Origin: a virus
Strand: one strand, 5' to 3'
UHGV virus genome: UHGV-0120148
Length of the DNA stretch: 10,879 nt
Shown: positions 1 to 10,879 of the stretch, one piece after another
Numbering within the stretch: position 1 is the stretch's first letter
Layout of the letters: every line of letters starts with the position of its first letter
Made by a program: the position numbers and the translations under genes
The notes under the pieces: generated by a model
The model's input: the letters and a program-made list of their open reading frames with translations, nothing else
What the model was told of the DNA's origin: nothing
Database searches by the model: none

Positions 1-1
1 T

Positions 2-529
2 GCTGATGGCGTGAAAATCGGAGTGAACAAGGTGGTTTCTCAGTGGATTAGCCAGGACAGCTTAACATTAGCTAAAACAGCTAATAAAACATTAGCCAAG
101 TCGGCTAATGGGTATAAGCCAAGTCAGCTAAACACAAAAGACAATATACAAAAGACAATAAATACAAATACCCCCTTACCCCCTAACGGGGGAGGCGATG
201 GGCAGGTTAAACCTGAACGTCGCAAGGCAGAACGCATCGACTACGAATCCTTCCTGAACGCCTACAACACCGAAGTCGGTGACAGACTTCCACACGCTGT
301 TGCGGTCAACGAGAAACGAAAACGCCGCCTGAAGAAAATCATCCCGCAACTGAAAACGCCAAACGTGGACGGTTTCAGAGCGTATGTCAGGGCGTTTGTG
401 CATCAGGCCAAGCCGTTTTACTTCGGAGACAACGACACGGGCTGGACGGCAGATTTTGATTACCTGCTGAGGGAAGATTCGTTAACGGGAGTTCGGGAAG
501 GGAAGTTTGCAGACAGGGGGATTGCATGA
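2..529 (+). CDS. Replication initiator (lambda O / P22 gene 18-like), C-terminal part; 5' end lies upstream of the window
   Basis: Frame is open from the window edge (ORF track starts at GTG 11). Ori-type iterons and an AT-rich tract sit inside the coding sequence, followed by a Pro/Gly/Thr linker and a conserved C-terminal domain. The stop overlaps the helicase start (ATGA at 526-529), as in the P22 gene 18/12 arrangement. Confidence 0.75.
48..175. repeat. Phage origin of replication: four iterons (about 17-18 bp, dyad-symmetric TTAGCC...GCTAA) followed by an AT-rich tract
   Basis: Direct repeats at about 48-65, 68-84, 92-108 and 115-131 (ttagccaggacagcttaa / ttagctaaaacagctaa / ttagccaagtcggctaa / taagccaagtcagctaa), spaced 20-24 bp apart, then an A-rich tract at 132-175. 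Same architecture as ori-lambda inside gene O, but a different iteron sequence. Confidence 0.6.
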
Positions 530-1902
530 AACAGGATATCGAAGCGAGCGTTATCGGTGGCCTGCTGATTGGTGGATTAACACCAATTGCCAGTGACGTT
601 CTGGCAACGCTTGAGCCGGAAGCGTTTTCAATACCGCTCTACCGGAAAGCCTTCGAGGTTATCCGCAAGCAGGCGCGAAACAGAAACCTAATCGACGCGC
701 TGATGGTTGCCGAGGCGTGCGGAGAGGAGCATTTCACGTCAATCCTGATGACCAGCAAAAACTGCCCGAGTTCCGCAAACCTGAAGGGATATGCCGGAAT
801 GGTCGCGGATAACTATCACCGCCGTCTGGTGCTGGAAATCATGGATGAAATGCGTGAACCAATTCAGAGCGGAACCATCGACGCATCGAGTCAGGCGATG
901 GATGAACTTGTAAAGCGTCTTTCAGCCATCAGAAAGCCCCGTGACGAGGTTAAACCTGTACGGTTAGGGGAAATCATAACTGACTACACTGACACGCTTG
1001 ACAGGCGTCTGAGGAACGGAGAAGAGTCCGATACCCTGAAGACCGGAATCGAAGAACTTGACGCTATCACCGGAGGGATGAACGCGGAAGACCTGGTGAT
1101 AATCGCCGCTCGTCCTGGTATGGGGAAAACCGAACTGGCGCTGAAGATTGCCGAAGGCGTTGCAAGCCGCGTTATTCCTGGTTCTGACGTCCGGCGCGGA
1201 GTGTTGATTTTTTCGATGGAAATGAGCGCATTGCAGATTGCAGAGCGGAGCATTGCCAACGCCGGGAGGATGTCGGTTAGCGTGCTGCGAAATCCTGCAT
1301 CGATGGATGACGAAGGCTGGGCGCGTGTTGCTAACGGCATGAGTCAGCTTGCAGATTTGGATGTATGGGTAGTCGATGCCTCGCGGTTATCGGTCGAAGA
1401 AATACGCTCAATCGCAGAACGGCACAAACAGGAAAATCCAAACCTGTCACTCATCATGGCGGATTATCTTGGCCTGATTGAGAAGCCGAAAGCAGACCGT
1501 AACGACCTCGCAATTGCTCACATCTCAGGAAGCCTGAAGGCGATGGCGAAAGACCTGAAAACGCCTGTTATCTCCCTGAGTCAGCTTTCGCGCGATGTTG
1601 AGAAGCGACCAAACAAACGCCCGACAAACGCAGATTTGCGTGATTCAGGAAGCATTGAACAGGACGCAGACTCAATCATCATGCTCTATCGGGAAGCGGT
1701 ATATGACGAGAACAGTAGCGCCGCGCCATTTGCTGAAATCATCGTGACGAAAAACCGTTTTGGCTCGCTTGGTACGGTTTACCAGCGATTCTGCAACGGA
1801 CACTTTGTTGCATGTGACCAAGACGAAGCCAGACAGATTTGCACAGCATCAAATGCACCTGCTGCGCGTGGCAGACGATATGCACAAGGGGCTGACGTAT
1901 GA
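526..1902 (+). CDS. DnaB-family replicative DNA helicase (P22 gene 12-like), 458 aa
   Basis: Walker A motif [14 protein letters not shown] and DnaB-like C-terminal ATPase region; 458 aa; start overlaps the upstream initiator stop; sits in the position of lambda P. Confidence 0.88.
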
Positions 1903-1927
1903 CCATCTACATCACTGAGCTAATAAC

Positions 1928-1959
1928 AGGCCTGCTGGTAATCGCAGGCCTTTTTATTT
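1928..1959 (+). terminator. Rho-independent terminator, tR2-like
   Basis: Perfect 8-bp stem aggcctgc / gcaggcct with loop tggtaatc, followed by tttttattt, between the helicase stop and ninB as in lambda. Confidence 0.75.
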
Positions 1960-1975
1960 GGGGGAGAGGGAAGTC

Positions 1976-2416
1976 ATGAAAAAACTAACCTTTGAAATTC
2001 GATCTCCAGCACATCAGCAAAACGCTATTCACGCAGTACAGCAAATTCTTCCAGACCCAACCAAACCAATCGTAGTAACCATTCAGGAACGCAACCGCAG
2101 CTTAGACCAAAACAGGAAGCTATGGGCCTGCTTAGGTGACGTCTCTCGTCAGGTTGAATGGCATGGTCGCTGGCTGGATGCAGAAAGCTGGAAGTGTGTG
2201 TTTACCGCAGCATTAAAGCAGCAGGATGTTGTTCCTAACCTTGCCGGGAATGGCTTTGTGGTAATAGGCCAGTCAACCAGCAGGATGCGTGTAAGCGAAT
2301 TTGCGGAGCTATTAGAGCTTATACAGGCATTCGGTACAGAGCGTGGCGTTAAGTGGTCGGACGAAGCGCGACTGGCTCTCGAATGGAAAGCGCGATGGGG
2401 AGACAGGGCGGCATGA
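1976..2416 (+). CDS. ninB: NinB recombination protein (146 aa)
   Basis: Protein [28 protein letters not shown]... matches lambda NinB from recall. RBS gggagaggg lies 6 nt upstream of ATG 1976; the ORF-track start at 1958 is a TTG upstream extension. Confidence 0.9.
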
Positions 2417-2589
2417 GACGACAGCGACGAAGTATCACCGACATCATCTGCGAAAACTGCAAATACCTTCCAACGAAACGCTCCAGAAATAAACCCAAGC
2501 CAATCCCAAAAGAATCTGACGTAAAAACCTTCAATTACACGGCTCACCTGTGGGATATCCGGTGGCTAAGACATCGTGCGAGGAAATAA
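2413..2589 (+). CDS. ninE: NinE-family small basic protein (58 aa)
   Basis: [58 protein letters not shown]; resembles nin-region NinE proteins (K-RKP...YTA-L-D--WLR motif, from recall of DLP12 NinE). ATG overlaps the ninB stop (ATGA). Assignment as NinE rather than NinD is from recall and not certain. Confidence 0.6.
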
Positions 2590-2591
2590 CA

Positions 2592-2993
2592 ATGCTTTTA
2601 ATTCAACCTGGATTTGGCCTTAGCATCAAAAAAGGGCACATGTTTGGCGAGAAAGAGTCTCAACGAAAAATGGTGTCGATACAGTTGCCATTTATCAGTA
2701 TTTATTGGCTAAACAGGGAGGCAACAAATTATTGGTATACATGCGCCAGAGCAGCATTTAACGACCCTGACTGGTTTGTGAAAAACCACCACGCAGTTCG
2801 TCAGGCAAAGAGAAAGGCCAATACGACATACATGAAGGCGTATCGAAAAGCATGGAAAGAACACCGCGATCGATACCAACAAGACATGGAAAAGCTTGAA
2901 TCAGAAAACATGGAATTAAGACGAAAGCTTGGTGAAGCAAAACGAGACATTGATGCTTACAAGCGACTTTTTAATGGTGAAAGCCATGCTTAG
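2592..2993 (+). CDS. Hypothetical nin-region protein (133 aa), basic with C-terminal coiled-coil; not part of the lambda nin set
   Basis: ORF in the position P22 occupies with ninX (between ninE and ninF). RBS gagga precedes ATG 2592; the ORF-track start at 2550 lies inside ninE and is rejected. AT-richer 5' half; C-terminus KRKANTTYMKAYRKAWKEHRDRYQQDMEKLESENMELRRKLGEAKRDIDAYKRLF looks like a basic region plus heptad repeat. Start could also be a downstream Met. Confidence 0.5.
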   Translation: MLLIQPGFGLSIKKGHMFGEKESQRKMVSIQLPFISIYWLNREATNYWYTCARAAFNDPDWFVKNHHAVRQAKRKANTTYMKAYRKAWKEHRDRYQQDMEKLESENMELRRKLGEAKRDIDAYKRLFNGESHA

Positions 2994-3162
2994 TCCATCC
3001 CAATCCCTTCAATACCAGAAAGAAAGCGTCGAGCGGGCTTTAACGTGCGCTAACTGCGGTCAGAAGCTGCATGTGCTGGAAGTTCACGTGTGCTCCGATT
3101 GCTGCGCAGAACTGATGAGCGATCCGAATAGCTCAATGTACGAGGAAGAAGACGATGGCTAA
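2986..3162 (+). CDS. ninF: NinF (58 aa, Cys-rich)
   Basis: [58 protein letters not shown] matches lambda NinF from recall; start overlaps the upstream ORF by 8 nt. Confidence 0.85.
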
Positions 3163-3763
3163 ACCAGCGCGAAGACGATGTAAAAACGAAGAATGTCGGG
3201 AATGGTTTCACCCTGCATTCGCCAATCAGTGGTGGTGCTCTCCAGAGTGTGGAACCAAGATAGCACTCGAACGACGAAGCAAAGAACGCGAAAAAGCGGA
3301 AAAGGCAGCAGAGAAGAAACGACGAGAGGAGCAGAAACAGAAAGATAAACTTAAGATTCGAAAACTCGCCTTAAAGCCCCGCAGTTACTGGATTAAACAA
3401 GCCCAACAAGCCGTAAACGCCTTCATCAGAGAAAGAGACCGCGACTTACCATGTATCTCGTGCGGAACGCTCACGTCTGCTCAGTGGGATGCCGGACATT
3501 ACCGGACAACTGCTGCGGCACCTCAACTCCGATTTGATGAACGCAATATTCACAAGCAATGCGTGGTGTGCAACCAGCACAAAAGCGGAAATCTCGTTCC
3601 GTATCGCGTCGAACTGATTAATCGCATCGGGCAGGAAGCAGTAGACGAAATCGAATCAAACCATAACCGCCATCGCTGGACTGTCGAAGAGTGCAGGGCC
3701 ATCAAGGCGGAGTATCAGCAGAAACTCAAAGACCTGCGAAACAGCAGAAGTGAGGCCGCATGA
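3155..3763 (+). CDS. ninG: NinG / Rap recombination-associated protein (202 aa)
   Basis: Near-identical to lambda NinG from recall ([22 protein letters not shown]..., Cys clusters); ATG overlaps the ninF stop. Confidence 0.9.
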
Positions 3764-3966
3764 CGTTCTCAGTAAAAACCATTCCAGACATGCTCGTTGA
3801 AGCATACGGAAACCAGACAGAAGTAGCACGCAGACTGAAATGTAGTCGCGGTACGGTCAGAAAATACGTTGATGATAAAGACGGGAAAATGCACGCCATC
3901 GTCAACGACGTTCTCATGGTTCATCGCGGATGGAGTGAAAGAGATGCGCTATTACGAAAGAATTGA
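3760..3966 (+). CDS. ninH: NinH (68 aa, HTH DNA-binding)
   Basis: [37 protein letters not shown]... matches lambda NinH from recall; ATGA overlap with the ninG stop. Confidence 0.9.
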
Positions 3967-4609
3967 TGGCAGCAAATACCGAAATATTTGGGTAGCTGGC
4001 GATCTGCACGGATGCTACACGAACCTGATGAACAAACTGGATACGATTGGATTCGACAACAAAAAAGACCTGCTTATCTCGGTGGGCGATTTGGTTGATC
4101 GTGGTGCAGAGAACGTTGAATGCCTGGAATTAATCACATTCCCCTGGTTCAGAGCTGTACGTGGAAACCATGAGCAAATGATGATTGATGGCTTATCAGA
4201 GCGTGGAAACGTTAATCACTGGCTGCTTAATGGCGGTGGCTGGTTCTTTAATCTCGATTACGACAAAGAAATTCTGGCTAAAGCTCTTGCCCATAAAGCA
4301 GATGAACTTCCGTTAATCATCGAACTGGTGAGCAAAGATAAAAAATATGTCATCTGCCACGCCGATTATCCTTGTGACGAATACGAGTTTGGAAAGCCAG
4401 TTGATCATCAGCAGGTAATCTGGAACCGCGAACGAATCAGCAACTCACAAAACGGGATCGTGAAAGAAATCAAAGGCGCGGACACGTTCATCTTTGGTCA
4501 TACGCCAGCAGTGAAACCACTCAAGTTTGCCAACCAAATGTATATCGATACCGGCGCAGTGTTCTGCGGAAACCTAACATTGATTCAGGTACAGGGAGAA
4601 GGCGCATGA
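3944..4609 (+). CDS. ninI: NinI Ser/Thr protein phosphatase (221 aa)
   Basis: Metallophosphatase motifs GDLHG, GDLVDRG and GNHE; matches lambda NinI starting at [12 protein letters not shown] 3944 has RBS ggagtgaaagag; the ORF-track start at 3869 is an upstream extension overlapping ninH. Confidence 0.9.
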
Positions 4610-5229
4610 GACTCGAAAGCGTAGCTAAATTTCATTCGCCAAAAAGCCCGATGATGAGCGACTCACCACGGGCCACGGCTTCTGACTCTCTTTCCGGTAC
4701 TGATGTGATGGCTGCTATGGGGATGGCACAATCACAAGCCGGATTCGGGATGGCTGCATTTTGCGGTAAGCACGAACTCAGCCAGAACGACAAACAAAAG
4801 GCTATCAACTATCTGATGCAATTTGCACACAAGGTATCGGGGAAATACCGTGGTGTGGCAAAGCTCGAAGGAAATACTAAGGCAAAGGTACTGCAAGTGC
4901 TCGCAACATTCGCTTATGCGGATTATTGCCGTAGTGCCGCGACGCCGGGCGCAAGATGCAGAGATTGCCACGGTACAGGTCGTGCGGTTGATATAGCAAA
5001 AACAGAGCAGTGGGGGAGAGTTGTCGAGAAAGAGTGCGGAAGATGCAAAGGCGTCGGCTATTCAAGAATGCCAGCAAGCGCTGCATATCGCGCTGTAACG
5101 ATGCTAATCCCAAACCTTACTCAACCCACCTGGTCACGCACTGTTAAGCCGCTGTATGACGCTCTGGTGGTGCAATGCCACAAAGAAGAGTCAATCGCAG
5201 ACAACATTTTGAATGCGGTCACACGTTAG
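4606..5229 (+). CDS. Q: Late-gene antiterminator Q (207 aa)
   Basis: Essentially lambda Q ([31 protein letters not shown]..., zinc-binding CRDCHGTG...CGRCKGVG); ATGA overlap with the ninI stop. Confidence 0.93.
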
Positions 5230-5272
5230 CAGCATGATTGCCACGGATGGCAACATATTAACGGCATGATAT

Positions 5273-5301
5273 TGACTTTTTGAATAAAGTTGGGTAAATT
5301 T
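5273..5301 (+). promoter_or_regulatory. Late promoter PR' (-35 TTGACT, 17-bp spacer, -10 TAAATT), with the qut region immediately downstream
   Basis: ttgactttttgaataaagttgggtaaatt matches the lambda PR' region from recall; sits just downstream of Q. Confidence 0.7.
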
Positions 5302-5442
5302 GACCAAACGATGGGTTAATTCGCTCGTTGTGGTAGTGAGATGAAAAGAGGCGGCGCTTACTACCGATTCCGCCTAGTTGGTCACTTCGACGTATCGTCT
5401 GGAACTCCAACCATCGCAGGCTGAGAGGTCTGCAAATGCAAT

Positions 5443-5502
5443 CCCGAAACAGTTCGCAGGTAATAGTTAGAGCCTGCGCAACGGTTTCTGGATTTTTTAT
5501 TT
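5443..5502 (+). terminator. tR' terminator (3' end of the 6S late leader RNA)
   Basis: Long imperfect hairpin cccgaaacagttcgcagg...cctgcgcaacggtttctgg followed by attttttattt, about 190 nt downstream of the PR' start, as in lambda. Confidence 0.7.
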
Positions 5503-5574
5503 GGGTCAGTCGTATAAAGGTCATTACGGAAGGCTGTTAACCTTCTTATCGTGGTTCGAGTCCACGCTGCCCCC
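5503..5574 (+). tRNA. tRNA-like gene, anticodon GTT (Asn) by hand fold; atypical (one acceptor-stem mismatch, no encoded CCA); possibly a pseudo-tRNA
   Basis: Hand fold: acceptor gggtcag/ctgcccc (6 of 7 pairs), D-loop with GG, anticodon stem gaagg/ccttc with loop ctGTTaa, T-stem cgtgg/ccacg with T-loop ttcgagt (TTCRANY consensus). Confidence 0.4.
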
Positions 5575-5583
5575 TCCAAATAT

Positions 5584-5659
5584 GCTGGTTTAGCTCCAAT
5601 GGTAGAGCAGTCGCCTTGTAAGCGAATGGGTAGCGGTTCAAGTCCGTTAACCAGCACCA
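5584..5659 (+). tRNA. tRNA, anticodon TGT (Thr) by hand fold, with encoded CCA
   Basis: Perfect 7-bp acceptor stem gctggtt/aaccagc, D-arm gctc-caatggta-gagc, anticodon loop ctTGTaa, T-stem agcgg/ccgtt with T-loop ttcaagt, discriminator A plus CCA. Confidence 0.6.
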
Positions 5660-5777
5660 TTACTGAGCCGTAGCCACTGGCTATTCTGAATTCATCAGTG
5701 ATAGTTATGCTGCGGCCTTCTTTTTTCCCCTTCCCAATATAAGAACTACGCAATCCGTTACTGGCGGAGGCGTTGCT

Positions 5778-5993
5778 ATGAAATCAATGGACAAAATCTC
5801 AACTGGCATTGCCTACGGAACATCCGCTGGTAGTGCGGGATACTGGTTTTTACAGTGGTTGGATCAGGTCAGTCCATCACAGTGGGCTGCGATTGGGGTG
5901 CTTGGAAGCCTTGTGTTGGGTTTTCTCACCTATCTGACAAATCTGTACTTCAAAATCAGAGAAGACAGAAGAAAGGCTGCGAGAGGTGAATAA
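5778..5993 (+). CDS. S: Holin S, phage-21-type pinholin (71 aa) with dual-start motif
   Basis: [71 protein letters not shown] matches S21 from recall; Met1 and Met4 give the antiholin/holin dual start; two TMDs; RBS ggagg. Confidence 0.88.
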
Positions 5994-6490
5994 TGCCTCC
6001 ATCATTACGAAAAGCCGTTGCTGCGGCTATTGGTGGCGGGGCTATTGCTATAGCATCTGTGTTAATCACTGGCCCAAGTGGTAACGATGGTCTGGAAGGT
6101 GTGAGACATAATCCTTACAAAGACATAGTTGGTGTATGGACTGTATGTTACGGGCATACAGGAAAAGACATCATTCCCGGTAAAACGTATACCGAAGCAG
6201 AGTGCAAAGCCCTCCTGAATAAAGACCTTGCCACTGTCGCCAGACAAATTAACCCGTACATCAAAGTCGATATACCGGAAACAACGCGCGGCGCTCTTTA
6301 CTCGTTCGTCTACAACGTGGGTGCTGGCAATTTCAGAACATCGACGCTTCTTCGCAAAATCAACCAGGGCGATATCAAAGGCGCATGTGACCAGCTACGT
6401 CGCTGGACATACGCTGGCGGTAAGCAATGGAAAGGGCTGATGACTCGCCGTGAGATTGAGCGTGAAGTCTGTTTGTGGGGGCAACAATGA
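5993..6490 (+). CDS. R: SAR endolysin R (phage-21-type lysozyme, 165 aa)
   Basis: N-terminal Gly/Ala-rich signal-anchor-release domain [20 protein letters not shown] followed by a T4-lysozyme-like catalytic region; start overlaps the S stop (TAATG). Confidence 0.88.
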
Positions 6491-6951
6491 GCAGGGTAAC
6501 CGCGATTATCTCCGCTCTGGTTATCTGCATCATCGTCTGCCTGTCATGGGCTGTTAATCATTACCGTGATAACGCCATTACCTACAAAGCCCAGCGCGAC
6601 AAAAATGCCAGAGAACTGAAGCTGGCGAACGCGGCAATTACTGACATGCAGATGCGTCAGCGTGATGTTGCTGCGCTCGATGCAAAATACACGAAGGAGT
6701 TAGCTGATGCGAAAGCTGAAAATGATGCTCTGCGTGATGATGTTGCCGCTGGTCGTCGTCGGTTGCACATCAAAGCAGTCTGTCAGTCAGTGCGTGAAGC
6801 CACCACCGCCTCCGGCGTGGATAATGCAGCCTCCCCCCGACTGGCAGACACCGCTGAACGGGATTATTTCACCCTCCGGGAACGACTGGTAATGATGCAG
6901 GCCCAACTTGAAGGTGCTCAGCAATACATAACCGAGCAGTGTTTAAAGTAA
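6487..6951 (+). CDS. Rz: Rz i-spanin (154 aa)
   Basis: N-terminal TMD followed by a coiled-coil periplasmic domain; ATG 6487 overlaps the R stop (ATGA). The ORF-track start at 6475 is an upstream extension. Confidence 0.85.
6707..6892 (+). CDS. Rz1: Rz1 o-spanin lipoprotein (61 aa), embedded in Rz in the +1 frame
   Basis: Lipoprotein signal with lipobox LVVVGC, proline-rich mature part ([15 protein letters not shown]), entirely inside Rz. Confidence 0.8.
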
Positions 6952-7088
6952 AATCTTAACTACAATATGATTCATTTTGATGATTGTTTCATAAGGAACA
7001 GTGAAGTAAGATCTAAGAGGAGTTAAATTTTATACAGTATAATCATAATATTGCAGCAAGGTGGTTATAATTGAAAGAATATTTAGAT

Positions 7089-8546
7089 ATGAATACATCT
7101 CATGTAAGAGTTGTTACTCATATGTGTGGGTTCCTGGTTTGGCTCTATAGTCTTTCAATGTTGCCACCAATGGTTGTAGCATTGTTTTATAAAGAAAAAA
7201 GCCTGTTCGTTTTCTTTATAACTTTCGTTATATTTTTTTGCATTGGTGGCGGAGCGTGGTATACAACTAAGAAATCTGGCATTCAATTACGTACCCGTGA
7301 TGGGTTTATTATAATTGTAATGTTTTGGATTTTGTTTTCTGTTATTAGTGCATTCCCTTTATGGATTGACTCAGAACTTAATTTAACGTTCATTGATGCT
7401 CTGTTTGAAGGGGTTTCTGGAATAACAACAACAGGAGCAACTGTAATTGATGATGTTAGTTCATTACCTCGGGCATATTTGTACTATCGGTCACAGTTAA
7501 ATTTTATAGGTGGTTTAGGAGTTATTGTTCTGGCGGTTGCTGTATTGCCATTATTGGGTATTGGTGGTACAAAGCTTTATCAGTCAGAAATGCCGGGGCC
7601 ATTTAAGGATGACAAACTCACTCCCCGCCTGGCCGATACGTCACGGACACTGTGGATAACTTATTCTTTATTAGGTATTGCTTGTATTGTCTGTTATAGA
7701 CTTGCAGGAATGCCTTTGTTTGATGCTATTTGTCACGGGATTTCCACAGTTTCGCTTGGTGGTTTCTCAACTCATAGCGAGAGTATCGGATATTTTAATA
7801 ACTATTTGGTTGAGCTGGTGGCTGGTTCTTTTTCCCTGCTATCGGCTTTCAACTTCACTCTTTGGTATATTGTTATTAGCAGGAAAACGATAAAACCTTT
7901 AATCAGAGATATTGAACTTCGTTTCTTTCTGTTAATAGCCTTAGGGGTGATCATTGTTACCTCTTTCCAGGTCTGGCATATAGGTATGTATGACTTGCAT
8001 GGAAGTTTTATTCATTCGTTTTTTCTTGCCAGCTCCATGCTCACTGATAATGGTTTAGCTACGCAGGATTATGCAAACTGGCCCACGCACACGATAGTGT
8101 TTTTGCTGTCGTCAAGTTTCTTTGGGGGATGTATAGGTTCAACTTGTGGTGGAATTAAGTCACTTCGATTTCTTATACTTTTCAAACAAAGCAAACACGA
8201 GATAAATCAGCTTTCTCATCCCAGAGCGTTGTTGAGTGTAAATGTAGGAGGGAAGATAGTTACAGATCGTGTAATGAGGTCTGTATGGAGTTTCTTTTTT
8301 CTTTATACTCTCTTCACGGTGTTTTTTATACTGGTGTTAAATGGTATGGGATATGATTTTCTTACATCATTTGCAACAGTGGCTGCATGTATTAATAATA
8401 TGGGATTAGGTTTTGGGGCTACTGCATCGTCATTCGGAGTGCTTAATGACATTGCAAAATATTTAATGTGCATAGCTATGATTCTTGGTCGCCTTGAAAT
8501 TTATCCTGTTATTATATTGTTTTCAGGTTTTTTTTGGCGCTCCTAA
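7089..8546 (+). CDS. trkG: TrkG/TrkH-family potassium uptake membrane protein (485 aa); prophage moron
   Basis: Polytopic membrane protein matching E. coli Rac-prophage TrkG from MNTSHVRVVTHMCGFLV... Strongly AT-rich relative to the flanking phage genes. An alternative TTG start at 7071 (6 codons upstream) has a better-placed RBS (aaggtgg). Confidence 0.88.
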   Translation: MNTSHVRVVTHMCGFLVWLYSLSMLPPMVVALFYKEKSLFVFFITFVIFFCIGGGAWYTTKKSGIQLRTRDGFIIIVMFWILFSVISAFPLWIDSELNLTFIDALFEGVSGITTTGATVIDDVSSLPRAYLYYRSQLNFIGGLGVIVLAVAVLPLLGIGGTKLYQSEMPGPFKDDKLTPRLADTSRTLWITYSLLGIACIVCYRLAGMPLFDAICHGISTVSLGGFSTHSESIGYFNNYLVELVAGSFSLLSAFNFTLWYIVISRKTIKPLIRDIELRFFLLIALGVIIVTSFQVWHIGMYDLHGSFIHSFFLASSMLTDNGLATQDYANWPTHTIVFLLSSSFFGGCIGSTCGGIKSLRFLILFKQSKHEINQLSHPRALLSVNVGGKIVTDRVMRSVWSFFFLYTLFTVFFILVLNGMGYDFLTSFATVAACINNMGLGFGATASSFGVLNDIAKYLMCIAMILGRLEIYPVIILFSGFFWRS

Positions 8547-8632
8547 TATATGGCTGATTTATAATTGTGAGTTTAATATTATATTGACTCACTCATTGAT
8601 CCAATACCTAACTTTACCAGCAACACCTCCGC

Positions 8633-8664
8633 CCCCAGTAGCACTGGCTGCTGGGGTGCGTTTT
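8633..8664 (+). terminator. Possible intrinsic terminator downstream of trkG
   Basis: 10-bp stem ccccagtagc / gctgctgggg (one G-U pair) with loop actg, followed by tgcgttttatt; the T-run is offset 4 nt from the stem, so this is weak. Confidence 0.3.
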
Positions 8665-8683
8665 ATTCATAAAGCAAGGCTGT

Positions 8684-9115
8684 ATGAGCGAGAAATTAAA
8701 GATAGTCTATCGCCCATTACAAGAATTGTCACCGTATGCGCACAACGCCAGGACGCACAGTACTGAGCAGGTGGCACAACTGGTAGAAAGTATTAAGCAA
8801 TTCGGCTGGACTAATCCGGTGCTGATTGACGAAAAGGGCGAAATTATTGCGGGTCACGGTCGTGTTATGGCGGCTGAAATGCTCAAAATGGATTCTGTTC
8901 CGGTCATTGTTCTGTCTGGCCTGACGGATGAGCAGAAAAAGGCGTACCGCCTGGCAGATAATCGCCTACCGATGAATGCTGGCTGGGATGAAGATCTGTT
9001 GCGGATGGAGCTGTCGGACCTAATCAATGCTGATTTTGATGTCTCCCTGACAGGCTTCGGCCCGACAGAAATTGATGAACTGTTGACGGATGTTTTGCCC
9101 GGTATCGGGCCTTAA
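8684..9115 (+). CDS. ParB-like nuclease domain protein (143 aa), probably a truncated N-terminal part of a larger protein
   Basis: ParB/Srx-like N-terminal domain features (IIAGHGRVMAA, RLADN) and the ...SLTGFGPTEIDELL linker that in phage ParB-methyltransferase fusions precedes a methylase domain; here the ORF stops about 15 codons later, 3 nt from the convergent tfa stop. Confidence 0.65.
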   Translation: MSEKLKIVYRPLQELSPYAHNARTHSTEQVAQLVESIKQFGWTNPVLIDEKGEIIAGHGRVMAAEMLKMDSVPVIVLSGLTDEQKKAYRLADNRLPMNAGWDEDLLRMELSDLINADFDVSLTGFGPTEIDELLTDVLPGIGP

Positions 9116-9118
9116 TTT

Positions 9119-9646
9119 TTACTCTGGTTTTTGTGGCCATTCAGGATTTGCCGTATCCACACGGCTGACCAGAACACTGTAGCGTTCCCATGCTTCCAGT
9201 CGTGTGCGTTCCTCGTCTGTTGCCATATTCAGCCTGACAGCGCGCTCCAGCGGCAAAATTACGGATTCAGCTTCGGAAAGCAAAGCTGCCTTCTGTAATT
9301 CCGCCTGTTGTTGCTGTTCATCTGCCGTATAAATCCGTTTAACCACAGCTCCGTCCCTAAACATCCACTTACTGGAATCATCAGCGCAGCGGTTGGCTGT
9401 AATATCTGGAACCTCAACGACGCTATAACCTTCAGGGTTAAGCGTGGAGGCATCTTTGGTGATGGCGACAATAATATTATTTGCATCGTAAACAATCTTT
9501 ATTGTGTCTGGCTGAAAGTTTTTCACTTCCTCATACCAGTTTTTTCCGTCTTCGGACCATAACCAGATAACATCAAAATTCTTTGTTAGCTGATATTGTT
9601 CTTTTGTTTTTGGATTTCCAGACTTAATATTTTTTAAATGCTGCAT
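9119..9646 (-). CDS. tfa: Tail fibre assembly protein (Tfa / Mu U' type, 175 aa)
   Basis: C-terminal conserved Tfa motif ...[25 protein letters not shown]...; located immediately downstream of the tail-fibre variable segment on the same strand. Confidence 0.8.
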
Positions 9647-9649
9647 AAA

Positions 9650-10654
9650 TTACACCTGTACGACGTTATACCATGTGCCATTGATGTATTTTTGTATTGG
9701 TCTGAATACTGCCGGATCATCGCCATCAACTGCACCGATAATGCCAAGCCCCGTAATTGCATGACCTGATTTCTCATACATCACGCCTTTTTGCATAGTC
9801 TGAACAACACGTGTACCAAGTCGGACATCTCTCACATAACGTGAGTCAAAATTACCATAATTGCCGGGAATAACTTGCGCACCGCAAAGCCAGTTGCCAT
9901 TGTTGTCCATGTACGCCTGACCATCGGTGCCATTGGCTGTCCTTGAGTTATTAATCATGTAGATGCCAAATTGCTTATTCCCCAGTCCACCAATCATAAA
10001 TTTGCGATCAGCGTGGTCCTGACGAAGTAATGCCTGCGCACCATCGGTGGATACCGCATTGCGTCCCAAAATAACATTCTGGTCACGCATATGAATCCAC
10101 ATGCCGGTACTACTGTTAATTGCAAAACGGTTTGCAAATATATCCCCTGTAACATCAAGACCATGCCCCATGCTTATCCGACCAGTTCTGAGATTAAGCG
10201 TAAAGGGGCGTAGTGGCCCTATATCACCATTTTCTCCCTCATTCTCTCGTGTAGGGATGATATGCAGGCATTCTTCAGAACGACGAAAAATAGCACCAAA
10301 AGATGAATTAAATATCCTCAGTGCATTGACTGTCGATATTTTTACTTCACTGCTGAAAAGGGCTTTAACAAGGACAGACAAAGCATCCCATTTAAGAGTC
10401 ATCAGGTCTTTTGTTGTGGTGCTCTGGCGGCTTCTCCATTTGAAATATTCATTGCCGTTGTCGCCTGTTTCAAACCACATGTATGAATCAGTGTCGCTGT
10501 CGGCATTATTTTTAAAACCAATCTTTGCCCAGTCAGTATTTCTAATCCAGGCAAGGATTGAGTCGTTTTCAAAAGTAAGCCCACCGGACAAGGTATCGCC
10601 ATTCTTTTGCACGGCGTTCCTGGCCCTGTTTACCGTTTCCTGTAAACCGAGGTT
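9650..10654 (-). CDS. Tail fibre protein, variable C-terminal segment (Sv'-type) lacking the constant N-terminal part; silent cassette
   Basis: Open frame on the minus strand runs from inside the gix-like site (encoding NLGLQETVNRARNA, as in Mu/P1/e14 tail-fibre junctions) to the stop at 9650. No start codon or N-terminal constant domain is present; the ORF-track start at 10612 is an internal GTG. Gly/Asn-rich, fibre-like composition. Confidence 0.7.
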   Translation of the reverse strand, partial: NLGLQETVNRARNAVQKNGDTLSGGLTFENDSILAWIRNTDWAKIGFKNNADSDTDSYMWFETGDNGNEYFKWRSRQSTTTKDLMTLKWDALSVLVKALFSSEVKISTVNALRIFNSSFGAIFRRSEECLHIIPTRENEGENGDIGPLRPFTLNLRTGRISMGHGLDVTGDIFANRFAINSSTGMWIHMRDQNVILGRNAVSTDGAQALLRQDHADRKFMIGGLGNKQFGIYMINNSRTANGTDGQAYMDNNGNWLCGAQVIPGNYGNFDSRYVRDVRLGTRVVQTMQKGVMYEKSGHAITGLGIIGAVDGDDPAVFRPIQKYINGTWYNVVQV

Positions 10655-10662
10655 TTAGATAA
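10637..10662. other. Site-specific inversion crossover site (gix/pix-like, 26 bp) for a Gin/Pin-family invertase
   Basis: ttcctgtaaaccgaggttttagataa differs at one position from the Mu gix site as I recall it (TTCCTGTAAACCGAGGTTTTGGATAA); positioned between the 5' end of the silent tail-fibre segment and the invertase gene. Confidence 0.7.
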
Positions 10663-10716
10663 TGGCGGTTTCTGGCCTGCATGGCATGATTTGTGCTTTT
10701 GGACGGGAGATTCAGC

Positions 10717-10842
10717 GTGCTGATTGGCTATGTAAGGGTATCAACAAATGACCAGAATACAGACCTGCAACGAAACGCTCTTGTTTGTGCAGGATGTGAA
10801 CAAATATTTGAAGATAAATTAAGCGGGCACTGTTGCAAATAG
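10717..10842 (+). pseudogene. pin: Pin/Gin-family DNA invertase, N-terminal fragment (about 37 native codons) interrupted by IS26
   Basis: Translation [37 protein letters not shown] matches the serine-recombinase N-terminus of Pin/Gin (catalytic Ser in YVRVSTNDQ); the frame then reads into the IS26 inverted repeat and stops (HCCK*). Start appears to be GTG. Confidence 0.8.
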
Positions 10843-10879
10843 TCGGTGGTGATAAACTTATCATCCCCTTTTGCTGATG
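10826..10879 (+). mobile_element. IS26 (IS6 family), left terminal inverted repeat and first about 54 bp; continues beyond the window
   Basis: ggcactgttgcaaatagtcggtggtgataaacttatcatccccttttgctgatg matches the IS26 left end from recall, beginning with the 14-bp IR GGCACTGTTGCAAA; tnpA itself lies beyond the window. Confidence 0.85.

Follow-up and report, generated by a model that had tools for sequence, protein, structure and literature searches.

The nin region in the stretch of DNA analyzed here (10,879 nucleotides of the virus genome UHGV-0120148, hereafter the window) raises a simple question: what is the open reading frame of 133 codons that separates ninE from ninF, and what might its product do? 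The initial annotation had described this region as departing from lambda by the lack of ninC and ninD and by an extra frame ahead of ninF. Both observations hold, as ninB (1976-2416) ends in the ATGA with which ninE starts at 2413, leaving no ninC or ninD between them, and the additional frame (2592-2993) is present between ninE and ninF (Table 1). The NinE-family frame that had also been reported is there as well, scoring 148.6 bits for PF05322 against a cutoff of 25. Upstream, the window carries no ren and has a P22-type helicase and a P22-type ninA, whose two ends overlap the stop of the helicase gene and the start of ninB.

Table 1. Positions of the features discussed, numbered from the first letter of the window.
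Feature	Position	Strand	Basis
ninA, 26-aa P22-type peptide	1899-1979	+	24 of 26 residues as in P22 NinA
tR2-like intrinsic terminator hairpin, then T-run	1928-1951	+	inside ninA
ninB (Orf recombination mediator)	1976-2416	+	PF05772, E 1e-54; 99.3% identity to lambda NinB
ninE	2413-2589	+	PF05322, E 4e-44; 90% identity to lambda NinE
GAGGA Shine-Dalgarno sequence	2580-2584	+	within the conserved ninE 3' end, 7 nt upstream of ATG 2592
133-aa ORF (PHROG 1511 family, function unknown)	2592-2993	+	phrog_1511 match, 97-99% homologs, purifying selection
N-terminal domain, codons 1-65 (predicted)	2592-2786	+	AlphaFold models, family conservation
Cassette-specific DNA	2595-2985	+	three-way DNA alignment (window, lambda, P22)
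Basic start of long helix, codons 66-94 (predicted)	2787-2873	+	family alignment
Heptad (leucine-zipper-type) coiled coil, codons 95-127 (predicted)	2874-2972	+	family-wide a/d periodicity
ninF	2986-3162	+	PF05810, E 8e-14; 78% identity to lambda NinF

A gene-sized cassette between ninE and ninF

In a three-way DNA alignment of the window, lambda and P22, the 3' end of ninE is identical in all three up to about 2586. Identity with lambda stops there and restarts at about 3013; identity with P22 stops at the ATG (2592-2594) and restarts at ATGCTTAG (2986), where the ATG of ninF overlaps the last 8 nt of the 133-codon frame. The intervening DNA is absent from lambda and unrelated to the ninX sequence of the same slot in P22. 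The slot holds nothing in lambda, NinX in P22 and the 133-codon gene in the window, and the GAGGA at 2580-2584 serves any occupant, be it the 133-codon frame, P22 ninX or lambda ninF. The 133-codon frame is a mosaic cassette the size of one gene, placed in the ninE-ninF slot of a lambdoid prophage. A relationship of its product to P22 NinX, which the initial annotation had proposed to check, was rejected: BLASTP gave no alignment at E≤100, and NinX maps to phrog_444, not 1511.

Within positions 1850-3250, the hairpin inside ninA is the sole terminator-like site, and no promoter-like sites were found. At the equivalent place in its own ninA, P22 has a terminator that is annotated as "L2; similar to phage lambda". 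Because this tR2-like terminator lies upstream, everything downstream of it, including the 133-codon frame, would need antiterminated pR transcription. The gene would accordingly be expressed only in lytic growth, as part of the delayed-early pR transcript formed under antitermination. It is packed stop-to-start with ninE and ninF, and is probably translationally coupled to these neighbors. A moron, with its own promoter and terminator, was also considered and rejected, as neither element flanks the gene in 1850-3250 and the gene overlaps or abuts its neighbors.

The 133-codon frame is a conserved protein-coding gene

The frame runs from the ATG at 2592 to a TAG stop at 2991-2993 and encodes a protein of 16 kDa with a pI of 9.8. 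Mapping of the start by its ribosome-binding site, as had been proposed, settles on this ATG, with GAGGA 7 nt upstream. A start at GTG 2550, giving a 147-aa version, was discarded: it lies inside ninE, has no ribosome-binding site, and all homologs begin at the M1 position. The AT-richer 5' half that had been described is barely one (41.0% GC, vs 42.6% in the 3' half); rather, it is the frame as a whole that is AT-rich, with 41.8% GC as compared with about 50% in ninB, ninF and ninG.

Homologs in 36 clusters keep the full length, at identities down to about 25%. Compared with homologs of 54-70% identity, the frame shows a pS of 0.82-0.91 and a pN of 0.19-0.34, and dN/dS against close homologs is 0.11-0.24. 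Since length is kept down to this level of identity, and since synonymous sites are saturated while amino-acid change is low, the frame is coding; it is a genuine, conserved protein-coding gene. That the frame is open by chance, or is a functionless remnant in decay, could be imagined from the lack of a known function, from a GC content below that of the flanking genes and from the truncated or frameshifted copies found in databases. The strong purifying selection and full-length conservation argue against it, as do the conserved start and ribosome-binding site and a confident structure prediction, and we give it next to no probability; on the homolog comparisons (conservation, pS/pN and dN/dS), this reading is already refuted. 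The two outcomes that the initial annotation had named as fatal to its proposal, a non-coding region and a nin protein of known function, thus do not apply: the frame is under purifying selection and is not a characterized nin protein.

An unnamed protein family found in lambda-like phages

The protein matches phrog_1511 end to end (residues 1-133 against profile positions 1-133 of 133, E 4e-86). The gene is not new: many lambda-like phages have it on record, though without a name. It is carried by 58 phage records, every one annotated as hypothetical (NinE is found in 425), and in 35 phage records the protein is 97-99% identical to that of the window; its equivalents include HK630 gp55, VT1-Sakai H0039 and, in CP-933V of EDL933, WP_000924601.1. 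Among complete E. coli genomes, 392 of 5,426 (about 7%) contain it. With the gene at the same place in these phage records and E. coli genomes, and with an identical order in HK630 (ninB-ninE-ORF-ninF-ninG-ninH-ninI-Q), the arrangement can no longer be called an unusual departure from lambda. It is ordinary mosaicism, and does not add an element of a new kind.

Placement between ninB/ninE and ninG extends over Enterobacteriaceae, Pluralibacter, Biostraticola and a contig labelled Martelella alba. For the more distant homologs, the setting is always a phage early region with tightly packed genes and with none of NinB, NinE and NinG; across the six distant loci, no neighbor common to all was found that could be a conserved partner gene. 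Neither domain fusions nor named relatives turned up among 1.8 billion representatives or in a profile search of 5.8 billion proteins, where matches named "CII" or "NinB" proved to be chimeric or partial ORFs. Pfam and NCBIfam gave no match above threshold, and the sub-threshold matches in these and in PADLOC (CagS, CENP-F, GerR, the VPA1267 family, LmuB) were set aside as coiled-coil noise. An Rfam scan gave no RNA families within the locus, and literature searches by accession, guessed locus tag, peptide string and topic found no study of the protein.

Predicted structure

AlphaFold models of the protein have a pLDDT of 87 over the full length and 82 for residues 1-80. The predicted N-terminal domain consists of beta strands (2-6, 11-16, 26-31 and 35-40) and two helices (42-56 and 59-65), with D58-P59-x-W61 and N65 as its conserved residues. 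No match to its fold was found in the PDB (best E 0.63); Roadblock/longin and the OGG1 N-domain were rejected as candidates (E>0.6, TM<0.4). When the full model was compared with the PDB and BFVD, and residues 1-80 with the PDB, the only significant match was the family's own member.

The domain is followed in the model by a single continuous 65-residue helix (67-131, pLDDT 92-98), whose first turns bear a basic patch that is the best conserved of the family, V69-R70-x-A72-K73-R74-K75-A76. Basic residues occur at R70 and K73 in 91% of the family, at R74 in 80% and at K75 in 77%. The highly basic stretch noted earlier is borne out: residues 66-94 carry a net charge of +8, and this charge is positive in 34 of the 35 aligned members. 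In the 18 most distant aligned homologs, codons 79-85 are missing as one block, an exact 7-residue indel in the helix. The heptad-repeat C-terminus that had been described, which takes up about the last 35 residues of the helix, is likewise a property of the family, with hydrophobic occupancies of 0.53 at "a" and 0.70 at "d" and of ≤0.17 elsewhere. In the window protein, the "d" residues are Y95, L102, L109, A116 and Y123, and the "a" residues M99, N106, L113, I120 and F127; 97% of members have D/E at g-position 119, and 77% have K/R at e-position 124. A polar Asn at "a" and opposite charges at g/e' are hallmarks of parallel two-stranded coiled coils. The product is probably a coiled-coil protein that is positively charged and forms pairs.

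Resemblance to eukaryotic bZIP proteins

Some UniProt and NCBI entries of the same cluster are automatically named bZIP protein. PDB searches by single sequence and by family profile returned nothing below E 0.01; the profile search gave only bZIP and coiled-coil chains (E 0.01-0.3). An hhalign comparison of the family with nine bZIPs gives 87% probability (pairwise E 3.9e-6) and sets N65 and K73 on the bZIP Asn and Arg; A68, V69 and A72 fall on the Ala-Ala-Ser/Cys positions of the motif N-x2-A-A-x2-[SC]-R (family conservation: N65 94%, A68 51%, V/I69 100%, A72 80%, K/R73 91%). N77 and R85 were discarded as the bZIP Asn and Arg, as their columns are not conserved and hhalign aligns N65 and K73 instead.

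These alignments, the seven-residue interval between N65 and K/R73, and the database names would fit the reading that the protein truly belongs to the bZIP transcription-factor superfamily, was acquired horizontally and holds a palindromic DNA site in the classical scissors grip. Several results speak against it. The zipper contributes 27.9 of the hhalign score of 34.9, and profile-profile scores are inflated by coiled coils; the basic part alone scores 12.0 (E 0.012), which 4 of 300 shuffles of the columns also attain. Pfam bZIP_2 (PF07716) gives 10.1 bits (E 0.89, below the cutoff of 22.3), bZIP_1 (PF00170) is unreported in the Pfam scan, and neither is among the 25 families, of 63, that are matched by the largest numbers of the 35 members. 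The invariant spacing from Arg to the first zipper Leu (R-x9-L) is broken, as hhalign needs a 4-residue gap for the short forms plus a 7-residue insert for the long forms, including the window protein. Finally, N65 borders directly on a globular domain, and in the model the helix is interrupted at residue 66. We consider true membership quite improbable. Scarcely more probable is a phage basic-region/zipper DNA-binder, convergent with or distantly related to bZIPs, that would have a novel N-terminal ancillary domain and, by binding specific sites in lytic growth, would regulate genes of the phage or the host. The resemblance to eukaryotic bZIP proteins appears real but weak, and the protein lacks the spacing that defines them.

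Possible functions

The proposal that the product is a small DNA-binding or regulatory protein stands insofar as this is a genuine gene in a variable accessory slot and has a build that suits such a role, with a heptad zipper after a basic segment; the function itself is what we infer. The most likely function would be that of a dimeric accessory factor of the delayed-early phase, binding either nucleic acid or a host protein. Our tentative preference, held at somewhat less than even confidence, is for a mosaic cassette in the ninE-ninF slot with a delayed-early, homodimeric basic-zipper product that most likely binds nucleic acid. In this model, the protein would act as a homodimer, with its two N-terminal domains and basic patches displayed at one end of the zipper; the dimer would most likely bind nucleic acid broadly as basic-region/zipper proteins do, and would thereby influence some step in lytic development that is not essential. 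The nin region of lambda is dispensable, and ninB, ninC, ninF, ninG and ninI are non-essential by CRISPRi (PMC10695390).

Several points count against the nucleic-acid reading, among them the origin of the bZIP-like signal mostly in the zipper and the sub-threshold Pfam score given above. N65 lies at a helix junction in the model and may just cap the long helix; the basic patch and the zipper are set apart by distances that vary by 7 residues from one subfamily to another and exceed those of bZIPs by 4 or 11; and an acidic host protein or RNA would be an equally plausible partner for a basic coiled-coil protein.

It is possible, if less probable, that the dimeric coiled-coil protein binds and inhibits a host protein, either of a defense system or a housekeeping factor, with the N-terminal domain and basic patch as its protein-binding surface. 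Such an anti-defense or host-takeover factor would suit a variable, non-essential slot in the early region, a presumed expression confined to lytic growth, the absence of a partner gene, and a patchy, horizontally mobile distribution over temperate and virulent-type phage contigs. Depending on the phage, Lar restriction-alleviation proteins and orphan Dam/N6 methyltransferases are found among the neighbors, but methylase neighbors are typical of nin regions generally and unspecific to this gene. The sequence also gives no pointer to a target, and we found nothing that points to toxicity or to the anti-defense role suggested earlier: no known defense or anti-defense family was matched above threshold in PADLOC, Pfam or NCBIfam, and the literature searches gave no support either. 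The only PADLOC-DB match was to the coiled-coil region of LmuB (13.5 bits, not significant), and the protein sequence is absent from the 16 text-form supplementary files of one accessory-gene screen (PMC12373910).

An auxiliary factor of nin recombination, acting with NinB/Orf and NinG/Rap, for example by non-specific binding of branched or single-stranded DNA, was weighed as well. The protein is basic, and the position of its gene between ninB/ninE and ninG recurs in the groups listed above. Against this, the more distant homologs occur without NinB, NinE or NinG, lambda and P22 have NinB and NinG without the protein, and the gene is far rarer in phage records than NinE (58 vs 425). We regard this role as very improbable.

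Significance and comparison with known systems

Overall, the finding is of modest interest. It shows lambdoid mosaicism cleanly, at the level of a single gene: across phages, unrelated genes take up one fixed slot, which has a ribosome-binding site in common at one border and a start/stop overlap in common at the other. The gene is found in Stx1 prophages of E. coli O157:H7, in addition to the E. coli genomes counted above, yet is unstudied. If its basic zipper does bind DNA, it would represent a new type of regulator for a very well-studied phage group, and might affect the development of Shiga-toxin prophages; a phage basic-region/zipper DNA-binder would belong to a DNA-binding class so far uncharacterized in bacteriophages.

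The nin region of lambda has the order ninB-ninC-ninD-ninE-ninF-ninG-ninH-ninI-Q. The initial annotation had called the nin genes and Q of the window essentially those of lambda. This is accurate for NinB, NinG, NinH, NinI and Q (97-100% identical) and for the overlapping stop-start packing, which is the same; it is not for NinF, which is just 78% identical and has a P22/ST104-type 5' end followed by a lambda-like remainder in the alignment. NinE, which had been listed as a departure, is present in lambda too (90% identical). The window differs from lambda in missing ninC, ninD and ren, in the P22-type ninA and helicase upstream, in the cassette between ninE and ninF, and in the P22-type N-terminus of NinF.

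P22 NinX (PHROG 444) occupies the same slot behind the same ribosome-binding site and at its end likewise overlaps ninF by ATGCTTAG; it has 112 aa, vs 133 aa for the window protein, and its function is also unknown. The closest relatives are "hypothetical proteins" of HK629, HK630, mEpX2, VT1-Sakai and the Stx1 prophage of O157:H7 EDL933, 97-99% identical over all 133 residues and placed after ninE and before ninF, as in the window. HK630 and the window share the complete nin gene order up to Q. The differences are not substantial and concern the upstream content: in the Stx1 prophages, a Dam-type methyltransferase separates ninB from ninE, which directly follow each other in the window.

With the eukaryotic and viral bZIP transcription factors (GCN4, C/EBP, Fos/Jun, HY5), the predicted protein shares a basic segment that passes into a heptad zipper as one continuous helix, an Asn at an "a" position, g/e' charge pairs, and an apparent N-x7-[KR] motif with small residues that aligns to the DNA-contact residues. 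It differs from them in the folded 65-residue domain that directly precedes this motif, and in a spacing from basic motif to zipper that is 4 or 11 residues longer and not fixed within the PHROG 1511 family.

Gene content of the window

The window is a piece of a lambdoid prophage, whose features are collected in the table below. Given a helicase close to P22 gp12 and a P22-type ninA, the left part of the region is P22-type and its right part lambda-type, and since the replication module is P22-type, ren is absent. At 26 codons, ninA lies below the 40-aa cutoff and is missed in ORF lists that use it. Lambda's ninC and ninD are also absent, because the ninB stop and the ninE start overlap in ATGA; this, and the extra 133-codon ORF (ORF133) between ninE and ninF, bears out the initial annotation's description of the nin region. 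Two of its details need correction: NinF, taken there as essentially lambda, is only 77.6% identical to lambda NinF, and ninE is not a departure from lambda. In a comparison across E. coli genomes, the ninB-ninE junction (2413-2416) is a second variable slot, empty in the window and occupied in E. coli prophages by a PAPS-reductase-like ninC, a Dam-type N6-adenine methyltransferase, an MT-A70 methyltransferase or an HNH endonuclease.

Features of the window, with amino-acid identity of the products to their lambda counterparts
Feature	Position	Identity to lambda	Remarks
Replication-initiator-like ORF, C-terminal part	11-529
DnaB-type helicase	526-1902		90% identity to P22 gp12
ninA, P22-type	1899-1979		24/26 residues as in P22 NinA
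tR2-like intrinsic terminator hairpin and T-run	1928-1951		within ninA
ninB	1976-2416	99.3%
ninE	2413-2589	90%
ORF133	2592-2993
ninF	2986-3162	77.6%
ninG	3155-3763	96.6%
ninH	3760-3966	100%
ninI	ends 4609	98.6%
Q	4606-5229	99.5%
tRNA-Asn (GTT)	5503-5574		between Q and P21-type holin
tRNA-Thr (TGT)	5584-5659		between Q and P21-type holin
TrkH-family potassium transporter gene	7071-8546		directly after Rz/Rz1
ParB_N-domain gene	8684-9115		after TrkH-family gene
Tail-fibre assembly gene, then tail-fibre gene C-terminal part			minus strand, after ParB_N-domain gene

Beyond the tail-fibre gene, the translation suggests the beginning of a putative invertase-type (Pin-like) gene. In this part of the window (7071-10879), no head or tail genes intervene between Rz/Rz1 and the tail-fibre genes, and the layout is therefore that of a Rac-like defective prophage, which we take to resemble Rac of K-12. 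Among complete E. coli genomes, none contains the entire window collinearly, and the best covers 61%.

ORF133 is a real gene of the early operon

Four lines of support establish ORF133 as a real gene. Its start, which the initial annotation had left to be mapped, is the ATG at 2592, with GAGGA 7 nt upstream; a GTG at 2550 was rejected, lying inside ninE and having no ribosome-binding site. The same aligned Met begins all homologues, and their length stays at about 125-138 residues, both down to 25% identity. Comparative data, which might have marked the region as non-coding, display a purifying pattern: against homologues that share 54-70% of their amino acids with it, from Pluralibacter, Biostraticola and a contig that bears the label 'Martelella alba', pS is 0.82-0.91, with synonymous sites saturated, and pN is 0.19-0.34, while dN/dS is 0.24 against the HK630 copy and 0.11 against the EDL933 copy. 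Finally, the AlphaFold2 model of the protein, built on a 35-sequence alignment, is confident (mean pLDDT 87).

As a cassette, ORF133 is coding, conserved and confined to a defined slot, where it leaves a gap of only 2 nt to ninE and overlaps ninF by 8 nt. Within 1850-3250, no promoter-like or terminator-like site was found besides the upstream tR2-like hairpin. Because it has no such sites of its own and is so tightly packed, ORF133 is not a moron, i.e., a self-contained gene unit transcribed from a promoter of its own. Its expression would depend on the antiterminated pR transcript alone and fall in the delayed-early phase. Its part in lytic development is probably non-essential; lambda plaque formation survives deletion of the entire nin region, and ninB, ninC, ninF, ninG and ninI were non-essential when tested by CRISPRi with Q supplied in trans (PMC10695390).

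Predicted architecture and possible function

The protein (16 kDa, pI 9.8) is predicted from its sequence and the models to have a two-part fold with a basic patch and a zipper. The model has strands at residues 2-6, 11-16, 26-31 and 35-40 and helices at 42-56 and 59-65, followed by a single helix at 67-131; when residues 1-80 were modelled separately, the same N-terminal elements were obtained (pLDDT 82). Foldseek returned no significant PDB match for either model (best E 0.63), and its sole significant match in BFVD was a member of the same family. Conservation is highest at G19, D58, P59, W61, N65, V/I69, R70, A72, K73, R74, K75 and A76, with the basic patch (R70, K73, R74 and K75) among them. 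The heptad-repeat C-terminus noticed at first reading is family-wide: over residues ~85-127, the hydrophobic fraction is 0.53 at 'a' and 0.70 at 'd', and at most 0.17 at other positions. The 18 most distant aligned homologues lack exactly seven residues (79-85), a deletion that keeps the heptad phase. An Asn at 'a', together with g-e' salt bridges, as in GCN4 with its N16, is an established mark of parallel dimeric zippers. The family has such an Asn at position 106 in close relatives and at 120 in ten distant ones, and carries D/E at position 119 (g) in 97% of members and K/R at position 124 (e) in 77%, which argues for a zipper of this kind. The protein would thus homodimerise in parallel.

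In layout, the ORF133 protein resembles a basic-region/zipper protein. Some members of its 90% identity cluster carry automatic names, 'BZIP domain-containing protein' in UniProt and 'bZIP transcription factor' in an NCBI submission; in RefSeq, and wherever phage records annotate it, it is a "hypothetical protein". For Pfam bZIP_2 the score is 10 bits, below the threshold of 22, and a PDB profile search reaches HY5, GCN4 and C/EBP chains at E 0.01-0.3 only. Aligned by hhalign with nine bZIP domain sequences, the family gives a probability of 87% (pairwise E 3.9e-6), and N65 is paired with the invariant Asn of bZIPs, K73 with their invariant Arg. The zipper alone contributes 27.9 of the score of 34.9. 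With only the basic part, the score is 12.0 (E 0.012), and 4 of 300 column shuffles score as high. Moreover, the alignment needs extra residues between basic motif and zipper (4 in short forms, 11 in long forms), violating the fixed spacing that defines bZIPs, and N65, which the model places at a helix junction adjoining the folded domain, may do no more than cap the helix. We therefore find no support for placing the protein in the bZIP family, and give true bZIP ancestry a smaller weight.

Our tentative reading, possible rather than probable, is a dimeric nucleic-acid-binding protein, in which the end formed by the N-terminal domain and the basic patch would contact nucleic acid. That end may instead bind an acidic host protein; an inhibitor of a host protein, serving anti-defence or takeover, seems to us somewhat less likely than the nucleic-acid-binding reading.

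Distribution and distant relatives

ORF133 is not new: the gene is in the catalogues, though uncharacterised, and its arrangement is ordinary mosaicism. A match to PHROG 1511 ("unknown function") spans the entire protein (E 4e-86), and by tblastn it is present in 58 phage records: 35 with an identity of at least 95%, among them HK629, HK630, mEpX2, ECP1, VT1-Sakai and many Stx1/Stx2 phages, and 18 at 80-90%, with Salmonella phages listed at 86.5%. As NinE occurs in 425 phage records, about one in seven NinE-bearing phages has ORF133. The O157:H7 copies are H0039 in VT1-Sakai and WP_000924601.1 in the EDL933 Stx1 prophage, and 392 of 5,426 complete E. coli genomes carry the gene. The family is small, with only 36 clusters (50% identity level) at E<=0.001 among 1.8 billion representatives, and a literature search by accessions and peptide sequence found no mention of the protein. 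In some phages, e.g., KU977419.1 / NC_049920.1 (Stx1 phage AU5Stx1), ORF133 is split in two, apparently by frameshift, at the junction of N-terminal domain and long helix; PHROGs 28676 and 18832 are separate families for its N-terminal 66 and C-terminal 55 residues. One record, MW057783.1 ('Campylobacter phage CJLB-4'), encodes at 42016-42183 a NinE 96% identical to that of the window, beside a NinF; despite the Campylobacter name of the record, that region resembles the sequence of a lambda-like coliphage.

Homologues at 54-56% identity (Biostraticola and the contig labelled Martelella alba) still lie between ninE and ninG. On that contig (NZ_SZPQ01000041.1, 2858-5510), NinB, a winged-helix protein, NinE, the homologue, NinG and Q form an enterobacterial-style block in a genome labelled as an alphaproteobacterium; this may reflect contamination, misbinning or a mislabelled organism. 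The examined homologues at 25-31%, and one at 48%, sit in other dense phage early operons, near RdgC, Rv2179c-like exonuclease, Lar, Dam, N6/N4 methyltransferases, DinI and HicAB; one contig has dNMP kinase and dCMP deaminase as neighbours, which is typical of virulent phages. A recombination-accessory role carries a smaller weight in our assessment. No conserved partner was found at the examined distant loci and no domain fusion in large protein searches, so that, with such varied early contexts, ORF133 behaves like an early accessory gene that is mobile and stands alone.

The ninE-ninF slot in lambda, P22 and HK630

When the window, lambda and P22 are aligned at the DNA level, the slot boundaries come out sharp. 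The 3' end of ninE, Shine-Dalgarno included, is near-identical in all three up to ...CGTGCGAGGAAA (window ~2586). Window and P22 are identical through the following ATG (2592-2594), unrelated across the insert (391 nt in the window, ninX in P22), and identical once more from ATGCTTAG (2986), the ninF start, where the overlap gives whichever gene fills the slot its last Ala codon and TAG stop. P22 NinX, proposed for comparison in the initial annotation, gives no BLASTP alignment with the ORF133 protein and forms a separate PHROG (444); it was rejected as a relative. The GC content of the cassette (41.8%, against ~50% in the flanks) fits a different origin; its 5' half, described earlier as AT-richer, is so in direction but hardly in size (41.0 versus 42.6% GC). 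In lambda, the slot is almost empty, and the sequence rejoins at ~3013, whereas HK630 has the order of the window, NinB-NinE-hypothetical-NinF-NinG-NinH-phosphatase-Q. Sharp shared flanks around unrelated inserts thus constitute classic lambdoid gene-cassette mosaicism, in a region whose genes are packed exceptionally tightly (PMC8022706) and which, in such phages, has been called "typically mosaic" (PMC2629481).

Follow-up and report, generated by a model that had tools for sequence, protein, structure and literature searches.

The two tRNA genes that lie directly downstream of tR' in this viral DNA belong to a known element: they are the tRNA-Asn(GUU)/tRNA-Thr(UGU) module of the phage 21 type, which resides in the late leader. 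The window (by which we mean the whole 10,879-nt stretch of UHGV virus genome UHGV-0120148 that was analysed) thus holds a feature already known and adds no new kind of element. What purpose would the pair serve? We consider the following account likely as a whole: a phage-21-type module stands behind a lambda-type Q, PR', and tR', is read through under the control of Q, and provides a tRNA-Thr that would stand in for a host tRNA destroyed by nucleases; tRNA-Asn would play the same part for its own host counterpart, and the window's copy of tRNA-Asn would be a weakened or dead allele.

A sequence-only reading of this DNA had placed two tRNA-like genes directly after tR', had folded them by hand to the anticodons GTT (Asn) and TGT (Thr), and had called for a tRNA predictor to be run on them. 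ARAGORN, applied to the whole 10.9-kb window, called exactly two tRNA genes, both on the plus strand, with those anticodons and at identical coordinates (Table 1). The Rfam model RF00005 agrees, as both genes scored above its gathering score of 29. Their 7-nt anticodon loops, CUGUUAA in tRNA-Asn and CUUGUAA in tRNA-Thr, have the U33 and purine 37 of elongator tRNAs. In tRNA-Thr, seven acceptor pairs (GCUGGUU/AACCAGC) are followed by A73 and a CCA in register. The window's tRNA-Asn departs from this canonical arrangement of seven pairs, discriminator, and in-register CCA: it has U4.C69 and ends in C-UCCA, and a second mismatch, U13.U22, is located in the D-stem. The acceptor mismatch and the missing encoded CCA that had been reported for the first tRNA thus correspond to U4.C69 and to a CCA that is out of register. 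Two minus-strand ORFs (5258-5524 and 5382-5753) that run across the tRNAs and the leader were taken as spurious.

Table 1. Features of the window from the Q gene onward, with the evidence for each
Feature	Position	Strand	Evidence or context
Q antiterminator gene, lambda type	4606-5229	+	Pfam Antiterm PF03589, E 1e-57; 206/207 identical to lambda Q
PR' late promoter (TTGACT-17-TAAATT)	5272-5300	+	Only promoter-like site in 5100-5900; near-identical to lambda
tR' terminator hairpin and U-run, end of 6S-like leader	5441-5502	+	dG -25.8 kcal/mol, z -4.3
tRNA-Asn(GUU), atypical copy (body 5503-5574, trailing TCCA 5575-5578)	5503-5578	+	ARAGORN; Rfam 52.6 bits, E 3e-9
tRNA-Thr(UGU), canonical, ACCA encoded	5584-5659	+	ARAGORN; Rfam 61.5 bits, E 1e-11
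Hairpin and U-run, second terminator-like element	5667-5727	+	dG -24.8 kcal/mol, z -5.1
S21-type class II holin (pinholin)	5778-5993	+	Pfam Phage_holin_2_1 'Bacteriophage P21 holin S', E 9e-36
Endolysin	5993-6490	+	Pfam Phage_lysozyme, E 3e-48
Rz spanin	6475-6951	+	Pfam Phage_lysis, E 4e-53
TrkH/trkG-like potassium transporter gene	7071-8546		Directly after lysis cassette, as in Rac prophage
ParB_N (ynaK-like) gene	8684-9115		Follows trkG-like gene, as in Rac prophage
Tail-fibre assembly gene (Caudo_TAP) and tail-fibre C-terminal part (Gp34_trimer)	9119-10612	-

The pair is annotated at the same place in phage 21 (between the pR' terminator and S21), Sf6, SfI, SPN9CC, Kapi1, mEp506, and others; the Sf6 record notes that its tRNAs are 'similar to phage 21', and papers on SfI and phage L discuss them. 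Over positions 5495-5665, the window is 97.1-97.7% identical to phage 21, Sf6, SfI, and HK446, where we had asked for at least 95% identity to the phage 21 genes, and it places the pair directly 3' of a Q-controlled late terminator and 5' of a lysis cassette. In all, 92 phage records carry the module, as do 875 of the 5426 complete E. coli genomes; for phages like 21 and P22, its annotation is textbook knowledge. The sequence-only reading therefore described the pair correctly, and the search in relatives that it had proposed recovered the same tRNAs in phage 21, Sf6, SfI, and HK446; what it had not recognised is that these phages share a well-known module.

A pattern scan of IMG/VR yielded 120 further loci. 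Together with five fetched phage or prophage loci and the window, they make up a survey of 126 copies, about 125 of which were called by ARAGORN. Thr(tgt) comes next after Asn in 107 of the called copies; the others have Gly(tcc) or Phe-Thr-Arg(tct) in that place, or no further tRNA. The spacer between Asn and Thr is 5 nt in 96 of the 107 measurable loci, and in the window it is 5 nt plus the shifted register. Apart from about seven of the 126 copies, Asn always lies directly after a terminator, be it of the p21 type, the lambda type, or some other. These exceptions are Mulock-type Klebsiella-phage loci, in which the annotated terminator is approximately 90 nt upstream of Asn.

Several variants of the module were encountered in this survey. 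Klebsiella phage Mulock (L007, 1501-1820) and seven IMG/VR loci have the versions Asn-Phe(GAA)-Thr-Arg(UCU) and Asn-Gly(UCC); the Arg(tct) gene found in some of the Klebsiella-phage versions is absent from the window. Gly(UCC) is among the top targets of the Old nuclease (preprint 10.64898/2026.07.10.737580). The tRNA-Thr encoded at the IMG/VR locus L123 is a chimera that matches the phage gene in its 5' half and is identical to host thrU from the anticodon stem on; a glyT-like Gly(tcc) is next in line. From its sequence, the chimera looks like the product of recombination between a phage tRNA and the host thrU operon. In two other IMG/VR loci (L048 and L051), the Asn gene runs, from the T-loop on, into the 3' end of a Gly(UCC)-type tRNA (…GGTTCGATTCCCGCTACCCGCTCCA), and the ARAGORN call is lost. 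Finally, the second gene of Salmonella phage L (L006, 1589-1660), ST64T, PS3, and ST160 is a diverged copy annotated as tRNA-Leu(TAA). ARAGORN made no call for this gene of P22-like phages, which has probably arisen from the Thr gene by degeneration.

Within the window, homology changes from lambda to phage 21 at the U-run of tR'. Upstream, the Q gene is preceded by genes for a DnaB-type helicase, NinB, NinF, NinG, NinH, and a NinI-type phosphatase, and positions 5231-5500 are near-identical to the PR', 6S leader, and tR' of lambda; the tR' sequences align as far as GGATTTTTTAT. tRNA-Asn starts 3 nt past the U-run. From there, the two tRNAs replace about 190 nt of lambda sequence that is unrelated to them, in keeping with the earlier statement that lambda has no tRNAs at this position. 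The hairpin that follows the pair is common to the window, lambda (44946-45000), and phage 21, and the first late gene beyond it encodes the S21-type pinholin, an order that phage 21 shares. Substitutions at 5478-5479 and 5489 of tR' (CGGG to CTGG, plus a GC/AT change) are private to the window with respect to lambda and the K71-77 prophage; the hairpin that carries them still folds, at -25.8 kcal/mol.

How would such a pair be expressed? The sequence-only reading had named two options, Q antitermination and a local promoter. In a promoter scan of positions 5100-5900, PR' was the only site found, and nothing promoter-like separates it from the holin gene; a promoter dedicated to the tRNAs is thus without support, and we set it aside. 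This result and the position of Asn directly after a terminator in nearly all relatives favor the first option, and Q-dependent read-through is predicted as the better of the two. RNA polymerase from PR' would halt at tR' unless modified by Q. After the action of Q, the late mRNA would contain the tRNAs in its first part, and the tRNA-processing enzymes of the host would excise them. The pair is also bracketed by two terminator-like elements, tR' and the hairpin at 5667-5727. Because of this arrangement, leaky read-through at tR' could give a transcript of the tRNAs only, with the lysis genes silent.

The region beyond the lysis genes bears on the state of the prophage. Past the lysis cassette, the window is devoid of terminase, portal, and head genes, and the layout after Rz resembles that of Rac; together, these features suggest a cryptic prophage, probably one without virion genes as judged from the gene content. 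The tail-fibre segment at 9119-10612, opposite in strand to all of the other phage genes, may be a Pin-type segment that has inverted, or else what a deletion has left behind. The order essD-rrrD-rzpD-trkG is common to 678 E. coli genomes. Rac-like essD-rrrD-trkG prophages were considered as carriers of the tRNAs and rejected: in the one representative inspected, that of strain DETEC-S565, the Q region is of another kind and these tRNAs are absent.

The function of the module can be approached most directly through tRNA-Thr. The window's copy is identical at 76 of 76 positions to those of phage 21 and HK446, and its identity to tRNA-Thr21 was established against the phage 21 genome record (OL657228). 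It carries G1-C72, C2-G71, G35, and U36, which are ThrRS elements, and the acceptor pairs of its family covary (GCUGGUU, GCCGGCU, and GCUGUUU, each with a matching 3' strand). Govande et al. 2025 (PMC12445682) demonstrated that the P2 Old protein, a Toprim nuclease, attacks the only tRNA-Thr(UGU) of the host, from which it excises the anticodon arm. According to the same study, 'tRNA-Thr21' of phage 21 resists cleavage and protects cells from P2-OLD, and its resistance was ascribed to a shorter anticodon stem and to C28U/G42A. Strong anti-OLD rescue by the tRNA-Thr of HK446 has likewise been described (preprint 10.64898/2026.07.10.737580). In both reports, the phage tRNA replaces the cleaved host tRNA-ThrU, and plasmid-borne host thrU gives no rescue.

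Indeed, the window's tRNA-Thr has a G27.A43 mismatch that shortens the anticodon stem, U28-A42, and no CNG motifs; its anticodon-stem triplets are UCG/CGA vs. CUG/CAG in host thrU. With G39 and G41, it reads UAAGCG where the host tRNA reads UAAUCA. The same anticodon arm is found in 16 of 21 distinct Thr variants (95 of 107 copies), and three more variants are one base off. In the window's phage ORFs, ACA accounts for 17.4 per 1000 codons and for 34% of Thr codons; for SfI, an ACA usage of 17.3 was reported, vs. 7.1 in its host (SfI paper). With such heavy use of ACA, the phage genes of the window depend strongly on a single Thr(UGU) decoder. The exact sequence of the window's tRNA-Thr has been demonstrated elsewhere to be a nuclease-resistant stand-in for thrU, the sole host tRNA-Thr(UGU), which is destroyed by P2 Old and also by the AriB nuclease of PARIS. 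It would thereby keep ACA codons, which are 2-3 times commoner in phage genes than in those of the host, readable.

Would tRNA-Asn serve a similar purpose? Its peculiar acceptor stem has to be understood first, as the gene had been described earlier as 'decaying or non-canonical'. Among 19 distinct full-length Asn sequences, the cloverleaf is backed by covariation: six pairs change on both sides, and the covarying pairs include 5-68, 6-67, 7-66, 28-42, and 29-41, while columns 30-57 were fixed by the search pattern and are without covariation information. The covariation score was 0.137, vs. 0.043 in shuffled alignments; none of 500 shuffles reached the observed value. Correspondingly, 90% of cells were paired, vs. 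35-54% with slid partners. Of the 19 sequences, 17 have no pair at position 4:69 and all have the unpaired U13.U22, and the norm of the family is U4.U69 followed by G-CCA; a 4-nt variable loop is a further trait of its shape. Since the 4:69 mismatch is kept while adjacent pairs covary, it is best regarded as a selected trait. Decay was thus rejected as the cause of the acceptor mismatch, which is non-canonical and conserved in the family. As this case shows, imperfection by itself does not make a phage tRNA a pseudogene, which counsels caution with automated pseudo-tRNA calls.

By its sequence, the Asn scaffold is a conserved phage-specific lineage. The closest match to it is the tRNA-Asn of Mosigvirus, a T-even phage (60 of 78 positions identical). 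Among host tRNAs, it is nearer to glyT (54/78, with the D-arm in common) than to asnT (48/78). The usual 3' end, CTGTCCC-G-CCA, with G73 and an encoded CCA, was observed in 110 of the approximately 125 called copies: 82 copies have the most frequent full sequence, and 28 more share its 3' end. G73 is kept in about 118 of the 126 copies.

The window's Asn gene equals that of phage 21 apart from the 3' acceptor end, which reads CTGCCCCC-T-CCA instead of the usual sequence. Three derived changes are present: U69C, G73U, and one extra C, at 5570. The extra C puts the CCA out of register by one base, and position 73 is therefore U or C, depending on the register. The 4-C/U73 form, i.e., the one lacking the extra C, was encountered only in three E. 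coli genomes and two IMG/VR loci, and the 5-C form of the window in none of 5426 E. coli genomes and none of the 120 IMG/VR loci. Reportedly, G73 is an identity element for E. coli AsnRS. Given the loss of G73 and the shifted CCA, we argue that the window's copy is probably impaired, i.e., a weakened or dead allele. Decay is thus a probable description of the rare or private changes at the 3' end, even though it does not describe the mismatch at 4:69.

The nearest relative of the window in this region is the K71-77 prophage, with five differences in 501 nt; three of these affect the stem region of tR', and another is the extra C. Its Asn 3' end, CTGCCCC-T-CCA, encodes the CCA in register. In that prophage, terminase and portal genes lie downstream of the lysis cassette, and the U73 change is therefore not limited to cryptic prophages. 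The proximity of this relative raises the question of whether the extra C could be a homopolymer error of sequencing or assembly, such that the true allele would be of the K71-77 type with its CCA in register. The lengthening of the run from four to five C's, seen in no other of more than 5500 sequences searched, is what such an error would look like, and only five positions separate the two sequences over 501 nt. However, the other four differences in these ~500 nt are ordinary substitutions, indicating that the divergence is real, and we find an error somewhat improbable.

Alternatively, the window's tRNA-Asn might still be functional, with the extra C widening 4:69 into a 1x2 internal loop and U73 and the CCA remaining in register. 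Such a fold can be drawn: G1-3 would pair with CCC, U4 would face CC, and C5-G, A6-U, and G7-C would follow, then U-CCA. Position 4:69 is unpaired throughout the family in any case, and the U73/4-C allele does persist in five other places (three E. coli genomes, two IMG/VR contigs), in one of them on a different terminator background, of the p21 type. On the other hand, the reported identity element G73 is so widely kept in the family, the minimum-energy fold of the window's tRNA-Asn favors the register without CCA, and the 5-C form is unique. A functional tRNA in the window is therefore unlikely in our estimation, and an impaired allele remains the preferred reading.

The case for tRNA-Asn as a second nuclease-escape tRNA begins with the nucleases themselves. 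AriB of PARIS cleaves host Lys(UUU), Thr(UGU), and Asn(GUU) tRNAs at U36-A-A-U39-C40|N41; changes of U39 and A41 block its cleavage of tRNA-Lys, and the T5 variants of the Lys, Thr, and Asn tRNAs together neutralise PARIS (Belukhina et al. 2025, PMC12409363). One of two studies of Old found that it also cleaves Asn(GUU), more slowly. Nucleases of the Old/PARIS Toprim family are carried by P2 phages and P4 satellites, and lambda is restricted by both Old and PARIS. Both anticodons of the window thus match host tRNAs that are cleaved, Thr(UGU) by Old and Thr(UGU) and Asn(GUU) by AriB. Put differently, the pair comprises two of the three AriB targets, and both were cut by Old in one of the two studies.

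The lambdoid tRNA-Asn is altered at every position that the papers on Old and AriB single out. The window's copy reads UAACCU vs. UAAUCC in the host tRNA; it has C39 and U41 where the host tRNA has U39, its anticodon-stem triplets are AAG/CUU vs. CGG/CCG in host asnT, and the CNG motifs used by Old are absent. On this basis, we tentatively propose that the lambdoid tRNA-Asn would be a second nuclease-escape tRNA, paired with tRNA-Thr because their host counterparts are co-targets of Old and PARIS. It would do for host tRNA-Asn(GUU), a secondary target of the same nucleases, what tRNA-Thr does for thrU. If this proposal is true, then C39, U41, the lack of CNG motifs, U4.U69, and the glyT-like D-arm are the resistance determinants of tRNA-Asn; the module is a compact, Q-timed anti-defence cassette of temperate phages; and the window's allele was caught decaying once the prophage had become cryptic.

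There are several arguments against this role for tRNA-Asn, and they account for our caution. A resistant tRNA-Lys(UUU) is needed to bypass PARIS B185 (PMC12409363), and the module is without one; Asn and Thr alone would not defeat that system. Moreover, Asn(GUU) is a slow or secondary substrate of Old and AriB and falls outside the top Old targets (preprint 10.64898/2026.07.10.737580). [quoted passage not shown] In addition, resistance of tRNA-ThrU to Old required CNG loss and stem shortening together (PMC12445682), and the anticodon stem of tRNA-Asn is a full 5 bp. Our literature search found no experiment on nuclease resistance or rescue by a phage-21-type tRNA-Asn, and resistance of this tRNA to Old or AriB is the one lead that emerges from the present analysis. 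Another nuclease was considered as well. Colicin E5, which cuts Q34-U35 of Asn, Tyr, His, and Asp tRNAs, was rejected as the relevant enzyme: the phage Asn loop, CUGUUAA, is the same as the host loop and so offers no escape.

The classical view of the pair, that of the SfI and phage L papers, is codon supplementation, according to which the tRNAs do nothing but raise the supply of decoders for codons overused by phage late genes. The ACA usage given above for the window and for SfI is in line with it, as is the major capsid gene of phage L, in which 24 of 25 Asn codons are AAC (phage L paper). The standing of thrU as the sole UGU tRNA of E. coli also fits. For Asn, the case is weak: E. coli has four asn tRNA genes (asnT, asnU, asnV, and asnW), and the supply of Asn tRNA is therefore not obviously limiting. 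The SfI authors, moreover, saw no bias among Asn codons and regarded the role of tRNA-Asn as unclear. Supplementation also leaves unexplained why the differences from host tRNAs fall exactly at the anticodon-stem positions that Old and AriB read, and why the phage tRNA rescues where plasmid-borne host thrU fails. As the only purpose of the pair, supplementation seems doubtful to us, although it is compatible with nuclease escape and the two are not mutually exclusive. That the tRNAs make up for a host tRNA gene broken by prophage integration, as raised for HK446 by the authors of the 2026 preprint (10.64898/2026.07.10.737580) and in keeping with the many relatives that integrate into tRNA genes such as thrW, is highly improbable: the genes are in the late leader behind a terminator and not beside int/att, thrW is rebuilt on integration, and UGU and GUU differ from the usual attachment tRNAs (thrW CGU, argW).

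The combination of these two anticodons is known from other coliphages. Asn(GUU) and Thr(UGU) stand side by side, and in the same order, in P7 (L008, 1425-1578) and N4 (L009, 637-886). The P1/P7 pair and the Asn-Ser-Thr-Pro cluster of N4 resemble the window in having both anticodons, with Asn before Thr, in phages unrelated to it. Unlike the window's genes, they are built on different scaffolds, which score 74-75 bits in Rfam. P7 differs further in that its Thr keeps CUG/CAG and its Asn keeps UAAUCA, and in its expression, which is early and controlled by C1.

Stx phages of the 933W type carry ileZ-argN-argO in the stretch of late leader that separates Q/PR' from the late genes, the same location as that of the present pair. 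Those tRNAs have other anticodons and sequences, and none of the three is present here. The sequence-only reading had already set the anticodons of the window apart from that set, and membership in it (Ile CAU/lysidine and Arg of the UCU/UCG type) was rejected, as gtt and tgt alone were found by ARAGORN.

T5 offers a functional parallel. As in the window, the anticodons of its tRNAs match host targets of Toprim nucleases, and the tRNAs are substituted at positions 39 and 41, beside the cut: the T5 sequences are UAAGUU for Asn and UAAGCA for Thr, vs. UAACCU and UAAGCG in the window. The sequences, however, are unrelated. T5 encodes the full set, Lys included, in an array of about 24 tRNAs with promoters of its own, whereas the lambdoid module has no tRNA-Lys and no promoter of its own.

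The closest counterparts of the window are phage 21 and HK446. Phage 21 (OL657228) shares the Asn-Thr order, the location immediately past the late terminator and ahead of the lysis genes, the conserved hairpin downstream, and the S21 pinholin; in contrast to the lambda-type Q, PR', and tR' of the window, it has Q21 with its QBE and its own terminator. HK446 has been described as encoding a single tRNA (preprint 10.64898/2026.07.10.737580). In its genome (L134, 309-464), ARAGORN calls both tRNA-Asn and tRNA-Thr, and the GenBank record annotates neither. HK446 (NC_019714) resembles the window in that Asn and Thr come after a lambda-like Q, PR', and tR', and it is 96.7% identical over window positions 5300-5721; it differs in its canonical G73-CCA allele of tRNA-Asn and in its lambda-type S holin.

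Follow-up and report, generated by a model that had tools for sequence, protein, structure and literature searches.

Does an AT-rich segment that codes for a K+ transporter subunit and lies directly behind the lysis genes of a lambdoid phage represent a moron in the sense of Hendrix and Juhala, and how did it come to be there? The question was raised by a preliminary description of the virus genome UHGV-0120148 (10,879 nt; hereafter the window), in which positions 6952-8683 were read as a trkG moron inserted between the lysis cassette and the late genes. Our answer, held with high confidence, is that the segment is the trkG gene of Rac-family lambdoid prophages, an acquired low-GC accessory gene for a Trk membrane subunit, carried in a cargo slot between Rz/Rz1 and ynaK.

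trkG and its place in Rac-family phages

The open reading frame (ORF) at 7071-8546 (+ strand) encodes a TrkH-family K+ transporter subunit of 491 amino acids when read from TTG 7071, or of 485 amino acids when read from ATG 7089, the start annotated in K-12. It matched the Pfam TrkH profile PF02386 along profile positions 3-500 of 502 (E = 9e-144; 480 bits against a cutoff of 27) and scored 413 bits with TIGR00933 (cutoff 331). Residues 13-491 were collinear with residues 4-485 of the Vibrio TrkH structures 3PJZ/4J9U (E = 4e-121). All four pore-loop glycine motifs, TTTGAT, GIGGT, SLGGFS and NNMGLG, which we take to be the filter loops of the TrkH structure, were conserved in alignment with their TrkH counterparts. 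Only 4 of 485 residues differed from K-12 TrkG (A161T, S330N, L341S and C458Y). A Trk-family transporter subunit is thus encoded, as had been proposed. The TrkH equivalog NF008020 gave 453 bits, below its cutoff of 866, and the protein was placed in a 99% cluster named TrkG; by these sequence measures it is a TrkG orthologue and not the core-genome TrkH.

The ribosome-binding site expected of the segment was found as a Shine-Dalgarno sequence, AAGGTGG (7058-7064, + strand), 6 nt ahead of TTG 7071. Homologues have, equally far from the start, a conserved GGAG-like motif. They also keep the TTG 7071 start but not ATG 7089, where the gene had previously been taken to begin. The start codon is likely TTG 7071, where translation would begin behind a strong Shine-Dalgarno sequence, and the reference annotation of the K-12 trkG start is probably six codons too short. 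No trkA was found within the window, so the function of TrkG rests on the host. K+ transport by K-12 TrkG has been found by experiment to be Na+-dependent and to depend on TrkA (and SapD) (PMC9898762), and by analogy with K-12 the protein would join host TrkA (in K-12 also SapD) for Na+-dependent K+ uptake.

The likeness to the Rac-borne trkG of K-12 (b1363), suggested in the preliminary description, extends beyond the protein. Alignment with K-12 trkG and its Rac flanks, proposed there as a check, gave 99.3% nucleotide identity across 6507-8937, with the order Rz, trkG, ynaK common to both; the position and the flanks are the same, and the spacer at 6952-7088 is 100% identical. The two genes also have low GC content in common (PMC9898762); that trkG, in the rac region, is poor in GC was on record as early as 1991 (reference 33 in PMC9898762). 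At least 80% of 6400-9200 was present in 1496 of 5426 complete E. coli genomes, and the same flanks were seen in E. ruysiae, S. flexneri and 69 IMG/VR loci. The S-R-Rz-trkG-ynaK block is collinear with that of the Rac-like phage vB_EcoS-683R6 (ON470595) and its IMG/VR relatives (96.9% identity over 5777-9104). In this intact phage, the order is Q, S, R, Rz, trkG, a ParB-like gene and terminase/head genes, which shows where trkG lay ancestrally, namely between the lysis and packaging genes.

The presence of trkG at this position varies. Nine of 78 IMG/VR ynaK loci are without it. The slot after Rz is occupied by borD in DLP12, and by KilA-N and DUF1398 genes in other prophages with an identical R protein. 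Presence or absence at the same map position among related phages is one mark of a moron. Lambda bor and DLP12 borD are similar cargo, located right after Rz/Rz1 and ahead of the packaging genes and varying among homologous phages. They differ in that bor runs in the opposite direction and specifies a small lipoprotein, whereas trkG has the orientation of the late operon and encodes, in 1.5 kb, a transporter with 10-12 helices.

On its left side, the block linked to trkG is bounded in the mosaic by the Rac-type variant 3′ end of Rz (6877-6951, + strand). The Rz gene of DLP12 is identical to that of the window up to 6876, about 70% identical from there to the stop codon, and unrelated further on; the match to lambda-like phages also ends at 6876. 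In IMG/VR, a 30-mer taken from this Rz tail identified 116 loci with enough downstream sequence to be judged, and the trkG leader came next in every one. The leader passed an ungapped identity test in 111 of these loci; in the other 5 it started alike and was then shifted or diverging.

On the 3′ side, the AT-rich spacer at 8547-8613 (+ strand) is still trkG-specific DNA by its homology limits and contains a weak palindrome (8567-8592; -8.1 kcal/mol, z = -2.1). Homology to trkG-less ynaK phages starts only at 8614 or 8630, which places the end of trkG-specific DNA at about 8613-8629. The block thus has its mosaic boundaries at about 6877 and at about 8613-8629. Just ahead of ynaK, a terminator scan detected an intrinsic-terminator-like hairpin with a T-run (8630-8667, + strand), in which the hairpin proper (8630-8660; -25.2 kcal/mol, z = -4.5) is followed by GTTTTATT. 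In 8 of 9 trkG-less relatives, the 8 that were aligned, a hairpin followed by TTTTTTATTCAT is present at the same site before ynaK. The possible terminator assigned to the segment is present as a strong hairpin with a T-run, but comparison with these relatives identifies it as part of the ynaK-side phage backbone and not of the trkG cargo, so that trkG has no private promoter-gene-terminator unit. The hairpin would probably stop trkG transcription.

A 600-nt query made by fusing the 3′ end of Rz to the 5′ end of ynaK had no joined match in the 5426 E. coli genomes, and no phage in which the Rac-type Rz tail and ynaK abut was found among these genomes or the 116 IMG/VR loci. With no clean empty site in either collection, the exact original endpoints of the insertion are putative. 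The segment is bracketed by no direct or inverted repeats other than short matches at chance level, and hence gives no sign of a transposon- or integron-type insertion. No non-coding RNA was detected in 6952-8683 (Rfam, E ≤ 0.1; only two tRNAs matched in the window).

Transcription of trkG and the late operon

The lysis cassette ahead of trkG (5778-6951, + strand; Pfam PF04971, PF00959 and PF03245) consists of S (P21-type holin, 5778-5993), R (lysozyme, 5993-6490) and Rz (6475/6487-6951), all intact ORFs, with Rz1 (6707-6892) embedded in Rz in the +1 frame and showing in translation a lipobox, VVGC, and a Pro-rich tail. It is complete, as had been claimed. The R protein was present in 2902 blocks of the collection. 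The two tRNA genes, tRNA-Asn(GTT) and tRNA-Thr(TGT) (5503-5659, + strand; ARAGORN; Rfam RF00005, 52.6 and 61.5 bits), lie between the holin gene and a lambda-type PR′-like late promoter, TTGACT-17-TAAATT (5272-5300, + strand), 43 nt past the stop codon of Q. The hexamers are the same as those of lambda PR′, and Q is a lambda-type antiterminator (PF03589). With such a promoter and such a Q upstream, the suggested read-through from PR′ into trkG is plausible: during lytic growth, Q-modified RNA polymerase from PR′ would cross S, R, Rz, trkG and the hairpin.

The untranslated spacer ahead of trkG (6952-7070, + strand; 26.9% GC) would, from its composition and its identity with K-12, contain the trkG promoter and the expected H-NS target. 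In K-12, Genomic SELEX gave an RpoD peak over the DNA upstream of trkG (PMC5811629), a promoter-active lux reporter fragment corresponded to window 6580-7088 (PMC9898762 supplement), and trkG has a sigma-70 promoter under partial H-NS repression (PMC5811629, PMC9898762). In the window, a promoter scan gave 6 promoter-like sites when 5.7 ± 2.5 were expected, which is chance level. Footprinting of the upstream regions of homologues failed to place the promoter because there was no alignable sequence beyond the Shine-Dalgarno sequence and start codon. The host-type promoter proposed earlier is thus backed by published K-12 data on identical DNA but not by the in silico scan. By analogy with K-12, a sigma-70 promoter of its own within the AT-rich spacer would drive trkG in a lysogen, under partial repression by H-NS.

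Alternatively, trkG might serve mainly lytic growth rather than lysogenic conversion, as a late gene of the phage whose transcripts start for the most part at PR′ and depend on Q antitermination; it might, for instance, hold K+ or membrane potential favourable to late protein synthesis or tune holin triggering. We consider this very unlikely. The location of trkG would suit such a gene: it lies within the late operon on the same strand, straight after Rz/Rz1 and ahead of the packaging genes, its linkage to the Rac-type Rz tail holds in 116 of 116 judgeable loci, and PR′ and Q upstream are both intact. However, K-12 trkG is both expressed and functional although the prophage around it is cryptic and without Q, S and R; it has a constitutive RpoD promoter and transcript levels like those of trkH (PMC5811629, PMC9898762). 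Furthermore, some related phages do without trkG, and the gene is kept while the rest of the prophage decays (PMC5700373).

A defective mosaic and its copies on plasmids

The reading of trkG as Rac-family cargo leaves the nature of the element that carries it in the window to be described. Window 1-6603, with genes for a replicative helicase, NinB, NinG, NinI and the lambda-type Q, has a 97% match to phages of the HK446/HK544/mEp213 type. The Rac-type early/replication region (racR, ydaS-ydaW, recET) is absent from the window, and no similarity to K-12 Rac was found left of 6507. With its left 6.6 kb HK446-like and no Rac early region, the window is not a classical Rac. Q, S, R and the 5′ part of Rz are missing from K-12 Rac, in which the early genes racR, recET and kilR remain along with stfR/tfaR/pinR, whereas the window has an intact HK446/lambda-like nin-Q-PR′-S-R-Rz region, ends in IS26 and is without structural genes. 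The truncation point of ynaK also differs (9104 in the window, 8937 in K-12 Rac). Rac-like phages, unlike the window, have a Rac-type immunity/replication region, a different Q, a 263-aa ParB-like gene, a TET-associated glycosyltransferase-like gene, and terminase, portal and head genes.

The late genes that had been placed downstream of trkG are not there. Instead, ynaK (8684-9115, + strand; ParB N-terminal domain, PF02195) is truncated to 143 amino acids, compared with 263 in intact phages, and its alignments end at 9104. Next, in inverted orientation (- strand), come a gene for tail-fibre assembly (9119-9646) and a fragment from the C-terminal part of a tail fibre (9650-10612); 9119-10612, with PF02413/PF21446, is the remnant of an invertible tail-fibre segment. 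In strain AH04 this DNA carries the annotation of a partial tail protein and a partial recombinase. The last 54 nt (10826-10879) are an IS26 terminus, with a 100% match to the IS26 ends in L001, L029 and L030. No repressor, integrase or late genes were found within the window. A match to 80% or more of the window was found in no complete E. coli genome, PLSDB plasmid or phage record.

This copy of trkG sits in a defective mosaic. HK446-like replication, nin and Q genes are joined inside R to the Rac-type block of Rz, trkG and ynaK; past ynaK codon ~140 every structural gene is deleted, and the element ends in IS26. In this element trkG was probably not freshly inserted, as had been supposed, but entered within the larger Rz-trkG-ynaK block through recombination inside the R gene.

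Fifteen plasmids from E. coli, Klebsiella, Enterobacter and Citrobacter, most of them conjugative, also carry the trkG segment, with 99.9-100% identity over 1732 nt and no disruption seen in any of the 15. The prophage remnant on these plasmids has IS26 at one end, or at both ends in one plasmid. Window 6467-10879 is identical to the remnant on pMCR10_SCLZS19 (Enterobacter kobei), on the IncHI1B/IncY plasmid of E. coli ATCC 98082 and in the AH04 chromosome, except for a patch of 15 mismatches at 9245-9320 (tfa). The window, the plasmids and AH04 have one ynaK/tfa deletion joint in common; the plasmids, but not AH04, also share the IS26 junction of the window. In the plasmid/AH04 remnant, R breaks off at window 6273, where lambdoid early-left genes follow (DUF1317 through xis and int), whereas the window runs leftward through intact R, S, PR′, Q and nin.

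One interpretation of these copies, which we regard as unlikely, is that a phage-derived K+/Na+ transporter was recruited as selected plasmid cargo and, instead of hitch-hiking, is spread across genera by IS26 and conjugation as an ion-homeostasis trait. Another reading, that this trkG no longer functions and is decaying along with a dead piece of prophage, kept only by hitch-hiking with IS26 and plasmids, seems highly improbable. The surrounding element is indeed degraded, with its truncated ynaK, deleted structural genes and terminal IS26, and the same block on plasmids adjoins IS26, ISEc68 and Tn5403. But the trkG ORF is intact over 491 codons, with its P-loop glycine motifs kept, its upstream control region identical to that of K-12 and only four substitutions relative to the experimentally active K-12 protein, and the plasmid copies are likewise undisrupted and nearly invariant.

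Composition and origin of the segment

The sharp drop in GC content reported to follow Rz was confirmed quantitatively. GC content is 37.2% in 6952-8683, compared with 49.3% in the left flank (1-6951), 50.1% in the lysis cassette and 49.5% in ynaK, and windows of 1732 nt clear of the segment did not fall below 44.0% (mean 48.6, sd 1.8). The cumulative GC excess reached its maximum at 6922, the end of Rz. The proposed check on codon usage gave the same discontinuity: GC3 is 32.5% in trkG and 41-55% in 11 other ORFs, synonymous codon usage gave a chi2/df of 3.6 in trkG and 0.85-2.0 in each other ORF, and ATA made up 37% of the Ile codons in trkG vs 14%. The segment is AT-rich, foreign in composition and different from the surrounding phage genes. 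That the low GC content is a mere amino-acid effect of a very hydrophobic membrane protein, with its many Phe, Ile and Leu residues, in a gene otherwise native to the phage, can be dismissed as practically negligible in probability: GC2 of trkG (39.7%) is inside the range of the other ORFs, but the deficit is greatest at synonymous sites, so that GC3 and codon usage rule out such an effect as the sole cause, the non-coding flanks are even AT-richer (25.5% GC in 6952-7088), E. coli trkH has 53% GC (PMC9898762), and TrkG homologues of similar amino-acid composition follow their hosts at 42-57% GC.

These homologues include chromosomal TrkG-type paralogues in E. fergusonii (79% identity), Citrobacter (77%), Pectobacterium (76%), Enterobacter (70%) and Serratia (66%). 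Like trkG, the Enterobacterales paralogues belong to the TrkG subfamily, have a Shine-Dalgarno sequence with a TTG or GTG start and Lys as the second codon, and are accessory beside trkH. In contrast to trkG, their GC content is nearer to that of their hosts and none of six lies in a prophage late region; their neighbours include porin genes, ychF and the kdp operon, or the gene is part of a defence- or P4-like island. There is no homologue between 79% and 99% identity, implying that the donor of Rac trkG is unsampled.

The trkG finding is real but ordinary, as H-NS control, an own promoter and Na+-dependent transport have already been published. Its value as a discovery is small, and its outcomes are the boundaries of the block, the reassignment of the terminator to the phage backbone, the start codon of trkG, and an IS26-associated prophage remnant that circulates on plasmids in several genera.

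Composition and coding of the trkG segment

GC content fell from 0.54 at 6601-6900 to 0.32 at 6901-7200, stayed at 0.34-0.42 up to about position 8550, and then returned to 0.50. By direct count, 6952-8683 had a GC content of 37.2%, compared with 49.3% for the 6951 nt to its left, 50.1% for the lysis cassette and 49.5% for the gene on its 3′ side. No 1732-nt window outside the segment was below 44.0% (mean 48.6%, sd 1.8). The deficit was largest at synonymous sites: GC3 was 32.5% in trkG versus 41-55% in the other 11 ORFs. When each ORF was tested in turn for synonymous codon usage, chi2/df was 3.6 for trkG versus 0.85-2.0 for every other ORF, and ATA made up 37% of Ile codons in trkG versus 14%. 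A pure effect of amino acid composition was ruled out by these GC3 and codon-usage deviations. The sharp compositional drop after Rz reported in the preliminary description was thus borne out by sliding GC, direct GC, GC3 and codon usage.

In the six-frame ORF list, one long, intact ORF occupied 7071-8546 (+ strand), downstream of the genes for holin, lysozyme and Rz with embedded Rz1. Its product covered the entire Pfam TrkH model (E 9e-144) and passed the TIGR00933 TrkH-family cutoff, while the TrkH equivalog cutoff was not reached. Residues 13-491 aligned with solved Vibrio TrkH structures, and the pore-loop glycine motifs were conserved. The protein belongs to a 99% cluster named TrkG (4894 member sequences) and differs from K-12 TrkG by four substitutions only (A161T, S330N, L341S and C458Y). 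Its proposed identity as a TrkG/TrkH K+ transporter subunit is supported by all four: Pfam, TIGR00933, structural alignment and cluster membership.

A Shine-Dalgarno sequence, AAGGTGG (7058-7064, + strand), lies 6 nt 5′ of TTG 7071, which directly follows an in-frame TAA. Start codons were compared among six TrkG-type homologues, of which the Serratia gene, with another N-terminus, was unalignable there. A GGAG-like motif and a TTG/GTG start were conserved in the remaining five (E. fergusonii, Citrobacter, Pectobacterium, a kdp-linked homologue and Enterobacter), and a Lys codon followed the start in all of these except E. fergusonii. The position of the K-12-annotated ATG (7089) was ATG in E. 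fergusonii alone and CTG, ATT, ATT and TTA in the other four. Because the Shine-Dalgarno sequence and the TTG/GTG start are conserved and most homologues are annotated as 491 aa, the real product is probably a 491-aa protein starting at TTG 7071, and the K-12 reference annotation (485 aa) probably starts six codons too late.

Limits and transcription of the trkG block

The Rz genes of the lambdoid prophage DLP12 and of lambda type match the window exactly as far as 6876 and then at only about 70% over the final 75 nt of the gene; past the stop codon there is no relationship, and DLP12 carries borD after Rz in place of trkG. In each of the 116 IMG/VR loci with enough downstream sequence, the trkG leader came directly after the Rac-type Rz tail: 111 passed an ungapped identity test, and the other 5 started with the same leader and then shifted or diverged. 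Nine IMG/VR phages with a ynaK 92-97% identical lacked trkG and had a different lysis cassette upstream (Phage_holin_8, Phage_holin_3_7, an M15 peptidase endolysin and a small lipoprotein). In these phages, similarity to the window set in at 8614 or 8630. Judged from the divergence within Rz and this restart of homology, the trkG-linked DNA runs from about 6877 (by composition, 6952) to about 8613-8629. Rz and ynaK were not directly joined in any of 5426 E. coli genomes, and no repeats were found flanking the segment. The original insertion event, which is only inferable, looks like an acquisition of the illegitimate-recombination type, not transposition. One trkG-less phage (IMGVR_UViG_2778260991_000004, L101) carries a gene for a pertussis-toxin-like A subunit (PF02917, E 4e-15), together with one for a putative B subunit, at 1878-3096, just 5′ of its holin genes, a different cargo in the same phage lineage.

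A promoter consensus scan was at chance level (6 sites versus 5.7 +/- 2.5), and neither perfect TATAAT hexamer (7038-7043, 7066-7071) had a good -35 partner. In K-12, trkG has a constitutive RpoD-holoenzyme SELEX peak, from which the authors concluded that trkG and its promoter entered Rac together (PMC5811629). A K-12 lux fusion, the primers of which map to window 6580-7088, was promoter-active (PMC9898762 supplement), and mutation of hns, alone or with stpA, raised trkG mRNA (PMC9898762). These promoter and H-NS results should apply to the window trkG because the spacer 6952-7088 (137 nt) is identical to that of K-12 Rac.

The terminator-like hairpin attributed to the segment was present at 8630-8660 (-25.2 kcal/mol, z -4.5), followed by GTTTTATT, but was not the segment's own: a hairpin with TTTTTTATTCAT occupied the same site 5′ of ynaK in 8 of 8 aligned trkG-less relatives. 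Its retention there marks it as a backbone element usable by trkG transcripts, not one imported with the gene. A weak AT-rich palindrome without a T-run (GTGAGT...ACTCAC, 8567-8592; -8.1 kcal/mol, z -2.1) lies 20 nt 3′ of the trkG stop, within trkG-specific DNA, and may be left over from the donor's terminator or be a protein site.

A lambda-type Q gene (PF03589) is followed 43 nt on by TTGACT-17-TAAATT, whose hexamers are those of lambda PR′; tRNA-Asn and tRNA-Thr come next. Late read-through from PR′ into trkG would follow from established lambda biology. The two tRNA genes (Asn-GTT and Thr-TGT, 5503-5659) occupy the position usual for tRNAs in lambdoid phages, 3′ of the PR′-like promoter and 5′ of the holin gene; in the Rac-like phage ON470595 this position holds Thr and Gly instead.

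A mosaic remnant ending in IS26

The window is not a classical Rac. Positions 1-6603 were about 97% identical to HK446/HK544/mEp213-type phages, and E. coli prophages of the same type also matched. Positions 6273-10879 matched, at 99.4%, a prophage remnant carried by the chromosome of E. coli AH04 and by large plasmids of E. coli, Citrobacter freundii, Klebsiella and Enterobacter. All 26 mismatches to these copies were in 6313-6466 (within R) and 9245-9320 (within tfa), while 6467-9244 and 9321 to the end were identical. The two patches look like recombination or gene-conversion tracts, not scattered mutations. The left-arm match and this mismatch pattern together indicate a recombination joint within R, connecting the HK446-like left arm and the Rac-type block.

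The right 4.6 kb (6273-10879) has the remnant order ′R, Rz, trkG, ynaK′, tfa, ′tail fibre, IS26, examples being NZ_CP110881.1 (L029), NZ_CP034659.1 (L030) and NZ_CP081706.1 (L001). The ynaK gene is truncated at about 9104 (143 versus 263 aa) and adjoins, on the opposite strand, a gene for tail-fibre assembly and a fragment encoding a tail-fibre C terminus. The last 54 nt (10826-10879) are an IS26 end, suggesting either that the source contig stops at a repeated IS or that IS26 delimits the element; the plasmids share this junction. The plasmid remnant has IS26 at one end, or at both ends in one plasmid, and the mcr-10 plasmid pMCR10_SCLZS19 is among its carriers. The trkG segment was 99.9-100% identical in all 15 PLSDB plasmids with it, 12 of them predicted to be conjugative.

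Relatives and origin of trkG

K-12 Rac was 99.3% identical to window 6507-8937, an alignment spanning rzpR/rzoR (what is left of Rz), trkG and ynaK, so trkG has the same neighbours on either side. The intact Rac-like phage vB_EcoS-683R6 (ON470595), alignable over 5777-9104, has the order Q, tRNAs, S, R, Rz, trkG, a 263-aa ParB-like gene, two small genes, terminase, portal and coat. The placement of trkG between lysis and late genes in the preliminary description therefore holds for the ancestral phage, where the lysis cassette precedes trkG and the packaging/head genes follow it, but not here, since all head and tail genes are missing from the window.

At least 80% of 6400-9200 was present in 1496 of 5426 complete E. 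coli genomes, and the block was also found in E. ruysiae, S. flexneri and 69 of the 78 IMG/VR loci with ynaK. Among 50,697 phage records, only ten Rac-like ones carried TrkG; the remaining TrkH-like matches, about 30-43% identical, came from what appear to be pieces of host genome or metagenomic contigs without annotation. The ParB-like ynaK of intact relatives is followed by a gene that matches a TET-associated glycosyltransferase family (PF20691, E 4e-34; 5764-6717 in both L094 and L101, with an equivalent at 15069-16001 in L002). It is deleted from the window. This neighbour hints that ynaK is part of a DNA-modification module, not a partition system.

Beyond the 99% cluster, the closest protein was from E. 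fergusonii (79% identical; nucleotide similarity confined to window 7066-8550), followed by homologues at 60-77% in Citrobacter, Pectobacterium, Pantoea, Enterobacter, Buttiauxella, Serratia and Xenorhabdus. All six contexts examined were non-prophage or island, with a gene GC content of 42-57%. On a Logan contig (ERR14205218; L240, 3956-7476), a homologue with 75% identity lies divergent beside a kdpABC-kdpD operon, two adjacent K+ uptake systems in an enterobacterium. The donor of trkG is unsampled, and the gap between 79% and 99% identity is consistent with the gene having been captured once and then spread along with the phage.

The observation and main interpretation of the preliminary description are correct but textbook material: the low GC of trkG, its rac location, function with TrkA, own promoter and partial H-NS silencing have all been published (PMC9898762, PMC5811629, PMC5700373). 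Refinements added here are where the trkG block begins and ends within the mosaic, the terminator as a backbone element, TTG as the likely start codon, the loss of late genes from this element, and the connection to IS26 and plasmids.

Follow-up and report, generated by a model that had tools for sequence, protein, structure and literature searches.

Prophage domestication is commonly described as random deletion filtered by selection. In the Rac prophage of Escherichia coli K-12, ynaK codes for an 87-aa ParB/Srx N-terminal domain protein and lies in the order trkG-ynaK followed by late-gene remnants (ydaY/tmpR/lomR fragments adjoin it); this gene is a 3'-truncated allele produced by an illegitimate deletion with 2-nt microhomology, in which ynaK is broken at nt 254 and joined to ydaY. 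Deletion hot spots with one fixed end are already known (Ter sites, rolling-circle origins), and those studied by Bierne, Michel and Ehrlich reportedly have their fixed endpoint at an arrested leading strand or at a nick. Invertible tail-fibre segments served by a Din-family invertase are known as Mu G/Gin, P1 C/Cin and e14 P/Pin. Finally, phage ParB-like proteins that consist of a nucleotide-binding domain (NBD) and a C-terminal domain (CTD), with no HTH, activate DNA base-modifying dioxygenases, among them the 5-methylpyrimidine (thymine) dioxygenases; the NBD and the CTD, a dimerisation domain, are both required, and the activator genes are found together with glycosyltransferase and terminase genes (O'Toole et al., PNAS 2026, PMC13229309).

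We describe here a 10,879-nucleotide stretch of the virus genome UHGV-0120148 (hereafter the window), which contains a new allele of the pseudogene type to which K-12 ynaK also belongs. The gene and the type of locus, next to trkG, are the same, and the allele is likewise truncated at its 3' end by an illegitimate deletion with a 2-nt overlap; the break is at ynaK nt 421 and the new partner is the spacer between two convergent tfa genes. The explanation that we consider highly probable as a whole is that of a 3'-truncated ynaK, joined through a TA to the tfa spacer at an endpoint that recurs among related prophages, the preferred mechanism being one that acts from a fixed 3' end.

The ynaK gene and its full-length parent

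The window is the right portion of a lambdoid prophage, with genes in the order DnaB-like helicase, NinB, NinF, NinG, NinH, NinI-like phosphatase, antiterminator Q, tRNA-Asn, tRNA-Thr, holin, lysozyme, Rz/Rz1 and trkG (7071–8546, + strand), a K+ transporter moron (TrkH, E = 8.9e-144) that is kept in every remnant examined. The open reading frame that follows (8684–9115, + strand; 143 codons plus a TAA at 9113–9115) encodes a ParB/Srx N-terminal domain remnant, with a match to ParB_N (PF02195) at residues 23–90 (E = 3.4e-7; 30.7 bits against a Pfam cutoff of 26.3). Membership of PF02195 follows from the profile score, which exceeds the curated cutoff, together with the GxxR(xxA) nucleotide-binding motif (GHGR), found here as AGHGRVMAA at residues 55–63 and aligned with AGERRYRAA of Thermus Spo0J; the Spo0J/ParB structures 1vz0, 4umk and 6sdk align with residues 7–93 of the 263-aa parent protein described below. 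A sequence-only reading of the window had recognised this domain, and had rightly pointed to a linker motif (SLTGFGPTEIDELL, residues 121–134 of the product), but the frame ends nine codons past the motif and not 15 as it gave.

The frame does stop, as was also noted there, within 3 nt (9116–9118) of the stop codon (9119–9121) of a convergent tail-fibre assembly gene, tfa' (9119–9646, - strand; Caudo_TAP, E = 6.6e-36). Beyond tfa' lie stf', an alternative C-terminal tail-fibre segment that has no N-terminus (9650–10612, - strand; Gp34_trimer, E = 4.5e-11), a 26-bp Pin/Gin-type crossover site read in the sequence (TTCCTGTAAACCGAGGTTTTAGATAA, 10637–10662), which we take to resemble the gix consensus, and the 5' fragment of a pin-family invertase gene (10693–10826, + strand), interrupted at 10826/10827 by the left end of IS26. 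Relatives of stf' carry the annotation of partial phage tail protein. In two related remnants, L001 and L002, the arrangement is tfa(+)/tfa'(-)/stf'(-)/pin. The right flank of the window therefore resembles the inverted half of the invertible segments of Mu, P1 and e14, with tfa' and stf' on the minus strand followed by a gix-like site and pin, and differs from them in having neither the constant part of stf nor the first variable half, and in the interruption of pin by IS26; neither inversion nor fibre production is any longer possible.

By megablast against complete E. coli genomes the locus is of the Rac type, a trkG-ynaK locus adjoining ompN/uspF, and its intact arrangement is present in the phage record ON470595 (L003) and in the prophage of strain L73 (L008/L009). 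There, trkG is followed by a 792-nt ynaK (263 aa), a 933-nt gene with a match to Pfam TAGT (TET-associated glycosyltransferase, E = 7.6e-35), a 69-codon ORF, terS (Terminase_2) and terL (Terminase_6N/6C), and past terL by the portal, head and tail genes, J, lom, stf, tfa and pinR. All of the morphogenetic genes found 3' of ynaK in these intact relatives are absent from the window, in agreement with the sequence-only reading: trkG/ynaK and the tail-fibre remnant have no terminase, portal, capsid or tail-shaft gene between them. The 263-aa form of YnaK is the dominant cluster (P0123, 1812 members), and homologues of 260–291 aa occur across the Enterobacterales (Salmonella, Citrobacter, Klebsiella, Serratia, Pantoea and Yersinia). 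The window is collinear with the full-length gene from 8684 to 9104 on the + strand (nt 1–421 of 792; codons 1–140 plus 1 nt), and sequence comparison identifies the ORF as an allele, truncated at its 3' end, of the ParB-like gene ynaK that Rac-type lambdoid prophages carry; truncated copies in its relatives are labelled 'incomplete; missing C-terminus' by PGAP. Full-length homologues of about 140 aa with the C-terminus of the window protein were not what we found, since the homologues are 263 aa long and end differently, and the stand-alone ParB-like nuclease that had been offered as an alternative is excluded because the ORF is a truncated gene.

The same comparison bears on what was lost, which had been supposed to be a DNA methyltransferase domain. 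The N-terminal 137–141 residues do match phrog_498 'DNA methyltransferase' (a 633-position profile, E = 2e-51), distant phage matches (about 53–55% identity) are annotated as methylases, and the phrog_498 fusions contain a ParB_N module and a helical linker (the GF.PTE..ELL motif region) that are homologous to the ynaK product; the sharing of this N-terminal module by fusions in distant phages explains the expectation. The full-length ynaK protein, unlike these fusions, has no methyltransferase domain. Its best PHROG is phrog_620 (217 positions), which the 263-aa parent covers from end to end and the window protein covers over profile positions 3–141; PF02195 is the only recognised Pfam domain in the homologues of 260–291 aa and in the parent, which has a short C-terminal domain besides, and at the DNA level the parent runs on into a C-terminal region of 123 codons with no methylase Pfam match. 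That the ORF is the N-terminal piece of a ParB-DNA methyltransferase fusion from which the methylase domain was deleted is thus exceedingly improbable, and is refuted for this lineage by the collinearity with L003 and L008.

The parent of the window gene is more like the ParB-like dioxygenase activators, in that it has an NBD and a CTD, has no recognised HTH and adjoins DNA-modification and terminase genes. It is unlike them in that its neighbour is a TAGT glycosyltransferase; no dioxygenase gene was seen in the inspected ynaK neighbourhood. The position of full-length ynaK beside the TAGT gene is suggestive of a DNA-modification module, as opposed to partition or methylation, and from this position and its domain architecture full-length YnaK is probably the ParB-like partner of such a module with TAGT, which corrects the earlier functional guess. 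The window ORF keeps the nucleotide-binding domain and has lost parent residues 141–263, and the window has no TAGT gene, so that this copy, unlike the characterised activators, has neither the required CTD nor a cognate modifying-enzyme gene. Because both the C-terminal domain and the neighbouring partner gene are missing, the 143-aa product is, judging from its homologues, probably non-functional. Taken alone, the ORF is an ordinary pseudogene allele in a decayed Rac-type prophage, of a kind already flagged by annotation pipelines.

The deletion junction in the window

Comparison of the window with intact L003 by blastn gives a match that stops at window position 9104 (L003 12421), and identity with the tfa-tfa' spacer of L001 and L002 begins at 9097. 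The right flank is collinear with L002 from 10532 and with L001 from 10382, where tfa(+) precedes it; both flanks of the junction align plus/plus, the left with L003 and the right with L002, at separate and distant positions, as expected of a deletion junction in a decayed prophage. The joint is a TA at 9103–9104 that is common to both parents (left, ...GCCCGGTA/CAGG; right, ...GGCCCGCTA/TCGGGCC); in longer form the left parent reads ...TTTTGCCCGGTA/CAGGAAAT and the right parent ...AAGGCCCGCTA/TCGGGCCTTAATTTTT, and the junction product is ...TTTTGCCCGGTATCGGGCCTTAATTTTT. What is left of the spacer that separates the convergent tfa genes (9105–9118, + strand, collinear with L002 and L001) supplies codons 141–143 (I, G, P), the stop codon and the 3-nt gap, with the A of codon 141 being ynaK nt 421 (9104); joining of the ends at the common TA has thus given the ORF its ending of three foreign codons and a stop. 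A terminator-like hairpin, GCCCG-GTAT-CGGGC followed by a T-run (9097–9110, + strand), is re-created by the junction from the tfa spacer hairpin GGCCCG-CTAT-CGGGCC. The TCGGG at the joint originates in the tfa spacer; a parental ynaK allele encoding 'IG', which would have provided a 13-nt microhomology, was considered and rejected, as all 170 of 170 contigs and L138 read GGTACAGG or close variants of it.

The lost DNA extends from ynaK nt 422 into the spacer of the convergent tfa pair and would amount to roughly 26–30 kb if removed in a single step, an estimate made from reference coordinates after subtraction of two IS3 copies in the reference. The prediction of one large deletion with an endpoint at about 9100–9118 is borne out as to the endpoint, the TA at 9103–9104; a single event is not demonstrable, because remnants that could be intermediates exist. 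L002 is broken at the same ynaK position as the window and joined 975 nt further left, L001 has an intact ynaK and a break in TAGT, and both retain the right-hand structure of the window plus 0.8–1.0 kb more. It may therefore be that the loss occurred in several steps and that the junction in the window was made by a second deletion, later and of less than a kilobase. An identical junction with the same IS26 is present in 24 complete genomes, both in chromosomes and in plasmids such as pABWA45_1, whose annotation shows a partial recombinase and then IS26.

Recurrence of the CCCGGTA endpoint

Among homologues with at least 97% identity to the 143-aa protein, the C-terminal tails are of many kinds. 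They derive from parts of TAGT, terS, terL, capsid and tail genes, J, Lom, Stf and Tfa, read in frame or out of frame, and sitA is also among the right-hand partners (L211). Break points were scored against the 263-aa parent with two protein searches pooled, the second of which used that parent as the query. Codon 140 is the break point of 25 distinct tails, codon 141 of six and codon 142 of five, ten fall at codons 165–167, and any other single codon has at most two (codons 92–137 together have 21). About 35 distinct protein tails begin directly after the heptamer CCCGGTA (9098–9104, + strand), a left endpoint that we designate HS1, that is seen in both DNA junctions and protein tails, and at which about 35–40 independent deletions in other E. 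coli strains start. The forward heptamer is present as a single copy in the ~39 kb reference, which extends from trkG through the late region into the flanking chromosome.

At the DNA level there are 13 distinct junctions that each read ...GCCCGGTA up to the break (the window type, L002, L004, L041, L050, L061, L083, L092, L109, L139, L162, L211 and L212). Two pattern scans, for which the query was restricted to the 26 nt left of the site and which returned 116 viral and 54 metagenomic contigs (170), place nine of about 36 distinct break points over the next 1400 nt at the one bond after CCCGGTA. Weaker clusters lie after CCGGATA, 75 nt downstream of the CCCGGTA site, after GCTGGCTA, about 450 nt downstream, and around TTCCGGAACCTACGTTA, about 1060 nt downstream. 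CCGG is found at HS1, at the secondary site HS2 and at the 1085 cluster, but is rejected as the determinant because this 1.4 kb contains four further CCGG sites at which breaks do not cluster. The region is present in 1064 complete genomes and is intact across the site in 956; sampled partial matches in complete genomes mostly stop at query nt 50/51, which is the CCCGGTA site.

A single event cannot produce different right-hand flanks, and these are therefore independent deletions, or successive ones that reuse the left end. Counting by distinct right-hand sequence in this way is also what makes it very improbable that the hotspot arose artificially, through ascertainment or through shared ancestry, from one old junction that has spread and is multiplied by database redundancy. 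The first protein query did end at the junction, which biases the ranking toward proteins that keep all 140 residues, and the window-type junction has indeed been inherited or spread as a unit, in the 24 complete genomes noted above and in IS26-bounded plasmid segments. The same pile-up is nonetheless obtained with the 263-aa query and with the pattern scans, the latter being independent of the window tail, and complete chromosomes add further distinct right partners.

The tails are collinear with the parental gene order in 40 of the 41 cases that could be mapped, and these are therefore deletions and not inversions. No leftward deletion ending at the site was seen among 106 contigs fished with the sequence just to its right, a polarity that could come in part from selection for retention of trkG. 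Lom, 'TPGDSN' and TAGT position 477 are right ends common to left ends at codon 140 and codon 165, which suggests that already deleted remnants may reuse the same left site. HS477 was considered as a fixed right end at which the CCCGG side is protected, and was rejected, as HS1-HS477 is the sole such junction in 153 contigs. By these counts the bond after CCCGGTA is a recurrent, nucleotide-precise start of rightward deletions across E. coli, with dozens of independent deletions setting out from this single phosphodiester bond and all extending the same way. Full-text literature searches on ynaK, Rac deletions, prophage deletion hot spots and the ParB/TAGT context gave no description of this endpoint, and a paper on the Rpn nuclease gives no site preference.

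Joints, partners and the origin of the fixed end

The joints are formed without gain or loss of bases, and TA is at the joint in 23 of the 26 right partners for which a parental context could be mapped, these contexts being read mostly from a single reference prophage and not from the true parents. An identical core dinucleotide and exact joints, as expected at a site-specific recombination site, are present. Longer upstream microhomology is not enriched among the partners (G at -1 in 6 of 23; background frequency, 0.24), and extended upstream microhomology was rejected as the driver on this account. The right partners are enriched for C at -4 (12/23) and G at +5 (14/23), an inverted CCGGG lies 0–2 nt downstream of the joint in 7 of 23 (against 5.5%; p = 1.7e-4), and the reference contains five copies of TACCGGG, three of which have served as partners; the flank enrichments are post hoc and come from 23 sites. 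This pattern fits protein recognition of half-sites better than simple annealing. The K-12 Rac junctions, both of which are elsewhere than at the hotspot, also have 2-nt overlaps (AA and CA), so two-base joints are normal for the locus and its special feature is the fixed left end.

We favour a mechanism in which the DNA is broken or nicked, or the polymerase arrested, at CCCGGTA in a site- and strand-specific way, which would leave a fixed 3' end (...GGTA) that is then joined to, or primes synthesis at, any downstream TA through the 2-nt microhomology. The lesion may originate from the phage terminase, from a different nuclease of phage or host, or from a replication barrier. A free double-strand end is expected to be resected by RecBCD, and a precise left end would therefore need either a protected end or a primer terminus. 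The resemblance to the known fixed-endpoint hot spots (Ter sites; the nick sites at the replication origins of M13 and pC194) is in one end being fixed to the nucleotide while the others vary, in the short homology and in the polarity. The ynaK site shows no evident Ter sequence, rolling-circle origin or nickase, and its partners have a flank preference that is not known to have been described for the Ter, M13 or pC194 systems.

A narrower proposal, which we make tentatively and consider somewhat unlikely, is that CCCGGTA and the weaker sites (spread over ~1.1 kb) are cut or nicked by a dedicated enzyme, which may be a terminase (at pac), a phage nuclease or a recombinase with a TA core. If this were so, loss of the morphogenetic module from Rac-type prophages would be a recurrent, polar and sequence-programmed deletion and not random decay, in which the lysis cassette, trkG and the ParB stub are left behind.

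One enzyme of this kind would be a conservative site-specific recombinase or TA-specific transposase for which the site is a pseudo-site, binding CCCGG, making a 2-bp stagger at TA and exchanging with any TA, preferably one before an inverted CCGGG, to give CCCGG-TA-CCGGG. It would account better for the preference at the partner flanks and for joints that are exact, with their TA in nearly all mapped partners; the indifference to longer upstream homology, the symmetric partner flanks (C at -4, G at +5) and the use of the inverted heptamer at three of its five copies agree with it, and the same prophage encodes a pin-family invertase. The cognate enzyme was not found, however, and we know of no recombinase with a CCCGG/TA site. 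The half-sites match those of the window pix site at only 2–3 of 12 positions, and an invertase should invert, yet all mappable tails save one are collinear deletions; a Pin pseudo-site was rejected on both counts. The inverted half-site is missing from most partners, the K-12 Rac junctions outside the hotspot have 2-nt overlaps as well, and the enrichments carry the post hoc caveat given above. We regard a recombinase or transposase as unlikely.

Another possibility, in our view quite unlikely, is that CCCGGTA and the weaker sites are series-initiation (pac) cuts made by a headful terminase in an unexcised prophage, with the left end staying in the chromosome and the survivors losing DNA in the direction of packaging. 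The site is ~1.5 kb upstream of terS, within the lysis-to-terminase interval typical for pac or cos, and deletions run only rightward, toward terS and the genes for the head. The TerL protein belongs to the T4/headful type, and a portal (DUF4055), an SPP1-gp7-like minor head protein and a P22-like coat are annotated nearby; the secondary clusters downstream resemble imprecise pac cleavage, and deletions that remove the terminase would put an end to self-inflicted breaks. In the headful phages P22, Sf6 and SPP1, however, pac is in or beside terS. An unpackaged left end should moreover be degraded and not survive with single-nucleotide precision, some of the hotspot deletions are small ones that spare both terS and terL, and deleted remnants seem to reuse the site (the Lom and TPGDSN tails with both codon-140 and codon-165 ends). 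The fixed-3'-end mechanism remains the one that we prefer.

Several other features of the site were considered. A hairpin or quasi-palindrome as the cause was rejected, as the secondary structure is not significant (DNA fold z = -0.16) and there are no inverted repeats at the CCCGGTA site. Iterons or a repeated binding motif were also rejected, as CGACGAAAATTGAT has only two copies and, with up to 3 mismatches allowed, five matches where chance predicts 3.3. By-eye, non-exhaustive comparison gave no convincing match to Chi, Ter, pix-like or FokI/Type III sites, or to IS terminal repeats (IS2, IS150, Tn3/gamma-delta).

The recurrence of the endpoint points to a specific lesion or enzyme that may shape the inactivation of a common prophage family while the trkG cargo is kept, and the site may reveal a packaging site or nicking activity of an unstudied phage group. 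It is also a defined substrate for the study of illegitimate recombination in E. coli. The heptamer lies within the coding sequence of ynaK, and CCAGGCACT is an example of its synonymous recoding.

Genes and deletion endpoints downstream of ynaK nt 421

In the phage record ON470595 (L003), an intact relative, the gene that follows full-length ynaK (coordinates 12785-13717) encodes a glycosyltransferase of the TAGT family (TET-associated, GREB1-related; Pfam E = 7.6e-35), and it carries the PHROG label 'beta-glucosyl-HMC-alpha-glucosyltransferase'. This gene is absent from the window. In the intact relatives, we saw neither a dioxygenase nor a hydroxymethylase among the annotated neighbours of ynaK. 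There are three recurrent secondary deletion endpoints, all downstream of the main one (the bond after CCCGGTA at ynaK nt 421). In L003 coordinates, the first is at 12496 (CCGGATA^) and is represented by 10 distinct protein tails, and the second is at 12870 (GCTGGCTA^TACCGGG), which is the left end of at least three exact junctions with TA joints and doubles as the right partner in deletions. The third is a 10-nt cluster at 13478-13488 (TTCCGGAACCTACGTTA) with seven distinct junctions, among which the microhomology is variable.

In E. coli XH987 (L211 5049-5669) a hotspot deletion fuses ynaK nt 421 straight to a truncated copy of the iron/manganese transporter gene sitA, which adjoins uspF/ompN; in this strain the Rac locus had sit genes at its right end, and these were reached by the deletion. 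One further Rac junction, at position ~1945, is common to two unrelated strains (L004 and L007) and joins recE, in antisense orientation, to the middle of Rz (...GCACCGGAA|CGCGGCAATT), with CCGGAA again adjoining it.

Mosaic boundary and tRNA genes

A mosaic boundary is located at window ~6273. In five relatives that have the same junction as the window (L027, L067, L147, L175 and L193), the match to the window is confined to the part rightward of 6273, and the nin-Q-holin-lysozyme part to the left derives from another lambdoid lineage. The interval from Q to the holin gene contains tRNA-Asn(GTT) and tRNA-Thr(TGT) genes (window 5503-5659); tRNA-Thr and tRNA-Gly genes occupy the same place in related Rac-type prophages.

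Tail-fibre segment and IS26 end

The tail-fibre assembly gene tfa' of the window differs from that of relatives (L027) by 15 substitutions in 76 nt (window 9245-9320), although the same relatives are otherwise 100% identical to the window from Rz through pin. This stretch looks like a short gene-conversion patch whose donor would be another tfa allele. The 26-bp crossover site for an invertase at window 10637-10662 (TTCCTGTAAACCGAGGTTTTAGATAA) is well preserved, with one mismatch to the Mu gix sequence. It is orphaned, as the window has neither a partner site nor an intact pin gene.

The pin fragment is cut by the IS26 left inverted repeat (GGCACTGTTGCAAATAGTCGGTGGTGATAAACTTATC...), in which the window ends (10827-10879). 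Because the same block, trkG-ynaK'-tfa'-stf'-pin'-IS26, is also found on plasmid pABWA45_1 and on further plasmids and chromosomes, we conclude that the Rac fragment in the window is IS26-bounded cargo that has been mobilised.

Follow-up and report, generated by a model that had tools for sequence, protein, structure and literature searches.

Gene content of the locus

The window analysed here is the whole stretch of 10,879 nucleotides, a complete metagenome contig (ENA ERZ1756014, NODE_3147) of the SPAdes style with a coverage of 3.1. It belongs to a lambdoid prophage, of which it covers the early-right, late-regulatory and lysis regions, with genes for a DnaB-like helicase, NinB, NinG, a NinI-type phosphatase and the antiterminator Q, two tRNAs, lysis genes (P21-type holin, lysozyme and Rz) and the moron trkG, after which a ParB-like gene comes next. 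From that gene to the end of the contig, the following features are recognized.

8684-9115, plus strand: truncated ParB-like gene (ynaK-type), 140 native codons followed by three new ones (IGP) and a stop
9097-9110: deletion junction, with microhomology between GCCCGGTA (ParB-like gene) and GCCCGCTA
9119-9646, minus strand: tfa, a Mu U-type tail-fibre assembly chaperone of 175 aa, intact, in the silent U' position
9245-9320, minus strand: mosaic patch in tfa, 76 bp with 15 substitutions (2 amino acid changes) relative to otherwise identical relatives
9650-10654, minus strand: variable C-terminal tail-fibre (receptor-binding) module of the Mu S/P1 S/P2 H type, lacking the constant N-terminal part
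10637-10662: gix-type crossover site TTCCTGTAAACCGAGGTTTTAGATAA, 26 bp, in the gixR position, with a central GA dinucleotide
10717-10826, plus strand: remnant of a Gin-like serine invertase (pin'), first 37 codons, with the catalytic-serine motif VRVSTNDQ
10826-10879, plus strand: left end of IS26 (IRL GGCACTGTTGCAAA...), interrupting pin'; the contig terminates here

The product of tfa belongs to the Caudovirales tail-fibre assembly proteins, both by its domain score (Pfam Caudo_TAP, PF02413, E=6.6e-36; 123.8 bits against a cut-off of 22.1) and by its full-length similarity to Mu U, with 92% amino acid identity across 175 aa and an end-to-end match to PDB 5YVQ_B (residues 1-175, E=6e-105). 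The frame of the neighboring fibre module is opened by a TAA stop within the crossover-site sequence TTATCTAAAACCTCGGTTTACAGGAA, and no start codon of its own is present at that point. The encoded protein shows 70.4% amino acid identity over 338 aligned positions to residues 169-504 of Mu S, which is exactly the portion downstream of gixL, and it matches PHROG tail-fibre families as well as residues 169-502 of the solved Mu fibre (PDB 5YVQ_A, E=3e-149); this similarity over the full variable part of Mu S places it among the receptor-binding modules of Mu S, P1 S and P2 H. At the DNA level, the fibre/tfa block is 85-91% identical to S/U of Mu, D108, SfMu, P1 and P7 and to H/G of P2-like phages. 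A minus-strand fibre C-terminus that opens inside a gix-like site and is followed by tfa, as the sequence-only reading had described, is thus present.

A single crossover site and a truncated invertase

In a working system of this kind, a serine invertase of the Gin family and the host protein Fis flip a segment of ~3 kb between inverted 26-bp gix sites, and inversion alternately fuses the constant N-terminus of the fibre to one of two variable C-termini, each with its own chaperone gene. For a switch of the family to work, four components are required: a pair of 26-bp sites in inverted orientation, the complete serine invertase, an enhancer in cis to which Fis binds, and the constant fibre part (PMC3798978, PMC3575834).

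Of the 26 positions of the crossover site in the window, 25 agree with Mu gixR and one differs. The gixR of L007, an intact cassette that a P2-like prophage in E. coli O145 RM8995-C1 carries, has exactly the sequence of the site in the window. In 200 shuffles of the window, no match was obtained. A search of both strands of the window for a second site, at up to three and then up to six mismatches, found none, and the core AAACCNNGGTTT occurs once, without a second copy. At six mismatches, the same search recovers two sites each in Mu and in L007. A general search of the window for inverted repeats returned pairs at the level expected by chance. The claim that the window holds no inverted copy of the site is therefore upheld, and one site is present where a functional invertase switch requires two in inverted orientation. 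The lone site could still be bound by other Gin-family invertases in the same cell.

The invertase remnant starts with a GTG codon 54 bp past the crossover site, the spacer between the two aligns with the gixR-gin spacer of Mu, and the 37 retained codons specify a sequence 100% identical to residues 1-37 of Mu Gin, with a match to the resolvase N-terminal domain (E=6e-8). Full-length homologues have 193-195 aa; a switch requires a protein of ~190 aa that comprises the catalytic and the C-terminal DNA-binding domain, of which the window retains only this N-terminal stub. The sequence that follows the remnant is the end of IS26: its terminal inverted repeat lies at the break, and in the 12 records that match the window through position 10879, for example TC24, the annotated IS26 transposase comes next. 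The same is seen in S43, where 10826-10879 matches the IS26 end with the annotated transposase beyond it. In E2, an IS26-free relative, pin sequence continues where the window has IS26. The contig stops 54 nt into the left end of the element, which is a typical repeat break. An outward promoter of IS26 that would drive Sv' was considered as a candidate and rejected, as a consensus scan returned none and a manual reading gave 8 of 12 matches, with a threshold of 9 of 12.

Three relatives that lack IS26 (AR_0085, PK8568 and E2) already have an invertase of only 64 aa (95% identical to Gin), whose 64 codons run on into the 3' end of a different tfa. IS26 thus entered an invertase gene that was no longer functional, which agrees with the earlier view that the switch is invertase-dead and adds a second lesion to it. 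About 176 bp of native DNA are left between the center of gix and IS26. The Fis-bound enhancer of such systems, ~65 bp long, acts in cis; in Hin it lies ~100 bp away from one of the sites, and in Mu it is situated within the invertase gene (PMC3798978).

The ParB-like gene and the deletion junction

On the other side of the fibre module, the ORFs to the left of tfa are the truncated ParB-like gene, trkG and the lysis genes, and no constant fibre part is found among them, so that the expressed half of the cassette is absent from the window, as had been proposed. The ParB-like ORF, which has a Pfam ParB_N match, ends 3 bp short of the tfa stop. That the two abut had been noted before; what can be added is that the ORF is itself truncated by a deletion. 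It is cut at codon 140 of 263 and covers positions 3-141 of the 217 positions of PHROG 620, whereas its 263-aa homologue in PK8568 covers 3-217. The three additional codons and the stop were created by the deletion. Of the two junction sequences, GCCCGCTA is the left arm of a hairpin located between convergent chaperone genes. The BLAST segments of homology to PK8568 and AR_0085 on the left side end at 9104, and those on the right side start at 9097, leaving an overlap of 9097-9104, and PK8568 has 823 extra bp at the junction (L002 6806-7628). A terminator scan showed that a terminator-like hairpin is re-formed at 9097-9110, with the stem GCCCGGTATCGGGC followed by a T-run.

An exact match to the 81-bp junction sequence is present in 22 of 5,426 complete E. 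coli genomes and in 15 PLSDB plasmids, nine of them from E. coli and six from other species; as it is identical in all of these, the junction is real.

Relatives of the cassette and a probable order of decay

The intact reference cassette of L007 consists, in this order, of a fibre gene with an internal gixL, a chaperone gene, an opposite-strand chaperone gene, an opposite-strand Sv', gixR and a gene for a 195-aa invertase. Its two sites are inverted relative to each other and gixL differs by 2 mismatches; the constant-part fibre gene is annotated as frameshifted in that strain. Positions 9097-10827 of the window are colinear with the right half of this cassette (U'-Sv'-gixR-pin) at 95.4% DNA identity, and at the protein level the silent-position chaperone and the silent Sv' of L007 are 95.4% and 96.7% identical to their counterparts in the window. 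The window holds ~1.5 kb of the ~3.05-kb segment and lacks gixL, the constant-part fibre gene, the second chaperone gene and the full invertase that L007 has. Homology, architecture and relatives therefore support the earlier interpretation of the region as the silent Sv'-U' arrangement that lies beside an invertase.

Two partly deleted remnants, one at the Rac site and one at the lambda attachment site, are intermediate between L007 and the window. The first, in PK8568 (L002), has a ParB-like gene that is complete (263 aa) and, behind it, 27 codons of its neighbor. There a junction leads into a plus-strand chaperone gene of which the last 122 codons are left, their product being 97.5% identical to Mu U'; then follow tfa and Sv', both on the minus strand, gix and pin', as in the window, and directly downstream of pin' lie the 3' end of a K-12-type tfaR and pinR, the latter on the other strand. 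The U'-type fragment on the opposite strand is direct evidence that the other half of the cassette once existed, and that the lost half in the expressed orientation was of the Mu S'/U' type. The second, in AR_0085 (L001), has a different, independent pair of deletions, which spared part of the tail gene J and extend into tfa. E2 has the same junction between the ParB-like gene and tfa as the window, and the whole of its prophage remnant is located between ybhC and bioA; a single gix site is present in the 20.5 kb that span this entire remnant and its host flanks. With one Sv'-tfa pair in the window, the junction, the U'-type fragment of PK8568 and the two-site cassette of L007 all agree with the proposition that the switch is half-deleted.

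From these relatives we infer an order of decay. The first step would have been a truncation of the invertase gene to ~64 codons, with part of another tfa becoming attached to it. Next, a deletion mediated by microhomology would have brought codon 140 of the ParB-like gene up to the hairpin that separates the chaperone genes; lost in this step would be gixL, Sv and U, together with the constant fibre part and the genes for morphogenesis. Finally, IS26 would have inserted at codon 37 of the invertase remnant.

What is retained in the window amounts to U' (tfa), Sv' and gixR with the 37 invertase codons. A working switch would have two variable C-termini with their chaperones in opposite orientation, and a constant N-terminal part fused in frame across the crossover site; the window has a single Sv'-tfa pair and no such fusion, and a scan for promoters upstream of Sv', near the IS26 end, predicted no promoter-like site. 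With one site, no invertase and neither a constant part nor a promoter, the module should be unable to invert or to be expressed as a fibre. A locked and presumably unexpressed relic accounts best for what the sequence shows. Very probably, the region is a non-functional fossil of the silent right half of a Mu G-type invertible host-range cassette, left at the right end of a defective lambdoid trkG prophage of E. coli.

Both the tfa and the fibre ORF are intact, with zero frameshifts. As frameshifts are expected in a long-dead relic, either the decay is recent or the module has been refreshed by recombination. The patch in tfa, if real, would suggest the latter.

Comparison with known invertible fibre cassettes

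The sequence-only reading had assigned the cassette to the type of the Mu G segment or of the e14 P segment; the first part of this assignment stands and the second does not. The Mu G segment and its Gin invertase, as well as those of phage D108, share with the window the order and orientation U'(-), Sv'(-), gixR, gin(+). The Mu segment is complete, whereas the window has the right half only, without gixL, Sc, Sv and U, and with an invertase that is cut at codon 37 where Mu Gin is whole. The switch of Mu is carried by a Mu-like phage and that of the window by a defective lambdoid prophage. Moreover, the silent position, which in Mu holds the S'/U' allele, is occupied in the window by an allele of the Mu S/U (G+) type.

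The C segment of P1 and P7 with its invertase Cin is the same kind of switch as the ancestor cassette of the window, and Sv/U of P1 or Sv'/U' of P7 have 88% DNA identity to 85-94% of the region. These systems are complete, and their invertase is placed differently relative to the segment.

The P segment of e14 in E. coli K-12, with its invertase PinE, is alike in architecture (stfP-tfaP / tfaE-stfE / pinE), and PinE is 89% identical over the 37 invertase residues retained in the window. As a relative at the sequence level it was rejected: alignments with StfE, StfP and TfaP gave no significant similarity, the similarity of TfaE to the chaperone is marginal (30%, E=2e-4), and e14 contains no site within seven mismatches of the window gix.

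The Rac prophage of K-12 (stfR-tfaR-pinR) has trkG-ynaK upstream, as in the window, but keeps the expressed half and a full invertase. It contains no gix-like site within seven mismatches, and StfR, TfaR and PinR were rejected as a source, having just 27-45% amino acid identity to the proteins of the window. In the cryptic prophage Qin of K-12, the layout pinQ-tfaQ-stfQ' represents a further decayed cassette. Defective lambdoid prophages of K-12 thus provide familiar precedents for invertible fibre cassettes that are frozen in a partial state. In the literature, a search on pinR, tfaR and stfR gave nothing bearing on the decay of such cassettes, and the most promising matches to a search for a plasmid-borne trkG/IS26 module were unrelated mentions.

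Alternative explanations

Gin-family invertases cross-complement. A first alternative is therefore that the switch still works, with the partner site and the constant fibre gene off the contig and inversion provided in trans by another invertase of the Gin/Pin family; in addition to cross-complementation, the identity of the gix site to that of the intact L007 cassette would agree with this, as would the end of the contig in IS26, which puts the flank beyond it outside the window. The geometry of the cassette, however, would place the partner half past the 3' end of tfa, where the window has the truncated ParB-like gene, trkG and 9 kb of early and lysis genes without a second site, and neither is an stf constant region found on this side. 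E2, which has the same junction without IS26, shows a single site across 20.5 kb, host flanks included. Given this evidence, we regard a functional switch as very unlikely.

As a second alternative, the arrangement could wholly or in part be a chimera produced by metagenome assembly at 3x coverage. The contig is SPAdes-style with low coverage, and in a search with the whole window against complete E. coli genomes and plasmids no record covered more than 61% of it. Upstream of ~6467, the window diverges from its relatives and follows a different lambdoid allele; this divergence could be due to real recombination or to a chimera and lies outside the orphan-cassette finding. The patch in tfa points in the same direction. 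All 15 differences from the identical copies are confined to 9245-9320, over 9216-9349 the sequence does not differ at any position (100% identity) from gene G of a P2-like prophage present in three genomes, and, in an index of gene positions, the exact patched protein is encoded on this contig alone. The patch may be due to gene conversion, or it may be an artefact of assembly at low (3x) coverage, such as an assembler bubble. From 6467 to the end of the window, with the exception of the patch, the sequence is nevertheless identical base for base to closed genomes and plasmids, including the ParB'-tfa and the IS26 junctions. The orphan arrangement is therefore real and not an artefact of assembly, and there is very little likelihood that a chimera accounts for it.

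A third alternative is exaptation, in which IS26 or read-through would express a truncated fibre tip (320 aa, from a GTG at 10612) together with the chaperone, for example for receptor masking or as a decoy. Such a role would account for the intactness of both ORFs and for the travel of the module on conjugative plasmids of several genera; the GTG has an AGGA upstream, and a TTGCAA hexamer faces outward at the IS26 end. Against it, the promoter scan found no acceptable pair of -35 and -10 elements at the IS26 end, the IS26-free relatives hold the same intact ORFs, and the carriage on plasmids is explained by hitch-hiking of the whole remnant beside IS26. We know of no precedent for the exaptation of such a fibre remnant and consider it highly improbable here.

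Least probable of all, and already contradicted by the present evidence, is a 5'-truncated, non-invertible fibre operon of the P2 H/G type that lies next to a recombinase fragment by coincidence: P2-like prophages with a non-invertible H-G pair do have close tfa sequences and a degenerate gix-like sequence (3 mismatches) inside H, but the homology in the window ends exactly at a perfect gix, beyond which the leader and the codons of gin are arranged as in Mu, the block is 95% colinear with U'-Sv'-gixR-pin of an intact two-site cassette, and the relative PK8568 holds a chaperone fragment of the U' type on the opposite strand.

Significance and distribution

The decayed Mu G-type half-cassette is an ordinary genomic fossil, neither a working system nor a new one. 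Its interest is that of a clean example of how an invertible host-range switch decays in cryptic prophages, with three datable lesions and sequenced intermediates, and its importance is otherwise little. In annotation and in scans for invertible DNA, a lone gix with an invertase stub should not be counted as a phase-variable locus.

The orphan module and its chaperone gene may not be inert: intact, and carried beside IS26 on conjugative plasmids of Escherichia, Klebsiella, Enterobacter and Citrobacter, they would both give tail-fibre sequence to resident and incoming phages and take it up from them, as a mobile store. We consider this role improbable; if it were true, the P2-type patch of 76-134 bp in tfa would be a trace of such an exchange.

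The plasmids that carry the exact junction come from four genera, the hosts other than E. coli being Citrobacter freundii, Klebsiella michiganensis, K. quasipneumoniae, Enterobacter kobei and E. roggenkampii, and on them the entire remnant, from int to pin', adjoins IS26. Having been captured beside this element, the trkG prophage remnant is now spread among several genera of enterobacteria by large conjugative plasmids, and this IS26-linked distribution makes it a convenient marker of IS26-mediated capture of chromosomal DNA by plasmids.

Plasmid carriage and the IS26 junction

The entire defective prophage adjoins IS26 on large conjugative plasmids, including pRHBSTW-00409_2 and 0H26 unnamed 1 (loci L008 and L009), and its content there runs from int and xis to rrrD', Rz, trkG, the truncated ParB-like gene ParB', the tail-fibre chaperone gene tfa, the variable fibre module Sv' and the Gin-like invertase stub pin'. 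The carrier plasmids are of the IncHI1B/IncF/IncA types, with E. coli, Klebsiella, Enterobacter and Citrobacter as hosts. In the chromosomes of the relatives S43 and TC24 (loci L003 and L005), plasmid genes come after the IS26. The arrangement looks like the capture, via IS26, of a trkG-bearing chromosomal prophage remnant. A segment of trkG at 8369-8386 (ATTTGCAACAGTGGCTGC) is complementary at 16 of 18 positions to the inverted-repeat end of IS26 at 10823-10840, probably by chance.

Mosaic structure of the contig

The window is a complete metagenome contig (ENA ERZ1756014 NODE_3147, coverage 3.1), the end of which falls 54 nt inside IS26. Among the complete E. coli genomes and the PLSDB plasmids searched, no single record covered more than 61% of it. 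Left of position ~6467, which falls in the 3' portion of the lysozyme gene, the window follows the allele of another lambdoid prophage and not that of the trkG-module relatives; this switch, placed at ~6313-6467, is the breakpoint of either a recombination or a chimera. On a smaller scale, 15 clustered substitutions, only two amino acids being altered by them, separate tfa at 9245-9320 from relatives that are otherwise identical, and three E. coli genomes carry a P2-like prophage whose G gene matches the tract 9216-9349 at 100% identity. This patch could reflect gene conversion or, given the low coverage, an assembly bubble.

Three further prophage genes were recognized:

5503-5574, tRNA-Asn(GTT), between antiterminator Q and holin
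5584-5659, tRNA-Thr(TGT), between antiterminator Q and holin
3760-3966, NinH homologue

Many lambdoid and Stx-type prophages likewise carry tRNA genes between antiterminator Q and holin. Lambda NinH is described as a Fis mimic in PMC7166090.

Remnants of other fibre cassettes

In the Rac locus of E. coli PK8568 (L002, 9249-10254), a 64-amino-acid stub of a Gin-like invertase is joined to the 3'-terminal stretch of a K-12-type tfaR, and pinR comes next, intact and on the opposite strand; the locus is a head-to-tail join of remnants from two different invertible-fibre cassettes. The P2-like prophage of CFSAN051542 (L010) contains, at 13287-13312, a degenerate sequence resembling the gix crossover site, with three mismatches, located at the boundary between the constant and variable parts of its non-invertible H tail-fibre gene; this sequence may be the scar of a one-time crossover site.

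Follow-up and report, generated by a model that had tools for sequence, protein, structure and literature searches.

An IS26 junction in a Gin/Pin-type invertase remnant at the edge of a degraded lambda/Rac-like prophage fragment

Introduction

One-sided junctions, adjacent deletions and cointegrates are established behaviour of IS26, a member of the IS6 family. In monophasic Salmonella, an IS26-associated truncation of the invertase gene hin has been described together with its phenotype (PMC7384650, PMC11047700). In hin, a 65-bp Fis-dependent enhancer lies about 100 bp from hix, within the 5' coding region of the invertase (PMC3798978). Here we analyse a DNA stretch of 10,879 bp (the window) that ends in a comparable arrangement. 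The window is the entire contig NODE_3147 (10,879 bp, coverage 3.1x) of the ENA metagenome assembly ERZ1756014. Its right end is very likely an inherited, one-sided IS26 junction, referred to here as J1, in the remnant of a Gin/Pin-type invertase gene at the edge of a degraded lambda/Rac-like prophage fragment. We found no paper on this particular junction in the literature.

Results

The 14-bp terminal inverted repeat of IS26 (GGCACTGTTGCAAA) is located at 10826-10839 and has no other exact copy within the window, where about 0.14 matches are expected by chance with 2 mismatches tolerated. Starting with this repeat, the last 54 nt (10826..10879, plus strand) are the left, transposase-proximal end of IS26 (IRL): they correspond to nt 1-54 of a complete IS26 cut from a relative, with 54/54 positions identical. 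This reference element comprises 820 bp with perfect 14-bp repeats at both ends and encodes a 234-aa transposase. The left-end sequence matched at 100% in thousands of records (E. coli genomes and plasmids), where it is annotated as IS26 transposase element. Since the tnp26 ATG is nt 64 of the reference, the transposase gene would begin 10 nt beyond the window end. The original prediction, which had placed the left inverted repeat at 10826 and the transposase gene about 10 bp past the end of the window, was correct in both respects. In every complete J1 relative that we read, IS26 is present as a full 820-bp copy.

Invertase-derived DNA stops at 10825, after 36 codons and base 1 of codon 37. 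Gly37 is retained because IS26 begins with GG, and the junction is ambiguous by 1 nt because the G at 10826 is common to IS26 and the uninterrupted allele. As predicted, IS26 cuts the invertase frame at 10826: the frame runs into the element and, after 37 residues, continues with HCCK followed by a stop codon. The resulting 41-aa product thus ends 4 codons into IS26, and the exact fusion peptide is encoded by six contigs.

The sequence in front of the junction (10717..10825, plus strand) is the 5' remnant of a Gin/Pin/Hin-family serine DNA invertase gene, as judged from its translation, its identity to Gin and its Pfam match. Translation starts with a GTG at 10717, preceded by GGGAG at 10705-10709, and the catalytic-serine motif YVRVSTNDQ comprises residues 5-13. 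All 37 residues of the stub are identical to Mu Gin (PDB 4M6F), and Pfam PF00239 (Resolvase) was detected above its cut-off with 33.3 bits; a search of NCBIfam assigned no informative family to the stub, to the tail-fibre part or to tfa. A complete invertase of about 190 aa, with oligomerisation helix and C-terminal helix-turn-helix, is not present, 36 codons being left. In nucleotide comparisons, 10560-10826 reaches 92.6% identity to Mu, in an alignment that runs from the end of S' over the annotated boundary of the G segment into the start of gin; identities of 95-97% were obtained with D108 and with several other Mu-like or P2-like phages. The retained 37 aa do not separate members of the invertase family; downstream of the junction the uninterrupted allele reads LSGIRTGRPGLKRALK, versus ISGTKSERPGLKKLLR in pinE of E. 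coli LF3-1. Its host elements occupy the lambda attachment site (att-lambda) or the Rac locus, or are carried by plasmids; none lies in e14. As a generic label 'pin' is fair, but nothing links the remnant to e14, and it resides in a defective prophage of the lambda/Rac-like type.

A gix/pix-type crossover site, TTCCTGTAAACCGAGGTTTTAGATAA, was found once on the plus strand at 10637..10662 (one match versus 0 expected). It marks where a former invertible tail-fibre segment ended on the right, and 25 of its 26 positions are identical to the Mu site lying across the annotated G-segment boundary. A second crossover site was not detected in the window at up to 8 mismatches, and a search of the window for inverted repeats gave weak, chance-like pairs of 71-82% and no sizeable one. 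The minus strand encodes an S'v-like variable C-terminal tail-fibre part (9650..10651; PF21446, Gp34_trimer), which lacks an N-terminal constant part; its frame passes out through the crossover site, and in relatives it is annotated as 'phage tail protein, missing N-terminus'. Beside it, on the same strand, lies a U'/tfa-like tail-fibre assembly gene (9119..9646; PF02413, Caudo_TAP, 123.8 bits) with a patch of 15 SNPs at 9245-9320 compared to all relatives. Upstream of the tfa gene are trkG (7071-8546) and, directly adjacent, a ynaK-like gene with a ParB_N domain (8684-9115). Inside trkG, at 8370-8383 on the minus strand, we noted a 13/14 match to the IS26 terminal repeat, GCCACTGTTGCAAA, which is most likely a chance match (0.14 expected with 2 mismatches). 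In C. freundii CP022274, the tail-fibre fragment contains a Tn5403-like Tn3-family transposon (5528-9191 of the CP022274 stretch), inserted at the position corresponding to window 9907-9913 with duplication of 7 nt of window sequence; the extracted locus L008 has this insertion as well.

The constant tail-fibre part and other tail genes are absent from the window. Because of the Mu-like boundary, the crossover site and the S'v-like and tfa genes, the region is the right half of an invertible tail-fibre cassette of the G/P-segment type. As inversion requires two sites in inverted orientation, the switch had been dismantled already, independently of the condition of the invertase. The truncation at J1 is without functional effect on DNA inversion because the 41-aa product lacks the DNA-binding domain and most of the catalytic domain, and because there is one crossover site. 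An insertion of IS26 that locks a tail-fibre inversion switch, as originally proposed, is therefore not supported: with one crossover site and no constant part there was nothing to invert.

J1 was detected, at 100% identity over 280 nt, in at least 15 complete records, comprising E. coli chromosomes and plasmids of E. coli, Citrobacter and Klebsiella. The E. coli chromosomes are TC24, AREA_C483, LR536431 and 1218KP. Among E. coli plasmids it is carried by pABWA45_1, the 303-kb plasmids of the 0H series, the 454-kb plasmid of ATCC 98082 and pRHBSTW-00531_2, and it was also found on plasmids of C. freundii, K. michiganensis and K. quasipneumoniae (in two pieces). The replicon types of the J1 plasmids differ (IncF; IncFIB+IncHI1B; IncA+IncFII). 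Window positions 6467-9244 and 9321-10879 are 100% identical to the J1 records. A scan of 185,579 species-representative genomes with the exact 40-nt junction gave 0 matches.

All J1 records have in common a defective lambda/Rac-like prophage fragment, which in the window extends over 6273..10825 (plus strand) and comprises the 3' part of rrrD, Rz, trkG, the ynaK-like ParB_N gene, tfa, S'v and the invertase remnant. Compared to the J1 records, the fragment is 99.4% identical overall and 100% identical outside two SNP clusters; of the 26 differences in the shared part, 11 are in rrrD (6313-6466) and 15 in tfa (9245-9320). Among recorded contigs, the tfa protein in exactly this form is encoded by NODE_3147 (ERZ1756014) alone, which is the window itself. 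At window position 6273, the J1 records have a DUF1317/rrrD' deletion in place of the left part of the window. This left 6.2 kb (1-6272) is a complete lambdoid replication/nin/Q/lysis region; it encodes replication functions, a DnaB-like helicase, NinB/F/G/H, a phosphatase, Q, a holin and a full lysozyme, and it is 96-97% identical to other lambdoid prophages. It is joined to J1 in no complete record, and no record covers at least 80% of the window. The left part and the SNP mosaic would be explained either by recombination with another lambdoid prophage or by a strain-chimeric assembly at 3x coverage. In passing, we noted that Stenotrophomonas maltophilia and Paenibacillus sonchi have 'plasmid' records of 48,499 bp with about 98% identity to E. 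coli lambdoid phage; these are probably lambda-like contamination or spike-in.

An assembly artefact, in which an IS26 end was misjoined to prophage DNA in a low-coverage metagenome and the junction did not exist in the sample, is extremely unlikely. Coverage is 3.1x, the contig ends 54 nt into a high-copy repeat, and both the left part and the SNP patch in tfa look mosaic. However, the identical junction and its flanks are found in many independently finished genomes and plasmids, long-read assemblies included, and a contig end just inside a repeat is where short-read (de Bruijn) assemblers typically stop and no sign of a false join.

We compared J1 with alleles that IS26 has not interrupted. 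Window 10600-10879 was matched over at least 80% of its length by 222 of 5,426 complete E. coli genomes; 12 of these records carry J1, and the others listed are 100% identical up to 10826 only. In E. coli 99-3165, 027_SK3 and I4 the lambda attachment site is occupied by the element as a prophage, with ybhC as neighbour at the int side (99-3165) and ybhB/bioA at the other side. Exact GCTTTTTTATACTAA cores are located at both prophage ends in 99-3165, and the internal DUF1317/rrrD' deletion of all J1 records is also found in 027_SK3 and I4. Over window 6273-10826, the 26 positions at which the J1 records differ from the window differ likewise in 027_SK3, and I4 has 29 differences. As cargo, the att-lambda prophage has a gene for a sensor diguanylate cyclase, which lies between its invertase remnant and attR (extracted-locus coordinates 12518-13849 in L010 and 5418-6749 in L016).

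In 99-3165, 027_SK3, I4 and E89 the invertase gene continues with KLSGIRTGRPGLKRALKRLQKGDALVVWKLD and then reaches a TGA at codon 65. After about codon 77, the uninterrupted sequence is fused to the last roughly 30 codons of a tail-fibre assembly gene. The 64-aa product is annotated as 'recombinase family protein' (WP_001378636.1), and the degenerate arrangement is at least 80% complete in 268 or more E. coli genomes. Because uninterrupted copies of the same prophage carry the 64-codon pseudogene, the invertase was most likely dead before IS26 arrived, and IS26 would have shortened a pseudogene. None of the plasmid-borne copies has invertase sequence beyond nt 153, and the right end of the prophage (3' part of the invertase, tfa fragment, diguanylate cyclase and attR) was found on no PLSDB plasmid; it is thus from chromosomal copies that we take the gene to have been a pseudogene when IS26 acted on it. 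The original prediction had attributed the inactivation to IS26, a role that does not fit uninterrupted copies which already have the TGA at codon 65.

We then analysed the sequences on the far side of IS26. The 8-bp target expected for a simple insertion, ATTAAGCG, adjoins the element at 10818..10825 (plus strand). None of the complete J1 records that we read shows an 8-bp target duplication, that is, ATTAAGCG after IS26, and none has the 3' remainder of the invertase beside IS26. A synthetic reciprocal junction (IS26 IRR end, ATTAAGCG and invertase continuation) found no full match to this sequence in 5,426 E. coli genomes and 72,556 plasmids, the sole full-length match being the unrelated pinE junction in LF3-1. 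J1 is therefore not a simple IS26 insertion, since its relatives have neither target duplication nor 3' remainder nor reciprocal junction; the original prediction had suggested looking beyond the window for the duplication and for the remainder of pin or its absence. The right flank of IS26 reads TTCAACAG in pABWA45_1, 0H26 and RHBSTW-00531, CCGAAAAG in TC24, AATCCTTG in C. freundii and GTTATTAA in K. michiganensis. Three of these four flanks are nested, progressively deeper, in one Tn3-family element, with end points upstream of tnpR (K. michiganensis), 839 bp into an S43-type tnpA fragment (pABWA45_1, 0H26 and RHBSTW-00531) and 12 bp further (TC24). Such retention of one junction and erosion of the other side is the pattern expected of intramolecular replicative transposition of IS26, and the relatives thus agree with the alternative given in the original prediction, an IS26-mediated rearrangement or deletion.

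Beyond IS26, relatives have a truncated Tn3-family transposase gene, an IncFII-type repA, parDE, parG and more IS26 copies, or other transposon sequence; overall, the region is a large, IS-rich mosaic. In the stretches of relatives that we read, no resistance gene is adjacent to J1. For ABWA45, resistance determinants have been reported on pABWA45_3 only and not on the J1-bearing pABWA45_1 (PMC5571413). The IS26-bounded resistance region suspected beyond the window accordingly has no counterpart next to J1 in these relatives, and pABWA45_1 is reported to be without resistance genes (PMC5571413).

These data bear on the reading that a recent simple transposition of IS26 into a functional pin froze a working switch, with the 8-bp duplication and the 3' part of pin just beyond IS26 or beyond an IS26-bounded resistance unit. 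In its favour, the junction does exist and its 5' part of the gene is intact, with 37 aa identical to Mu Gin; comparable cases are the IS26-associated truncation of hin in monophasic Salmonella (PMC7384650) and E. coli LF3-1, where IS26 with TnAs3 and a class 1 integron lies against the 3' 151 codons of pinE. However, uninterrupted copies of the allele are pseudogenes, one crossover site is present and the constant part of the tail fibre is missing, the complete relatives read show neither duplication nor 3' remainder, the reciprocal junction was found in 0 of 5,426 genomes and 0 of 72,556 plasmids, and pABWA45_1 carries no resistance genes. A simple insertion is thus largely refuted already, and we consider it very unlikely.

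How the prophage came to lie on plasmids is indicated by its other end. In J1 records, the int end of the prophage adjoins a Dps-family gene instead of ybhC, and the breakpoint is located exactly at the att core. The occupied plasmid att site reads CACGCCTC-AAATTTTTATAATAA-GTTGGCATT (P' arm), and was also read as CACGCCTC-AAATTTTTATAATAA-GTTGGCATTATAAAAAAGC, while the empty site in pCFR-9161 reads AAATTTTTATAATAA-CGGGGTTTGAGG. The 15-mer AAATTTTTATAATAA matches the lambda core at 11/15 positions; in extracted-locus coordinates, the plasmid core lies at 6750-6764 in L011, about 5850-5864 in L001 and 3101-3115 in L023. The Dps flank is present on about 189 plasmids of Klebsiella, Citrobacter, Escherichia, Enterobacter and Raoultella, and most of them, among the matches listed, stop at the end of the 15-mer; many plasmids of these genera have the empty site. 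E. coli 0H strains contain an occupied 303-kb plasmid and a 69-kb plasmid with the empty site together. The plasmid site is the signature of Int-mediated integration at a secondary att site, followed by IS26-mediated loss of the right end.

The same invertase remnant is also involved in a second IS26 junction (J2), at nt 153 and with IS26 in opposite orientation, which is carried by S43, AH04 and the E. kobei mcr-10 plasmid pMCR10_SCLZS19 (extracted-locus coordinates 12228-13480 in pMCR10_SCLZS19, 16018-16987 in L011 and 5018-5987 in L015). The latter plasmid in addition has an ISEc68 at invertase nt 135 with a TTAA duplication. J2 keeps more invertase sequence than J1 and therefore cannot come from J1. 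On paper, J1 might derive from J2 by one inversion and one deletion; we do not claim this order, since K. michiganensis keeps Tn3-family sequence that is missing from S43. A further junction was found on the chromosome of E. coli LF3-1 (6000-6530 of the LF3-1 chromosome stretch), where the 3' 151 codons of pinE adjoin an IS26 at the border of a TnAs3/class 1 integron (intI1) region. This junction lies at most 1 bp from the J1-equivalent position, and the gene is clearly divergent downstream.

Three IS26 junctions (J1 at nt 109, J2 at nt 153 and LF3-1 pinE) thus fall within about 50 nt of invertase genes, in a part that carries the sharply bent, Fis-bound recombinational enhancer in characterised family members. 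A geometry like that of hin would put an enhancer at roughly 10750-10830, and a loose post hoc scan for G-N13-C gave candidates at invertase nt 94-108 and 140-154 and no pair at the expected spacing. If the 5' 100-155 nt of Gin/Pin/Hin-family invertase genes were a preferred target of IS26, DNA bent by nucleoid proteins would steer its target choice, which could help to explain the repeated IS26 insertions around hin in Salmonella. We regard such a preference as very doubtful, and the LF3-1 match carries an ascertainment bias because the query detects junctions at that position only.

It is likewise highly unlikely that the junction of the window arose anew, by an independent IS26 insertion at a hot-spot nucleotide. 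Three distinct IS26 junctions in the first 155 nt of invertase genes would fit recurrence, as would an upstream sequence that differs from all J1 records (two SNP clusters and the left 6.2 kb). However, 1.56 kb of the window (9321-10879) is 100% identical to the J1 records with a base-exact junction, and the differences are accounted for more simply by inheritance with recombination further upstream, or by a chimeric assembly; the LF3-1 match, moreover, stems from a query limited to this position and is biased accordingly.

Discussion

The history of the locus may be reconstructed as follows. The defective prophage would normally reside at att-lambda in E. coli, between ybhC and ybhB-bioA, and would have lost its tail genes, half of the invertible segment and most of the invertase gene before IS26 was involved. 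By lambda-type Int recombination, it may then have entered a plasmid-borne secondary att site beside a Dps-family gene. IS26 copies in the surrounding mosaic region could have attacked the invertase remnant by replicative transposition, with formation of a cointegrate or as an intramolecular adjacent deletion. Such an event would have removed the right end of the prophage and fused IRL to invertase nt 109 without target duplication. The left junction was then presumably copied unchanged, together with the module, into E. coli chromosomes and plasmids of several genera, whereas the IRR side may have been remodelled further by adjacent deletions and IS26-IS26 exchanges. Both the order of events and the mechanism are inferred, the latter from the pattern of the junctions, and the arrangement in K. 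michiganensis indicates a history more complex than a simple series.

J1 represents a known type of feature, an ordinary IS26 scar that has been widely copied and sits on a degraded fragment of a prophage. Its biological weight is little, as there is no effect on tail-fibre switching and no demonstrated link to resistance genes. The J1 records do form a clean natural series in which IS26 keeps one junction and erodes the other side. The junction sequence, GAAGATAAATTAAGCG followed by GGCACTGTTGCAAATAG, is in addition a stable marker of a prophage-derived module (trkG, ParB_N gene and tail-fibre remnants) that is found on large IncF, IncHI1B and IncA-type plasmids of Escherichia, Citrobacter and Klebsiella and on E. 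coli chromosomes. For annotation, a truncated 'recombinase family protein' beside IS26 need not mean that function was lost at that point.

Among known systems, the Mu G segment with gin (AF083977) shares with the window an arrangement in which the invertase gene comes after S'v- and U'-like genes of the opposite strand, residues 1-37 of Gin, a crossover site identical at 25/26 positions and 92.6% DNA identity. Unlike Mu, the window keeps the right half of the segment, without the left crossover site and Sc/Sv/U; its invertase is cut to 36 codons, and its host is a lambdoid prophage remnant with trkG. Rac-type prophages are also similar: the run of rrrD, Rz, trkG, ynaK, tfa, tail fragment and invertase remnant occurs at the Rac locus of E89 beside pinR, ydfK and uspF. 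However, this copy is only 97.5% identical, and the copies that are 100% identical to the 1.5 kb proximal to the junction sit at att-lambda or on plasmids.

With respect to IS26, J1 shares with known one-sided junctions the exact terminus without 8-bp duplication, one conserved side with nested deletions opposite, and many IS26 copies in the same mosaic region; we detected no mechanistic difference. The fljAB-hin region of monophasic Salmonella 4,[5],12:i:- likewise has an IS26-rich region by a truncated Hin/Gin-family invertase, with variable deletions (PMC7384650; PMC11047700). There, a working phase-variation switch was destroyed and the phenotype altered, whereas at J1 the invertible segment had ceased to function before, as most likely had the invertase, and the element is a plasmid-borne fragment of a prophage. 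Since its target was most likely a relic by then, J1 would have had no functional consequence.
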